Assembly (NCBI GenBank): GCA_963665165.1 | Contig: OY761989.1 | Span: 350,417-414,416 of the forward strand | Length of the DNA stretch: 64,000 nt | Reading direction: 5' to 3' | Source: Arenicellales bacterium | GTDB taxonomy: Bacteria > Pseudomonadota > Gammaproteobacteria > Arenicellales > Poriferihabitantaceae | Shown here: piece after piece, positions 1 to 64,000 of the stretch | Layout: the number at the start of each line of letters is the position of its first letter | How positions within the stretch are numbered: position 1 is the stretch's first letter | Made by a program: the position numbers and the translations under genes | The notes under the pieces: generated by a model | Database searches by the model: none | What the model was told of the DNA's origin: nothing | The model's input: only the letters and a program-made list of their open reading frames with translations

Positions 1-113
1 GCTGGAAACCTGCCGGACATCAATCGTCCGGCGATAGTGGAAAAGAAAGGTCTATTTTATATTCTTGTTTCCGTGTAATGTAATCCGATCAACCTCCCAG
101 GAAACGATTAACC

Positions 114-1073
114 ATGAAAGGCGTGATTCTCGATAAAAGCTCATTCGACAAAAACGACATTGCCCTGGTCGGGCTCGAAATCTCCGGGATTGAATGGACC
201 AGTTATCCGGCCACCCGCGCCGGGCAGACCCTGGAGCGGACAAGCCCTCATCAAATCGTGATCACCAACAAGGTTGTGCTGGATCGCGAGCTATTGAGCC
301 GCTGCCCGAATCTGGAATTGATCCTGATTGCGGCAACCGGCACCGACAATGTCGCTCTCGACGCCTGCCGCGAGCAGGGCATCGTGGTCTGTAACGTCCG
401 TCACTACGCAACCCCGGCTGTCGCGCAACATACCATCGCACTGATCCTGAACCTGCTTACCAGCCAGACCCGGTATCTCCATGATGTGCAACAGGGAAAC
501 TGGAGCGGCAGCGATGTGTTCTGCCTGCTGGACCACCCGATTCGCGAAGCCAGCGACAAAACACTGGGGATCATCGGTTACGGCACGCTGGGCCGGAAGG
601 TGGCGGCAATCGCCGAGGCGCTGGACATGCAGGTATTGCTGTGCCAGAGACCCGGGTCGGAAGGCGCGCCTGAAGCTGGCCGTGTGCGCTTCGATGAATT
701 GCTCGAACGCTCGGACATCATATCGCTTCACTGCCCCCTGAATGCCGACACGCATCATCTGTTCGACGACCAAGCGTTCAGAAAAATGAAGAAATCCGCG
801 ATCCTTGTGAATACCGCGCGAGGCGCCATCATTGATTCCGCCGCGCTGGCCGATGCGCTCGAAAACGGTGAAATAGCGGGAGCCGGTATTGACGTACTGG
901 ACATTGAGCCGCCGCCGCCCGATCATCCACTGTTGCAAATCCGCCGGCCCAACCTGTTGATTACCCCTCACAATGCCTGGGGATCCAGGGAAACCAGGCA
1001 ACGACTGGTTGACGCCTTGTCGGCAAACCTGGTCGGATGGCTGAACGGTCGCCCGGTCAATGTGGTCAGTTAA
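114..1073 (+). CDS. D-isomer-specific 2-hydroxyacid dehydrogenase (glycerate dehydrogenase/hydroxypyruvate reductase-like)
   Basis: 319 aa; ATGTDNV, GIIGYGTLG Rossmann motif, SLHCPL, NTARG, DVLDIEPP, TPHNAW. Confidence 0.9.
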   Translation: MKGVILDKSSFDKNDIALVGLEISGIEWTSYPATRAGQTLERTSPHQIVITNKVVLDRELLSRCPNLELILIAATGTDNVALDACREQGIVVCNVRHYATPAVAQHTIALILNLLTSQTRYLHDVQQGNWSGSDVFCLLDHPIREASDKTLGIIGYGTLGRKVAAIAEALDMQVLLCQRPGSEGAPEAGRVRFDELLERSDIISLHCPLNADTHHLFDDQAFRKMKKSAILVNTARGAIIDSAALADALENGEIAGAGIDVLDIEPPPPDHPLLQIRRPNLLITPHNAWGSRETRQRLVDALSANLVGWLNGRPVNVVS

Positions 1074-1087
1074 GCCGGACAGACGGA

Positions 1088-2242
1088 ATGGATACGACTG
1101 GGGACGCCATTCCGCTCTCCCTTTATATTCATTTTCCCTGGTGCGTCAAAAAGTGCCCCTATTGCGACTTCAACTCGCACACGTTTTCAGGAGATTTCCC
1201 GGAACAACGCTATATAGAAAGCCTGAAAGCCGATTTCGATACCGATGTTCGCCGGTTGAATCCGGCGCGCAGGCTCAGTTCGATTTTTCTGGGAGGCGGC
1301 ACCCCCAGCCTGTTCCGGGGAAAGTCGATTGCGTCCCTGCTTGAATTCGTCGGGCAAAAAATCGAATTCGAACCGGATATGGAAATCACCCTGGAAGCCA
1401 ATCCGGGGACACTGGAATACGACCGGTTTGAAACTTATCTCGAAGCCGGGGTCAATCGCCTGTCGATCGGCGCCCAGAGTTTCAACAATCGACACCTGGA
1501 TATCCTGGGTAGAATTCACAACGCCGAAGCGGCTGACCGCGCGGTCACCCATGCCAGGCGGGCGGGTTTCACCAACCTCAACCTCGACATCATGTTCGGC
1601 CTGCCCGGACAGACACCGGCCATGGCGCTGGATGACTGTGACCGGGCCGTGGACCACTCACCGGAACATTTGTCGCTTTATCAACTGACTCTGGAACCGA
1701 ACACCTGGTTCCATCGAAATCCGCCTGACTTGCCGGACGAAGATGTGCGCGCAGATATGCAGGATGCCATCGCGAACCGACTGGATCAAAGCGGTTATAC
1801 GCGCTATGAGGTGTCCGCTTACGCCAAACCGGGCAGACAATGCGTCCACAACCTGAATTACTGGCAATTTGGCGACTACCTGGGTATCGGCGCCGGCGCT
1901 CACTCCAAAGTGACGGACCGCGACGGCATCACCCGCGCATGGAAACAGAAAAGACCGGAGACCTACATGTCCTCCGTCAACGCCGGAAAACCCTGGCGTT
2001 ATCCGGCAAGGGTGGCGCGGGACGACATTCTGTTCGAATGTCTGTTAAATGCGTTGAGACTCAAAAACGGTATTGATGTTAATATGTTGGAACTTCGAAC
2101 CGGATTGTGCATGGAAACGGCCGCGCATGCGCTGGACGGACCGATTTCACAGGGCCTGTTGCAAATATCCGGCAACCGGCTTCGATGCACGGAAAAAGGA
2201 TATCGATTTATCGACGAAATTCTGCAACAACTGCTGGCTTGA
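1088..2242 (+). CDS. hemW: Radical SAM heme chaperone HemW (HemN-like)
   Basis: LYIHFPWCVKKCPYCDFNSH (CxxxCxxC), GGGTPS, EANP, HNLNYW, YLGIGAGAH; ATG at 1088 preferred over the ORF-track start. Confidence 0.9.
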   Translation: MDTTGDAIPLSLYIHFPWCVKKCPYCDFNSHTFSGDFPEQRYIESLKADFDTDVRRLNPARRLSSIFLGGGTPSLFRGKSIASLLEFVGQKIEFEPDMEITLEANPGTLEYDRFETYLEAGVNRLSIGAQSFNNRHLDILGRIHNAEAADRAVTHARRAGFTNLNLDIMFGLPGQTPAMALDDCDRAVDHSPEHLSLYQLTLEPNTWFHRNPPDLPDEDVRADMQDAIANRLDQSGYTRYEVSAYAKPGRQCVHNLNYWQFGDYLGIGAGAHSKVTDRDGITRAWKQKRPETYMSSVNAGKPWRYPARVARDDILFECLLNALRLKNGIDVNMLELRTGLCMETAAHALDGPISQGLLQISGNRLRCTEKGYRFIDEILQQLLA

Positions 2243-2310
2243 GACAACAGAAACACGGCCTGACTGTGTTATCTTTGCGCCTTGCCCTTGAAGTCCGGGA
2301 ACATTCCGCG

Positions 2311-2928
2311 TTGCCTGTACGTATTTTATTGCTGTTTTTATTTTTGGCTGTCCCGCCTGCGGCCATCGCAGACGGGCAGACATGGGACGTATCCGGTCTG
2401 ATGCATCGGTTTTCCGGAATCGTACATGCAAAACTGGTTTTCAGGGAAACCAGGAACTCGGCTTTCATCGTAACCGACCTCGTTACAACCGGGAGTATCG
2501 AGTACCGCCGACCGGACTATATCGAGAAAAATGTCGTATCGCCGATTGCAGAAAAAATCGTAATCGCCGGTGATTACGTGTCGATAGAAAAAGTCGTTCA
2601 CCAGAGAAAAGGCGAGGATGTGGTGCAAATCCAGAAATACCCGGTACAATCCCATCCGGTTCTGGCAACCGCAGTTGCAAGTCTCCGGGCAATACTGGAT
2701 GGAGACGAGACCCTGATCAGACAAGACTTTGAAATCGAACTGGAAGGCAGTCGCGCCGACTGGCAACTCAATCTCATTCCGGATAATCCGGAAATCCTGA
2801 AATACTTTGACCGGATAACGCTCCATGGCAGCGATGCCCGCATTCGGAAAATAGTCTCGGTCCTGGCCGATGGGGACCAATCCATGCTTGAGTTGACCTA
2901 CCAGCTTCTGCAACCAACCAACCCATGA
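2311..2928 (+). CDS. LolA-like periplasmic carrier protein
   Basis: Signal-peptide-like start at TTG 2311 (PVRILLLFLFLAVPPAAIA); F-x-E-x-R...G-x-I-x-Y-x-x-P and W-x-L-x-L-x-P pattern of LolA-related proteins; directly upstream of an MMPL gene. Confidence 0.65.
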   Translation: MPVRILLLFLFLAVPPAAIADGQTWDVSGLMHRFSGIVHAKLVFRETRNSAFIVTDLVTTGSIEYRRPDYIEKNVVSPIAEKIVIAGDYVSIEKVVHQRKGEDVVQIQKYPVQSHPVLATAVASLRAILDGDETLIRQDFEIELEGSRADWQLNLIPDNPEILKYFDRITLHGSDARIRKIVSVLADGDQSMLELTYQLLQPTNP

Positions 2929-2934
2929 ACGGCT

Positions 2935-5262
2935 GTGGATTCTGCGCGTAACAAAGCGTTTCTGATGCTGTGCATTCTTGCGTTTGCGCTATTCACGATC
3001 TTCACTCGATTCAACGTATCGACCGACATCGGAATATTTCTCCCGGAGCCTGAAACCCGGTTCGAAAAACTGTTGCATCACCAACTGGACAACGGGGCGT
3101 CAACCGGCATTATTCTATTGGCCTTTTCCGGGTTGCCTTCAACAGGGCTTGCCGAATTCAACCAGGCCTTTACTGACAAACTGAGGGCTTCCGAAACATT
3201 CGACAAAATCACCAATGGAGCATCGGAATCCAGCGATGAGGTTCTTTCCTTTCTGGAAATGTACCGATATTTGCTGACTCGCAATAACCTGACAGAACAG
3301 TTTTCGATACCCGGTTTGAAGTCGGCGCTCAATGCCAGGCTGGATGAACTGTATTCCTCCGCCGCCGTTCTTGAAAAACGCTTCCTGCGCAAGGATCCGA
3401 CAGGCGAAATTCTGGATTTGCTGGAAAACTGGCAAGGCCGGGTGAGCCGTCATAAAAAACCGGAGGAATTACACGGAGTCTGGTTCTCCGCGGACCATCA
3501 GCGCACGCTGGTTCTGATTGAAGTCGGGGCTGATATCACCCAGATGGAAAACCAGGAGGCAGTGGTCGAGGAAATCCGGTCCACCCTTGATGCCGTGAAA
3601 CCGCCGGGATTGAATGTGATCATGGCAGGCCCGACGGTGTTCGCCGTCGAATCCGCACAGAATATCCGGGATGATATAAAAAACCTGTCCATGATGGCGA
3701 TACTGCTGGTGGTTTTGTTTATCTCGGCTGCCTATCGGTCCATCCGCATGGTCGTGCTGACCATACTGCCATTAGTGATTGGCGTGATCGTGGCGACCGC
3801 ATCCGTTTTACTTTTCTACGAACAAATCCACGACATCACTCTGGTATTCGGAATCACCCTGGCGGGAGTCGCCGTGGACTATCCGATTCATCTGCTGACC
3901 AGTGGCCTGAGCCGAAACCTGAAGGACGAGAGAAACAAATTGCAAAAGGTGTGGCGCACATTGCGGCTCGGCGTTTTTTCCACGATCATCGCTTATGCCG
4001 CGTTTCTGTTGTCCGGCTTTGGCGGATTACAGCAATTGGGAACATTCACCATTGTGGGACTGGTGACTGCGGCGCTGTTTTCACGGTGGGTGCTGCCATT
4101 CATTGCCGACCATCGGGGGCCGCCCTCGGGATTATCCGGGGTTCATGGCAGATTGAAAACACTGGGTCGGTCAGCCGCCCGGTTTCGGCTGGTGGTGGTA
4201 ACGATGCTTGGGGTTTCGGCGGCTGTGTTGTTGTTCCATGAAAATCCGGTGTTGCACCTGAATGTGGATTCACTCAGCCCGATCAAGGACCAAAGGAGGG
4301 CGGAAGGAAAAATGTTGCGGGAAGATATCGGATTCTGGTACGGCGGCAGCATGCTGATGATGACCGCAATGGACAAGGAAGATGTGCTGCGAATGAGCGA
4401 AAATCTGGAACCCGGCCTGGATGACCTGATAGAAGCCGGCGTTCTCGAAGGCTTCGACATGGCTTCGCACTTTCTACCGAGCCAACAACGACAGTCAATG
4501 CGGAAGGAACAATTGAAAGAGGTGGATTCAATTCGTAAAAACCTGACCGAAGCGCTCGCGGATTTCCCTTTTCAGGAAAATGTGTTTGACCCTGCAATCG
4601 AGGATATCCGGGCGCTGGACAGACTTGAAACACTGGATATAGCCAGTCTGGAAGACACCCCCATCGGCAAAAAACTGGATCCGTTACTGTTTGATTTTGA
4701 AGACGGGGCAGCGGGCGTGATTCTCCTGCACGGTGTCCGCGACGAGGCGGCGATAGAACGTTTCGCCGACGAATACGGGGAAGTCGATTACATGCGCCTG
4801 AGGTCGGCGTCAACGGCCCTGGTTGCCAAGAGCGTAAACCGGGTCGCTCTGTCCATGATCGCTTGTATCACGATTATCTATATATCGCTGTCGCTGGGAT
4901 TCAAAAGCCTGACACGGCCATTGAAAATCATGGTGCCAACCTTTTCAGCGGCGTTGACCGTAGCCGCCATACTGGTTTTCAGCGGTCATCCGCTCAGTAT
5001 TTTCCACCTGATCTCGTTGTTGCTTGTGGTCGGTCTGGGTCTGGATTATGCTTTGTTTTTCAACCGGCTTCCCGAAAATGACGATGAGTGGGATACGACG
5101 TTCAAGTCCATCTGGGTATGCGGGATCACTACTATGCTGGTATTCGGCGTGCTTTCCCTGTCCTGGACGCCACCTCTGGAAGCAATCGGGTTAACCGTCG
5201 GTATCGGTACTTTCATCAGCATTGTATTTGCAGCAATGTGGGCTGCCGTCCCCGAAAAATGA
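2935..5262 (+). CDS. MMPL/RND-family exporter
   Basis: 775 aa; two repeats of periplasmic loop plus TM bundle; GVAVDYPIH and GLGLDYALF motifs. Confidence 0.85.
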   Translation: MDSARNKAFLMLCILAFALFTIFTRFNVSTDIGIFLPEPETRFEKLLHHQLDNGASTGIILLAFSGLPSTGLAEFNQAFTDKLRASETFDKITNGASESSDEVLSFLEMYRYLLTRNNLTEQFSIPGLKSALNARLDELYSSAAVLEKRFLRKDPTGEILDLLENWQGRVSRHKKPEELHGVWFSADHQRTLVLIEVGADITQMENQEAVVEEIRSTLDAVKPPGLNVIMAGPTVFAVESAQNIRDDIKNLSMMAILLVVLFISAAYRSIRMVVLTILPLVIGVIVATASVLLFYEQIHDITLVFGITLAGVAVDYPIHLLTSGLSRNLKDERNKLQKVWRTLRLGVFSTIIAYAAFLLSGFGGLQQLGTFTIVGLVTAALFSRWVLPFIADHRGPPSGLSGVHGRLKTLGRSAARFRLVVVTMLGVSAAVLLFHENPVLHLNVDSLSPIKDQRRAEGKMLREDIGFWYGGSMLMMTAMDKEDVLRMSENLEPGLDDLIEAGVLEGFDMASHFLPSQQRQSMRKEQLKEVDSIRKNLTEALADFPFQENVFDPAIEDIRALDRLETLDIASLEDTPIGKKLDPLLFDFEDGAAGVILLHGVRDEAAIERFADEYGEVDYMRLRSASTALVAKSVNRVALSMIACITIIYISLSLGFKSLTRPLKIMVPTFSAALTVAAILVFSGHPLSIFHLISLLLVVGLGLDYALFFNRLPENDDEWDTTFKSIWVCGITTMLVFGVLSLSWTPPLEAIGLTVGIGTFISIVFAAMWAAVPEK

Positions 5263-5288
5263 CAGGCGGTTTTTAACCGGGATCATTC

Positions 5289-6854
5289 ATGGAATCGGAC
5301 CGAAACCAACCAAATATTCTTGTGGTCATGGCGGACCAGTTGAGCGCCAGGGCGTTGGGATGCTATGGAAACGATGAAGTTTACAGCCCCAATATCGATA
5401 CTCTGGCAAGTCAAGGGGTTTTGTTCCAGAACGCCTATACCAGCAGCCCGTTGTGTGCGCCAGCGCGATATGCCTTCATGACCGGGCAGAATATTTCCCG
5501 CTGCGGAGGTTATGACAACGCCGCCTACCTGCCGTCGACGATGCCGACTTTCGCCCATTATCTGCGTATGATGGGATATCGCACCTGTCTTTCGGGAAAG
5601 ATGCACTTCGTCGGCGCCGACCAGCTTCATGGATTTGAGGAACGGGTCACGACCGACATCTATCCCGCCGATTTCGGCTGGGTACCGGACTGGACGAACC
5701 CGAACCGGCGCATTGACCTGTGGTATCACAACATGTCAAGCGTAACCCAGGCCGGGGTGGCGTGTATCACCAACCAACTGGCCTATGACGATGAGGTTGG
5801 CGCCCGGGCAATGCGTGTAATCTACGACCATGCGCGGTCCGAAGACTCCCGGCCATTGTGCCTGGTAACCAGTTTCATCCACCCCCACGACCCTTATGCA
5901 ACCCGGCAAAAATACTGGGACCTTTACGACGATGTGGATATTTCGCTGCCGTCGGTTCCACGACCGTCCGTTCAGCCGGACCCCCATAATCAACGCCTGG
6001 AAAACGCGATTGCGATTGATTCGGTTGAGCTTGACGATCATCAGATCGTCAATGCCCGGCGCGCCTATTACGCCAATGTCTCCTACGTGGATGAGTGGCT
6101 GGGGCGATTGCGGGACACGCTGGACGAGTGCGGACTGAGTGGGAATACCGTCATCATTGTGACCGCGGATCACGGCGACATGCTCGGTGAATATGGATTA
6201 TGGTACAAAATGTCATTCCGGGAGTGGTCTTGCCGAATTCCGATGATCATTAACCATCCAACCGCATTGCCGCCACGCAAGGTCAGCCATCCGGTTTCCC
6301 TGGTTGATGTGCTGCCGACCTTGCTGGATATTGCGTCGGCTGGCGCCGATACCAACAAGCCGGAGGCCATCGACCCCCTGGACGGGCGCAGCCTGTATCC
6401 ATTGTGCTCAGGCGAAGAATCCGGGGACCCGAACAGAACGGTCAGTGAATATCTGGCCGAAGGAACCGCGGCTCCGATGCTGATGATCCGCTCTTCCCGC
6501 TACAAGTACATTACCTGTGCAACCGACCCGGACCAGCTTTTCGATCTGGAAAACGATCCGGACGAAACCACCAATCTGGCTGGCGACCCGGCTTTCTCCG
6601 CGCTGGTCAGGGACTTTGAAAACCAGGCCGAAAAACACTGGGACGCCGAACAGCTGCGGCAAACCGTGATCAACGACCAGAACCGGCGAAGAAAGGTTCA
6701 TAGGGCGCTCACCATCGGCAAACGGCAAAGCTGGGATTACAACCCGGAGCGCAATGCCGCCGAGGAATACACCCGAAGCCACCAGGACCTGACCCGCCTC
6801 GATATATCCTCCCGATTCCCGCGGCCCGCCCCGTTCAACCCGAAATACAGGTAA
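5289..6854 (+). CDS. betC: Choline sulfatase
   Basis: PNILVVMADQL, SPLCAPAR (CxPxR formylglycine motif), GKMHFVG, TTDIYPADFGW, WYHNM, DHGDMLGE. Confidence 0.9.
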   Translation: MESDRNQPNILVVMADQLSARALGCYGNDEVYSPNIDTLASQGVLFQNAYTSSPLCAPARYAFMTGQNISRCGGYDNAAYLPSTMPTFAHYLRMMGYRTCLSGKMHFVGADQLHGFEERVTTDIYPADFGWVPDWTNPNRRIDLWYHNMSSVTQAGVACITNQLAYDDEVGARAMRVIYDHARSEDSRPLCLVTSFIHPHDPYATRQKYWDLYDDVDISLPSVPRPSVQPDPHNQRLENAIAIDSVELDDHQIVNARRAYYANVSYVDEWLGRLRDTLDECGLSGNTVIIVTADHGDMLGEYGLWYKMSFREWSCRIPMIINHPTALPPRKVSHPVSLVDVLPTLLDIASAGADTNKPEAIDPLDGRSLYPLCSGEESGDPNRTVSEYLAEGTAAPMLMIRSSRYKYITCATDPDQLFDLENDPDETTNLAGDPAFSALVRDFENQAEKHWDAEQLRQTVINDQNRRRKVHRALTIGKRQSWDYNPERNAAEEYTRSHQDLTRLDISSRFPRPAPFNPKYR

Positions 6855-6865
6855 TCAGCGGCGTC

Positions 6866-8215
6866 TCACCGGAGGGTGACCAGCTCTTCTGCCGCGGTGG
6901 GGTGAATGGCGACCGTGTTGTCGAAATCCCTTTTGGTTGCGCCCATCTTGATTGCGACCGCAAATCCCTGGATCATTTCATCCGCGCCCCGGCCAACCAC
7001 ATGACAGCCGACCACTCTTTCGTTTTCACCCTGCACAATCAGTTTCATCAATGTCCGTGGTTTGTGTTCGGTAACCGCGAAATACATGTCGACAAACTCG
7101 CTTTTGTATACCCGGATGGTATCGGCGCCGTATTTTTCGATGGCCCGGTATTCTGACAGGCCGACCGTGCCGACCGGCGGATGCGAAAAAATGACCGTGG
7201 GAATATTGCTGTAATCGAGCTTCGCCTCCGCTTGATCGTCAAACAGCCGATCGGACAACCTGCGCCCCGCCGCGATCGCCACCGGAGTCAGTTGCGCCCT
7301 CGGGGTCACATCGCCAACGGCATGAATATTGCTTGCCGTGGTGTTCTGAAACTCATCGGTTTCAATATAACCGCGCGAGTCCACACGAACCCCGGCGGCA
7401 TCAAGAGCCAGCCTCTCCACGCCGGGATGGCGGCCAACCGCCCAGATAATGCAGTCGTAACCGTCCTTGCCGGAGCCATCCAGGTCGCGGTATCCGAGGC
7501 TGCCGGAATTCCTGACCAGGGAACCGATTGCGACATTGGGAAGAATTTCAATGCCCGACGCGACCATCTCCCTCATGACCGCCTGGTGTATATCGTGGTC
7601 GAATGTTCGCAGCAATTTATCCTTGCGCAACAGGATCGACACACGGCTGCCCAGCCCGTGCATCAACCCGGCCAGTTCGGTCGCGATATAGCCCGCGCCG
7701 ATCACCAGTATTCTCCGGGGCTGGTGGTCCAGTTCGAAGAATCCGTCACTGGTAATGCCGTACCGGGCGCCCGGAATGTCCGGAACGGTGGGGCTGCCGC
7801 CCGTGGCAATCAGGATGTGCCGGGCCGAATAGTCCTCCCCGTTCACGGTCACGGTACGGCCGTCCGCAAACCTCGCGACTCCTTCCACGACTTGCACACC
7901 GGATTGATCCAGGTTGCTCCGGTAGATGTCGTTCAACCGCTTGATATAGCGATCCCTGGAGGACTTGATGGCCGACCAGTCAAAGCCGTTTTCGTTGACA
8001 TCGAACCCGTAATGCCCCGCTATTTCCAGCGTCTCCCCGATCTGCGACGTGATCCACATGACTTTTTTGGGTACACATCCGACATTGACACAGGTGCCTC
8101 CCAGCCGGTCGGCTTCAATCAGCAAAACCCGCGCTCCGTATTGCGCGGCCCGCCGGGCCGAAGCGATACCGCCGCTGCCTCCGCCAATCACGATAAAATC
8201 ATACTGTTTATTCAT
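6866..8215 (-). CDS. gor: Glutathione-disulfide reductase
   Basis: [19 protein letters not shown] redox disulfide, C-terminal [16 protein letters not shown] 8215 with upstream GAGGAG/GGAG. Confidence 0.95.
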
Positions 8216-8414
8216 CAACTCCACTCCTCATGGATAATCAATCCGTTACCGGATGCCCTGGCCTTGCCCGGTTCAACCGTGATCGTACCCAAATAGCGAC
8301 CAGGATTGAAGCCCGCTTCGACACTCCCGTGGAATCCCCGTATCCCTTGCAAGCCGCTTGAATGTTGCAGACGGGTTTTTATAAAATAACCTGAATTTCA
8401 ATCCGGACAGAAAA

Positions 8415-9524
8415 ATGCAAACAAGAGCAGCGGTAGCTTATGAGGCAGGCAAGCCCCTGGAAATAGAAACGGTCGAGCTGGATGGTCCGAAAGCAGGCGA
8501 AGTACTGGTCGAAATCAAGGCCACCGGGATTTGCCATACCGATGAATTTACCCGTTCGGGCGCCGATCCCGAGGGACTTTTTCCGGCGATCCTGGGGCAT
8601 GAAGGGGCCGGAGTGGTCGTTGCGGTGGGCGAAGGCGTAACCAGCCTGAGCGAAGGCGACCATGTCATTCCCCTGTATACACCTGAATGCCGGCAATGCG
8701 AATATTGCACCAGCGGCAAAACCAACCTGTGCCAGGCGATTCGCGCCACCCAGGGCCAGGGCATCATGCCCGATGGCACCAGCCGGTTTTCGATCGGTCA
8801 TCAGAAGCTGTTTCATTATATGGGAACCTCAACTTTTTCCAACCATACCGTTCTGCCTGAAATAGCGCTGGCAAAAATTCGGTCCGATGCGCCATTTGAC
8901 AAGGTTTGCTACATCGGATGCGGTGTCACCACGGGGATTGGCGCGGTGATCAATACCGCCAAAGTGCAGCCGGGCGATAATGTCGTTGTTTTTGGCCTGG
9001 GCGGTATCGGCCTCAATGTGGTTCAGGGCGCGCGGATGGCCGGGGCTGACAAGATTGTCGGAGTGGATATCAACCCCGGTCGACAGGCCCTGGCTGAAAA
9101 ATTCGGCATGACGCACTTTGTCGATCCGACCGCGGTCGAGGGTGACCTGGTGCCGTACATCGTCGATCTTACCGGCGGCGGCGCGGACTACAGTTTTGAA
9201 TGCGTCGGCAATACCGACCTGATGCGCCAGGCGCTGGAATGCTGCCACAAGGGATGGGGTGAAAGTGTCATTATCGGGGTGGCGGGAGCAGGCCAGGAAA
9301 TCAGTACACGGCCTTTCCAGCTCGTCACCGGGCGAGTCTGGCGCGGCACCGCGTTCGGTGGCGCGCGCGGCAGAACCGATGTACCCAAAATCGTCGATTG
9401 GTACATGGAGGGTAAAATAAACATTGACGACCTGATCACCCACAAAATGCCGCTGGACAAGATCAATGACGCATTTGACCTGATGCATGCCGGGGAGTCG
9501 ATTCGAAGCGTGGTCGAGTTCTGA
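8415..9524 (+). CDS. frmA: S-(hydroxymethyl)glutathione dehydrogenase / class III alcohol dehydrogenase
   Basis: GICHTD, GHEGAG, Zn-binding CxxCxxCx7[22 protein letters not shown]. Confidence 0.96.
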
Positions 9525-10379
9525 TTGCCGGAAGCGAACTTGGAAATCCTGAGTGAACAACGCTGCTTTGGCGGCGTCCAGGGGATATACCGTCATGACT
9601 CGGTCGAGACCGGGACAGCGATGCAATTCTCGGTGTTTCAGCCAGGCATGGCAGAGCGCGCCGCGTTGCCGGTATTGTGGTACCTGTCGGGCCTGACCTG
9701 TACGGAAGAGAATTTTACCGTAAAGGCGGGAGCCCAACGATTTGCGGCAGAGCATGGCCTGATCCTGATCGCGCCGGATACCAGCCCGCGCGGAGCCGGC
9801 GTTCCGGGAGAGGATGACGACTATGATTTCGGCGCCGGCGCGGGATTCTATGTCGATGCGACCCAATCGCCCTGGGACCGGAACTATCGGATGTACAGTT
9901 ATGTGACCCGGGAATTGCCGTCGCTGGTATTTGAACATTTTCCGGTGAGGCGGGACGCACAGGGAATAACGGGGCATTCGATGGGCGGACACGGCGCTCT
10001 CGTCATCGGCCTGAAAAATCCGAAAATCTATCGATCCATTTCCGCGTTTTCACCAATCTGCTCGCCGGTCAATTGCCCATGGGGACAAAAGGCGCTATCC
10101 GGTTACCTCGGTAATGAGCGTGACTCCTGGCGGAAATACGATTCGGTATGCCTGATTGAACAGGGCTGCCGCAGCGGGGAAATTCTGGTGGATCAGGGTG
10201 TGGCGGATAATTTTCTGCAGAACCAGCTTAAACCGGAGCTATTGCGACAGGCTTGTGAAAAAACCGGGCAGCCACTGGTACTCAGAATGCAGCCCGGCTA
10301 CGACCACAGTTATTTCTTTATCGCTTCATTTATTGAAGATCACATCCGATTCCACGCCAACCGACTGGCAACCGGTTAG
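9525..10379 (+). CDS. fghA: S-formylglutathione hydrolase
   Basis: LSGLTC, PDTSPRG, GAGFY, GHSMGG nucleophile motif, GYDHSY; TTG start immediately after the frmA stop. Confidence 0.95.
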   Translation: MPEANLEILSEQRCFGGVQGIYRHDSVETGTAMQFSVFQPGMAERAALPVLWYLSGLTCTEENFTVKAGAQRFAAEHGLILIAPDTSPRGAGVPGEDDDYDFGAGAGFYVDATQSPWDRNYRMYSYVTRELPSLVFEHFPVRRDAQGITGHSMGGHGALVIGLKNPKIYRSISAFSPICSPVNCPWGQKALSGYLGNERDSWRKYDSVCLIEQGCRSGEILVDQGVADNFLQNQLKPELLRQACEKTGQPLVLRMQPGYDHSYFFIASFIEDHIRFHANRLATG

Positions 10380-10386
10380 CGGCGGT

Positions 10387-11457
10387 TCAGGAACCTTCCA
10401 GATATCGGGGGTATGCCGACACGACCTTGCCTGGCCGGACGTCGCAAAGGGGCGGATAGCCTGAAAACACAGCGACCAGTACCGCTGTCAAAAGGATCAG
10501 CGCTCCGGCCTGATGGGCCACACCCAACGCTACAGGGACCTTCAGCAGCAACACGGCGATGCCGAGCGTGACCTGGGCCGCCCCGGCCAGAAAAACGGCG
10601 ACTGCGCAACCCCTGGTCATATAATGCCTGTGCCCGGCCAGCATAGCAGCATACCAGACTGTCAGAACCAGTAGCGCCGCCGCCAGACAACGGTGGATAA
10701 ACTGAATCGTAACCGGGTTCTCGAAGGCGTTTTTCCAGCCCGGCGACAGCGCCAGTATCTGGTCGGGTATCCACTGTTCACCCATCATTGGAAAGGTATT
10801 GTAAATAAACCCCGCGTGAGTGCCCGCGACAAAACCACCGCTGCTAACCATCAGCAGGATCATTCCCAGCAATACCGGCCCGAGCCGGGCCGCGGGTTTT
10901 GAGCGGGGCAGTCGTTTCGAATGCAGTCCGACGATAATGCGAACCATGTAAGCATAAATGACCACGGCAATGACCAGATGCGCAGTCAGCCGATAGTGGC
11001 TGACTGCGGGAATATCAACCAGACCGCTCTTCACCATATACCAGCCCATGACCCCCTGGATGGCTCCCACCAGAAAAAGCAGCCAGAGTTCCACGGCCAG
11101 GCCAACCGGTATTTTTTTCAGGTAAAGAAATACCAGGAAGGGCGCGAAAAAAACCAGTCCGATTATCCTTCCAGCCAAGCGATGGGCGAATTCCATCAGG
11201 TAAATGAACCTGAACTCTGTCAGCGTGATCGAGTGGTTGACCCGTTGGTATTCGGGAAATTGGCGGTATTCTTCGAACGCCTGATTCCACGCTCGCTCAT
11301 TCAATGGCGGGATGCTGCCCGTAATCGGCCGCCAGTCCACCATGGACAGTCCGGAACCGGTCAACCTGACCGCACCGCCCAACAACACCATGGCAAACAC
11401 CAGGACGGCGCATGCAACCAACCAGCAGGCCACCAGTTTTCGATCCTGGCGCGTCAT
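10387..11457 (-). CDS. ctaA: Heme A synthase (COX15/CtaA)
   Basis: VRLTGSGLSM, EFAHRL, GWYMVKSGL, HYRLTAHL, QFIHR, HQAGA; about 8 TM helices. Confidence 0.9.
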   Translation of the reverse strand: MTRQDRKLVACWLVACAVLVFAMVLLGGAVRLTGSGLSMVDWRPITGSIPPLNERAWNQAFEEYRQFPEYQRVNHSITLTEFRFIYLMEFAHRLAGRIIGLVFFAPFLVFLYLKKIPVGLAVELWLLFLVGAIQGVMGWYMVKSGLVDIPAVSHYRLTAHLVIAVVIYAYMVRIIVGLHSKRLPRSKPAARLGPVLLGMILLMVSSGGFVAGTHAGFIYNTFPMMGEQWIPDQILALSPGWKNAFENPVTIQFIHRCLAAALLVLTVWYAAMLAGHRHYMTRGCAVAVFLAGAAQVTLGIAVLLLKVPVALGVAHQAGALILLTAVLVAVFSGYPPLCDVRPGKVVSAYPRYLEGS

Positions 11458-11506
11458 GATTGTCCCGCCCCGCCCGTCCGGCCGTTCAGACGATCCGGCC
11501 CCCTGT

Positions 11507-12721
11507 CTACTGCCCGCTCTGAAAGACCAGCGAACAATTTGTGCCGCCGAACCCGAAGCTGTTGGTCATCGCGACATCAATATTCATACCTGTTCTGGTC
11601 TCGACCATGATCGGGAATCCGCTTGCGTCCGGGTCCAGATTCCGGATATTGGCGGAAGCGGCTATGAAGCCATGCTCCATCATCAGCAGGGTAAAAATCG
11701 ATTCGTTTACCCCGGCGGCGCCCAGCGCATGGCCGCTCAGTGACTTGGTGGCGCTGATGGGCGGACAATCGTCACCGAAAACCCCGGCAATCGCCTCCAG
11801 CTCCTTGATATCCCCAACAGGGGTGCTGGTGCCATGGGCATTGATGTACTGTACCGGCCGGTCCAGTGTCTTGACTGCCTGTTTCATACAGCGGGCCGCG
11901 CCTTCACCCGAAGGCTGAACCATATCGTAGCCATCGGAAGTCGCCCCATAACCCACCAGTTCGGCGCAAATTCGCGCTCCTCTTCTTTTGGCATGTTCGA
12001 GTTCTTCGAGCACGACCACACCGGCCCCTCCTGAAATGACGAATCCATCCCGGTCCCTGTCGTAAGGCCGCGACGCCTCTTGCGGGGTTTCATTGTAATT
12101 CGAGGATAAGGCGCCCATGCCGTCAAACAGTACCGATAACGACCAGTGGACTTCGTCACCTCCTCCGGCAAACACGACATCCTGCTTGCCAAGCTGGATC
12201 AGTTCCGCGCCATGACCGATGCAATGGGCGCTGGTGGAGCAGGCCGAACTGATTGAATAGGAGACCCCTTTTATCCCGAACGCGGTACCGACACAGGCAG
12301 GAATCGTGCTTGCCATGGTTTTGGTCACCATATAAGGCCCGACCCGTTTGACGCCCCGCTGGCGCAATGTGTCGGCGGCCTTGACGATATTTTCAGGCGA
12401 AGCGCCGCCGGTTCCAAGCAGCAACCCGGTCCGTTCGCTGCTGATCATGTCATTTTCCAGCCCCGAATGAGTGATCGCCTCCTGCATGGCAATGTACCCG
12501 TAAGCGGCGGCATCTCCCATAAAACGGTAGAGCTTTCGGTCTATTATCGACTTTGCGTCGATGTTGACGGCGCCATGGACCCGGCTGCGCATGCCGAGTT
12601 CGGCGTATTCATCGCAATATACAATTCCGGATTGTCCCGACATCAGCGCCTTTTTCACTTCATCTTTGTTGTTGCCCAGACTGCAAACAATACCAAATCC
12701 GGTTATTACTACTCTTTTCAT
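11507..12721 (-). CDS. fabB: Beta-ketoacyl-ACP synthase I
   Basis: [34 protein letters not shown]; follows fabA. Confidence 0.95.
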
Positions 12722-12746
12722 CTAAAACTCACCACGCTTTAACAAT

Positions 12747-13271
12747 TCAAAATGACTCCACATTTTGAAACAGACCCACTCGCAGGCCCTTGCAGACATA
12801 GACCTGCTTGTCATCCGCCAAAACCTCTCCATCTGCAATTCCCATCACCAGGCTGCGCATGATCACCCGCTTGAAGTCGATTTTATAGGTCACCAGTTCG
12901 TTGTCGGGGGTTATCTGGCCGCTGAATCTGATTTCACCGGAACCGAGCGCCCGGCCATGCCCCTGACCCCCTCTCCATCCCAGGGAAAAGCCGACCAGTT
13001 GCCACAGTGCGTCCAGGCCCAGGCAGCCCGGCATTACCGGGTCTCCTTCGAAATGACAGTTGAAAAACCACAGGTCCGGGACAATATCCAGTTCGGCAAT
13101 AACACATCCCTTGCCGAATTTGCCGCCGTCTTCATCAATATGGATTATGCGGTCAAACATCAACATATTCGGCAAGGGCAGCTGTGCGTTACCGGAACCA
13201 AACAACTCACCATGCCCACAGGCAATCAGTTCTTCTTTGCTGTACCGGCTCTTGTCAAGACTCGAATTCAT
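12747..13271 (-). CDS. fabA: 3-hydroxyacyl-ACP dehydratase/isomerase
   Basis: [36 protein letters not shown]. Confidence 0.96.
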
Positions 13272-13403
13272 GTTCAGGTTTGCAGATCAACCAATGAAAT
13301 ATCCAGTTTCAAATCTTACCCTGTTCACAGCCGGTTTCCTATCCATCATCGGTTCGGTGATTCGCGTCACACAACGGTGCGATTTGGATGCCGCCTCCTG
13401 TTT

Positions 13404-16280
13404 CTAAAGGGACGATATTTTTTCCAGCTGCTGTCTGATTACCCGGCATTTCGACTCCAGATCAACCAGTTTTTGCCGCTCTTTTTCGACTACCCGCGCT
13501 GGCGCCCGGGCGACAAACTGTTTGTTCTCCAGTTTTCCCCTGGCCCGGGCCAGCTCACTATCAAACCGTTGCGCCTGTTTGCCGAGGCGTTCTGCCTCCG
13601 CCCGCTTGTCAATCAGTCCGGCGATGGGAATCAATATCTTCATCCCGCCTGCGATAACCACCGCCGATTCGGGTTCCTCATCCGATTCCCGGAGCACGAC
13701 AATGCTTTTGATTTGGCCGCCCATATCAAGATACGTCCGATTCCTCTCCAGCATTTCCAGGTCCCGGCTCGTGGCCCCGGCTAATAAAACCGGCGCTTTT
13801 CTACCGGGTGAAACATCCATCTCGCCCCTGATTTTCCGGATTCCGAGTATGAATTGCATGACCCAGTCCATTTCGTGTTCCGCATCGCGGTCAATCCGGG
13901 ATTCATCGTACCGGGGGTAGGGCTGGGTCATGATGGTTTCTCCCGTCCTGCCCGCCAGTGGCGAAACCTGCTGCCAGATTTCTTCGGTGATAAACGGCAT
14001 GACCGGATGAAGCAGCCGCAAAACCGCCTCAAGTACGCGGACCAGTGTTTGTCGGCTGCCAGCCTGTAACGCCGGGGCGCTGACCGGGCTGTTCAGTACC
14101 GGTTTGCTGAGCTCCAGATACCAGCCGCAGTATTTATTCCAGACCAGATCATGCATTTCCTGGGCAGCCAGGTCGAAACGATAATTCTCCATGGATTCCC
14201 GCACTTTCCCTGCGCTGCGCTGCAACTGCGATATCATCCACTTGTCGATCATCGACAACATCACATCACCGCCGTTTCGGCCACAGTCTTTTCCTTGCGT
14301 GTTGAGCAATACGAAACGGGCTGCGTTCCAGATTTTGTTACAGAAATTGCGATAGCCCTCGATCCTGCCGAGGTCAAAATTAATGTCACGGCCATTCGAT
14401 GCCAGCGCCATGAATGTGAAGCGCAGGGCGTCCGTACCAAAACCCGGAATTCCGTTTGGGAAGTCCTGGCGTGTCTGCCGCTCGATCCTTTCCCGCAAGT
14501 GGGGCTGCATCAAGCCCTGTATTCGCTTCTCCACCAGTGGTTCGATCTCAATGCCATCGATCAGGTCAATCGGGTCAAGCACATTACCTTTGGATTTCGA
14601 CATTTTCTGTCCGTGCGAATCACGAATCAGGCCATGAATGTAGACCTGATGAAACGGAACCTCGTCCATGAACCGCATTCCAAACATGATCATCCGGGCC
14701 ACCCAGAAAAAGATGATGTCAAAACCCGTCACCAGCACGCTGGTCGGATAAAACGTGTTCAGCCGGTCTGTGGCCGCAGGCCATCCCAGCGTGGAGAATG
14801 GCCATAACGCTGAACTGAACCAGGTATCGAGCACATCTTCGTCCTGCCGCAATTCAACCTCATCGGCAATACGGTATTTCGCCCGGACAGCCGATTCATC
14901 CACGCCTGCAAAAATATTACCGGCTTCGTCATACCATGCCGGAATCCTGTGGCCCCACCATATTTGACGCGAAATGCACCAGTCTTCGATATTCTCCATC
15001 CATTGAAAATAGGTCTTGCTCCAGTTTGACGGCACAAATTCAATGGCCCCGCTTTTCACTGCGTCGATTGATGGCGCGACTATCCGGGTCTTTCCCCCCG
15101 GCCGGCCGTCATCCAGGGTTTCCCGGGTAAGATCGACATACCACTGGTCAGTCAGGAACGGTTCGACCACTGCCCCTGAGCGGTCCCCTCTCGGAACCAT
15201 CCGTTTGTGATCGTCTATCCTGTCCAGCAGTCCCTGCTGCCGAAGATCAGCGACAATCGCGTCTCTGGCCGCAAACCGGTCCAGACCGACATAGTTCTCG
15301 GGAATCAATTCGCCTTCGCTCAGGTTCCGGTCGTTGATGTTTTCCCGTATGCTCGCATCCGCCGTGAACACATTGATCAACCCCTGGTGGATTTGCTCAC
15401 GGATTGCCGGGGTATTCCGGTGCCGGGTCCATACCTGGTAATCATTGAAATCGTGAGCCGGGGTGATCTTCACACAACCTGAGCCGAAACCAGGGTCCAC
15501 ATAATGATCGGCGATGACCGGTATCCGGCGTCCGGTCAATGGAAGCTCAACCCATTTGCCTATCAACGCCCGGTATTTCCCATCATCGGGATGAACCGCG
15601 ACAGCGCTGTCACCCAGCATGGTTTCCGGGCGCGTAGTGGCGACAGCAAGCCAGCCATCTCCATCCGCAATCGGATAACGCAAATGCCACAGGCTGCCGT
15701 CTTCCTCCCCGGACAGGACCTCGAGGTCGGACAACGCCGTATGCAGGACCGGATCCCAGTTTACCAGTCGTTTGCCGCGATAAATAATGCCTTCGTCATA
15801 AAGCTGCACGAACACTTCACTGACCGCCCGGCTTAATCCGGGGTCCATGGTGAACCGCTCATGTTCCCAGTCAGCCGAGGCTCCCATCCGCCGCAGTTGG
15901 CGGGTAATCGTGCCTCCGGACTCATTCTTCCACTGCCAGACTTTCTCTATGAACTTCTCCCGACCGTAATCATGACGTGTCTGCCCCTCCGCGTTTATCA
16001 ATCGTTCGACCACCATCTGGGTCGCGATACCCGCGTGGTCCATGCCCGGCTGCCAAAGCGTATTGTCTCCCAGCATGCGATGGTAACGAACCAGGGCATC
16101 CATAATCGTGTCCTGAAACGCATGGCCCATGTGCAGGCTGCCGGTGACGTTGGGCGGGGGAATGACAATGCAATACGGGTCGGCCGCCCGGCCTGAAGGC
16201 GCAAAGTGGCCGGCTTCCTCCCAGTGGTTATACCACCTGGTTTCGACCTGATGGGGGTTGTAGGACTTGTCGATGGCCAC
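13404..16280 (-). CDS. valS: Valine-tRNA ligase
   Basis: [12 protein letters not shown] (HIGH), [31 protein letters not shown] start at 16280 just after the holC stop (ORF-track start overlaps holC). Confidence 0.97.
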
Positions 16281-16284
16281 TTGT

Positions 16285-16731
16285 TCAGGAAATCCGATGG
16301 GTGTCCGGCTCAACACCCTGGCTTCGATAACCCCGGAAACGGGCGCGGGCGGCCTGCTTGTCCACCGGGTCCGAACAAACCACCTCGTCAACACGGGCAA
16401 ATTGTTCCGGGCACGGTCCCGGTTGCTGACACAAATTGATGAGCATATCCGCGGTTTCGTCTTCGTGCGGTCCTTCGCCGGCATTTTCACCCAACTGCAC
16501 CGGGTAATCATCCCAGTCCAGCCGCTTTGGGCCGGTTAGGGTGTGGGGGATGAAACTGCCCTGGGAAAATGTCCACAACATGGCGTCGAGCTGATTGCTC
16601 TGGTCGGTATTCGAGGTGCGGATACTCACCTTCATGCCCTGACCGTAAGCTTCACGCACAAGACGACAGGCATAACGCAGCTTTCCATTGTAATCCTCAT
16701 TTTCAAGGATGTGGAAATTCACCTGCCGCAT
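16285..16731 (-). CDS. holC: DNA polymerase III subunit chi
   Basis: [25 protein letters not shown]; canonical pepA-holC-valS order. Confidence 0.9.
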
Positions 16732-16758
16732 AATGCCGGTATGAATGACTGCGCCGGT

Positions 16759-18252
16759 CTATTCCTGTCTGGCGCGAGCCATCAGAAACTCGACCAGCAA
16801 GGGTACCGGCCGGCCTGTGGCGCCTTTGGGATCGGCCGATTTCCAGGCCGTTCCCGCGACATCCAGGTGGGCCCAGTCATACTTCCCGGCAAAGTGTTTC
16901 AAAAAGCAGGCCGCGGTCACGGAACCCGCGCTGCGGCCGCCGATATTGGCCAAATCCGCAAAATTGCTTTTCAACTGCTTCGAATAGTCTTCCCAAAGCG
17001 GTAACTGCCAGGCCCTGTCACCGGCGTTTTCGCCCGCGGTCAGCAACTGTTCGGCCAACAGGTCACTGTTACTGAACAATCCGCTCGCATGATGGCCCAG
17101 GGCAATGATACAGGCTCCGGTCAAAGTTGCAATATCGACCACGGCCGTCGGTTTGTAGCGTTCCGCATAAGTCATCGCGTCACACAGGATCAGGCGGCCT
17201 TCGGCGTCGGTATTGAGTATTTCGATGGTGGCGCCGGACATGCTCGTGACAATATCGCCCGGTTTGTTGGCGGCGCCATCGGGCAGGTTTTCGCTACTCG
17301 GGATTATTCCGACCACATTGATTGGCAATTCCATCTCCGACACTGCAATCAGCGCTCCGAATACGCTGGCGCCGCCGCACATGTCGTACTTCATTTCATC
17401 CATGGCGGCAGCCGGCTTGATCGATATTCCTCCGGCGTCGAAGGTCAATCCCTTGCCGATCAGAACCACCGGGTTGTCCGCGGGATCTCCCCCCCTGTAC
17501 TCCATCACAATCAATTTCGCCGGTTCGCGGCTGCCTCTGGATACCGATAGCAACGACCCCATTTTCAATCGTTTCATTTGTGCTTCATCCAGCACGGTGG
17601 TTTTGATTTTATGGGTTTTCTGTAACGCTTTCGCCTGACGGGCGAGATATCCCGGGGTGCATATATTGCCGGGCAGGTCCGAAATCGTCCGGCAATAACG
17701 GACGCCATGGGCAAGCGCAGCGCCCTCGACAACCCCTTGTTTGGCCGCGGCCAGCTTGCCCCGATCGGCGATGATATTTACTTTCTTCAAGGCGGGCGCT
17801 TTTTTCTTGCCGCTTTTCGTTTCATCATAGCGGTAGAGCGCCGCGTCAATCGCCTCAACCATGCTCCTGGCCTGACGGGTCACATCCGGATCATCGCCGG
17901 CCATATCCAGCAGGGCCAGGTCTGCGCTTTTGATATTGCCATTGTCCAGTTGCCTGATGGCCGCAACCACGGCCTTGCGCATGACCTGGTTCGTCAACTC
18001 GCCTTTCTTGCCAAGACCCAGCAGCAATATCCTTTTGGCGCTGATTTCCCGCGGCTCATATACCATCAGTGTGGAACCGGGTTTGCCTGACAGGTCACCC
18101 TGGGCAAGCAGTTTGCTGATCTGTTTCCCGGTCGCCTTGTCGAGAATACCGGCAGAAGGTGACAATGCGGACTTGCCCGCCCCGAAAACACCTGCAACAA
18201 TGCATTGTGAAGGCTGCTTGATCAGATTCAATGTCTTCGCAGAGAAATCCAT
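16759..18252 (-). CDS. pepA: Leucyl aminopeptidase
   Basis: GKGLTFDAGG, MKYDMCG, NTDAEGRL, DIATLTGA. Confidence 0.96.
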   Translation of the reverse strand: MDFSAKTLNLIKQPSQCIVAGVFGAGKSALSPSAGILDKATGKQISKLLAQGDLSGKPGSTLMVYEPREISAKRILLLGLGKKGELTNQVMRKAVVAAIRQLDNGNIKSADLALLDMAGDDPDVTRQARSMVEAIDAALYRYDETKSGKKKAPALKKVNIIADRGKLAAAKQGVVEGAALAHGVRYCRTISDLPGNICTPGYLARQAKALQKTHKIKTTVLDEAQMKRLKMGSLLSVSRGSREPAKLIVMEYRGGDPADNPVVLIGKGLTFDAGGISIKPAAAMDEMKYDMCGGASVFGALIAVSEMELPINVVGIIPSSENLPDGAANKPGDIVTSMSGATIEILNTDAEGRLILCDAMTYAERYKPTAVVDIATLTGACIIALGHHASGLFSNSDLLAEQLLTAGENAGDRAWQLPLWEDYSKQLKSNFADLANIGGRSAGSVTAACFLKHFAGKYDWAHLDVAGTAWKSADPKGATGRPVPLLVEFLMARARQE

Positions 18253-18327
18253 ATTAACGTCTCGGTTGATATTACGTAGAATAGAGCGGTCTATCGATCA
18301 GCATGATTCTATCATTATAAAACCCGC

Positions 18328-19422
18328 ATGATTATCCATCGGGCCTTCGTCCGCGAGGTTTTGCAAACCTGCGCCGGTGTTGCCACTATCCTGATTTCAA
18401 TATTTTTCGTCGTTCGTCTCGTTGGCCTGCTGGATCAGGCCGCTGAGGGAAGCATTGCCATGGAAAGGGTTCTGGTTTTGTTGTTGCTTAAATTGATCAC
18501 CTATCTCGACCTGATTGTACCATTGGTGATCTATATTTCCACCTTGCTGGTCATGAGCAGATGGATTCGCGATAACGAACTCACTGTTGTCAATGCCTGC
18601 GGAATCGGGATGAACACATTCCTGCGTCCTGTCGTCGTGTTGTTTGCAATAGTGGGTTCCGTGGTGGCCGTGTTGTCACTCTACCTGTCGCCGGTCTCGG
18701 CCGAAGCCGTGCATGTCATGGAATTCAACCACAAAAACCGTTCGGATTTGACTGGCGTTGTCCCTGGGGTATTTACTGAAACCAAACGAGGCAACGGCGT
18801 TTATTTCGTGGAAAACCGTAACACGGAAACCGGCGAATTCAAAAATATCTTCATTTATACGGCAGGTGAAAATCAGGATGAGGTCGTCGTGGCGGCATCC
18901 GGGTACAGAAGCACAGACGAGCAGGCCAATTCCGATTTTCTGGTGCTTGTCGATGGCACACGATACAGCGCCGCCGCCGGGGACGACCAATACACCTTGC
19001 TGGATTTCGACTCTTACTCCCTCCGGCTGAAGCCCCGGCCAAACGCCGACAACATTGGCTTGCCGGTCAAGGCCCGCCCTACGACGACCCTGATTGAACA
19101 ATCGGGGCGTCAGCGGGCAGCCGCGGGAGAGCTCCATTGGAGAATCGCGAAAATCGTCATGTTACCGATTTTAATGATTTTCGCACTTTGCTTTTCGAAC
19201 CAGACCTACAGGAAAAAGCGGTTCCCCGGAATGATTCCGGCATTACTGGTCTATTTTGCCTACTTCAACGCGATGGGGGCGGGAATTGCCCTGATACGAC
19301 GCGGTACGCTTCACCCGCATCTTTCCCTGTGGGTTGTTCACCTCCTGTTCCTGACTGTCGCCGTTTACTTCTTTTCAAGACGCAGCCGCAACTTGAGACT
19401 ACTGCCGGGATTGAGAGCCTGA
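18328..19422 (+). CDS. lptF: LPS export ABC permease LptF
   Basis: YjgP/Q-type 6-TM protein with beta-jellyroll loop; ELHWR; divergent from pepA, as is typical. Confidence 0.85.
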   Translation: MIIHRAFVREVLQTCAGVATILISIFFVVRLVGLLDQAAEGSIAMERVLVLLLLKLITYLDLIVPLVIYISTLLVMSRWIRDNELTVVNACGIGMNTFLRPVVVLFAIVGSVVAVLSLYLSPVSAEAVHVMEFNHKNRSDLTGVVPGVFTETKRGNGVYFVENRNTETGEFKNIFIYTAGENQDEVVVAASGYRSTDEQANSDFLVLVDGTRYSAAAGDDQYTLLDFDSYSLRLKPRPNADNIGLPVKARPTTTLIEQSGRQRAAAGELHWRIAKIVMLPILMIFALCFSNQTYRKKRFPGMIPALLVYFAYFNAMGAGIALIRRGTLHPHLSLWVVHLLFLTVAVYFFSRRSRNLRLLPGLRA

Positions 19423-20489
19423 TGTCGATTCTCAACCGATATCTCGGGTTGATCATTCTGCAATATGCCCTGATTTCCCTGTTGGCGTTACTCGGACTGT
19501 TCACGCTTGTCAATTTGCTGGACGAGCTTTCCAACCTGGGAAAGGGGAATTACGACCTGACAGCCGCTCTCTCCTATGTCGCCTTGACAATCCCGCGCAC
19601 GATTTACGAACTGTTCCCAATGGCGGCATTGCTCGGCACAATCATCGGACTGTCCATACTGGCCAATGGTTCGGAATTGGTCGTGATGCGCTCCAGCGGA
19701 ATTTCAATTTTCCAGATCACCATTGCAACCCTGAAAACCGGCGCGTTTTTCATGATCGCGGCCATTCTCATCGGCGAACTGGTTTCTCCCTATACGGAAA
19801 CCCGGGCACAACGGAACCGGGCCGAAACCATGCAACAGGATATCAAACAGCATACCGACTCCGGTCTCTGGATGCGCGACTCACAGACCTATGTGAATAT
19901 TCGTGAAGTACTGCCAGACCTGGCGCTGCTGAAAATCAAATTGTTCCACTTCGATGAAAACAGAAAGCTGGAGTTACTGGTTGAAGCCGCAAAAGGCACC
20001 TTCGTCGGGGAGCAATGGATGCTGGAAAACGTTAAAATCACCCGGATTGCCTCGGACTCGGGGAAGGCTGAGACTTCAGCCGCCGGTTCTATAAAATGGA
20101 ACTCCCGGGTTACGCCGGAAATTCTGTCCGTATTTTTGATCAAACCGGAAGAACTCTCGTTTATCCAGTTGAACCGCTATATTCAGCACCTCGATAACAA
20201 CCAGCAAAAAACCGATCTCTACGAGCTTGCGTTCTGGAACAAGATCATGTTGCCGCTTTCCACGGCAATGATGGTCATTCTGGCCGTTCCATTCGTTTTC
20301 GTGAATGTACGCTCTGGCAGCCTGGAGAGAAATCTGTTTATCGGAATCATGCTCGGTATCGGCTTTCATGTCCTCAACAACGGTTTCGGCCACTTTGTCC
20401 TTGCCAGCAATTTGCCTCCCTTGCTGGGCGCCACCGCTCCCGTTGCGGTGTTCCTGCTCGGGACGATTGTGCTTGTGCGGAGGATTTGA
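19422..20489 (+). CDS. lptG: LPS export ABC permease LptG
   Basis: MSILNRY, PMAALLG, SELVVMRSSG, GLWMRD; ATG overlaps the lptF stop. Confidence 0.9.
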   Translation: MSILNRYLGLIILQYALISLLALLGLFTLVNLLDELSNLGKGNYDLTAALSYVALTIPRTIYELFPMAALLGTIIGLSILANGSELVVMRSSGISIFQITIATLKTGAFFMIAAILIGELVSPYTETRAQRNRAETMQQDIKQHTDSGLWMRDSQTYVNIREVLPDLALLKIKLFHFDENRKLELLVEAAKGTFVGEQWMLENVKITRIASDSGKAETSAAGSIKWNSRVTPEILSVFLIKPEELSFIQLNRYIQHLDNNQQKTDLYELAFWNKIMLPLSTAMMVILAVPFVFVNVRSGSLERNLFIGIMLGIGFHVLNNGFGHFVLASNLPPLLGATAPVAVFLLGTIVLVRRI

Positions 20490-20589
20490 CGGGGCGGTTC
20501 CGGATTCCCGGACCCGACTCCGGTTTCGATTGTTTCCTGCCGCCAATTGGGTTATGGTCACCGCCCTCCTGTATTGAAATAAATTTGGC

Positions 20590-21474
20590 ATGAACGATAT
20601 GAAAGTCTCTTTTATCGGCCTCGGCGTCATGGGATACCCGATGGCCGGGCATCTGGCCGCCGCGGGTCATTCGGTCTGCGTTTACAACCGGACCACCGCA
20701 AAAGCCGAAAAATGGGTTGCTGAATATGGCGGCTCCCATGCGCCGACTCCTGCCCTGGCCGCGGCAGACGCTGATTTCGTGTTTTGCTGCGTTGGCAATG
20801 ATGATGACTTGCGCAGTGTGACCACCGGCGTGGACGGCGCCTTCCATTCAATCCGGCCCGGCGCGATTTTTATCGATCACACAACCGCTTCCGCCAACAT
20901 CGCGCGGGAGCTGTACGACCATGCCGGAAAACATGATTTCGGTTTTCTCGACGCCCCGGTTTCCGGCGGGCAGGCGGGCGCCGAAAACGGGGTATTGACG
21001 GTGATGGTCGGAGGCGACCAGGAAGTGTTCGGGCGCGCCAAACCGCTGATCGACTGTTTCGCCCGGTCCGCGCTGCGAATGGGCGGGTCCGGTTCAGGCC
21101 AGCTCACCAAAATGGTGAACCAGATATGCATTGCCGGACTGGTCCAGGGGTTGTCCGAGGGACTGGCCTTCGGTGTCAATGCGGGGCTGGACGGCATGAA
21201 GGTTTTCGATGTCCTCTCAAAGGGCGCGGCCAGCTCATGGCAAATGATCAATCGACACGAGACCATGCTGAATAACGAATTCGAGTTCGGATTCGCGGTT
21301 GACTGGATGAGAAAGGATCTGGGCCTGTGCATGGAAGAGGCCGAACGAAACCACTCGGAACTGCCCATCACCCGGATTGTTGATGGATATTACGCCGAAA
21401 TCCAGGCCGCTGGCGGAAACCGCCATGACACATCCAGCCTGGTCACCCGATTACCCCGCAAGGATTCGGGTTGA
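20590..21474 (+). CDS. NAD(P)-dependent beta-hydroxyacid dehydrogenase (3-hydroxyisobutyrate dehydrogenase family)
   Basis: FIGLGVMGYPMA, DAPVSGG, KMVNQ, WMRKDL. Confidence 0.88.
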   Translation: MNDMKVSFIGLGVMGYPMAGHLAAAGHSVCVYNRTTAKAEKWVAEYGGSHAPTPALAAADADFVFCCVGNDDDLRSVTTGVDGAFHSIRPGAIFIDHTTASANIARELYDHAGKHDFGFLDAPVSGGQAGAENGVLTVMVGGDQEVFGRAKPLIDCFARSALRMGGSGSGQLTKMVNQICIAGLVQGLSEGLAFGVNAGLDGMKVFDVLSKGAASSWQMINRHETMLNNEFEFGFAVDWMRKDLGLCMEEAERNHSELPITRIVDGYYAEIQAAGGNRHDTSSLVTRLPRKDSG

Positions 21475-21551
21475 CCGGAATCGGCAGATCCGTCACTTGC
21501 ATGGCCGGTTCCCCCGGCAACCAGGCCGGGTTGCGAGAGACGTGAGTGGGG

Positions 21552-22682
21552 TCAGTCAGCCGGCTCGAGGCGCACAAGCATCCCGTTGGCCTGATCCGTA
21601 AGCAGGTAAATCAGGCCGTCCGGTCCCTGGCGAACGTCCCGGATACGCTTTCCCCAATCCGTGAGCAGCCGCTCTTCCAGCGCCACTCCGCCCGGCCTGA
21701 CCTCAAGACGGGCCAGCAGCCTGCTGGAAAGCGAGCCGGTGAAAAAGCTGCCCTGCCAGGCCGGGAAGCGGTCGCCGTCATAAATCATCAGGCCGGAAGG
21801 CGAGATCGACGGCGTCCAATAATGGACAGGCTGGGCCATGCCTGCCTTGTGTGTGCCCTCCCCGATCTTGAAGCCGGCGTAGCTTCGGCCATAAGTGATC
21901 ACCGGCCAGCCGTAATTCACTCCCGGCTCAATCCGGTTAAGCTCATCCCCGCCCTTCGGGCCGTGCTCTACCGCATAAATCCGCCCGGTCGCTTTCTCCA
22001 GCGCCATGCCTTGCGGGTTGCGGTTGCCGTAAGCGTAGATTCCGGGTTCCGCGTCGGCTTCCCCTGTGAATGGATTGTCTTTGGGTACGCGCCCGTCTTC
22101 ATGCAGGCGAATGATCGAGCCGGCCGGGTCGTCCAGCGCCTGGGCCCGATCCTTGTTGCCCCGGTCACCGGCAGTGATGAACAGATAACCGTTCGCAAAC
22201 AGCAGCCGGGAACCGAAATGGCGGCCCCCGCTGGTCCGCGGCAACCCGACATAGAGTTCTTCAGTATCTTCCAGGCGGTTGCCGATCAGCCTGCCGCGTG
22301 CGACAGCGGTCGCGCCGCCGCCCGGCCCCGGACTCGCATAGGACAGGTAAACCAGCCTGTTCTCGACAAAACGGGGATGTAGCGCGACATCCAGCAGCCC
22401 GCCCTGGCCATTCGCATAAACGGAAGGAACACCGGCGACCGGATTCGGGTCCAGCCGTCCATCCACGATGCGCCGGAGCCGTCCCGGCCGCTCGGTCACA
22501 AGTATTGAGCCATCCGGCAGGAAGGCCAGACTCCAGGGATGCTCAAGACCGTCCGTTACCGGAACCAGCCGGAAACGATGTTCTATCGAGTCATGCGTTC
22601 CCGGCAGTTCAGCCGCATGAGCCGGGGATAAGAAACCGAGGAGCGCCAGAGCGACGCCAGGTAGCGTTAAACGGCAGGCCAG
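21552..22682 (-). CDS. PQQ-dependent soluble aldose sugar dehydrogenase (YliI-like beta-propeller), secreted; start uncertain (CTG 22682)
   Basis: GQGGLLDV, HFGSRL, GNRNPQG, EHGPKGGDELN, NYGWP, RIRDV; the frame stays open upstream of 22499 through GLEHPWSLAFLPDG and a signal peptide. Confidence 0.85.
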   Translation of the reverse strand: MACRLTLPGVALALLGFLSPAHAAELPGTHDSIEHRFRLVPVTDGLEHPWSLAFLPDGSILVTERPGRLRRIVDGRLDPNPVAGVPSVYANGQGGLLDVALHPRFVENRLVYLSYASPGPGGGATAVARGRLIGNRLEDTEELYVGLPRTSGGRHFGSRLLFANGYLFITAGDRGNKDRAQALDDPAGSIIRLHEDGRVPKDNPFTGEADAEPGIYAYGNRNPQGMALEKATGRIYAVEHGPKGGDELNRIEPGVNYGWPVITYGRSYAGFKIGEGTHKAGMAQPVHYWTPSISPSGLMIYDGDRFPAWQGSFFTGSLSSRLLARLEVRPGGVALEERLLTDWGKRIRDVRQGPDGLIYLLTDQANGMLVRLEPAD

Positions 22683-22685
22683 GGG

Positions 22686-23108
22686 TCAGTTCCGGAGTTT
22701 CTTCAGTTTGTCTATGGCGCGGATCTGGGCCGCGTAGGCCGCCAGTTCCGCTTTCATCTCCGCGTAACTGTGGTCATCCATCGGCGTTTCCTTCAGTTTG
22801 TCTTCCGCCCTTTTCATCGCTTCCTGGGCGGCAGACTCATCCAGGTCATCCGCCCGCATTGCGGTATCCGACAATACCGTGACCAGATACGGCTGGACTT
22901 CGAGAAGCCCGCCGGTAATAAAGAAAAACAGTTGCTCGCCGCTTTCCTGCTCAACCCGGACATCGCCGGCCTTGAGCCGGGTAATCAATGGAGCGTGCTT
23001 CGGCGCAATGCCCAGTTCACCCTGGGTCCCCGGAACAAACACCATTGTGCCCTGGCCGTCCCAGATCGGTTGTTCAGCGCTGACGATTTCAACTTGTATG
23101 GTAGACAT
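22686..23108 (-). CDS. atpC: ATP synthase F1 epsilon
   Basis: EIVSAE, GELGIAPKHAPLIT, GGLLEVQP. Confidence 0.97.
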   Translation of the reverse strand: MSTIQVEIVSAEQPIWDGQGTMVFVPGTQGELGIAPKHAPLITRLKAGDVRVEQESGEQLFFFITGGLLEVQPYLVTVLSDTAMRADDLDESAAQEAMKRAEDKLKETPMDDHSYAEMKAELAAYAAQIRAIDKLKKLRN

Positions 23109-23123
23109 TGATTTTACCCGGCT

Positions 23124-24542
<1,419 letters not shown>

Positions 24543-24593
24543 TTAATATTTCAATTTCTCGTGCTTGCGTGTCCTGAATCACCCGGTCCGTGG

Positions 24594-25457
24594 TCAGACC
24601 GCTGCCGCACCACCCACAATTTCCGACAGCTCCTGGGTGATCGCCGCCTGTCTGGCCTTGTTATAGACCAATTGCAAATCATCAATCAGGTTACCTGCAT
24701 TATCCGTGGCCGCTTTCATCGCCACCATTCTCGCCGCCTGTTCGCAAGCGGAATTTTCTGCCACGGACTGATAAACGAGCGACTCGACATAACGTGACAT
24801 CAGAAAATCAATCACTTCTTTTGAGTCCGGTTCGTAAATATAATCCCAGTAATGTTTCAGTTCCGGCTCTTCACTCGGCACGATCGGGATCAACTGCTCG
24901 ACCTGGGGAGACTGGGTCATGGTATTTACAAATTCATTGCTGACCACAAATACCCGGTCCACCTTGTGGTCCAGATAATCATCCATCAGCACCTTGGTGG
25001 CGCCAATCAGCGTGTGCAGTTCGGGCGCGTCGCCCAGGTCCGTAACTTCGCTGATCACTTCGGCGTTATACCGCCGGAAAAAGGCGCTGGCTTTTTTCCC
25101 GATCACGCAGACCCTGACCTGTACGCCGTCATCCTGCCATTGCGCCATCGCACCCGCCGCTTTGCGGAAAACATTGACGTTCAGGCCGCCGCATAACCCC
25201 CGGTCACTGGAGATGACGATAAAGCCGACCGCCTTGACTTCTTCGCGACTGAATACATAAGGGTGCATGTACTCAGGATGCGCGTTTGCCAGGTGGGAGA
25301 CGACCACGCGCATTTTATTCGCATACGGCCGCGCCGCGTTCATGCGGTTCTGGGCACGTCGCATCTTGCTCGCGGCAACCATTTCCATCGCCTTGGTAAT
25401 CTTGCGAGTGCTGCCGATACTCTTGATCTGGTTCCGTATTTCTTTAGTGCTTGGCAT
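24594..25457 (-). CDS. atpG: ATP synthase F1 gamma
   Basis: [27 protein letters not shown]. Confidence 0.98.
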
Positions 25458-25495
25458 TACAAGCCCCCGTCAATGCTGCTGCCTGGATTACGAAA

Positions 25496-27043
25496 TCACC
25501 AACTGCCATTTTTCTTGAAATCCTCAACCGCGGCGCCCAGCCTGTCCCCGATTTCATCGGACCATGCCTTGTCCCGATTGATTTCCTCGATCAGGCCACC
25601 GTGATTCGATTGGACATAAGCCTGCATCGCATCCTCGAAAGCAACCACATCGCCAACGGCGACATCATCGAGATAGCCCTGGTTGACCGCATATAATGAA
25701 AGCGCCATTTCCGCGACCGACATTGGCATATACTGGGGCTGTTTCATCATTTCCATAACGCGCTCGCCCCGTTCCAGTTGCCTGCGCGTGGCTTCATCGA
25801 GATCTGACGCAAACTGGGAGAAGGCTTCAAGCTCACGATACTGCGCCAGCGCCAGTCGAATCCCCCCGCCCAGTTTCTTGATGATGCCGGTCTGGGCGGC
25901 GCCCCCCACCCGTGATACCGACAAGCCGGCGTTGATGGCCGGACGCATACCGGCGTTGAACAGGCCGGTTTCCAGAAAGATCTGTCCGTCGGTAATGGAG
26001 ATTACATTGGTCGGCACAAAAGCGGAAACATCGCCGGCCTGGGTTTCGATAATGGGTATCGCCGTCAGCGAGCCGGTTCGCCCCTTGACCGCTCCGCCGG
26101 TCAGTTTTTCCACTTCCTGCGCGTTGATTCGCGCGCCCCGTTCCAGCAACCGCGAGTGCAGGTAGAACACATCACCCGGATAGGCTTCCCGTCCCGGCGG
26201 GCGTCTCAACAACAGCGAAATCTGCCGGTAGGCCCAGGCCTGTTTGGTCAGGTCATCATAAATGATCAGGGCGTCCTCCCCCTTGTCACGGAAGTATTCG
26301 CCCATCGCGCAACCGGCGTAAGGCGCGATGAACTGCTCCGCGGCCGAATTGGACGCCGACGCGGCAACCACGATGGTATGCTCCATTGCGCCATGCTCTT
26401 CGAGCTTGCGTACGACACCGGCGATACTGGACGCCTTCTGGCCGATCGCAACATAGATACACTTCACATCGGTACCTTTCTGGTTGATGATGGCATCAAT
26501 GGTCACCGCTGTTTTGCCGGTCTGGCGGTCGCCGATGATCAGTTCGCGCTGCCCACGGCCAATCGGCACCATCGAATCAATCGACTTCAGGCCGATCTGT
26601 ACCGGCTGGTCAACCGACTGCCGGGCGATCACCCCGGGAGCAATCTTTTCAATCGGCGACGAGACCGTGTTTTCAATCGGTCCCTTGCCGTCAATCGGGG
26701 ACCCCAGTGAATCGACCACCCGCCCGAGCAAGGCCTCCCCGGTCGGAACCTCAAGTATCCGGCCGGTACATTTAACCGTATCGCCCTCACAAAGATGCTT
26801 GTAATCACCGAGCACCACCGCACCCACCGAATCCTGCTCCAGGTTCAGGGCGAGACCATAGGTATTTCCGGGAAATTCAAGCATCTCACCCTGCATCGCC
26901 TCGCTCAGACCATGGATCCGGGCAATACCGTCCGTCAACATGACAATCGTGCCTTCTGTACGCGCTTCGGTATCCGCTTCGAAGTTTTTGATTCGATCTT
27001 TAATCAGTTCGCTGATTTCAGACGGATTCAATTGGATGGACAT
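25496..27043 (-). CDS. atpA: ATP synthase F1 alpha
   Basis: [29 protein letters not shown]. Confidence 0.99.
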
Positions 27044-27091
27044 TTTGGATTTTCCTCTGTGTAAGGTGTTGCGGACCCGACCCGTAACGAA

Positions 27092-27628
27092 TCAGGCGCC
27101 CAGCGCACCCGCAAGTTGTTCAAGTTGTGCCTTGACCGAGCCGTCTATTACCCGGTCTCCGGCCCTGATCACGGCGCCGCCGATGAGTTCTTCATCGACT
27201 TCAAATTCAAGATTGACGCTGCGCCCCAGTTTTGACTGCAAGGCTTCCGCGAATTGTTTCTGCCGACTTTCGTCAAGCGGGGACGCGGTCGTCATTTGCG
27301 CCACGACCACCTTTTCAGCATCCGCCCTGCGCACCGCATACGCCTGTGCAATATCACGAATCGCATCGACCCGGTTATTCCTGACCAGCAACCGGACCAG
27401 GTTTTCCCCCTCCTGATCCAGTCGGTCGCCGCATACGTCGATGATCAGGGCAGACAGTCGCTCCGATGATATGCGGGGATCATGAGTCAAGCCAGCCATT
27501 ACAGGATCATCCGCCACCGCTGCCAGCAGCCTTATCCGGTCATCCCAGACAGACAACGCATCGCGTTCCAGGGCCAGTTCGAACAGGGCCTGGGCATAGG
27601 GTCTGGCAATATTACTTTGAGCAGGCAT
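27092..27628 (-). CDS. atpH: ATP synthase delta
   Basis: IARPYAQALF, LIGG...VIDGSV. Confidence 0.96.
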   Translation of the reverse strand: MPAQSNIARPYAQALFELALERDALSVWDDRIRLLAAVADDPVMAGLTHDPRISSERLSALIIDVCGDRLDQEGENLVRLLVRNNRVDAIRDIAQAYAVRRADAEKVVVAQMTTASPLDESRQKQFAEALQSKLGRSVNLEFEVDEELIGGAVIRAGDRVIDGSVKAQLEQLAGALGA

Positions 27629-27648
27629 GATCGGTTCCTGTTCGGGTA

Positions 27649-28119
27649 TTACAGCTTCGCGGCCAGATCGTCGAGTATGTCCGCATGGGCTTTCGCATCC
27701 ACTTCCCTGCCGAGAATTTTTTGCGCCCCGGCCACCGCAAGCTGGCTCACCTGGCCGCGCAGGACATCCCTGGCCTTGTTCAACTCGGTGTCAATCTCGG
27801 CCCTGGCGGCGTTCATGATGCGTTCGCTTTCCTGTCTGGCCGCGCCCCTGGCTTCATCGACCAGTTCAGAACCCCGTTTTTCCGCCTTGCCAATGATATC
27901 GTTAGCCTGGTTTTTGGCCTCCAGTATCACCTTTTCGGCTTCCTTGTGTCCTTCGGCTTCCGCCATCTGGCCTTTTTCAGCAGCGGCCAGACCATCGGCA
28001 ATCCGGGTTTTCCGTTCATTGAGCGCCCCCATGATCGGGGTCCAGACAAACTTCTTGCTAAACCAGACAAAGCCAATAAAAAACAATACCTGGAAAGCCA
28101 GTGTGAGATTCAGATTCAT
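27649..28119 (-). CDS. atpF: ATP synthase F0 b
   Basis: MNLNLTL, N-terminal [11 protein letters not shown] coiled coil. Confidence 0.96.
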
Positions 28120-28184
28120 CCCGCTAAAGCCTCTGTTATCGCGTTAATAATCGTATTGCGTCAGGAACAAACACGACGCTTCGG

Positions 28185-29351
<1,167 letters not shown>

Positions 29352-29384
29352 TTAAAACGTTCGTGATTACCCGGAACCGGGTCT

Positions 29385-29870
29385 TCACCTCTCCTCGGGC
29401 CGGGTTCTTCGCCTGATCATGACCCCGGCGCCCGCTATTTGTACCATCCCATAACCAGTCACCACCCAGACCGGCTGAAATTCCAGGTGGATCAGCCCGA
29501 AAGCAATTCCACCACCGATTATCACCAGCTTGTACAGCAACCCGGCATAAATCGAACCGAGCGCTGCCCAGCCTGTCTGGCCGGCGCCCGAACCGAAACC
29601 ACGCATTACACTTCTGAAGCTCAGGATGGTACCGGCCATGGCCAGCAACGCCCCGTAAAATGTGCTCCCGAACCCGCCCCGAACCAGGGAAAACAGGGTT
29701 GCATCCTCAAATCCGGCCGTCACTGCCTGCCAGATTGCAACCACAAGCAACAGCAGAACCGTGGCAATACCCTGTAACACCAACACCTGTTTGAGCCCTT
29801 GCCGCAGAGTCTGTGCTTCACCCTTCACCATCGTGCGTTTGCGCGTCAATTCCGCACTGCGCGCTCTCAT
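29385..29870 (-). CDS. atpI: ATP synthase protein I
   Basis: 4-TM protein first in the atp operon; start may be ATG 29831. Confidence 0.7.
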   Translation of the reverse strand: MRARSAELTRKRTMVKGEAQTLRQGLKQVLVLQGIATVLLLLVVAIWQAVTAGFEDATLFSLVRGGFGSTFYGALLAMAGTILSFRSVMRGFGSGAGQTGWAALGSIYAGLLYKLVIIGGGIAFGLIHLEFQPVWVVTGYGMVQIAGAGVMIRRRTRPEER

Positions 29871-29908
29871 ACAGGAACCGGGACAGGCTGAGAAGCGGCA
29901 AGGTACGG

Positions 29909-29938
29909 ATTATAAAAGCATTCTCCCTAAAGGGTCAA
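29909..29938 (-). promoter_or_regulatory. Sigma70 promoter of the atp operon
   Basis: Minus strand TTGACC (29938-29933), 18 nt spacer, TATAAT (29914-29909). Confidence 0.65.
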
Positions 29939-29994
29939 CTTACAGCCAGAAATTGGAGACTGTATGTGGAAGTCTGAACGGATAAACCACGAAA

Positions 29995-31731
29995 TCATGT
30001 GTTTCCAAGTTCCGAAATCATTTCTTCGCGCATCCGGAATTTCTGCGGCTTGCCCGTAACAGTCATGGGCAGGGAATCCCTGAACCGAATATAACGCGGA
30101 ATCTTGTAGTGGGCGATCTGCCCGCTGCAAAAGTCCCTGACGTCCTCCCCGGTCAGTGAAACATCCTCTCTTGGAATGATCCAGGCACAAATTTCTTCAC
30201 CAAGATTTCTATCCGGCACACCAAACACCTGTACATCCAGAATATCCGGATGTCGATGCAGGAACTCCTCGATTTCCCTGGGGTAAACATTTTCGCCGCC
30301 GCGAATGACCATATCCTTGACCCGTCCGACAATGCTGCAATAGCCTTCCGCGTCAATCACCGCAAGATCCCCCGTATGCATCCAGCCATCCCGGTCAATC
30401 GCTTCCCGGGTCCGGGTCCCGTCCCCCCAGTAGCCGCGCATGACCGAGTATCCGCGGGTGCACAGCTCTCCTTTTTGATCCACGGTCAGCGTCTGTCCAT
30501 TTTCGTCAACCACCTTCGCCTCGACATGGGGATGAATCCGGCCCGTTGTGGAGACACGCCGGATGAAGGGGTCGCCGGGGTGGCTCTGGAACGACACCGG
30601 ACTTGTTTCCGTCATTCCATAAGCAATAGTCACTCCCCGCATGTGCATTTCCGTATTGACCCGCTTCATCAATTCCGCAGGACAGGGCGCTCCCGCCATA
30701 ATGCCGGTTCGCAACGATTCAAGATCGAAGCGGTCGAATTCCTCATGCTCAAGCATCGCCAGGAACATGGTGGGCACCCCATACATTGCGGTGCACCTTT
30801 CCTTCTGGACTGCCGCAAGCGTTGCGACCGGCTCAAAAGACGCCCCGGGGAAGACCATGGCCGCCCCCTTTGACATGCACCCCAGAGACCCCATAACCAT
30901 ACCGAAGCAGTGATACAGGGGTACCGGGATACAGAGTCGGTCCGTTTCACGAAAATTCATCCGCTCAACCGTGAACCGGCCATTATTCACAATGTTCGTG
31001 TGGGTCAGCGTGGCGCCCTTGGGCGCTCCCGTCGTACCGCTGGTAAATTGAATATTGATCGCGTCATCCGGGTCAAGAGAATCCGTGACTGGATCAAGCC
31101 GCCGATGCCATGCAGGCCCCGCCAGAGTCATTACCTCATCGTAGTTGTACATTCCCGGCGTTGATTCGTTGTCCATGCGTATGATGATTCGCAAATGCGG
31201 CAAGGTTTCCGATTCCAGTTTGCCGGGTTCCGAGCCATCCAGTTCAGGCGCGAGTGAGCGCATCATTTCCACGTAATTGCTCGACTTGAAACTCGGGGCT
31301 ATCACGATGGCTTTGCACTCCACCTTGTTGAGCGCGTACTTCACCTCCGCCAGACGGTATGCCGGGTTGATGTTTACCAGAATAATGCCGACACGAGCCG
31401 TGGCATATTGCAATACAATCCATTCCACGCGATTGGGCGACCAGATTCCGGCACGGTCCCCCGTTCCAAGACCGAGCGCCAGCAAACCCGCGGCGAACGA
31501 GTCCGCCTTCTCCGCCAATTCCCGGTAAGTCCAGCGAATATTCTGCCCGGCGACGACAAGCGCTTCCCGCGACCCGAACCGGGCTACCGTTTCAGCAAGC
31601 AATGCCGGAATTGTTTTTTTCCACAGCCCGGGAACACTCTCGCCAATCACATGTGAAAGCCCGTTTTTCGGCCTCAACGAAAACGAATCGCTCTCAAGCG
31701 GCGGTATCGGTTCGCTGAAATCAACAGTCAT
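29995..31731 (-). CDS. AMP-binding acyl-CoA synthetase
   Basis: [43 protein letters not shown]. Confidence 0.92.
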
Positions 31732-31766
31732 TCAAAAGACTCACCGGGTTATTCCAGTCTTTCCCG

Positions 31767-32681
31767 CTATTTTATTTTTCCCAGAATGCCGTCCAGTTCA
31801 TCCAGGGAATGGTAGTGGATCACCAGTTTGCCTTTCTTCGCGCTGTGCCGTATATCGACTTTCGCGCCCAGTCTTTTCGACAGGTCTTCTTCAAGCAGCC
31901 TGAGGTCAGAGGCGGCCTGCTCTACTTCGGCATCCTCGTGAACCACTGGCCGGTTGATTGATTTTACCAACTGCTCGGTTTGACGGACTGAAAGTTTTTT
32001 GTCCGCCACGACTCTGGCGGCGCGGGGCTGGTCCGCTTCCGCCAGCCCGAGCAGGGCGCGGGCGTGACCCATGTCGAGTCGTCCCTCTTCCAGCATCTTT
32101 TGCACATCCGGGTGCAGTGACAGCAGCCGCAGCAAATTGGTGATCGTGGCGCGCGAACATCCGACCGCGTCGGAGGCCTCCTGATGAGTCAGTCCGAACT
32201 CGTCAAGCAGGCGGTGGTAACCCCTGGCCTGCTCAACCGCGTTCAGGTTTTCCCGCTGTATGTTTTCGATCAGCCCTACCGCCATTGCGGTTCGGTCTTC
32301 AACCTCACGAATCACGGCGGGCACCGTCTGCAACCCGGCCAACTGGGCGCCGCGCCAGCGGCGTTCCCCCGCAATAATTTCATAGCGGTCTTTCCCTTTC
32401 GGCCTGACCAGCAGCGGCTGCAGCACACCCTGCGACCGGATGGAGTTGCCCAATTCCACCAGGGCCTCCTTGTCCATTCGAACTCTGGGCTGGTATTCGC
32501 CACGATGTAATTGTTCTATCGGAATTTCGCGAAACCCGGTTCGGGCCCCGTAGGTTCCGGCCGTCGTGTCATCCCTGCCACTGGGGCCGGTTGCGGCGGC
32601 GGGCTGCCGGTCGGCCACCGACTGCATATCCCCGAGCAATGCCCCGAGACCCCGCCCCAGCCTGGTTTTTTTCTTCACCAT
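31767..32681 (-). CDS. parB: Chromosome partitioning protein ParB
   Basis: LGRGLGALL ParA-interaction motif, YQPR, IIAGERRWR, ENIQRENL, HTH, GHARALL. Confidence 0.96.
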   Translation of the reverse strand: MVKKKTRLGRGLGALLGDMQSVADRQPAAATGPSGRDDTTAGTYGARTGFREIPIEQLHRGEYQPRVRMDKEALVELGNSIRSQGVLQPLLVRPKGKDRYEIIAGERRWRGAQLAGLQTVPAVIREVEDRTAMAVGLIENIQRENLNAVEQARGYHRLLDEFGLTHQEASDAVGCSRATITNLLRLLSLHPDVQKMLEEGRLDMGHARALLGLAEADQPRAARVVADKKLSVRQTEQLVKSINRPVVHEDAEVEQAASDLRLLEEDLSKRLGAKVDIRHSAKKGKLVIHYHSLDELDGILGKIK

Positions 32682-32715
32682 GGGTCGTCCACTGTGGCCG
32701 CTGCCAACATCCGCG

Positions 32716-33495
32716 TCACCCCGCCGGCGCCGGAACCGCCCCGCGCCTCAACAATTCACACGCCAGCGCCGTATAGGCCCGCGCCCCGGCGCAGTTGCGG
32801 TCATATTCCAGCACCGGTTTACCGTGGCTCGGGGCCTCCGCCAGGCGCACATTCCGGGGAATGATCGTGCGGAACAGCTTTTCGGGGAAATGTTCGGCCA
32901 GTTGCTCCGAGACTTCGACACCCAGGTTGTTGCGACCATCATACATGGTGCGGAACAACCCCAGGATTTCCAGCCCGGGATTCAGTCTGCGCTTGACCAG
33001 CGCAATGGTCTCGACCAGACTGGTCAACCCTTCCAGCGCATAGTATTCACATTGCACCGGTATCAGCGCCTCGCCAGCCGCGGTCAATGAGTTGACCGTC
33101 AGGACATTCAACGCAGGCGCACAATCGATCAGCACCACGTCAAAATTCCGGGCGGTGGCGGCCAGCGCGTTTTTCAACCGATGGTCGCGTTGTTCATGCC
33201 GCATCAGTTCGACCTGGACACCCGACAGATCCGGATGGGACGGCAGGACGCTGAACCCGTAATCGGTAACGACCAGCGCGTCATTAATATCACATTCATC
33301 CACCAGGACTTCGTAGACACTGTTTTCCATTTCCCGCATGGCCACCCCGCACCCCACCGTTGCATTCCCCTGCGGGTCCATGTCAACCAGCAGTACACGG
33401 CTCTGTGCATAGCTGAGTGAAGACGCCAGATTGATTGCAGTCGTGGTTTTACCCACCCCTCCTTTCTGGTTTGTGATGGCGATGATTCGGGTCAA
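32716..33495 (-). CDS. parA: Chromosome partitioning ATPase ParA/Soj
   Basis: NQKGGVGKTT deviant Walker A, DPQGN, QCEYYALEG, IPRNVRLAEAPS. Confidence 0.96.
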   Translation of the reverse strand: MTRIIAITNQKGGVGKTTTAINLASSLSYAQSRVLLVDMDPQGNATVGCGVAMREMENSVYEVLVDECDINDALVVTDYGFSVLPSHPDLSGVQVELMRHEQRDHRLKNALAATARNFDVVLIDCAPALNVLTVNSLTAAGEALIPVQCEYYALEGLTSLVETIALVKRRLNPGLEILGLFRTMYDGRNNLGVEVSEQLAEHFPEKLFRTIIPRNVRLAEAPSHGKPVLEYDRNCAGARAYTALACELLRRGAVPAPAG

Positions 33496-33496
33496 T

Positions 33497-34135
33497 TTAA
33501 AATTCGACTATGACAATATGCCTCTGGGCGTTCAACCAGGGTATATCGATTTTTTCAACCGTAACGCGCGTTCTGACTTCTGCGGGCAATTCCGCAATCT
33601 CCCCTTCCGGGTATTTCCCCTTGAATGCAAGCAGACGAGCCCCCCGGGACCGGCACCGCCCGGTCAGTTCCACAAGCCTCGCCAGCGACGAGAATGCGCG
33701 TGCCGCAAGCGTATCAAATTTTTGTTGCGGCCGATAATCCTCCACCCGACTTTTTTGCAGTGATATATTGTCCAGTTCCAGGCTCTGGCAGGCATACCGG
33801 AGGAATTCGATCCGCTTTCCCCGACTGTCCAGCAAGGTAAGCTCGGTGTCCGGGTCAACAATAGCCAGGGGAATACCGGGAAATCCGGCGCCGGAGCCAA
33901 TATCGAGTATCCTGCTCCCCCTTATCCAGGGCATGACTCCCAGGGAATCCAGGACGTGATGGACAACCATGTCGCCGCGATTCGTGATCGCAGTCAGATT
34001 CAGGCGCCGGTTCCATTTTTCGACCAGGTCAATATGGTCCAGCAACTGTTGCCGCTGCGCCTTGCTGACCTGGATGTTCATTTGCCGGCATCCTTCATCC
34101 AGTTTTTCCTGCAATTCTTCCGGCGCGGCTTTCAC
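33497..34135 (-). CDS. rsmG: 16S rRNA G527 methyltransferase (GidB)
   Basis: KWNRRLNLTAI, HVLDSL, DIGSGAGFPG, ARAF. Confidence 0.96.
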   Translation of the reverse strand: MKAAPEELQEKLDEGCRQMNIQVSKAQRQQLLDHIDLVEKWNRRLNLTAITNRGDMVVHHVLDSLGVMPWIRGSRILDIGSGAGFPGIPLAIVDPDTELTLLDSRGKRIEFLRYACQSLELDNISLQKSRVEDYRPQQKFDTLAARAFSSLARLVELTGRCRSRGARLLAFKGKYPEGEIAELPAEVRTRVTVEKIDIPWLNAQRHIVIVEF

Positions 34136-34157
34136 GGCATGTTCCTGGCAGGGGAAA

Positions 34158-34922
34158 CTACCGACCCGATTTTATTGGATCCGCTTTCGGTTGTTCGATA
34201 CTGAGAGCCGACAGCTGCTCAATCGCCATTTGGTGAAAAAGGCGATCATGCGCATCCCTGGACGGCATTCCGACCGCCTGCTCAAGCAGCTCACGCGCCT
34301 GGTCGCGGTTCGCGTTTTCGTTCAGCAGCAACAGACCCAAAGCATATTGGACATACATTACCTTTTCCCCGGGCGCCAGCCGGATTGCTTTCTTGTAGTG
34401 CGTCAGCGCGTCCTTCCTTGAAGCGCCGTACAGCGCCCTGGCCATAAATCCCCCCGTGTTGATCGCTTCCGCATGCCAGGTGGCCAGGCTTACGTGGGCT
34501 TCTGCAATTTCCGGGTCCAACCGAAGCGCATTCTCAAGGGCGCTACGCACCCTTTTCGGATACCCTGTACCAGCCGCTTCAAGCATTCCGATCGTCTGCG
34601 CGTATCGGCCCAGCGCATGCGCCAGTTGAATCCAGGCATCCGGATTGTCCGCATCCCGCCGGGTCGCCTCTTCCGCCAGCAGCGCAGCACGATCAAACAA
34701 GGCCGGCTTGCGGTCGCCATCGGCGATGTGGTAGCCGAAGATCGCCAGGGATTTGGCCGCCAGCGCAAATCCTGCGGAGGTTTTGAGGGCTTCCGCGAGT
34801 TCGGCCGCCTCGGTGAAGCGCCCTTCCGCGTATGCCGTGCGGGCCGTCTCGATTGACTGGTCACTTATGGCGCTGGCCGTGACTGCCAGGCAGACCAGGA
34901 ATGTGAGTCCTCTAATGTTCAT
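34158..34922 (-). CDS. Secreted helical-repeat (TPR-like) hypothetical protein
   Basis: Signal peptide MNIRGLTFLVCLAVTASA; repeated A..LDP...A TPR-like helices; start uncertain. Confidence 0.6.
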   Translation of the reverse strand: MNIRGLTFLVCLAVTASAISDQSIETARTAYAEGRFTEAAELAEALKTSAGFALAAKSLAIFGYHIADGDRKPALFDRAALLAEEATRRDADNPDAWIQLAHALGRYAQTIGMLEAAGTGYPKRVRSALENALRLDPEIAEAHVSLATWHAEAINTGGFMARALYGASRKDALTHYKKAIRLAPGEKVMYVQYALGLLLLNENANRDQARELLEQAVGMPSRDAHDRLFHQMAIEQLSALSIEQPKADPIKSGR

Positions 34923-34988
34923 CCGCACCGTTGGAACCTTTGACATCCGGAGGAAAATACGCGGTTCCAAAGGCCGGGAATCCTGGTC

Positions 34989-36593
34989 CTATCCCAGCTT
35001 CGGGCCGGCCGTTGCCAAGGCTTTCCCTTCATCGGTGTCTTCGTATTTTTTGAAGTTTTCGATAAACAGGGTGGCCAGCGACCTTGCCCTTCTGTCCCAC
35101 TCGGCCGGGTCGGCATAGGTGTTCCTGGGGTCCAGAATATTGTTGTCAACCCCTTCCAGAACAACCGGCACCGACAAATTGAAAAACGGTATCGTGGTGA
35201 AGGCGGCTTTCTCCATTCCGCCATTCAAAATCGCGTGGATGATCGCCCGGGTGGCCTGTATGGAAATTCGTCTGCCGCTCCCGTTCCAGCCCGTATTGAC
35301 CAGATACGCACGGGCATTCACCGCCTCCATTTTCCTGGCCAGCTCCCGGGCATACCGGGTTGGATGCAGACTCAAAAACGCGGCGCCAAAACAGGCGGAG
35401 AAAGTCGGTGTCGGTTTATCCACGCCTCTTTCCGTACCGGCCAGCTTGGCGGTAAAGCCAGACAGGAAATGATACTTGGTCTGCTCCGCGGTTAATCTCG
35501 ATACTGGCGGCAACACGCCAAAAGCATCCGCCGACAGAAAAATGATCCGGCTCGCGTGTCCTCCCTTCGAAACCGGTTTGACAATATTGTCTATATGGTG
35601 GATCGGATAGGAAACCCGGGTATTCTGGGTCTTTGAATCATCCTCAAAATCAATCTCGCCATTCGGAAGAACCGTCACATTTTCAAGCAGCGCGTCCCGG
35701 CGCACGGCATGGTAGATATCGGGTTCGGACTCTGCGTTCAGCCCGATGGTCTTGGCATAGCAACCCCCTTCGAAATTGAAAACACCGTCATCATCCCAGC
35801 CATGTTCATCATCACCGATCAGTTTCCGCCGGGGGTCGGTGGACAAGGTGGTTTTACCCGTCCCCGACAATCCGAAAAAGATGGCTGTTTCGCCTTCATC
35901 GGAGACATTGGCGGAACAATGCATCGACGCCATACCACGCAGGGGAAGCAGGTAGTTCATGATCGAAAACAGCCCTTTTTTCATTTCGCCTCCATACCAG
36001 GTGCCGCCAATGACCTGCATCTTTTCAGTCAGGTTGAACGCGATAAAATTTTCCGAGTTCAGCCCCATTTCCCGCCAGTGCGGATTGGTCGCCCTGGCGC
36101 CATTCAGCACAACGAAATCGGGTGCAAAGTTCTCAAGCTCGGCCGGTTCCGGCCGGATAAACATGTTTTTTACAAAATGCGCCTGCCAGGCCACCTCCAT
36201 GACAAACCGGACCGCGAGGCGGCTGCCTGGATTCGCCCCGCAAAAGGCATCCACAACGAACAATCGTTTGCCTGACAACTGGCCGGCGACCCTGCTTTTG
36301 AGAATTTCCCAATTCTCCTGCGACAGGGGTTTGTTGTCATTCTCTCCCTGGTCGGCCCACCAGAAAGTATCCCGTGTCACATCATCGCGCACAATATACT
36401 TGTCCCGGGGCGACCGTCCCGTAAAAATTCCGGTATCGACGGATACGGCGCCGCTTGCGGTGAGCCGGCCTCTTTCATAGCCGTTCAGGTCTGGCCGGGT
36501 TTCTTCTTCGAAGAGCGTCCGGTAATCCGGATTGCAGATGATTTCCGTAGCGTTTTCTATGCCGTATTTCAGTAAATCTGCCTGTATTGTCAT
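34989..36593 (-). CDS. pckA: Phosphoenolpyruvate carboxykinase (ATP)
   Basis: [45 protein letters not shown]. Confidence 0.98.
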
Positions 36594-36802
36594 TATGATC
36601 GGAGGGCGTGTACAAACTGGTGATTCTAATGGTTTTTATAAACTAATTCTAATAACCCGTCCGGACGGCCTCCCCCAAAGGCCGGTGACGCGGGCAGTTG
36701 TCAATTTCCGATTCTCCGGTAAAATGCCCCACTTCGCCAGTAATAGCGCTATTGGCTGGTTCCAGGCTGTTACTTTTTCATTACTGTTTCCGGAAATCAT
36801 AA

Positions 36803-36967
36803 ATGAGCGAATGCCCTGTATGCGGTGGAGAAATTACCCTGGCGGACGATGTCGTCACGGGTGAATTGCTTGAATGCGGTGATTGCGGGTCGGAGCTCGA
36901 AGTCACCTCGCTGGACCCGGTAGAGCTTGAAGAGGCTCCCGAGGCAGAAGAAGATTGGGGTCAATAA
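36803..36967 (+). CDS. lysW: Amino-group carrier protein LysW (54 aa, absent from the ORF track), C-terminus EDWGQ
   Basis: Hand translation: [54 protein letters not shown]; two CxxC zinc-ribbon motifs, highly acidic, first gene of a lysXYZJ operon. Confidence 0.95.
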
Positions 36968-37803
36968 CCGTCGGCTTTCTGCATTCACTGGTCAGAAGGG
37001 AGGAAAAACTTCTGATCGGGGAATTCAACCAGCGCCGGAATGTCAATCTGGTCCTGATCGATGACCGCCGGCTTTGTTTCGATTTGAAGCATCGCCCCGA
37101 AGTCGACGTGATCGTCGAACGCAGCATCAATCACTCACGGGCGCTTCATGCGCTCAGGCTTTACCAGGGCCTCGGAATCCCCTGCGTAAACAGTTATGAC
37201 GTTTCCCTGACTTGCGGTGACAAGATACTCACTGCGGCGGCATTGCAGGATCACGGCGTTGCGCAGCCGGATTTGAGAATCGCCTTCACGATCGAGTCCG
37301 CTCTCAAAGCCATTGAGGAGCTCGGCTATCCGGTGGTGCTGAAACCCGCCGTCGGCTCCTGGGGCAGGCTGTTGTCCAGGGTAAATGACCGGGACGCCGC
37401 GGAAACCATCCTCGAACACAAGGCTGTTCTCGGCAGCTACCACCATTCCATCTTTTTCATACAAAAATATATCGACAAAAGAGGCCGGGACATTCGCGCG
37501 TTTGTAGTGGGAAACGATTGTATCGCCGCGATTTACCGCAGCTCCACGCACTGGATCACGAATACCGCCCGTGGAGCGACGGCCAGTTGCTGCCCGGTCA
37601 CTCCGGAATTGGGTGAACTCTGCCTGAGCGCCGCGAAAGCGGTCGGTGGCGGCGTATTGGCTATCGACCTGTTCGAATCAACTGACGGCTTTCTGGTCAA
37701 TGAAGTAAACTACACCATGGAATTTCGAAACAGTATCGACACCACAGGTATTCATATTCCGGGCAAGGTGGTGGATCATGTCCTGTCCTGCACAAATGGC
37801 TGA
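36955..37803 (+). CDS. lysX: ATP-grasp LysW ligase (LysX/ArgX, RimK family)
   Basis: [50 protein letters not shown]. Confidence 0.92.
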
Positions 37804-37814
37804 CCCCGAAAACC

Positions 37815-38861
37815 ATGCCGGATAACCCTCCTCCCGTACGGGTTTCGATTGCCGGCGGCAGCGGTTACGCCGGTGGCGAACTGGTCCGGTTATTGCTGGA
37901 TCATCCCGGCGCCAGCCTGCATCAGGTCACTTCGGAGCGGTTTGCGGGAAAGCGGGTGAGCCGGGTTCACCCGAATCTGCGCAAAATAACCACGCTCCCG
38001 TTCTGTTCAATCGCCGACCTTGAACCATGCGATCTGCTGTTCCTGAGTCTGCCCCATGGTCACGCGATGCAAAAACTCGGGCATTTCAAATCCCTGGCGC
38101 CGAAAATAATTGATCTGAGCGGGGATTTCCGGTTACAGGACGCGACGGCATACCGCACCTGGTACGGACGCGACCACTGTTGCCCCGAATATTTAAGCCA
38201 ATTCGTTTATGGCATCCCGGAAATCAACCGGAATGCCATCCGCAACGCTTCACGGGTTACCGGCGCCGGATGCAACGCCACTGCGGCCCTGCTCGGGCTG
38301 CGCCCCGTCTTCAGGCGCGGCCTTGCAACCAGGGCTGTGATCGAGGTCAAGGTGGGTTCCAGCGAGGGAGGTAACCGCATATCCGAAGCCAGTCACCATC
38401 CGGAACGATCCGGCGCCGTGAGGTCGTACAAGCCAACCGGGCACCGCCACATCGCGGAAATACTCCAGGAATTGGGGCCGGGTACGGATATTTCCCTGTC
38501 CGCCACCGCCATTGAAATGGTGCGCGGCATACTGGCTACGTGTCATGTTTTTCTGAAGCAACCGATGACGGAGAAGGAAATATGGAAAATCTACCGGCAG
38601 GAGTATGCAGACGAGCCATTTGTCCGGATCATCAAGGAGGCGACCGGAATTTACCGCTATCCCGAACCCAAATTGTTGAGCGGAACCAACTATTGCGACA
38701 TCGGTTTTGAAATTGACCCGCACAGTAATCGTCTGGTCGTCCTGAGCGCCATAGACAATCTGATGAAAGGCGCGGCGGGCCAGGCCGTCCAGGCATTCAA
38801 TCTGATGTGCGGTTTCCCCGAACGGACAGCGCTGGGATTCACCGGGCTGCATCCGGCCTGA
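37815..38861 (+). CDS. lysY: LysW-gamma-aminoadipyl/glutamyl-phosphate reductase (LysY, ArgC family)
   Basis: GGSGYAGGE, DLSGDFRL, GAGCNATA catalytic Cys, SHHPERSG, DNLMKGAAGQAVQ. Confidence 0.9.
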   Translation: MPDNPPPVRVSIAGGSGYAGGELVRLLLDHPGASLHQVTSERFAGKRVSRVHPNLRKITTLPFCSIADLEPCDLLFLSLPHGHAMQKLGHFKSLAPKIIDLSGDFRLQDATAYRTWYGRDHCCPEYLSQFVYGIPEINRNAIRNASRVTGAGCNATAALLGLRPVFRRGLATRAVIEVKVGSSEGGNRISEASHHPERSGAVRSYKPTGHRHIAEILQELGPGTDISLSATAIEMVRGILATCHVFLKQPMTEKEIWKIYRQEYADEPFVRIIKEATGIYRYPEPKLLSGTNYCDIGFEIDPHSNRLVVLSAIDNLMKGAAGQAVQAFNLMCGFPERTALGFTGLHPA

Positions 38862-38878
38862 ACCCTGGAGGTCAAGCC

Positions 38879-39532
38879 GTGTGCCGGTTATTACTGTTGG
38901 AGCGCCGGGGCGGGATGGAGCCCGGCCCTCATCTTGACGCTTTCAGGGCGCTTTCGAAAAACAGCCCGGAGTACCAGGGGCATGGCTGGGGATGCGCCTG
39001 GCTGAACCCGGATCGTTCCTGGTCCCTGCACCACAGTATCCAGCCAGTCTGGGAGGATACCCGCTCATTTCCGGAAACCACGTTGTTTCTGGCTCATGCA
39101 AGAAGCGCTTTTCGCAACGAGGGGATTACGGTTCGAAACAACATGCCATTTTGTGACGGCAGTCGGGTCTTCCTGTTCAATGGCGAACTGCGCGGTGTCA
39201 GAATAAAGGCCGAAGGCAGAATTGGCGCCGAAAAGATATTCAACACGCTCAGGAAATTCAACTCGGGCGATATTTCTGAAGCCGTCCGGCGCGGCGTGGA
39301 GGTCATTAACAAACGAACCCGTTATGTCCGGGCGATGAACTTTTTCCTTGCGGATTCCAGGACAGTCCGGATTTACAGCCAGTTTTCCGAAAACCCCGAT
39401 TACTTCCAGTTGCGCGGGACTACCTGCGATGATGTCCGGGTTGTCTGCTCGCAAACCTACGACTCAGGCGGCAGTCACTGGCACAGGATACCCAACAACC
39501 ATTTCTACGCCATCGACCTGGCCCGGGACTGA
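38879..39532 (+). CDS. Class II glutamine amidotransferase-like Ntn hydrolase (EgtC/YafJ-like), 217 aa
   Basis: GGAGG RBS 38867-38871, 7 nt before GTG 38879, giving M-C-R (N-terminal Cys nucleophile); HGWG, LAHARSA, NNMPF, FNGEL. Confidence 0.85.
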   Translation: MCRLLLLERRGGMEPGPHLDAFRALSKNSPEYQGHGWGCAWLNPDRSWSLHHSIQPVWEDTRSFPETTLFLAHARSAFRNEGITVRNNMPFCDGSRVFLFNGELRGVRIKAEGRIGAEKIFNTLRKFNSGDISEAVRRGVEVINKRTRYVRAMNFFLADSRTVRIYSQFSENPDYFQLRGTTCDDVRVVCSQTYDSGGSHWHRIPNNHFYAIDLARD

Positions 39533-40324
39533 ATGATTATCATAAAAATCGGCGGCGGAGAGGCGATCAACCTGCCCGAAATCATCCAGGACCTGGTGGC
39601 GCTCGAACAGCCGTATCTCGTGGTTCACGGCGCGAACGCCTTGCGCGATCATATTGTGGAGAAAATGGGTTTCACCAAAAACATCGTGACTTCCCTCTCC
39701 GGCTATAGCAGTGTTTTTTCCGATGACAATGCCCTTGACGCCATTATGATGGCGTACAGCGGATTGCGAAACAAGCGCATCGTTGAATTATTCCAGCGCC
39801 ATGGCGTCAACGCAGTGGGGCTGACCGGGCTGGATGGGCGGCTTGTGCAGGGAGTTCGCAATAAAGGCATCCGGGTAATGGAAAACGGCAAAAAAATGTT
39901 GAAAAGAGACCGCTCCGGCAAGCCGGAAAGGATCAATACCGGCCTGGTCAACCTGTTGATGGGTGAAGGTTATGTTCCGGTACTGACCATCCCCATCTGC
40001 GACGAAAACGGCTACGCAATCAATTCGGAGAATGACGACGTGGTTGCCCGGTTCCAGGCTGCTCTCGGGGCGGATACGATCATCCAGTTGATCGAGGCTG
40101 CCGGCCTGCTGGAAGACATCGGCAACCCGGACTCACTGATCCGGAAAGTGTGTCGATCGGAACTCGCCACACGCGAACGGATGGCGCAAGGCAGAATGAG
40201 GCGGAAGCTGCATGCCCTGAACCGGATAGCCCGCGCCGGGAATGCCAGAATCATCCTCTGCGATGGGCGAATCGAACAACCGATTACGGCGGCCCTGGCC
40301 GGCGGCGGCACCTGGATCGAGTAA
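39533..40324 (+). CDS. lysZ: LysW-gamma-aminoadipate/glutamate kinase (LysZ, ArgB family)
   Basis: IKIGGG, VVHGAN, GLTGLDG, GRMRRKL basic patch, C-terminal GGGT. Confidence 0.9.
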   Translation: MIIIKIGGGEAINLPEIIQDLVALEQPYLVVHGANALRDHIVEKMGFTKNIVTSLSGYSSVFSDDNALDAIMMAYSGLRNKRIVELFQRHGVNAVGLTGLDGRLVQGVRNKGIRVMENGKKMLKRDRSGKPERINTGLVNLLMGEGYVPVLTIPICDENGYAINSENDDVVARFQAALGADTIIQLIEAAGLLEDIGNPDSLIRKVCRSELATRERMAQGRMRRKLHALNRIARAGNARIILCDGRIEQPITAALAGGGTWIE

Positions 40325-40332
40325 AAACGGCC

Positions 40333-41484
40333 ATGCTGCTCGAACAAAAATACGGTTTTGAGGTCTACCCGAAACGTGAGATAACCCTGGTTCGCGGACA
40401 GGGGGCGCTGGTCTGGGATGACCGGGGCAATTCGTATATCGACTGCGCCGCCGGAATTGGCGTCGCCAGTATCGGTCATGCCAATCCGGTCGTGGCGCGG
40501 GCGCTAAAACGCCAGGCGGACCGGCTGGTTTCGTGTCCGGGCATCTTCTACAACGATATCCGGGGCGAGTGGATGGAGAAACTGGTGTCCATCAGCCCGA
40601 CCGGCCTGAATCGGGTTTTCCTCTGCAATTCCGGTACGGAGGCCGTCGAGGCCGCCTTGAAATTCGCCCGCATCACCACCGGGAAAAACGGCTTCATCAG
40701 CGCCATGCGCGGGTTTCACGGACGAACGATGGGCGCGCTGAGCGCGACCTTCAAGTACCGGGACGAATTTGAGCCGCTGCTTCCCGGCCACCGCTTCGTG
40801 CCCTTCAACAACCTGGAAAAACTGGTCCGGGCGATTGACGATGAGACCGCCGCCATTCTTCTGGAAGTCGTCCAGGGTGACGGCGGCGTTCGACCGGCAG
40901 ACAACCGCTATCTCCAGGCCGTGCGGGAAATTTGCGATACCAGCGGGATCCTGCTGATCATCGACGAGGTGCAGACCGGGTTCGCCCGCACCGGAAAAAT
41001 GTTTGCCTGCGAGCATTCCGGCGTACAGCCGGATATCATGACACTGGCAAAAGCAATCGCCGGCGGATTCCCGATGGGCGCCGTGCTGTGCAATGACCGT
41101 ATCTCTCCGGCGCTGGCGAAACATGGCTCCACTTTTGGCGGCAACCCGCTTGCTTGCGCCGCGGCGCTGGCAACCATCGGGTTTATTGAAGACCAGGCGC
41201 TCCCGGAGCAGGCGCGGCTGAAAGGCCGCCAGTTGGTGGGCCAGCTTGAAACCGGGCCCCTGCCGGGGGTACGGGAAATCCGCAATCTTGGATTGATGGT
41301 GGGAATCGAGCTGAAATCGAAAGCCCGCCCGGTGATCGAAAACCTGTTGAGGAACCGTGTTTTAGCGTTGCCCGCCGGTCCCACCGTAGTCCGCTTGCTG
41401 CCTCCTCTCGTCATAACCGGGGAGCAACTGTCTGAAGTCGCCGACCGCATCCACCAGGCGCTGGCCGAGGCCGCCCGGCGGTAA
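40333..41484 (+). CDS. lysJ: LysW-semialdehyde aminotransferase (LysJ, ArgD class III PLP enzyme)
   Basis: CNSGTEAVEAALK, FHGRTMG, DEVQTG, TLAKAIAGG, HGSTFGGNP; ATG 40333. Confidence 0.9.
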   Translation: MLLEQKYGFEVYPKREITLVRGQGALVWDDRGNSYIDCAAGIGVASIGHANPVVARALKRQADRLVSCPGIFYNDIRGEWMEKLVSISPTGLNRVFLCNSGTEAVEAALKFARITTGKNGFISAMRGFHGRTMGALSATFKYRDEFEPLLPGHRFVPFNNLEKLVRAIDDETAAILLEVVQGDGGVRPADNRYLQAVREICDTSGILLIIDEVQTGFARTGKMFACEHSGVQPDIMTLAKAIAGGFPMGAVLCNDRISPALAKHGSTFGGNPLACAAALATIGFIEDQALPEQARLKGRQLVGQLETGPLPGVREIRNLGLMVGIELKSKARPVIENLLRNRVLALPAGPTVVRLLPPLVITGEQLSEVADRIHQALAEAARR

Positions 41485-41505
41485 AAAGCGGCCGCTCCGT
41501 CCGTA

Positions 41506-43074
41506 TCAGGGTTGCTTTTCCCTGAAATCGAATATGTCCACGCGGTCGCCCTTGCGGCCTTCGAAAGTCATGGCTGGAGATTCGCCGATCCGGGATAGAA
41601 TACGCTGGTAATACCCGTCCAGGCCACTCCTGTCGGCGCGGATTGCGATTAGATCCATCCTGTCTTTCAAGGTCTCCGGGTTGGCTATCGCACCGAGATA
41701 ATGCCTGTGGGGCAGAAATACATCCTGCCCCGCGTAATAGTCGAGGATTCGATTGTTGCTGTAGATCCGGAAGCGGTGATAATCGTCGCCGGTTTGTTGC
41801 CTGATCCAGGTTCCGGCTTCCCGCAGATGATGTTTTGAGGTAAACCGGTCCAGCCCTTCCAGGGAATTGATCAACAGCACAAAACCGGTGGCGGCGCAGA
41901 CCGCCTTTGTTTTCCGGCTCATTCTGCCCGCGATTCTGCCCGAACGGCAAAGCGCGGTAACCGCGAACGGAACCAGCAGCATGGTCATCACCGACAAGGT
42001 AAGCGGGTAGCGGTCATTGTACAGGAATCTGAGCGCCGCGAAAGCGGCCAGTATCAGGATGTTGATCACAACGATGATTTTCCAGCACTGCCACGCCTGT
42101 TTGAAACCGGGCGTCTGTCTGTCCAGCCACGGCCGGACAAACATCCCGGCCATCAGGATCAGCACATAACCCAATGTCAGTATTTCAAGAAAATTGAAAA
42201 TCGCTTTCGCAAAAGGCAGCATCACCGCTGCCGGGTAGAGCCCTTTCTCCAGAGCGGACCGCCACATTCCGGGGGCCAGGTTGTCGATATACCCCAGCAA
42301 CTCGGTTTTCGGCGGCAGCCAGATTTTCGGGACCAGTTCCCGGGCGACCGATATCCTGCCGTCATACAGCCAGTACAAAGTGGCATAACCGAGTAACGCC
42401 AGTAAAACCAGCGCGGCGGAGATTGCCAGCTTCCGGGTCAGCCATGCCGGGGTATACCGGCCCGAAACCAGCATCCAGAACAGGATAATGCCGAGGTATA
42501 CCATTCCTTCGATACGAAAAATCGTAGCCAGCAAGCCGGTAAGGAGAAACGCGGCCAGGCCACGGTTGTTCGGGCGCTGCCAGGTTTGCACGAAAAACAC
42601 CATCATCCACAGGAAACAGGCGATATAGGGTATATCGCGCATGATCATGGACTGTATTTCATTCAATCCCGGGTAAAACAGATAGACGAACCCGGCCAGC
42701 CAGACCTGGGTTTTGTCGGCTCCCAGCATTTCGCTGAGTCGGATGAACGCGATTCCACCCACCGCACGCATGGCCGCGCCGAATATCAGTGCTGCATACT
42801 CGGCGGGCAGCGGTGTGATTTTGCTGATGACAGCGAGCATCAGCGGATAAAAAGGCCACTTGTACCAGGCAAGCCCGTCCTGGAAATTACCTTCGGCAAA
42901 TGCGTTTGCCGTCATCACATACCGGACCCCGTCCTCATTGATGACCGGGTCAATGTAATAACTCCACAAGGCGACAAGCAGGGAGCCGGCAACCACGCAC
43001 CCGTAAACCGGAACCCGGCTTCCTGATTCAATCCTGTATCGCAACGGGCAACCGGATTGCAAACGGGCAGCCAT
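41506..43074 (-). CDS. Polytopic membrane protein, GT-C/ArnT-like glycosyltransferase candidate
   Basis: N-terminal TM followed by IN-E-DG..Y loop, WPFYP, IMRD, FRIEG, DRY; many TMs plus a soluble C-terminal domain. Confidence 0.55.
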   Translation of the reverse strand: MAARLQSGCPLRYRIESGSRVPVYGCVVAGSLLVALWSYYIDPVINEDGVRYVMTANAFAEGNFQDGLAWYKWPFYPLMLAVISKITPLPAEYAALIFGAAMRAVGGIAFIRLSEMLGADKTQVWLAGFVYLFYPGLNEIQSMIMRDIPYIACFLWMMVFFVQTWQRPNNRGLAAFLLTGLLATIFRIEGMVYLGIILFWMLVSGRYTPAWLTRKLAISAALVLLALLGYATLYWLYDGRISVARELVPKIWLPPKTELLGYIDNLAPGMWRSALEKGLYPAAVMLPFAKAIFNFLEILTLGYVLILMAGMFVRPWLDRQTPGFKQAWQCWKIIVVINILILAAFAALRFLYNDRYPLTLSVMTMLLVPFAVTALCRSGRIAGRMSRKTKAVCAATGFVLLINSLEGLDRFTSKHHLREAGTWIRQQTGDDYHRFRIYSNNRILDYYAGQDVFLPHRHYLGAIANPETLKDRMDLIAIRADRSGLDGYYQRILSRIGESPAMTFEGRKGDRVDIFDFREKQP

Positions 43075-43107
43075 GCGGCCAGGAAGCGGAAAGCCCGGCC
43101 CGCACTG

Positions 43108-45618
43108 TCAGGACCTCAATTTCAGGTTTTGCGGGTCGTAAGGCGATTCTTCAATCACCGTGGCCCGATGCGGTTTACCGAGAATTTCTATTTCCAGTTC
43201 AGCGCCGGCCACCGCGAATTGCGGGTCAATCAGCCCCAGCGCCAGAGACTTTTCGACCCGGAAACCATAACCGCCCGAGGTCGCCCTTCCGACCAGGGCG
43301 CCATTGCGGTAAATCGCTTCCGAACCACGGGCATCGGCATCGATCACGTCATGCACTTCCAGCGTTACAAAAGCATTGCTGAAACCGCGTTTCCGCCATT
43401 CGACCAGCGCCTGTTTCCCGATGAAGTCGCTGTCCTTGTCCAGTTGGATGAAGCGGTTCAGTCCCGATTCGAACGCGCAATACTCAATCGACATTTCCCG
43501 CGGAATCAGACGATAGGATTTCTCCAGCCGCATGCTGTCCATAGCGCGAATGCCGAATGGTTTGATATCGAATTCCTCTCCGGCCTTCATGACCGCGTCA
43601 AAAATATAGTTCTGCATTTCGATCGGGTGGTGCAATTCATATCCCAGTTCACCGACAAAATTGACCCGCAAAGCCTGCGCCTGTGCGGCGCCCACATTGA
43701 TCGGTTTGCCGCAAAGCCATTTGAATTTCTCATCGGACAAATCAGTATCCGTCAATTTCTGCAGCAGCGCCCGTGATTTGGGTCCGGCGATCACCAATAC
43801 GCCATACCGGGTGGTGATATTCTGTAATTCAACACTCCCGTCCGATGGCTTGTTTTTTAGCAGGTAGTCCCAGTCATGGCGTTCCATGGCGCCGGCCGAT
43901 ACGATGTAGTAGCTGTTTTTGCCGGTTTTATAAATGGTGAATTCAGCGCGCACACCGCCGTTCAGTGACAGCATGTGGCACAGGCCGATTCGACCGATCC
44001 CCTTTGGTATTCGATTGCAAACCAGCGTCTCCAGCCAGTCCGCCGCCCCCGCGCCGCTCACTGTGAACTTTGAAAAGGCCGACATGTCCAGCAAACCCGC
44101 CTTTTCCTGGACATGCCTGCATTCCTGGCCAACGAACGGGAAGTAATTCGACCGGCGGAATGAATACCGCTCCACCACGCGCCCGTCCTCCAGCGCGGGG
44201 GAAGTGTTGTGCCCCAGCAAGACGTCTCCGCTTCCGATCTGGCTGGCTGGCAACCGATAGCCTTCCGGCACAAACCAGTTCGGTCTTTCCCAACCATAGA
44301 CATGACCGAAAACCGCACCCAGCGACTTCATGCGGTCATAGCATGGCGAGGTTTTCAGTGGTGTCGCCGCCGGCCGTTCCTCGTCAGGGAAATGGTTTGT
44401 AAACACGTTGCGATAGGCTTCCTCGTTTTTCTCAAGCAAATAACCGCGGGCGGCATAAGGTCCGTACCTTCTGGGATCCACACCCATCATGTCCACAGTC
44501 GGCTCGCCATCGACAATCCACTCCGCCAGTTGCCAACCCGCGCCGCCGGCCGCGGTAATACCAAAGCTGTGTCCTTCATTGAGCCAGAAGTTTTCAAGCT
44601 CCCAGGCGGGCCCGACAATCGGGTTTCCGTCCGGGGTATACGCGATAGCGCCGTTATACACCTGCTTGATTCCCACTTCCCCAAACGCGGGAACGCGATG
44701 GATACACGCTTCGATATGCGGGATCAAACGGTCGATGTCTTCCTGGAACAACTCATTTTCGCAGTCCACGGACGGGCCATCCACATAGCAGCAAGGAGCG
44801 CCTGCCTCATAGGGTCCGAGCAATAATCCTCCGGCTTCCTCTCTCAGGTAGTAACCCGCGTCCGATTCCCTGAGTACGCCCTGTTCAGGCAGGCCCCGCT
44901 CTTTTCGGGCCAGGATTTCAGGATGGGGTTCAGTAACAATATACTGGTGCTGCACCGGAATCACCGGAATATCCAGTCCTACCATTTCTCCTGTTTTTCT
45001 GGCAAAGTTGCCGGTGCATGAAATCACATGCTCGCAACGAATATCCCCCTTGTCGGTGACCACCCGCCATCCTCCATTGTCCTGTTCAATCGCGTTCACA
45101 CAGGTGTGTCGATAAATTTCAGCGCCCCGGGCACGAGCGGCTTTGGCAAAAGCCGTGGTCAGGTCGTTAGGTTGAATATACCCGTCCTGCGGATGTTGTA
45201 TGGCGCCGACCAATCCTTCAATGTTGCACATCGGCCATGCCTGCCTGACTTCATCGGGAGTCAGGAACCGGATATCCACCCCGACGGTCTTGCCCACCCC
45301 GGCATAGTAACGATATTCATCCATCCTGTCTTCAGTACAGGCCAGCCGAATATTGCTTACCTGCCTGAATCCTGTAGACAATCCTGTTTCCTTTTCAAGC
45401 TCCTGGTAGAAAGCGACCGAATACTGATGCAGTTTTCCCACTGAATAGCTCATGTTGAATAACGGCAACAGTCCGGCCGCATGCCACGTAGAGCCGGATG
45501 TCAGCTCTTTTCGTTCGATCAGCACGGAATCTGTCCATCCCTTTTTTACCAGGTGATAAAGTGTACTGGCGCCGACAACGCCGCCGCCTATGACCAAGGC
45601 CTTTGTGCGGGTTTTCAT
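43108..45618 (-). CDS. FAD-dependent oxidoreductase with GcvT domain (dimethylglycine/sarcosine dehydrogenase-like)
   Basis: IGGGVVG, LTSGSTWHAAG, YTPDGNP, GWERPNWF, GELGYELH, SMRLEKSY. Confidence 0.9.
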   Translation of the reverse strand: MKTRTKALVIGGGVVGASTLYHLVKKGWTDSVLIERKELTSGSTWHAAGLLPLFNMSYSVGKLHQYSVAFYQELEKETGLSTGFRQVSNIRLACTEDRMDEYRYYAGVGKTVGVDIRFLTPDEVRQAWPMCNIEGLVGAIQHPQDGYIQPNDLTTAFAKAARARGAEIYRHTCVNAIEQDNGGWRVVTDKGDIRCEHVISCTGNFARKTGEMVGLDIPVIPVQHQYIVTEPHPEILARKERGLPEQGVLRESDAGYYLREEAGGLLLGPYEAGAPCCYVDGPSVDCENELFQEDIDRLIPHIEACIHRVPAFGEVGIKQVYNGAIAYTPDGNPIVGPAWELENFWLNEGHSFGITAAGGAGWQLAEWIVDGEPTVDMMGVDPRRYGPYAARGYLLEKNEEAYRNVFTNHFPDEERPAATPLKTSPCYDRMKSLGAVFGHVYGWERPNWFVPEGYRLPASQIGSGDVLLGHNTSPALEDGRVVERYSFRRSNYFPFVGQECRHVQEKAGLLDMSAFSKFTVSGAGAADWLETLVCNRIPKGIGRIGLCHMLSLNGGVRAEFTIYKTGKNSYYIVSAGAMERHDWDYLLKNKPSDGSVELQNITTRYGVLVIAGPKSRALLQKLTDTDLSDEKFKWLCGKPINVGAAQAQALRVNFVGELGYELHHPIEMQNYIFDAVMKAGEEFDIKPFGIRAMDSMRLEKSYRLIPREMSIEYCAFESGLNRFIQLDKDSDFIGKQALVEWRKRGFSNAFVTLEVHDVIDADARGSEAIYRNGALVGRATSGGYGFRVEKSLALGLIDPQFAVAGAELEIEILGKPHRATVIEESPYDPQNLKLRS

Positions 45619-45776
45619 AATTGATGATGCCTCTGGAAAGTCTGGTTAATATTTTGACTGACAGGTCGCGACCGACCTGCCGGTGTCTGTATGTCGTTCA
45701 TTTCCTGGTATCGGAGATAAACACCGGATACAGGGACGCGCGGCCTTGAATTTTATTGTATATTACTTCGCTTATC

Positions 45777-45882
45777 TGTGGATAAATTCAGCTTTTGCGA
45801 TTAGACTTAAGTGGTCCGGTCGGCCCGACCGTACTTAAAAAAAGAAAGCATATGTTCTTTATTGTTTTAAATCAATAGTTTA
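45777..45882. promoter_or_regulatory. DnaA box plus IHF site upstream of dnaA
   Basis: TGTGGATAA at 45777-45785 (perfect TTATCCACA on minus strand); AATCAATAGTTTA at 45870-45882 matches IHF consensus WATCAANNNNTTR; AT-rich. Confidence 0.75.
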
Positions 45883-45935
45883 GATAGCATGGAATTGCCG
45901 ATTCAAGAAAACAACGAAAATCGGGATAACAACCA

Positions 45936-47285
45936 GTGACGACCCCACAGTTCTGGAATCCTTGCCTGCAAAAACTAAGGGAAGTCCTGTCCGATGAGGA
46001 TGTGGAAACCTGGCTAGCCCCGCTGCATGTATTTTATGACAGAAACACACTGAAATTACTGGCGCCCAATCGCTATGTTCTGAACCATGTGAAACTCAAT
46101 CTTTTCCCGGAGGTCGAGAAAGTGGTTATGAATATGGACGCGGGAGTCAATAATATCCGGCTGGAAATCGGGAGTTACGGCCTGGACAGCCCGTTCGACT
46201 CAAACGGCGGCGGCCAGGGTCAGGACCCGGCCCGGCGGCGCCCTGGTTCCGACACCCCGTATTCCAGCGGGACATTGAACCCCGACTTTGTCTTTTCCAC
46301 CCATATTGAAGGCAAGTCCAACGAATTGGCCAGGGCGGCGGCGCTCCAGGTGAGTCAGAACCCTGGCACTGCCTATAACCCCCTGTTTATTTACGGCGGT
46401 GTAGGACTGGGTAAAACCCATCTGATGCAGGCTGCGGGAAACATGATTCTCGAAAGGAAACCCGACGCAAAGGTGATTTATGTGCATTCGGAGTTGTTCG
46501 TGAACGACATGGTCAAGGCGGTAATGGACAACACAATGGCCAGATTCAAGGAATACTACCGCTCATTGGACGCGTTATTGATCGACGACATCCAGTTTTT
46601 TGCCGGGAAACAACAATCGCAGGAACAGTTTTTCCATACATTCAACTCTTTGCTCGGGGGCCAGCGGCAGATCATTATTACCAGTGACAGCATCCCAAAC
46701 GCGATCAATGGTATCGAAGCTCGCCTGATATCCCGGTTCAGCAGCGGCCTGATCATGGCTGTCGAACCTCCGGAACTTGAAACGCGGGTCGCCATTCTGG
46801 AAAAGAAAGCGCTGCTGAAAGGGATATCCCTGCCCAAAGAGGTCGCTTTTTTTGTAGCCCATAATGTCCACTCCAATGTCCGGGATCTGGAAGGCGCGCT
46901 GAACCGGATCATTGCCAGCGCCAGCTTTACCGGCCATCATATTGATCTGGAGATAGCCAGACAGGCGCTGTCGGATATCCTGATTTACCGCAAAAGCAAA
47001 ATAAATATCGAGAATATCCAGCAAGTGGTCGCGGCCCATTACAAGATACGGGTTTCGGACATGCTCTCAAAAAGACGCCACCAGTCAATATCGAGACCCC
47101 GTCAGTTGGCCATGGTCCTGACCAGGGAACTGACCAGCATGAGTCTGCCGGAAATTGGTGACCGTTTTGGCGGCCGGGACCACTCAACGGTACTCCATGC
47201 CTGTCGAAAAATACAAGAGCTGAGGAAAACCGATCTCAAGGTCCGGGAAGATTACCAGAATCTCCTGCAGTTGCTGGAACCCTAG
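45936..47285 (+). CDS. dnaA: Chromosomal replication initiator DnaA
   Basis: YNPLFIYGGVGLGKTHL, LLIDDIQF, NVRDLEGAL, GGRDHSTVLHA. Confidence 0.99.
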   Translation: MTTPQFWNPCLQKLREVLSDEDVETWLAPLHVFYDRNTLKLLAPNRYVLNHVKLNLFPEVEKVVMNMDAGVNNIRLEIGSYGLDSPFDSNGGGQGQDPARRRPGSDTPYSSGTLNPDFVFSTHIEGKSNELARAAALQVSQNPGTAYNPLFIYGGVGLGKTHLMQAAGNMILERKPDAKVIYVHSELFVNDMVKAVMDNTMARFKEYYRSLDALLIDDIQFFAGKQQSQEQFFHTFNSLLGGQRQIIITSDSIPNAINGIEARLISRFSSGLIMAVEPPELETRVAILEKKALLKGISLPKEVAFFVAHNVHSNVRDLEGALNRIIASASFTGHHIDLEIARQALSDILIYRKSKINIENIQQVVAAHYKIRVSDMLSKRRHQSISRPRQLAMVLTRELTSMSLPEIGDRFGGRDHSTVLHACRKIQELRKTDLKVREDYQNLLQLLEP

Positions 47286-47368
47286 CCGCGCCCCATACAG
47301 TCAGGGTGGTTTCGTCGTCCGGCGCGGGCTGGCGGGTTTCCGTGTTCGTTCCGAAACTGTACGGGGTT

Positions 47369-47578
47369 TGTGCATGAATATGTGGGGAATTCGTTGATAT
47401 CTGTTGTTCTCCTGTGTATGAAATTGTGGAAAAGACTTACCCACAATTTGTCAATTCGTTTTACAATACGCTTTCAACAGTTACCCACACAAAATCCTGG
47501 AAGCAAGTAGTTGAACCGCAACCGGTTTCTATATGATACTCACATCTCCACAGCGTTAATTATTAATATTATAAATAG
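47369..47578. other. Probable oriC (dnaA-dnaN spacer)
   Basis: DnaA-box-like 9-mers at 47369, 47381, 47413, 47425 (TGTGGAAAA), 47437 and 47481 (TTACCCACA), 47544, followed by TTAATTATTAATATTATAAATAG. Confidence 0.8.
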
Positions 47579-48715
47579 ATGAACTTCAGCATCCACAAAA
47601 ACAGATTGTTGCCGGTACTCACCCGGGTAAGCAGCGTCGTTGAAAGAAGGCAGACACTGCCTATATTGGGAAACCTGTTTTTCAGTCTGGTCGGCGGGAA
47701 ACTCACCCTGGTGGGAACGGATTTGGAAATGGAAATCTCGGAAACGATTGACGACGTCCAGGGAAAAGATTGTGAATTTACATTATCTTCCCGTAAGATC
47801 TCCGATATTGTACGCATCTTACCAGAAGATTCAGTTATCCTGATTGAGCTCGAAAAGGACCGGGCAATTGTTTCATCTGGCCGGATTCGATATACCCTGA
47901 ACACGCTGGATGCTGAATTTTTCCCCAGGATAACCGAAGGGAAGTGGGAGGAACGTTTCAAAATCAGCCAACTGGAATTGAAAACGATAATCGACAAAAC
48001 GGCGTTCGCCATGGGCGTTCAGGATGTTCGATATTACCTGAATGGATTGTCCGTGGATATGCAGGGAAATAATGTAAAAGCGCTGGCAGCGGATGGGCAT
48101 CGGCTGGCTCAAACCAGTACGGACGTCACACTGGCTTCCAACGAGGAAAGGCAGATCATTGTTCCCAGGAAGGCTGTGAGTGAAATTGCCCGTTTTCTGG
48201 ATGGGGAAGATGGAAGTGAACTTACCGTGGAGGTAAATAGCAACCATCTGAAAGTGACCTGGGGGAAATCCGCGCAACCGGAAAGTACCGGGCGTCCGGC
48301 GCCCGTTCTCATTACCAAACTGATAGACGGGAAAGTTCCGGAATACAAAAGCGTACTTGAAACCGAACTGAATCTTGTAATTCGGGTAAACCGGATCGAG
48401 TTCCTGGAAACCCTGACCCGCGCCGCGGTATTGACCACGGACCATGAAAAAGGGGTAAAAATCACCATGGAACAGAACAACATGCGGCTGGTCACCCGAA
48501 ATAACGAAAACGAGGAATCGGTAGAAGAGCTTGGAATTGATTACAATGGGGCGGTTTTTGAGGCTGGCTATAACATCAGCTATCTGATAGAACCGGCCAG
48601 GGCGGCCACTACAGAAGAACTTGAACTGCATTATCAGGGAAATGAAGGAATTTGTGTCATGAAACAGCCCGGAGATGATCGGTCCATTTGGCTGGTAATG
48701 CCAAGACGGCTTTAA
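47579..48715 (+). CDS. dnaN: DNA polymerase III beta clamp
   Basis: RQTLPILGN, GTDLE, QDVRYYLNG, DGHRLA, IVPRK, VMP. Confidence 0.96.
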   Translation: MNFSIHKNRLLPVLTRVSSVVERRQTLPILGNLFFSLVGGKLTLVGTDLEMEISETIDDVQGKDCEFTLSSRKISDIVRILPEDSVILIELEKDRAIVSSGRIRYTLNTLDAEFFPRITEGKWEERFKISQLELKTIIDKTAFAMGVQDVRYYLNGLSVDMQGNNVKALAADGHRLAQTSTDVTLASNEERQIIVPRKAVSEIARFLDGEDGSELTVEVNSNHLKVTWGKSAQPESTGRPAPVLITKLIDGKVPEYKSVLETELNLVIRVNRIEFLETLTRAAVLTTDHEKGVKITMEQNNMRLVTRNNENEESVEELGIDYNGAVFEAGYNISYLIEPARAATTEELELHYQGNEGICVMKQPGDDRSIWLVMPRRL

Positions 48716-48724
48716 CGGCAGAAA

Positions 48725-48740
48725 TGTTTCACGTGAAACA
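48725..48740. promoter_or_regulatory. parS site 1
   Basis: Perfect 16-bp palindrome TGTTTCACGTGAAACA. Confidence 0.92.
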
Positions 48741-48887
48741 TTCTGTAGCCACGTGATTCGGGAATATTCCTTATCTCCAAAAACCTCCCTTATGGATGCC
48801 CGTTTGAGGACTGGCCTCCAGGGCTTGAATTCGCGGCTAAACCCTTACTTTTTTTATCAGGGGTGACCGCAAGCCCGCAACCCCGAA

Positions 48888-48903
48888 CGTTTCACGTGAA
48901 ACA
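48888..48903. promoter_or_regulatory. parS site 2
   Basis: CGTTTCACGTGAAACA, one mismatch to the parS consensus. Confidence 0.85.
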
Positions 48904-48973
48904 TCCGGGTGCGATTCATTCGATTCAGAAAAAGTTCAAGTCTCGTTTGTGATAAAATCCGGGTTTTATGTGA

Positions 48974-51379
<2,406 letters not shown>

Positions 51380-51413
51380 TTTTCTCTTCGTCTCCTGTTC
51401 CGGACAGTGACCG

Positions 51414-52421
51414 TCAGCCCCGCAGGCGCTGGATTTTATCCATCAGGGATTGTGGAACCGCAACTCCCCGAGTTGTTGATATTTTGCGGTTTTTCACGCG
51501 GCGGTCGCCCGGTAACCGGGTTCCCGGCTGTTCAAGCAACGCTTCAAACAGCCGGTCAGCGTGAGTAAAGGGGTCTTCCGTATTGCCGAACCTGGAAGGA
51601 TCCATCGCAATCAACAGTTCCCCGCCGCGAGGCGGGCCGCCGTCCTTGTTGTCGGCCGCCGCCGCTTCGAAGCTGCAGCGCTCTCCGATCAAGGGCCCCA
51701 CCAGCAGTTCAATCATCAACGCGATGGATGCGCCCTTGTATCCGCCAAATGGCAACAGGGAACCCGCAAGAACCTGGTTCGGGTCGGTGGTCGGATTCCC
51801 GTCCTTGTCAATACCGACACCTGGCGGCAGTTCATGCCCTTCGCGTGCGGCAATCATCACTTCGCCCCGCGCCTGGGTTGCCGTAGCCTGGTCCCAGACC
51901 ATAGGCGGCTTGCCGGGCCGCGGCCAACCGAACGCCATCGGATTGGTCCCATAAAACGGCCGGGTTCCTCCGGCGGGCGCCACGGAAGGCGTGTAGGCGG
52001 TGAAGGCCAATGCTGCCAGGCCTTTTTCGGCCAGGGACTCGATTTCCACCCAAAGTGCGGCAAAGTGATGGATTCTGACCAGGGACAGCGCGGCGATGCC
52101 GTTCTGTCTGGCGCACTCCACCAGTGGGTCGCGCGCGGTTTTCAGCGCCAGCGGCGCATAGCCGTCATCCCCGTCGACACGCAATACGCCGACCGCCAGA
52201 TTTTGCGTTTTCGGCAACGCATGACCATTCACCTTACCGCTTTTCAGCGATGCGACGTATCCGGGAAGCCGGAACAACCCATGGGCGTGACAAAAATCCC
52301 GTTCCGCAGCGGTGATGGTGTCTGCCACGGCTTCCGCGTTTTCGTTGTTGCAGTTGTTTTCCCTGAGCGTATCAAAGGCAAGCTGATGAACCTGTTCGAG
52401 GGAAAGTGTCGTTGTGCTCAT
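51414..52421 (-). CDS. Ldh_2 family (malate/L-lactate/sulfolactate/DpkA-like) oxidoreductase
   Basis: HGLFRL, HHFAALW, GTNPMAF, FGGYKG, RLPG; ATG 52421 preferred. Confidence 0.88.
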   Translation of the reverse strand: MSTTTLSLEQVHQLAFDTLRENNCNNENAEAVADTITAAERDFCHAHGLFRLPGYVASLKSGKVNGHALPKTQNLAVGVLRVDGDDGYAPLALKTARDPLVECARQNGIAALSLVRIHHFAALWVEIESLAEKGLAALAFTAYTPSVAPAGGTRPFYGTNPMAFGWPRPGKPPMVWDQATATQARGEVMIAAREGHELPPGVGIDKDGNPTTDPNQVLAGSLLPFGGYKGASIALMIELLVGPLIGERCSFEAAAADNKDGGPPRGGELLIAMDPSRFGNTEDPFTHADRLFEALLEQPGTRLPGDRRVKNRKISTTRGVAVPQSLMDKIQRLRG

Positions 52422-52608
52422 TTTATGGCTCCATTTCTGTTGCAGGTGGTCTTTTGCATTACGCGGCGCGTGTTTCCTTCCATGAAAGCGATTGTGGGAT
52501 AAGGCGGTCCAATAATCAAATCTTTGAACCAACGGTTGTCAAGGTTGTAATCCCGGATATTCGCGGTATCATCCATGCGAATTCAATCATTCGGGTAACA
52601 GGTAGCTT

Positions 52609-54048
52609 ATGGCAATGGAAACACGGAATTACATCAACGGCCGATGGGTCGATGGGATTGACAGGATACCGGATGTGAATCCGTCAGATACCCGGGAGGT
52701 GGTCGGCGAGTTTGCCCAGGCCAGCGCCGCGCAGGTTGCGGAGGCAGTCGACGCGGCCCGCGGGGCGCAGGCTGTCTGGGCCGGCAGCGGACTGGAGCAG
52801 CGTTACAATGTGTTGATGGCGATAGGCCGGGCCCTGATGGACGGTTCCACGGAATTGGGTGAATTGCTGTGCCGGGAGGAGGGCAAGACCCTGCCCGAAG
52901 GAAAAGGGGAGGTCTATCGCGCCGGGCAGTTTTTCACATACTACGCGGCGCAAGTGTTGCGCCAGATGGGGGACATCTGTGACTCTGTCCGTCCCGGAGT
53001 GGAAGTTCTGGTGACCCGGGAGCCGGTTGGTGTAATCGGCGTGGTCACGCCCTGGAATTTTCCGATCGCGCTGCCCTGCTGGAAACTCGCGCCGGCTATT
53101 GCCTATGGAAATGGTGCAGTCTGGAAGCCGGCTAATCTGACGCCAGCCAGCGCGGTTGCGCTAATGGAGATCATTGCGGATCAGGACCTGCCCGACGGCC
53201 TGGTGAACATGGTGCTCGGCAGCGGTCGGTCGGTTGGCGAAGCGTTGATCGCCTCCAGCGGCATCGACGCCGTCACTTTCACCGGTTCGCTCGCGACCGG
53301 CCGGAGAATTGCGGCGGCGGCGGCAGTAAACCTGACCAAAGTGCAAATGGAGATGGGCAGTAAAAACCCCCTGGTTATCCTGGATGACGCAGATCTGGAT
53401 ATTGCGGTGGCGTGTGCGGTGAACGGGGCGTTCTTCAGTACCGGACAAAAATGCACGGCGTCATCCCGGATAATTGTCACCAAAGGAATTCATGATCGAT
53501 TCGTCGAAGCCATGCAAAAAGCCATGGGCGGCCTGGTCACCGGCCATGCACTGGATCAGAGGACTAATATTGGTCCAGTTGTGGACCAAGCCCAATTAGA
53601 CCAAAATCAGCGATACCTGGCGATTGGCGTACAAGAGGGCGCGGACCTGGTGTGCGGCGGGGAGCGTATTGAATTGTCCACCCCGGGGTACTATATGAAG
53701 CCGGCGCTGTTCATTAACGGGAACAACGCAATGCAAATCAACACAGAGGAAGTGTTTGGGCCGATCACCTGTGTGATCAGGGCAGATGATTATGACCACG
53801 CCCTGGACTTGGCCAATGATACCCGGTTCGGGCTGACTTCCAGCATCATCACCCGGTCTCTCTCCCATGCCAGTCATTTCCGGAAGCATTCGGCAACAGG
53901 CTGTGTCATGGTCAACCTGCCGACTTCGGGGACCGATTATCATGTCCCTTTCGGCGGCAGGAAAAACTCCAGCTTCGGGTCTCGCGAGCAGGGACAATAT
54001 GCCGCCGAATTTTATACACAGGTGAAAACCACCTACCTGAAAGCGTAA
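52609..54048 (+). CDS. Aldehyde dehydrogenase (alpha-ketoglutarate semialdehyde dehydrogenase-like)
   Basis: TPWNFP, FTGS, EMGSKNP, GQKCTA catalytic Cys, EEVFGP. Confidence 0.9.
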   Translation: MAMETRNYINGRWVDGIDRIPDVNPSDTREVVGEFAQASAAQVAEAVDAARGAQAVWAGSGLEQRYNVLMAIGRALMDGSTELGELLCREEGKTLPEGKGEVYRAGQFFTYYAAQVLRQMGDICDSVRPGVEVLVTREPVGVIGVVTPWNFPIALPCWKLAPAIAYGNGAVWKPANLTPASAVALMEIIADQDLPDGLVNMVLGSGRSVGEALIASSGIDAVTFTGSLATGRRIAAAAAVNLTKVQMEMGSKNPLVILDDADLDIAVACAVNGAFFSTGQKCTASSRIIVTKGIHDRFVEAMQKAMGGLVTGHALDQRTNIGPVVDQAQLDQNQRYLAIGVQEGADLVCGGERIELSTPGYYMKPALFINGNNAMQINTEEVFGPITCVIRADDYDHALDLANDTRFGLTSSIITRSLSHASHFRKHSATGCVMVNLPTSGTDYHVPFGGRKNSSFGSREQGQYAAEFYTQVKTTYLKA

Positions 54049-54052
54049 GGCC

Positions 54053-55027
54053 ATGTTGATTATCGACGGATTGCAGTATTCCAACTGGAGTCGAAAAATC
54101 TTCGAGCAGATGCGCGAAGGCGGTTTGAATTGTGTCCATGTCACGATTGCGTACCATGAGACCTGTGTTGAAACCCTGAGGAATATCGGCGAGTGGAACA
54201 GGCTGTTCGAGCGGCACGGTGATTTGATTGTCAAGGCGGATTGTGCGGAAGCCGTTCTGGATGCGAAAAAAAACAACCGCATGGCGGTTGTGTTCGGCTT
54301 CCAGAATTGCTCTCCGATCGAGGATGACTATCGACTGGTGGAAATTTTTCACACGCTCGGGGTGCGTTTCATGCAACTCAGTTATAACAATCAGAGCCTG
54401 CTCGCGACCGGCTGCTATGAACAGAACGACCCGGGGATCACCCGATTTGGCAGGCAGGTTATCCGGGAAATGAATCGTGTCGGCATGGTTGTAGACATGT
54501 CACACAGCGCCGAACGGTCCACTCTTGAGGCCATCGAAATTTCCGACCGCCCGATCGCCATTACCCATGCCAATCCGTCCTCTTTCGAGCCGGCCCTGCG
54601 CAACAAATCGGATACCGTGCTCAAGGCGCTCGGGCAGAGTGGGGGCATGCTCGGTTTCAGCCTGTATCCATTTCATTTGAAGGGGGGGCCGGATTGCACC
54701 TTGCGGGAGTTTTGCAACATGGTTGCCGACACCGCTTCGTTGATCGGTATTGACCACATCGGTATTGGTTCGGATTTATGCCAGGACCAGCCGGATTCAA
54801 TCGTGACCTGGATGCGAAACGGCCGCTGGAGCAAGGTCACCGACTATGGCGAGGGAACGGCCTCCAACGCCGGTTGGCCGGTGCAACCGGAATGGTTTGG
54901 CAACTCCACTCATTTTTCTAATATTATCCGTGGGTTGGAGCAAACCGGGTTGACCCGTGAGGAGATTGAAAAGGTAATGGGGCTGAACTGGCTGCGCTTT
55001 TTCCGCGAGTCGTTCACCGCCACCTGA
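54053..55027 (+). CDS. Membrane dipeptidase (M19)-like amidohydrolase
   Basis: QLSYN, DMSH, THANP, RNKSD, HIGIGSD, GLNWLR. Confidence 0.85.
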   Translation: MLIIDGLQYSNWSRKIFEQMREGGLNCVHVTIAYHETCVETLRNIGEWNRLFERHGDLIVKADCAEAVLDAKKNNRMAVVFGFQNCSPIEDDYRLVEIFHTLGVRFMQLSYNNQSLLATGCYEQNDPGITRFGRQVIREMNRVGMVVDMSHSAERSTLEAIEISDRPIAITHANPSSFEPALRNKSDTVLKALGQSGGMLGFSLYPFHLKGGPDCTLREFCNMVADTASLIGIDHIGIGSDLCQDQPDSIVTWMRNGRWSKVTDYGEGTASNAGWPVQPEWFGNSTHFSNIIRGLEQTGLTREEIEKVMGLNWLRFFRESFTAT

Positions 55028-55050
55028 AAAAACAGACCGGTTCACGGTGT

Positions 55051-55079
55051 TTGCATCTATCGTGAAATGCAAGTATAAC
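55051..55079 (+). promoter_or_regulatory. Putative sigma70 promoter of proS
   Basis: TTGCAT, 17 nt spacer, TATAAC. Confidence 0.5.
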
Positions 55080-55114
55080 CCCCGGACGACACCTGCCGTT
55101 CATTCGCAAAAGTC

Positions 55115-56827
55115 ATGCGCACCTCAAAACTATTACTGGCAACCCTGAAGGAAACACCGGCTGACGCAGAAGTCATATCCCACAAACTCATGTTGCGGGC
55201 CGGATTGATTCGCAGGACGGCGGCGGGAATTTACAGCTGGCTGCCGTTGGGGATGCGGGTACTGCGCAAGGTCGAGGCTATCGTGCGTGAGGAAATGGAT
55301 CGTTCGGGCGCCCAGCAGGTGCTGTTACCGGGCGTCCAGCCCGCGAAACTCTGGAACTTGTCCGGCCGATGGCAGGAATACGGCCCTGAATTATTGCGAT
55401 TGAAAGACCGTCATGGACGGGATTTTTGTCTTGGGCCAACCCATGAGGAAGTTATTACCGCACTGGTCAGGAACGAAATCCGCAGCTACCGTCAATTGCC
55501 AATGAACTTCTACCAGATACAGACCAAGTTCAGAGACGAGATCCGGCCCCGGTTCGGGGTCATGCGCGGACGTGAATTCATCATGAAGGATGCCTATTCC
55601 TTTCATACCGGCCAAGCTTCACTCCAGCAAACCTATGATGTCATGTACCAGACATATTGCGCAATTTTTGATCGTCTGGGGTTGCGTTACCGTGTTGTGG
55701 CCGCAGACTCGGGAAGTATTGGCGGCGATACTTCTCATGAATTTCATGTGCTGGCGGATTCGGGTGAAGACGCGATCGCTTTTTCCAGTAATGGCCGTTA
55801 CGCTGCAAATGTCGACCTGGCCGAAGCCGTGACCCACGGGGCGAAGCGCGGCCCCGCCAGGGAAGAAATGGAACTGGTCGAAACGCCCGATGTGAAAACG
55901 ATAGCCGACCTGGTTGAAAAATTCAATTTACCGATAGAGAAAACCATCAAGACACTGGTGGTTGAAGGGTCCGGCCAGTGCGAATCCCCGTTGGTTGCAT
56001 TACTGGTTCGGGGAGACCATGAGCTCAATCCGGTCAAGGCTGAAAAGCTCTGGCAGGTTGCCTCGCCGCTGAAAATGGCCGATAAAGAGGTGATACGGAA
56101 TGTTATCGGGGCGGGCCCCGGCTCGCTGGGACCAGTCAACCTGCCGATCCCGTTTATTGTTGACCGGAGTGTCGCTGAAATGTCTGACTTCGGCGCTGGA
56201 GCCAATATCGACGGCAAGCACTATTTCGGTATCAACTGGGACCGGGATGTCAAACCGGGTGAGGTGGCTGATATCCGGAATGTGGTGGAAGGCGATCCGA
56301 GTCCGGATGGTGATGGTACAATTACTATTGCCCGGGGGGTTGAGGTCGGTCACATTTTTCAACTGGGTACAAAATACAGCAAGGCGATGGGCGCCACGGT
56401 ACTTGATGAAACCGGCGGGATGGTTGAAATGGCAATGGGGTGTTATGGAATTGGCGTCACCCGCGTTGTTGCTGCTGCGATCGAACAGAATCACGATAAA
56501 AAGGGTATTATCTGGCCCGAATCGATTGCCCCCTTCCAGGTCGCCATCGTACCGGTCGGTATCAAAAAATCGGAGCGTATACGCGACACGGTCGATGCAC
56601 TGCATCGTGACTTACAGCAGGCCGGTCTTGAAGTGTTGCTGGATGACCGGGACGAAAGGCCCGGTGTGATGTTTGCCGATATGGAGTTGCTGGGCATCCC
56701 GCATCGTGTCACAGTAGGTCAGCGCGGCCTGGAGCGCGGAGTCGTCGAGTATCACCATCGGGCATCCGGCAGGGACGAAAATATCCCTGTCGAATCGCTG
56801 GTCAGCGTCCTGTCCGGGTTGAATTGA
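55115..56827 (+). CDS. proS: Proline-tRNA ligase with INS editing domain
   Basis: [40 protein letters not shown]. Confidence 0.98.
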
Positions 56828-57034
56828 CGATCCACTGTCTCCGGGCCCGCTTTAAATTGGATTAATCGGGATGTTAAAAAAACTTATTGCATTGTTTGTA
56901 AAGGTGCTACACTTCCGCCCGAATACGGTGATGAAATCGTTTGGATATCTTTCCGTATTGTTCGAAGACGGCTTTGTCGGAAAGTTGGCTTTTTCAGCCG
57001 CCAAGCGGCTCATTCATAGAAGTAAGAGGTTAGT

Positions 57035-57247
57035 ATGTCAGGTAATCTGGTAACCGGAACTGTAAAATGGTTTAACGATGCCAAGGGTTTTGGCTTTATC
57101 GAGAGAGAAGGGGAGACAGATGTTTTCGTTCATTATCGCGCAATCAATGGCGAAGGCAGGAAAACTTTGTACGATGGCCAGCAGGTAACGTTTGAAATAA
57201 CCAATGGGGAAAAAGGACCCCAGGCGGATAACGTTACCCCCGTTTAG
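57035..57247 (+). CDS. Cold-shock protein
   Basis: [13 protein letters not shown] (RNP1), DVFVHY (RNP2), KGPQA. Confidence 0.95.
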
Positions 57248-57403
57248 TTTCTGTGGCCCGGTTCGAGCGGGTCATGGACAAACCTCTGCGGTGAACCGGC
57301 CCGAGCGTTCGCCGTAAAACGATCACCTGAAGGAAGGCCTGTTCTCAGCCCGAACCGGATGGCGGAAGGATACGGCGTGTCTGACAAAATGACATTGTCG
57401 GGT

Positions 57404-58075
57404 TCATTTTCCCAAGGATCGCAAATACCGTCGCATGGCGCTGATTTCAAGTGGAGTGAGCGGATTTGACAGACCGATTTCCGGGGTACCCTTGACCCCC
57501 AGCCACATGCGTGCGATAAATTCATTTTCAGGCAGTCGTCTGGCCATGTCCACCAACCCATACGCCGGATTGGGGCTTGACGGGTTCGTGTTCGAGTGGC
57601 ATCCGTGACAATATTGCCGATATATTTTGCCAGCCTGATTTTCGTCATCAGGTCCTTCCCGATCGATCCGGAAAATTTGTAATGGCAACGGCGCCTGCTC
57701 TATCAGGGCTTTGATCCGGGTTTCAAACGATTCGAGTTTGTTGCCGGTAAAATCTGCCGTCAGTTGACGGATGCCGGCAATAAAATCCGGGCCGTTGGCG
57801 GCATGGCTTGTCCGGCCGGCTGGCTGGACATCCAGATATTGCCTGCAAATCACAGCCAGTGTGGATATCGCAACCCGGATCCGGTTTTCAAGGCCGATTT
57901 CCCCGGGGCTCTGGTTGTCGATTTCCCGGTACTGCCTCACATCGGACTGCAAAACCAGTAATTCCGCGGGACACGACAGGTTGTTGTTCAAATTTCGGGC
58001 AGGCTCTGCGGCTCCGACTCCGGTAGGAGCCGCAGAAACCAGAATCAGGCAAAGTGCCCGAATGGCATTATTCAA
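57404..58075 (-). CDS. Periplasmic monoheme c-type cytochrome
   Basis: Signal peptide; C-terminal YCHGCH heme motif; two additional Cys. Confidence 0.75.
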   Translation of the reverse strand: MNNAIRALCLILVSAAPTGVGAAEPARNLNNNLSCPAELLVLQSDVRQYREIDNQSPGEIGLENRIRVAISTLAVICRQYLDVQPAGRTSHAANGPDFIAGIRQLTADFTGNKLESFETRIKALIEQAPLPLQIFRIDREGPDDENQAGKIYRQYCHGCHSNTNPSSPNPAYGLVDMARRLPENEFIARMWLGVKGTPEIGLSNPLTPLEISAMRRYLRSLGK

Positions 58076-58997
58076 GTGTTACCTGTTGATAGATCGGCAG
58101 GCTTTCGTCAGCGCTCCATTCAACCATCGAACCGTCATACAAGGTCGCTTCCTTGTTGCCGATCAGTTCGTGGGAAACAAACCATCCCAGCGAGGCCCAG
58201 TGTCCGGTATTGCAGAAATTGATCTGTTTCCCGGCTGTTTCCAGACCGGCTGCGGCATACAGTTGCTTCAGGTCTTCAACACTGCGAAAGGAGCCGCCGC
58301 CGTTCGCGGTCGCCCAACTTTCGGGAAAGCTTTTGGCGGACGGAATGGTGCCGTTGCGCTTTGATCTGGGATGACGGTTGACGCCCAGAAACTGATGTGT
58401 GGGGCGAATGTCAACCAACGCGGTGGAGCCGTCATTTATCGCCATTTTCACATCCTCTTTGGTGGCAATCATCTCAGGGCGCAGTGAAACGGTAAATGTT
58501 TTGGGCTCGGGCTTGTTATTGCCTTTTTCAATTTCATTTTCCGGATTACTGGCGTAGCCGCGGTAACCCCCATTCAGGATAGACACCTGATCATGTCCCA
58601 GCACCTTGAAAGTCCAGTAGACCCGTGTGGCGCTGCCCATGTCCAGCGCATTCTTGCCATTATGGGAAATCACCACATGAGTATCATTGTCGATACCCAG
58701 GCCGCCGATGATTTTAGCCAGGTCATCCGGGTTGGAGAGTTGCCCCGGAACACCGCCGACCGCAGACCGCCAGCCATCTTTCAGATAATTGGTATGCACG
58801 GCACAAGGAATATGCCCCTTCAGATAATCGGTTTTCGAACTGCCATCCAGCGGATTCCGGATATCCAGCACGCGCACATTTCCATCGCACGAACGCGCCT
58901 TGACCCAGGCGGCGTCGACGATCGGCTCAGCCGCCAGGGCGGCCAGGCTGACACTCAACGCACCCGATAGCGTAATCATTTTTACAAGGTTTTTCAT
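58068..58997 (-). CDS. Periplasmic tandem-domain rhodanese/sulfurtransferase
   Basis: Signal peptide (ALAA), GHIP, LNGG, active-site loop CNTGHWAS, LYDGSMVEW. Confidence 0.9.
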   Translation of the reverse strand: MKNLVKMITLSGALSVSLAALAAEPIVDAAWVKARSCDGNVRVLDIRNPLDGSSKTDYLKGHIPCAVHTNYLKDGWRSAVGGVPGQLSNPDDLAKIIGGLGIDNDTHVVISHNGKNALDMGSATRVYWTFKVLGHDQVSILNGGYRGYASNPENEIEKGNNKPEPKTFTVSLRPEMIATKEDVKMAINDGSTALVDIRPTHQFLGVNRHPRSKRNGTIPSAKSFPESWATANGGGSFRSVEDLKQLYAAAGLETAGKQINFCNTGHWASLGWFVSHELIGNKEATLYDGSMVEWSADESLPIYQQVTLE

Positions 58998-59030
58998 TGT
59001 CTTCTCCTCATTGTTTGACAGGCTCTTGAT

Positions 59031-59246
59031 TCAGAGCGTTATACATTGATCATGATCCAGTATTGCTTGCAATATTGAATCCCAATCGGCTGGTTTTGCA
59101 GTTTCAGGGTTTGCGGCGACTTCGGTGACGAGCAGGTTCTCGCCGAGTTCCCGCAAGGCGGCGGGCATGTCATTCCGGTCATGAAGTCCTGTTTCAAGAA
59201 CCAGGATCGTGGATTTTCCGTCAGTGCACATGCCAGATTCATACAT
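59031..59246 (-). CDS. Small DsrH/TusB-like protein
   Basis: C-terminus DWDSILQAILDHDQCITL resembles DsrH/TusB; third of a DsrE/F/H-like triad; start 59246 or 59231. Confidence 0.45.
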   Translation of the reverse strand: MYESGMCTDGKSTILVLETGLHDRNDMPAALRELGENLLVTEVAANPETAKPADWDSILQAILDHDQCITL

Positions 59247-59520
59247 TGATGACCGCGTCCGATTTTTCAAGCAGGCCGGCAAACAAATGCGCGGGCAAAT
59301 CCTGAATTTCGGGATCATCGAATAAAGAGAACGGCGCAACCTCCGCCAGTTCGATCAGTTCGGCGCCCTCCATTGTCTCCGGTGACAACTCCAGCAGGCC
59401 ATGGGCGAACACCAGTGAGACATGATGGCCGAACACGGTAATGCCGGCGGCTACGCGCATCGCTTCGACCGGGTCCCGGCGCGCGATGACGACCACGGTT
59501 TTTTCCGCGTCGCGGCTCAT
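59239..59520 (-). CDS. Small DsrF/TusC-like protein
   Basis: EAMRVAAG...VSLVF and terminal D-x-V-I pattern; ATGA overlap with the upstream gene. Confidence 0.5.
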   Translation of the reverse strand: MSRDAEKTVVVIARRDPVEAMRVAAGITVFGHHVSLVFAHGLLELSPETMEGAELIELAEVAPFSLFDDPEIQDLPAHLFAGLLEKSDAVINV

Positions 59521-59813
59521 AGCGACACCACTTTTCCAGCCAGTCCCAGCATTCTGCTGTGGTCTGTCTGGCTGCCCTGTGTGACCGGGCAGACCTGCCC
59601 GGTCATTTTCTGCTGCCAGGAATATTCACAGGCGACGGCTTCTACTGCGTGATTCAATATGCACTCCAGACATTCCTGGTCCCGCTGCAACGTAATCACG
59701 CCATCCCCGGTAAAGAACAGCATGAAATCAACCTGTTGCCGGATGCAGGCCGCTCCAAGACCGGCAAGGTAGGCGCCGGATTGCGGATGGGCCACGATAA
59801 AAAGCAGACTCAT
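59517..59813 (-). CDS. DsrE/TusD-like sulfur relay protein
   Basis: FFTGDGV, VACEYS (Cys at the DsrE active position), GSQ; ATG 59813 overlaps the upstream stop. Confidence 0.65.
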   Translation of the reverse strand: MSLLFIVAHPQSGAYLAGLGAACIRQQVDFMLFFTGDGVITLQRDQECLECILNHAVEAVACEYSWQQKMTGQVCPVTQGSQTDHSRMLGLAGKVVSL

Positions 59814-60658
59814 ACCCGGGTCCGGGAGTAAAATTTCGACCATAGCCGGAAACCGCTCCATGCAATGAGCAGCGCGAATGCGAAAAGCAGGATCCGGATG
59901 AAGTAATCGCGCCATCCCGAAATGGCGTGATAGCCCATGTCTTCAAGCGACCTTCCCTGCAAGCCATCAATATGAACCCGAAGCCCGTCCGGGGAAGTCA
60001 GGAGCAGGTTATGCACAAATGTATCCAGCGCCTGCCGGGGAGTGTCGGCAACCACCATGCGCCGGGCCGTATCCGACCCGCCGCCCTCGATCTGAAAGAC
60101 CTGACCTGAACCAGCCCCGGCCGGGCTTTTGGACATGGACAGGCCGGAACCCTGCCCGAAAAAGGAACGTAATTCGCTGTCAAGGGCAATGAACCGGTCG
60201 CGCACCGGATTTGCGAAGTAATTGAGCCGCAACAATCCCTGTGTGACGCTGCGTCCGCTTCCGGTCAGTTTGCCGATGTCGCTGGCCTCTCCTTTCCATA
60301 ATTTCACCGAAGCCGCCCCAATCAGAAAAAGCGCTCCGGCGACAAACCGCAGATCCTCTTCGTCATCACCGAACACGACGGCGACGCTGTCTTCCTCCAG
60401 GCCATAAGTCCCAACCAGCCAGTTGATATCCCGAAAGCCCGCCAGTTGCCCATCCGGATAAAGGAAGTGATCAGCAGGCAGGCACCATGTCCCGGCGAAT
60501 CCGCTCGACAAGCAGCTTTCCATCGGACCGGTGTCGATAAAAACCAGCTTCGAACCAGACGCCTCAAGGGCCTTGATTTCAGACAGTTCCGGTATTTCGG
60601 CCAGACCATCCGGATGGTTGCCGTAAACCACCCCCGAGATCAGGACCAAGCCGATCAT
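59810..60658 (-). CDS. Membrane-anchored rhodanese-like protein
   Basis: N-terminal hydrophobic leader, rhodanese-like fold pattern (FID.., VVFG, LFLIG...V), C-terminal TM; start uncertain. Confidence 0.5.
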   Translation of the reverse strand: MIGLVLISGVVYGNHPDGLAEIPELSEIKALEASGSKLVFIDTGPMESCLSSGFAGTWCLPADHFLYPDGQLAGFRDINWLVGTYGLEEDSVAVVFGDDEEDLRFVAGALFLIGAASVKLWKGEASDIGKLTGSGRSVTQGLLRLNYFANPVRDRFIALDSELRSFFGQGSGLSMSKSPAGAGSGQVFQIEGGGSDTARRMVVADTPRQALDTFVHNLLLTSPDGLRVHIDGLQGRSLEDMGYHAISGWRDYFIRILLFAFALLIAWSGFRLWSKFYSRTRV

Positions 60659-60671
60659 GCTGGACGCTGCA

Positions 60672-60944
60672 CTAGCAACCGCCGAAATGTTTTTTCCTGG
60701 GCGCATTGTCCAAAGTCGCGGGATTCGGCGGATTGTCGATGTAATAACCGATCAGGTCGAACACGGACAGCTGACCGTAGTCTTCTCCAAGATCGATCAG
60801 GTCGAAATCCTCCATCGGCAAGGGTTGCTGCACGGACATCACCTGTTCGCGGGTCATCGCGCTGTACGGGAACAACACCGCGCTCAGGGCGACCGCCGCC
60901 AGCAGGCAGAGCGTGCAGAAGGAAATCATTTGGATGGGCGTCAT
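60672..60944 (-). CDS. Small membrane-anchored protein with C-terminal GGC
   Basis: 90 aa; N-terminal TM, acidic core, Pro-rich linker, ends KKHFGGC-TAG. Confidence 0.7.
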   Translation of the reverse strand: MTPIQMISFCTLCLLAAVALSAVLFPYSAMTREQVMSVQQPLPMEDFDLIDLGEDYGQLSVFDLIGYYIDNPPNPATLDNAPRKKHFGGC

Positions 60945-60956
60945 GGTCCGAATCCA

Positions 60957-61043
60957 TCAGGGGTCATCACGGAGGAAGCCGATGTACATGGCATACATCG
61001 CAACGACGAATGTAATCAACTGGAGTGTGGTTTCAATATCCAA
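60957..61043 (-). CDS. Unannotated 28-aa single-TM small protein
   Basis: TTG start, GGAG 9 nt upstream; MDIETTLQLITFVVAMYAMYIGFLRDDP; fills the operon gap (4 nt and 12 nt spacers). Confidence 0.55.
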   Translation of the reverse strand: MDIETTLQLITFVVAMYAMYIGFLRDDP

Positions 61044-61047
61044 AGGC

Positions 61048-61257
61048 TCAATCTCCGGATTTGTAATGTCTGATCAACTCATCCAGCTCAATCGTTTCGC
61101 CGGTTTCGGGATTGATCAGGGGAGGGGTGAAAAAAGGAGTGCCCTCACTGGTTTTATTGAGGTAGTCCGGTGAAACGACCAGGATGTAAACCAGGCAAAA
61201 AACAGACAGGACTGCGGTCAGGGCAGTAAACAGGGAAAGCTGGAATGCTCGGGTCAC
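61048..61257 (-). CDS. Small membrane hypothetical protein
   Basis: 69 aa; N-terminal TM then PFFTPPLINPETGE; co-oriented within the cluster. Confidence 0.65.
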   Translation of the reverse strand: MTRAFQLSLFTALTAVLSVFCLVYILVVSPDYLNKTSEGTPFFTPPLINPETGETIELDELIRHYKSGD

Positions 61258-61271
61258 AGCGTTCTGTCCAT

Positions 61272-61577
61272 TCAGGTTTTCCTGGCCAGCACCTGCCAGT
61301 ACTTTTTCTGGCGCAATGTCGCCAGGTGGGTTCCTCCATTTTCAGTAATCACCGCCGGCAGGGCTTCCATCGATGTCGGGTTGTCAACATGAATATCGAG
61401 AACAAAGCCGCTTGAGGCCTTGTTCAAGGCGCTTTTTGTCATCAACTGTGGCCTCGGGCAGGAATCGCCAATGCAATCGACCACGTTATTTACTGCAATC
61501 GCCTGTCCATCATCCAGAATAACCTCGGTAGCGTTGCCGGATTCAGGCTCCTGTTTTCTTCTGGTGAATAATCCCAT
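61272..61577 (-). CDS. TusA/YeeD-family sulfurtransferase
   Basis: VDCIGDSCPRP (CPxP) and DNP motifs. Confidence 0.88.
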   Translation of the reverse strand: MGLFTRRKQEPESGNATEVILDDGQAIAVNNVVDCIGDSCPRPQLMTKSALNKASSGFVLDIHVDNPTSMEALPAVITENGGTHLATLRQKKYWQVLARKT

Positions 61578-61596
61578 GCCGTATCTTTAATATCAG

Positions 61597-62193
61597 TTAA
61601 ATGGTCCGTTTTTGTGTTGTCGGCTTCTCTTTCCGTAGAATGGCCCGGTAAATTGCCAACAATACCACGAATTGCAGCAAACCGAAAAAAATTGCCGGAA
61701 TGCCTGTTTTTTCCTGAAGCGTGCCCGCGTTGGCGTACCCGAATTGTAGTCCCTGCAGAGCCGGTTCACCACTCATGGTCGCCGGCGCCGGCGGCCAGTA
61801 GGTAAAGGACCATACCAGTGAAAACAAAAACATCCCGATAAAGGTAAAGACCAGGGCCCAAAGCGCGCCGATATTGCCTTCACCGGTCTTCACCCAGGTG
61901 GAAACGGTGCAGGCGCCGGCAAGCACCATGCCGATCCCGAACAGGAACAGTCCGACGATCTGGTTCAGGCCGACATCGAACCGCATCGGGTTGCCTTCGC
62001 CAATGGTTATGAAGCCGGTAAAGCCAATGGTAAGAATCATCATGGCGACCAGTAACGCCTTGGTATTACGAAAGGTTTTGAACAACATGGCATCACGCAG
62101 CGCAGCGGTATTGCAGAACCGGGAGCGTTGCACCAGCAGGCCAACCACCGAGCCGAACACAAAAGCCAGCAGACATTCCGCGACGACTCCCAT
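61597..62193 (-). CDS. YeeE/YedE sulfur-compound transporter, N-terminal-type half
   Basis: QRSRFCN and FGIGMVLAGAC motifs; multiple TMs. Confidence 0.85.
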   Translation of the reverse strand: MGVVAECLLAFVFGSVVGLLVQRSRFCNTAALRDAMLFKTFRNTKALLVAMMILTIGFTGFITIGEGNPMRFDVGLNQIVGLFLFGIGMVLAGACTVSTWVKTGEGNIGALWALVFTFIGMFLFSLVWSFTYWPPAPATMSGEPALQGLQFGYANAGTLQEKTGIPAIFFGLLQFVVLLAIYRAILRKEKPTTQKRTI

Positions 62194-62194
62194 T

Positions 62195-62686
62195 TTACAT
62201 GCCCAGTACGCGCTTGTAGATCAGGGAACCCGCCCACGCGCCAGCGATAATGCCGCTGATTGCGAGATACCCGCCCATGTTCATTTCAGGCGTCAGCCCG
62301 AAGAAGGTGCTGACATTGCAGACAAAGGCGAGCCTTATGCCAATTCCCATCAGCAGCCCGCCAACCGTGATCATGATCCATTCCGACAGTCTTCTCGGAT
62401 AACGAATAAAGAATTCACCGCTGAGCGCGGCGCCGACAATGGCGCCGAACAGCATGCCCAGGCTGATGTAAATTTTCCAGTAACCGGCATCCGGTTGAAA
62501 CACCAGTTGCCAGAACGGGATTCGACCGATCGCATCGCCGATAAAAAATTCGGCGATCAGCCCGGTCATCATGGTTTCACCCCCACCCACAGTCCAGGCG
62601 CCAATCTGCAAAAAGAGGAAAACATCCAGGATCGCTATCGCAGCGAGGGCGATTACCGGGTCAAGTGTTTTTCGGAAAATTTCCAT
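62195..62686 (-). CDS. YeeE/YedE sulfur-compound transporter, C-terminal-type half
   Basis: GAIVGAALSGEF and GGLLMGIGIRLAFVCNV motifs. Confidence 0.82.
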   Translation of the reverse strand: MEIFRKTLDPVIALAAIAILDVFLFLQIGAWTVGGGETMMTGLIAEFFIGDAIGRIPFWQLVFQPDAGYWKIYISLGMLFGAIVGAALSGEFFIRYPRRLSEWIMITVGGLLMGIGIRLAFVCNVSTFFGLTPEMNMGGYLAISGIIAGAWAGSLIYKRVLGM

Positions 62687-62780
62687 GTCGGCGTTTCGTT
62701 ACGGTCAGGAACAGGTACATATACAATAAATGCGACCTGAAATACATCGGCATTTACGGTATTTCGTCGCCAGGTCTGCA

Positions 62781-64000
62781 TCATGTGAATCGGGACGGGG
62801 AGAATGGTTGTATGTTTATGCAGGGTGGTTCGCCCGCGATCCGTTCTGCGATCACCCTGCCCGTTATGCCGGCCAGGGTGAGGCCAAGATGATGATGGCC
62901 GAAGGCATACCAGGCGCCGGGCGAGTCAGACGCAGGGCCGATCACGGGAAGCGAGTCCGGCATGGTTGGCCGAAAACCAAGCCAATCGGAGGTCGGGCTT
63001 TGGGGCAAATCCAGTATTTGCCGGGATTTACGAATCATGTAGTCCAGAACCTTCCGGTTCTTTCCCTGCGTTAATCCGGCGATCTCCACTGTACCGGCAC
63101 AGCGCAACCCTTCGTCCATCGGGACTACGTAAAATCCGCTCTCGACCCAGGTCACAGGGCGGCTGATCATGTCCTGCAAGCCGGCGTACTGGATGTGGTA
63201 GCCTCTTTCCGTATCCAGAGGGAGGTTTTCCGAGCCGCAGCCCTTGATCTGCCTGGAAAATGCGCCGCAACTGATCACGACCTGATCCGCCGTCAGGGGA
63301 TTCCTGCTGTGAAGATGGACCTGGATGCCGTCCGGTGTATGGGTGATACCCCGGGCATGGTCGGAAACGAAATTTCCCCCCGCCTCCATGAAGCACTGGA
63401 AAAACCGGGTTACCAGGGTTTTCGGGTTGCGGGTCTGTCGTGTGTGCCTGAGCATTACGCCTTTTTCGAATTTGCGGTTCAGGTTGGGTTCGAGATCAAC
63501 GATTTCATCCCGGTTGATTTCAAAATACGGAACTCCGAGGTCTGTCCAAACCTTGCGGCGGGGCCGGTCTTTTTCAAACTCGTGGGCGTTTTGATAAAGC
63601 TGCATGCAGCCGTTGGCGGTGATCAGGTCGCCGGTTCCGGTCAGTGAAATCAGCGGATCCAGTCCGGCATGGGTCTCCTTCAGAATCATATCCAGCGCCT
63701 GGATGGTTTTTTCAACTTCGCGCGGTTGACAGCGCCTCAGGAATGACAGCATCCACGGGAGATGGGTAAGGGCGTACCAGGGATCAATTTTTAACGGGCT
63801 GTCCCTGCGAAACATCAATGAGGGCAGCCGCCGGAACAGGCTGGGGTCATTAACCGGGACGCAGCCATAATCAGCGAAAGTACAGGCATTGCCCGAAGAG
63901 GTGATCGACCCCGGTTCATTGCCGTCGGCCAGTGTGACGTCGAATCCTTTTTTCTGAAGCCACAGCGCGCAGCTCACCCCGACGACTCCTGCGCCGATAA
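62781..64000 (-). CDS. FAD-dependent D-amino acid dehydrogenase-like oxidoreductase (5' end beyond the window)
   Basis: IGAGVVG at the window edge, SSGNA, ERGYH, WLGFRPTMPDSLPVIG, FGHHHLGLT. Confidence 0.88.
   Translation of the reverse strand, partial: IGAGVVGVSCALWLQKKGFDVTLADGNEPGSITSSGNACTFADYGCVPVNDPSLFRRLPSLMFRRDSPLKIDPWYALTHLPWMLSFLRRCQPREVEKTIQALDMILKETHAGLDPLISLTGTGDLITANGCMQLYQNAHEFEKDRPRRKVWTDLGVPYFEINRDEIVDLEPNLNRKFEKGVMLRHTRQTRNPKTLVTRFFQCFMEAGGNFVSDHARGITHTPDGIQVHLHSRNPLTADQVVISCGAFSRQIKGCGSENLPLDTERGYHIQYAGLQDMISRPVTWVESGFYVVPMDEGLRCAGTVEIAGLTQGKNRKVLDYMIRKSRQILDLPQSPTSDWLGFRPTMPDSLPVIGPASDSPGAWYAFGHHHLGLTLAGITGRVIAERIAGEPPCINIQPFSPSRFT

Follow-up and report, generated by a model that had tools for sequence, protein, structure and literature searches.

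LysW carrier-protein operons with a putative EgtC-like cysteine hydrolase in the place of LysK

In the LysW pathway the finished lysine or ornithine is freed from its carrier protein by hydrolysis of a gamma-glutamyl isopeptide, a step for which LysK is, to our knowledge, the only known enzyme. The stretch of 64,000 nucleotides analysed here, referred to as the window, contains a LysW operon in which a gene for an Ntn hydrolase is inserted among the usual genes, and raises the question of which enzyme releases the product. The operon covers positions 36803-41484 and is made up of six tightly packed open reading frames in the order lysW-lysX-lysY-Ntn-lysZ-lysJ, all on the + strand, with spacings between successive genes of -13, 11, 17, 0 and 8 nt. 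Its elements are the following.

36698..36725, + strand: promoter-like site TTGTCA-16-TAAAAT, 78 nt upstream of lysW, matching at 10 of 12 positions
36803..36967, + strand: lysW, 54-aa zinc-ribbon amino-group carrier protein, C-terminus ...EEDWGQ
36955..37803, + strand: lysX, ATP-grasp ligase, TTG start, overlapping lysW by 13 nt
37815..38861, + strand: lysY, ArgC-family reductase
38867..38871, + strand: GGAGG ribosome-binding site of the Ntn gene, read from the sequence, 7 nt ahead of its start
38879..39532, + strand: Ntn gene, 217 aa, GTG start, stand-alone class II glutamine-amidotransferase-fold cysteine hydrolase, predicted LysW gamma-glutamyl amidase
39533..40324, + strand: lysZ, [LysW]-aminoadipate/glutamate kinase, its start abutting the stop codon of the Ntn gene
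40333..41484, + strand: lysJ, class III aminotransferase

LysW scored 74.7 bits against PF21344 (cut-off 27) and 66.8 against TIGR01206 (cut-off 53.2). The four pathway enzymes, encoded together, all exceed the cut-offs of their models, namely TIGR02144 for LysX (320.8 against 275.6), TIGR01850 for LysY (378.6 against 233.6), NF010659 for LysZ (254.4 against 223) and the argD subfamily model TIGR00707 for LysJ (426.2 against 410), although the top-scoring model of the latter is LysJ NF042418, with 445.5 bits, under its cut-off of 700. By family membership, LysX would perform the ligation, LysZ the phosphorylation, LysY the reduction and LysJ the transamination. A second, canonical argC is located elsewhere in the genome, besides lysY. 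These scores and the positions of the reading frames bear out the initial annotation, which had described six packed lys/Ntn genes, the extra one with a good ribosome-binding site and a product starting M-C-R, and no M20-family lysK/argE gene in the window.

The promoter-like site is a consensus match only, in a region where 4 such sites were found against 2.6 expected. The ARG-box pattern, for which 4.8 matches would be expected in the window, matched there 2 times and nowhere near the operon; RNA families gave 0 matches at E<=1 across 36300-41800. Beyond the six genes, no conserved neighbour is common to operons outside close kin: pckA, two unnamed ORFs, a hexapeptide transferase and a CoA-transferase are each found near the operon at 20 loci at most.

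The structure predicted for the Ntn protein (pLDDT 90.1, pTM 0.90) was compared by Foldseek with solved structures. The top matches are EgtC entries (4zfl, 4zfj, 4zfk; E 8e-13 to 6e-12, TM 0.73-0.80), with PurF and GlmS glutaminase domains ranking next, and the predicted model, a four-layer Ntn fold, matches all three at a probability of 1.00. Sequence identity to EgtC is 17-19%, and the EgtC model TIGR03442 scores 37.1 bits, under its cut-off of 218.65. A Pfam scan of the protein returned 0 families even at E 10, neither GATase_4 nor GATase_6 being matched; a few of its relatives bear a precomputed PF13230 annotation; the best PDB match by profile is 3mdn (E 5e-7). Profile searches found no Peptidase_M20 domain in the 217 residues, the fold being Ntn.

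A Cys residue directly follows the initiator Met, and is predicted from the sequence to become the N-terminal nucleophile upon Met removal. At least 90% of 71 relatives retain this Cys2, and H73-A74-R75 and N101-G102 are invariant among them. R75 and N101-G102 align with the Arg and the Asn-Gly of 3mdn and EgtC, which we take to be the substrate carboxylate-binding residue and the oxyanion hole of class II amidotransferases. With a median pI of 6.7, the family shows no hint of a basic surface for LysW docking. In a collection of one genome per species, for 185,579 species, about 580 genome stretches encode a relative.

Linkage to the lys genes was evaluated on the best 80 of these ~580 loci, which had been found via the Ntn gene. 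At all 80 the gene lies inside a lys cluster, at 79 it directly adjoins lysY or lysZ, and at 50 the full order W-X-Y-Ntn-Z-J is present. Gammaproteobacteria, Acidobacteriota, Gemmatimonadota and Ignavibacteriota are among the taxa represented. Starting from LysW rather than from the Ntn gene, 400 gammaproteobacterial genomes, other than G000 in a 401-genome sample, were searched, and the four LysW-positive ones all carry the operon with the Ntn gene; absence of this gene from homologous operons had been named in the initial annotation as evidence that would speak against its reading. An Ntn profile matched 9 of 151 Gemmatimonadota genomes, the eight newly read matches being all in the operon and the ninth, G034 (L056), already known. 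In 301 Acidobacteriota it gave 18 matches, 15 of them in lys operons, two on contigs shorter than 3 kb and one, weak and partial, outside a lys operon. In three operons (L228, L266, L268) an Ntn copy, 30-33% identical, follows lysJ, the usual place of lysK; the L228 copy begins MCRFLLL. The annotation had also proposed horizontal acquisition of the pathway; horizontal spread as such is supported by the occurrence of LysW in 5 of 401 sampled genomes of this class, and by an operon tree in which the phyla intermingle.

The genome contains five M20 genes, encoding DapE, ArgE, two generic ArgE/DapE deacylases and an allantoate-amidohydrolase-like protein. A bona fide lysK elsewhere in the genome, an objection anticipated at the outset, was not found over cut-off, the best scores being 91.5 against 363 for NF003367 and 95.4 against 163.1 for TIGR01902. 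In the other 50 operon-bearing genomes neither model exceeds its cut-off (0/50 each, best scores 108.8 and 99.8, respectively); M20 homologues at E<=1e-10 are present in 49 of them, and no M20 gene linked to the Ntn-type operons was found.

True LysK is carried by 14 Acidobacteriota operons of the order W-X-Y-Z-J-M20, scoring 252-332 bits against TIGR01902 (14/14 over 163.1) and 342-441 against NF003367 (6/14 over 363). Of 105 LysW-model matches in Acidobacteriota, 100 were covered, all but two in G602 and those at G624:C95, G584:C5 and G644:C109. LysK-type operons of Acidobacteriota and Gemmatimonadota lack the Ntn gene, and the Ntn profile matched none of 17 LysK-type genomes, against 5/5 in the positive control; in Gemmatimonadota LysK occurs in two genomes and the Ntn family in nine, with no overlap. 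The two families do not co-occur among the genomes searched, in line with the anticorrelation of lysK with such amidotransferase-fold genes that the initial annotation had suggested for survey.

The window lysW ends E-D-W-G-Q, with the terminal Gln codon CAA at 36962-36964 followed by TAA, a feature absent from the initial annotation. In each of the three LysW chains with a solved structure the C-terminus reads EDWGE. For Natrinema, the account in PMC10433800 describes the terminal Glu of EDWGE as conserved, as the attachment point and as required for arginine synthesis; the window LysW, with EDWGQ, does not have this motif. Among 86 Ntn-type carriers, the window included, 48 end in Q and 38 in E, while the verified LysK-type carriers, of which only 15 were sampled, all end in E. 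On a quick LysX+LysY tree of 85 operons, the operon type (Ntn or LysK) changes once and the E/Q state at least nine times, always within the Ntn clade. As the Ntn-type operons form one clade, the rule confining Q to operons with Ntn is based on one origin and nine later flips.

We consider it likely that the Ntn protein, an EgtC-like cysteine hydrolase, takes the place of LysK as a LysW gamma-glutamyl amidase, releasing the product and likely also maturing LysW-Gln. Its role as release enzyme is inferred from linkage (80/80), from the distribution of LysK (0/50) and of Ntn (0/17) and from the EgtC-like fold, which together support the non-orthologous replacement of LysK first proposed from the sequence. 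In the mechanism envisaged, the N-terminal Cys (Cys1 of the processed protein) would attack the gamma-glutamyl amide at the LysW C-terminus to give a thioester, so that the finished amino acid leaves with its alpha-amino group free; hydrolysis of the thioester would then regenerate LysW-Glu. By the same chemistry the terminal Gln encoded in lysW would likely be deamidated to the Glu needed by LysX, and for this reason a single enzyme would be both maturase and release enzyme.

The predicted step is the one performed by LysK (NF003367, TIGR01902), at the same place in the pathway, but LysK is a di-metal M20 enzyme of the ArgE/DapE family, unrelated to the cysteine Ntn hydrolase in fold and chemistry. 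EgtC, of the ergothioneine pathway, is the nearest solved fold; it is likewise stand-alone with an N-terminal Cys, and hydrolyses a gamma-glutamyl amide without ammonia transfer, as is proposed here. It differs in that its substrate is a free dipeptide, whereas the gamma-glutamyl group acted upon by the Ntn protein would be a protein C-terminus, and in that the Ntn gene lies in a LysW operon and not among egt genes. The uncharacterised stand-alone proteins 3mdn and 1te5 (Pfam GATase_4) are similar in superfamily and size, but are without LysW context, and GATase_4 does not match the Ntn protein. With the LysW/ArgW pathways of Thermus, Sulfolobus, Thermococcus and Natrinema the present operon has five protein families in common (carrier, ligase, kinase, reductase and transaminase), but it differs from them by its Gln-ended carrier, the lack of LysK, the inserted Ntn gene and a host with DAP and complete N-acetyl ornithine routes. 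A parallel in logic is offered by Pup and Dop. As described in PMC8599861, the tag is encoded with a Gln or Glu end, Dop both deamidates Pup-Gln and cleaves Pup off its gamma-glutamyl isopeptide, and a separate ATP-dependent ligase acts on the Glu form; this double activity provides a precedent for deamidation and isopeptide cleavage by one enzyme. Dop differs in having a glutamine-synthetase fold and using ATP-derived phosphate, and shows no homology to the Ntn protein; Pup, unlike LysW, marks proteins for degradation.

Other roles of the Ntn protein have to be weighed against this one. It might only mature LysW-Gln to LysW-Glu, release being left to ArgE or another unlinked M20 deacylase of the ArgE/DapE family. 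Since ArgE and the two generic deacylases are encoded in this genome, and M20 homologues in 49 of the 50 others, an M20 enzyme could perform the release; the activity of Thermus LysK on N-acetyl substrates, reported in PMC12998189, makes cross-activity within the family plausible. However, the 38 Glu-ended carriers need no maturation and still keep the Ntn gene, three operons have their Ntn copy at the LysK position, and linkage of an M20 gene to the operon was not seen; a role restricted to maturation is judged unlikely. An editing hydrolase, removing misloaded amino acids from LysW (e.g. Glu for aminoadipate) while something else releases the product, would fit the weak Glu loading by Thermus LysX noted in PMC12998189, and the lysine-type LysX signature found here. 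Such a function is very improbable, as LysK-type operons do without the enzyme (0/17) and the lack of a release enzyme in 50 of 50 genomes would still call for an explanation.

No more probable than editing is a glutaminase subunit feeding ammonia to another enzyme, as in a true amidotransferase. The class II fold and the N-terminal Cys would suit it, and some databases name relatives 'glutamine amidotransferase', but there is neither a synthase domain nor a conserved partner gene beyond the six, the amination step of the pathway belongs to the PLP transaminase LysJ, and both the exclusion with LysK and the Gln-ended carriers would be left unexplained. The lowest likelihood is assigned to a RimK-like linkage, in which the substrate is joined to LysW through the alpha-carboxyl group of its final residue, by which E and Q would be neutral and the Ntn protein otherwise employed. 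LysX is a RimK relative and E and Q interchange freely on the operon tree; against this, LysX exceeds the cut-off of the LysX equivalog model, the active-site stretch HWITNTARG is shared unchanged with Thermus and Thermococcus LysX, and Q-ended carriers are seen only alongside an encoded gamma-glutamyl amidase fold.

Release by the Ntn protein, if true, would correct reconstructions in which LysW-mediated synthesis of ornithine or lysine is scored as incomplete in such genomes. It would also give a role to nearly 3,000 unnamed protein clusters forming one family, explain how a carrier can work with Gln encoded in the position of its essential Glu, and provide a second natural case, after Pup/Dop, of deamidation before ligation plus cleavage by the same enzyme. 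No description of an Ntn-hydrolase ending of the LysW pathway was found in the literature searched. We lean slightly towards a broader view, in which these operons represent a second widespread class of carrier pathway, where a cysteine Ntn amidase, not LysK, activates LysW-Gln and releases the product by a Dop/Pup-like logic, and which switched from lysine to ornithine in Gammaproteobacteria and Gemmatimonadota.

The product in this genome is, with moderate probability, ornithine made from glutamate rather than lysine made from alpha-aminoadipate, because LysA and DapE are present and homocitrate synthase was not found. Of 51 genomes, 50 have a LysA that exceeds the cut-off, and none has a homocitrate synthase exceeding that of TIGR02146; in four Gemmatimonadota genomes ArgF is present, while ArgB and ArgJ were not found. 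Several observations stand against ornithine. A complete N-acetyl route (ArgB, ArgC, ArgJ, ArgE) already exists in the genome, where, with DapE and LysA, the DAP and N-acetyl routes expected by the initial annotation were both located. In addition, the LysX signature residues are F-I-T-NS, the Thermus 'LysX type' according to Table 1 of PMC12998189, in which the ArgX type is I-Y-V-GF. The signature was rejected as decider of the substrate, being at odds with the genome context; moreover, PMC10433800 reports that specificity in Natrinema was left unaffected by swaps of the motif. A CimA-like gene was considered as a hidden homocitrate synthase, and its neighbourhood showed nothing telling. A short homocitrate-synthase-like gene is contained in 10 of 75 Ntn-type operons, which indicates that lysine is made by these.

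The six genes of the operon lie on one strand, at positions 36803-41484 of the window, with intergenic gaps of -13 to 17 nt. Family scans put names on five of them, the fourth gene being the exception, in agreement with the order lysW-lysX-lysY-Ntn-lysZ-lysJ given in the initial annotation, where Ntn denotes the Ntn hydrolase gene. The ribosome binding site and the M-C-R N-terminus ascribed to this gene were also found, the start codon being a GTG located 7 nt past GGAGG. A promoter-like site precedes the operon; neither an Rfam family nor an ARG box was found upstream of it, and no conserved gene other than the six was found around the operons compared.

Family matches of the operon genes (bits, with model cut-off) and features of the region.
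lysW: PF21344, 74.7 (cut-off 27); TIGR01206, 66.8 (cut-off 53.2, exceeded)
lysX: TIGR02144, 320.8 (cut-off 275.6)
lysY: TIGR01850, 378.6 (cut-off 233.6)
lysZ: NF010659, 254.4 (cut-off 223)
lysJ: best-scoring model LysJ NF042418, 445.5, below its cut-off of 700; TIGR00707 above cut-off
32716-34135 (-): parA and rsmG
36698-36725: promoter-like site
38879-39532 (+): Ntn gene, predicted LysW gamma-glutamyl amidase
41506-43074 (-): 522-aa multi-pass membrane-like ORF, convergent with lysJ, no Pfam match
45936-47285 (+): dnaA (flanking genes named from translations)

Along the window the cumulative GC skew is lowest at about 44-46 kb, which, together with the flanking parA, rsmG and dnaA, places the operon within about 10 kb of a likely replication origin. 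The 522-aa ORF is kept downstream in 9 related loci.

No Pfam model matched the Ntn protein, even at an E value of 10, and its sole family match was a weak one to EgtC (TIGR03442), scoring 37 bits where the cut-off is 218.65. At E values up to 0.001, 2,979 protein clusters matched it, and the ESM Atlas contains clusters with the automatic name class II glutamine amidotransferase. Across 71 aligned relatives Cys2 is nearly invariant (kept in at least 90%), and the motifs QGHGWG, H73-A-R75, NNMPF, F-N101-G102-EL and GRIGAEK are invariant. The structure predicted for the protein (pLDDT 90.1, pTM 0.90) is closest, among solved structures, to EgtC chains (E values 8e-13 to 6e-12, TM 0.73-0.80, identity 17-19%); next come the PurF and GlmS glutaminase domains, along with 1te5 and 3mdn, which are uncharacterised. 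Searching PDB sequences with a profile returned 3mdn (E value 5e-7) and EgtC (2.7e-4), and in these alignments the Arg and Asn-Gly of the family coincide with those of both proteins. The structure model, the profile alignments and the conserved residues thus identify a predicted stand-alone cysteine hydrolase of class II amidotransferase fold, outside EgtC, membership of which was rejected on the TIGR03442 score and the low identity.

When one genome was scanned for each species, about 580 stretches were found to encode a relative of the Ntn protein. In the best 80 of them (Ntn identity 49-87%) the gene always lies among lys genes, and in 79 either lysY lies at most 400 nt upstream of it or lysZ at most 500 nt downstream; the loci come from Arenicellales, Candidatus Poriferihabitaceae, Thioglobus, Woeseiaceae, Vicinamibacterales, Gemmatimonadota, Longimicrobiales and Melioribacteraceae. 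The order W-X-Y-Ntn-Z-J is complete in 50, and many of the other 30 are interrupted by contig ends. Nine lack Z-J downstream, within the up to 7 kb examined (2.4 kb in L040): eight read W-X-Y-Ntn, and L050 consists of lysY-Ntn only. In four, Ntn-Z-J is found and W-X-Y is absent from the 1-6 kb examined upstream; L075 reads W-X-Ntn. For the loci with split arrangement (L028, L039, L040, L043, L044, L047, L050, L054, L071), LysZ-like genes lie elsewhere in the genomes searched.

The same linkage was found in three taxonomic samples. Of 401 evenly drawn genomes of Gammaproteobacteria, the class of the window, five have a true LysW, the window's genome included, and the other four, selected via LysW, all carry the same Ntn-type operon. 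The Gemmatimonadota and Acidobacteriota samples were selected via the Ntn profile. In the former it matched 9 of 151 genomes, all eight new ones inside the operon, the ninth (G034, locus L056) being already among the loci. In the latter it matched 18 of 301, 15 of them in lys operons (one, in the unpublished genome G602, placed by match coordinates alone, no conclusion resting on it) and two on contigs shorter than 3 kb; the last, G477, has a weak partial match with no lys gene close by. The Ntn match of a Gemmatimonadota locus, L263 (G866:C17:20168-20806), contains one in-frame TGA; the gene could be broken, the codon recoded or the sequence in error. Locus L265 (G554:C28), with a homocitrate-synthase-like gene followed by X-Y-Ntn-Z-J, yielded no lysW by Pfam model or tblastn; its carrier may have diverged, or the gene for it may lie elsewhere.

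The initial annotation read the hydrolase as a non-orthologous replacement of LysK, the M20-family enzyme which frees lysine or ornithine from LysW, and genome comparison supports this reading. Of the five M20 genes in the window's genome none comes near a LysK cut-off; they encode DapE, ArgE, an allantoate-amidohydrolase-like protein and two generic deacylases. In 50 other operon-bearing genomes LysK was found neither by NF003367 (0/50, best 108.8 against 363) nor by TIGR01902 (0/50, best 99.8 against 163.1), with 3 and 4 control genomes above the cut-off. These models detect LysK where it is present, since the final M20 gene of 14 Acidobacteriota operons of the W-X-Y-Z-J-M20 type scores 252-332 bits with TIGR01902, always above cut-off, and 342-441 bits with NF003367, above cut-off in 6. 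Conversely, the Ntn family is missing from all 17 LysK-type genomes searched (positive control 5/5), those of Acidobacteriota included, and in Gemmatimonadota LysK occurs in 2 genomes and the Ntn family in 9, with no overlap. In three loci a divergent Ntn copy, 30-33% identical, follows lysJ at the operon end, which is the place of LysK in the other operon type.

Divergent terminal Ntn copies.
L228:3105-3857 (-): starts MCRFLLL, 34-aa insert
L266:6943-7551 (+)
L268:7094-7708 (+)

A homocitrate-synthase-like gene is also present in these three operons.

The LysW of the window ends in EEDWGQ, and three solved LysW in EDWGE. The terminal Glu is described in PMC10433800 as conserved and as the residue to which the substrate is joined, its change abolishing arginine synthesis. 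Carriers of Ntn-type operons end in Gln in 48 of 86 cases and in Glu in 38, and those of the LysK type in Glu in all 15 verified cases, plus three partial ones.

LysW C-terminal residue in Ntn-type operons (Q; E). Under Acidobacteriota, L170 and L041 are one place and counted once, and L245 is counted via the L271 operon of the same genome.
Window: 1; 0
Best 80 loci: 35; 26 (61 read; 19 without LysW match, mostly contig ends)
Gammaproteobacteria sample: 2; 2
Acidobacteriota sample: 8; 2
Gemmatimonadota sample: 1; 7
Terminal-copy type: 1; 1

A quick tree search on LysX+LysY from 85 distinct operons gave a tree on which the residue changes at least nine times, seven of them forced by well-supported branches and all within the Ntn-type clade, and the operon type switches once.

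We infer a mechanism in which the Ntn amidase would cleave LysW-gamma-Glu-NH-R, releasing the product, and should accept R = H as well, deamidating a terminal Gln. A Gln-ended carrier, which could not be ligated before deamidation, would be tolerable only if the cell also has a gamma-glutamyl amidase. The same logic of deamidation and cleavage applies to Pup and Dop (PMC8599861). Outside subscription journals, the literature search found no description of an Ntn enzyme in the LysW pathway and no mention of the EDWGQ end.

In Acidobacteriota, 50 of the 100 PF21344 places examined encode zinc-ribbon proteins that resemble LysW and end in a long poly-acidic tail (such as ...DDDDDEY or ...EDEDEF), without the EDWGE motif and without lys genes within 9 kb (L168, L172, L174, L178-L182, L184-L190 and others), which appear to represent a different use of the ribbon.

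The released product may be ornithine or lysine. For ornithine count the presence in the window's genome of DapE and LysA, and of ArgB, ArgC, ArgJ and ArgE, all detected by genome search, and the absence of a homocitrate synthase among its HMGL-family genes, which are LeuA, CimA-like, HMG-CoA lyase and pyruvate-carboxylase-like (a 1,165-aa ORF, named by size); queries from a lysine-type operon retrieved only LeuA, CimA-like, LeuC, LeuD and two IDH-family genes. LysA is above cut-off in 50 of 51 operon-bearing genomes and ArgB in 45 of 50, and none exceeds the homocitrate synthase cut-off; two come close, each with a gene that lies within the genome's own LysW locus. Moreover, four Gemmatimonadota genomes have ArgF and lack ArgB and ArgJ, so that the operon is, on gene content, their only recognisable ornithine route, in agreement with a remark on host-associated Gemmatimonadota in PMC11651109. 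Against ornithine counts the LysX signature F-I-T-NS, found in 79 of 86 operons, those of the window and of Gemmatimonadota included, and listed in Table 1 of PMC12998189 as the Thermus 'LysX type' signature. Also against it count 10 of 75 Ntn-type operons, all from Acidobacteriota, Ignavibacteriota or bacterial MAGs, with a lysW-lysX gap of at least 900 nt: scanning of six detected a short homocitrate-synthase-like gene (325-360 bits), with no match for the ORF of L246, and one operon also contains homoaconitase-family and homoisocitrate-dehydrogenase-family genes. Wide-gap operons with the homocitrate-synthase-like gene are predicted lysine operons. As the evidence points both ways, ornithine is taken as the somewhat likelier product in the window's genome.

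Follow-up and report, generated by a model that had tools for sequence, protein, structure and literature searches.

The closest described relatives of the system considered here are the LysW-dependent amino acid biosynthesis pathways, typified by LysWXZYJK of Thermus thermophilus and also known from Sulfolobus, Thermococcus and, with ArgW as the carrier, the haloarchaea. In these, the C-terminal Glu of the EDWGE tail of LysW serves as the cargo attachment site (PMC10433800, in part), and the final release reaction is assigned to LysK, a metallopeptidase of the M20 family (TIGR01902, NF003367) that uses metal-activated water. A second point of reference is the actinobacterial Pup/Dop/PafA system, where the encoded terminal residue of a small protein tag is Gln or Glu depending on the species, and where a single enzyme, Dop, is responsible both for the deamidation of PupQ and for the isopeptide cleavage that removes Pup from its targets (PMC8599861, in part). 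The third is EgtC, a stand-alone class II amidotransferase-fold enzyme (PDB 4ZFJ/4ZFK/4ZFL; TIGR03442) with an N-terminal Cys, an Arg and an Asn-Gly motif, which removes a gamma-glutamyl residue (PMC9103826, in part). Each of these finds a partial echo in the window, by which we mean the whole 64,000-nucleotide stretch analysed here, where an operon with the gene order lysW-X-Y-Ntn-Z-J and without lysK encodes the following features:

36803 to 36967, forward strand: lysW, a 54-residue Zn-ribbon amino-group carrier with the C-terminus EDWGQ
36962 to 36964, forward strand: the CAA codon of Gln54, in place of the cargo-bearing Glu
36955 to 37803, forward strand: lysX, an ATP-grasp ligase with the GSWGR motif, its probable TTG start lying in the last lysW codons (13-nucleotide overlap)
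37815 to 38861, forward strand: lysY, a reductase of the argC family
38879 to 39532, forward strand: an EgtC-like Ntn Cys hydrolase of the class II glutamine amidotransferase fold (217 residues), a candidate LysK replacement and Gln54 deamidase
39533 to 40324, forward strand: lysZ, [LysW]-aminoadipate kinase (NF010659 above its cut-off)
40321 to 41484, forward strand: lysJ, a class III aminotransferase (top match NF042418, LysJ, below its cut-off; TIGR00707 above its cut-off), with the start set at a GTG overlapping the lysZ stop

The operon shares with its Thermus counterpart the acidic Zn-ribbon carrier with an EDWG tail, a LysX with both GSWGR and the F-I-T-NS specificity signature, and LysZ, LysY and LysJ encoded together. 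It departs from it in three respects: the carrier ends in Gln rather than in the Glu that serves as attachment site (PMC10433800, in part), an Ntn Cys hydrolase encoded between lysY and lysZ is present where LysK is missing, and the genome has no aminoadipate-forming enzymes above cut-off. The identity of the carrier is clear. It has 17 acidic and no basic residues, its Zn-binding Cys4, Cys7, Cys25 and Cys28 are invariant across 41 aligned rows, and it is the single lysW match in the source genome (2.47 Mb, one contig), passing both TIGR01206 (66.8 bits against a cut-off of 53.2) and PF21344 (74.7 against 27) while falling short of the archaeal model NF041070 (67.7 against 75). The encoded terminal residue is Gln: positions 36944 to 36967 read GCA GAA GAA GAT TGG GGT CAA TAA, with a C at 36962.

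The initial annotation had recognized this EDWGQ ending and asked whether the C at 36962 might be a misread G; the ending holds, both in the sequence and in its relatives, and the doubt is dispelled. Contigs from all four public runs carry C with no alternative letter, bearing in mind that the window itself may derive from one or two of these runs and that contigs drop rare variants; one of the four represents a diverged strain whose contig differs at 10 other places and still has C at this position. Together with the occurrence of Gln in relatives, this rules out a sequencing error. Misreading of CAA through a mischarged Glu-tRNA(Gln) is likewise unlikely in the source genome, which encodes a glutaminyl-tRNA synthetase scoring above cut-off. 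We also note that two sponge metagenome runs contain this stretch in diverged form; no RNA run is listed among those that contain it, which has no bearing on its expression.

Among 41 genomes of the order, 20 encode lysW, 15 with a terminal Gln (13 CAA, 2 CAG) and five with Glu; as both CAA and CAG are in use, Gln54 is real and conserved at the protein level. Protein homologues give a comparable picture (39 EDWGQ, 29 EDWGE and three truncated, n = 71), as does a pattern search across 201 genomes of the order, in which 85 matched and a hand count, after exclusion of two matches ending in TGG rather than a stop, left 53 Gln and 30 Glu carriers (n = 83). When 20 of these places were fetched, 19 proved to be carriers, the sole TGG match among them being the non-carrier. 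Two genera of the order contain both Gln and Glu carriers, and Gln persists, encoded by either codon, in different families and phyla where the partner genes are intact. A divergent form occurs in a locus labelled as Patescibacteria (L134:1001-1291), where a carrier lacking the Zn-binding cysteines ends in EDWGQ and heads a lysX-Y-Z-J-Ntn array.

The overlap between lysX and lysW adds a local twist. In 15 loci the lysX frame passes through the TAA stop of lysW, and all 15 have GAT TGG, which furnishes a TTG start inside lysW, and all 15 encode Gln; where the lysW stop is instead a TGA that forms an ATG or GTG, five of eight loci use GAC. Gly53 is encoded by GGT in eight of the 15 overlapping loci, the window included, so that in these a C-to-G reversion to Glu54 would introduce a TGA stop into the reading frame of lysX. 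Gln54 would thus be locked in locally, provided that the TTG start of lysX is real. The overlap can be ruled out as a general cause of Gln, which also occurs where lysX starts separately; it is at most a local lock.

The remainder of the operon is intact, as the initial annotation had noted without mentioning that lysK is absent: lysX, lysY, lysZ and lysJ are open, full-length frames clustered with lysW. LysX, a member of the RimK family (best PDB match 3vpd, E 3e-83), has the residues F183-I193-T204-N259-S260, corresponding to the F-I-T-NS signature of the aminoadipate-specific Thermus LysX (PMC12998189, Table 1), and the same signature is found in all 19 carrier-linked LysX proteins from the window and its relatives, whether the carrier ends in Gln or Glu. 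The best LysK candidate in the source genome reaches only 95.6 bits with TIGR01902 (cut-off 163.1); it is one of four generic M20 peptidases (best 95.6 bits, cut-off 163) that could in principle release the product. De novo synthesis of aminoadipate is also poorly represented in this genome, the best matches for homocitrate synthase (TIGR02146, 273 against 414, with the top matches LeuA- and CimA-like) and homoisocitrate dehydrogenase (TIGR02088, 249 against 410) both lying below cut-off, and lysA and argJ are present above cut-off alongside separate argB-, argC- and argD-like genes. Hence, the operon is not the sole lysine route of its genome, where it stands alongside lysA and the acetylated arginine pathway. 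It is a predicted route that may convert 2-aminoadipate scavenged from outside to lysine. Operons of this type in other phyla include a homocitrate-synthase-like gene or even every gene of the aminoadipate pathway, the latter in locus L088. Two of seven other genomes of the same genus lack the operon. The 522-residue ORF right after lysJ (41506 to 43074, reverse strand) and the 161-residue ORF before atpB (29385 to 29870, reverse strand) have no Pfam or NCBIfam match.

The most distinctive component of the operon is the Ntn hydrolase. Its gene is real, with a GTG start at 38879, a GGAGG 7 nucleotides upstream and a Cys as the second residue. The motifs Cys2, H73-A-R75-S-A and N101-G102 are those of the class II amidotransferases, and Cys2, His73, Arg75, Asn101 and Gly102 occur without exception in the 19 aligned rows. 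The predicted structure (pLDDT 92.7) adopts the Ntn sandwich fold, with EgtC as the top fold match (TM 0.80, E 7e-13, 16% identity). It is nonetheless not an EgtC: it scores 36.4 bits with TIGR03442 against a cut-off of 218.65, and its neighbours are lys rather than egt genes. It further differs from EgtC in that, in an alignment that included the source genome's own GlmS and PurF along with eight EgtC-like proteins, the place of their T/S-D-S/T-E aspartate is taken in the hydrolase by an invariant Gly116 (IGAEK in 68 of 70 sequences, IGAQK in one of 70). We take this Asp in GlmS to bind the free alpha-amino group of glutamine; its loss would be expected if the substrate were the C-terminal Glx of a protein, whose amino group is tied up in a peptide bond. 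The conservation of Arg or Lys at eight positions (at least 90% across 84 rows) is fitting for an enzyme with an acidic partner.

The distribution of this hydrolase is tied to the carrier and not to its last residue. All 20 genomes of the order with lysW (15 Gln, five Glu) have a strong match (E 8e-63 or better), as against none of the 21 relatives without lysW, where four have weak, EgtC-like matches only. LysK, by contrast, does not exceed the TIGR01902 cut-off in any of the 41 relatives, while four of 14 control genomes pass. Among the best 80 of 531 metagenomic loci with the hydrolase, a sample biased to close relatives and containing many short contigs, all 80 adjoin lysX, lysY, lysZ or lysJ and none has lysK; this constant placement in LysW operons also sets the hydrolase apart from EgtC. 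Where lysW is in view in these 80 loci, 28 carriers end in Glu and 18 in Gln (n = 46). Conversely, the 73 real Gln-carrier loci with flanking sequence comprise 47 with LysK, 15 with the Ntn hydrolase, 11 with neither in view and none with both. As the hydrolase tracks the carrier irrespective of the terminal residue, its most plausible role is that of a replacement for LysK, with which it is mutually exclusive in the loci examined and shares the predicted reaction, despite an unrelated fold and a chemistry that would proceed through a Cys thioester. A dedicated maturase that goes only with Gln is ruled out by its presence beside EDWGE carriers (five of 20 relatives; 28 of 46 loci). We consider it highly probable that in the source genome it releases the product; deamidation would then be a side activity that permits Gln. 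Of five checked genomes that combine a Gln carrier with the Ntn hydrolase, all incomplete assemblies, three lack a lysA above cut-off and none has LysK, which suggests that the Gln carrier works.

Within Ntn-type operons the terminal residue changes readily. A quick LysX tree was built from 95 rows of Ntn type, 59 with Gln and 36 with Glu, leaving out LysK-type rows, duplicates and rows shorter than 200 residues; it has 14 state changes, at least five of them forced by strong branches, compared with 29 when the labels are shuffled. A quick tree of 69 hydrolases gives 11 changes, of which at least three are forced. Glu rows are nested in Gln clades and vice versa, with both states found within single genera. 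Column comparison uncovered no compensating residue: no position in the LysX or the Ntn alignment follows Glu or Gln, the largest frequency gaps (0.69 and 0.58, respectively) being confounded by kinship. These patterns suggest that Glu and Gln are close to interchangeable within Ntn-type operons, and we would attribute this to release and deamidation being the same bond chemistry.

Beyond the order, Gln carriers reach into archaea that lack the hydrolase. A scan for EDWGQ followed by a stop, covering nine of 64 parts of the species-genome collection, returned 120 loci, 108 of them carriers, with 84 of these from Nitrososphaeria-like archaea; flanks were available for 80 of the 120 loci, 73 of which are carriers. 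Outside Nitrososphaeria, the 24 Gln carriers divide into 17 of Ntn type, one of LysK type and six without context, so that 17 of the 18 with known context are of Ntn type, a count that overstates the link, as kin are not independent. Of 101 genomes drawn from Nitrososphaeria (the tallies include one unpublished genome, G137), 72 match both a Gln and a Glu carrier, three Gln only, 24 Glu only and two neither, for totals of 75 with Gln and 96 with Glu. The Gln copy usually lies beside a homocitrate-synthase-like gene, lysX and lysK, whereas the Glu copy follows argG; the carrier of the lysine copy ends in Gln in 75 genomes and was seen with Glu in one (G136). Such near fixation looks like selection rather than mere tolerance, and our model leaves it unexplained. 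In several Nitrososphaera loci the argG-linked carrier also ends in Gln. The LysX/ArgX signatures in the Nitrososphaeria loci L057-L136, I-I-M-NT or I-I-T-NV beside the Gln carrier and I-M-I-GL or I-I-V-GA after argG, are absent from the published table (PMC12998189, as far as its accessible part goes). At L118:8009-8491, the lysX beside a second Gln carrier is only 160 residues long and apparently broken or misassembled.

The initial annotation had staked its proposal on a correlation between EDWGQ and the hydrolase gene, and on this count it loses ground: the gene stands beside EDWGE at least as often (28 against 18 loci; five of 20 relatives), and none of the 75 Gln-bearing Nitrososphaeria genomes has a match to the Ntn profile, the four weak matches all falling in Glu-only genomes. 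Nor did a search for a hidden Ntn copy in Gln-bearing Nitrososphaeria find one (none in four genomes in one profile check, none in 75 in another); the weak matches that were inspected either retain the usual Asp motif or are located away from lys operons. Five archaeal genomes that were checked encode only Gln carriers by the PF21344 profile, which detected no hidden Glu carrier in any of the five, four of them fragmented assemblies; these genomes carry several long class II amidotransferases (468-616 residues). Two-carrier genomes extend the pattern. In the Jordarchaeia-type genomes G045, G191 and G205 (L309-L313), a Glu-type and a Gln-type carrier operon occur together, both equipped with a LysK of their own, and a further locus from Thermoproteota also combines Gln with LysK in a two-carrier genome. 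LysK itself is thus a neighbour of Gln carriers in Nitrososphaeria, Jordarchaeia and one other Thermoproteota genome. In contrast, a search of 251 Thermoproteota genomes (150 of 237 matches listed) shows the opposite state in single-carrier systems: among the matches listed, the 98 outside the Nitrososphaeria draw comprise 96 Glu, one spurious and one real Gln, and all 82 single-match genomes outside that draw have Glu. LysK was seen in nine of 12 fetched loci, and the Ntn family has no strong match in the 251 genomes and weak ones in five. Kinship among the genomes inflates these counts too, but it would appear that single-carrier LysK systems keep Glu whereas single-carrier Ntn systems drift freely between Glu and Gln. 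The link between Gln and the hydrolase is a partial one.

LysX activates a carboxylate, and Gln54 must therefore become Glu before the carrier can be used; judged by comparison, the Gln carrier is very likely a pro-form. We infer all the catalytic steps from sequence, gene content, fold and distribution, and propose that LysW is made with Gln54 and that the Ntn hydrolase likely both deamidates it once to Glu54 and releases lysine in place of LysK. Removal of the initiator Met would expose Cys2, which would attack the gamma-amide of LysW-Gln54 with departure of ammonia, and hydrolysis of the resulting Ntn-LysW thioester would yield LysW-Glu54. LysX would then ligate 2-aminoadipate to this residue, LysZ, LysY and LysJ would convert the bound aminoadipate to LysW-gamma-lysine, and the same hydrolase would cleave its amide to regenerate LysW-Glu54, such that Gln would matter only before the first cycle. 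As deamidation and release break the same gamma-amide, a release enzyme acting as one-time primer is the simplest reading, and we favour, with some reserve, the view that the hydrolase primes Gln54 besides its role in release. The earlier suggestion that this enzyme deamidates a Gln54 pro-form is therefore kept in part: the fold, catalytic residues and altered pocket appear suited to a gamma-amide on a protein-bound C-terminal Glx, but the enzyme is not dedicated to Gln and would primarily be a release enzyme. The associated idea of one enzyme for maturation and release would fit well, since lysK is missing. The parallel with Dop is one of predicted function without homology: Dop is a nucleotide-dependent enzyme of the glutamine-synthetase fold and a paralogue of its ligase, whereas the candidate here, an Ntn Cys hydrolase, has no kinship with the ATP-grasp ligase and would act on a carrier whose cargo is a metabolite.

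The Gln-only archaea without the Ntn family imply that a second priming route must exist; in Nitrososphaeria, it would probably be LysK, or else some other factor, that primes the Gln carrier. A route common to the Ntn-type and LysK-type groups, for instance LysX itself, would be more economical, and this counts against our model. LysX might prime Gln54 by an ADP- and phosphate-dependent reversal of ligation, taking the amide to an acyl-phosphate that is then hydrolysed or attacked by aminoadipate in a net transamidation, with the hydrolase confined to release. It is the one component common to the Ntn-type and LysK-type Gln systems, and a single turnover per carrier would suffice. We know of no such activity among ATP-grasp ligases, no LysX column follows Glu or Gln, and Gln is nearly absent from single-carrier LysK-type systems (none of 82 genomes among the matches listed) though all have LysX; we hold this route to be unlikely, even though Dop, with a different ligase fold, uses an active-site phosphate for such a reaction (PMC8599861, in part). 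Somewhat less probable still is that Glu54 arises through some unrelated amidase of the cell or by slow spontaneous deamidation, without either release enzyme taking part. Since the carrier acts catalytically, a small Glu fraction might be enough, and the long class II amidotransferases of the Gln-only archaea offer candidates, but the enrichment of Gln in Ntn-type operons would be left unexplained, and glutaminyl peptides deamidate more than 100-fold slower than asparaginyl ones (PMC11725857, in part).

Two further proposals dispense with deamidation. If the Ntn enzyme were a gamma-glutamyl transferase, a LysW-Gln54 thioester resolved by aminoadipate would load the first cargo without ATP, which is the transamidation from Gln that the initial annotation gave as its alternative; such a reaction should be within the chemical reach of an enzyme of this fold that works through a Cys thioester. 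It would, however, serve the first cycle only, LysX is intact with its full aminoadipate signature, and the hydrolase is identical in kind where the carrier has Glu; we regard it as very unlikely. Alternatively, the membership of LysX in the RimK family and the free alpha-carboxyl of Gln54 raise the prospect of RimK-like loading on that carboxyl. This sits poorly with the alternation of Glu and Gln among close relatives that have the same LysX signature and with the action of the hydrolase's relatives on gamma-glutamyl amides, and we judge it most improbable. The same low standing is given to the view that the Gln carrier is inactive and the operon decaying or dispensable: the conventional lysA and argJ of the source genome and the missing operon in two of seven congeners speak for it, but the above-noted retention of Gln with both codons and intact partner genes across phyla, and the fact that five archaeal genomes, as well as genomes lacking lysA, have no other form of the carrier, speak against it.

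The Gln-ended LysW with this hydrolase is a real and widespread variant of the known lysine pathway, in which, on the preferred reading, the Ntn hydrolase would both prime and release. In the literature covered, which left out supplements whose alignments may show EDWGQ, we found no account of Gln-ended LysW carriers, and none linking LysW to a glutamine amidotransferase in a survey with most subscription papers outside its scope. LysW appears in a published metabolic model for an ammonia-oxidising archaeon, with no word on its terminal residue (PMC6038301, accessible part), and the accessible part of GapMind 2026 mentions neither lysK nor an amidotransferase. The Gln form, present in about three-quarters of the sampled Nitrososphaeria genomes and in many uncultured bacteria, points to an undescribed activation step in core biosynthesis that would extend to the ammonia-oxidising archaea, and the Ntn family would constitute a non-homologous LysK replacement filling an apparent pathway gap. 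More speculatively, and with clear doubts, one might see these carriers as widely Gln-capped pro-carriers that need such activation, a metabolic counterpart of PupQ/Dop arisen more than once: in many bacteria and some archaea by way of the new Ntn hydrolase, and in ammonia-oxidising archaea by way of LysK or another enzyme; in the latter, the near-fixed Gln on the lysine carrier could be a selected gate that separates or times lysine versus arginine synthesis.

The setting of the operon also varies. In relatives it may be interrupted, with about 2 kb between the Ntn gene and lysZ in L029, lysZ about 6 kb off in L039 and lysX about 6 kb from lysW in L300. In the window it lies in the replication-origin neighbourhood (25496 to 51379), between atp-parB-parA-rsmG-pckA and dnaA-dnaN-gyrB.
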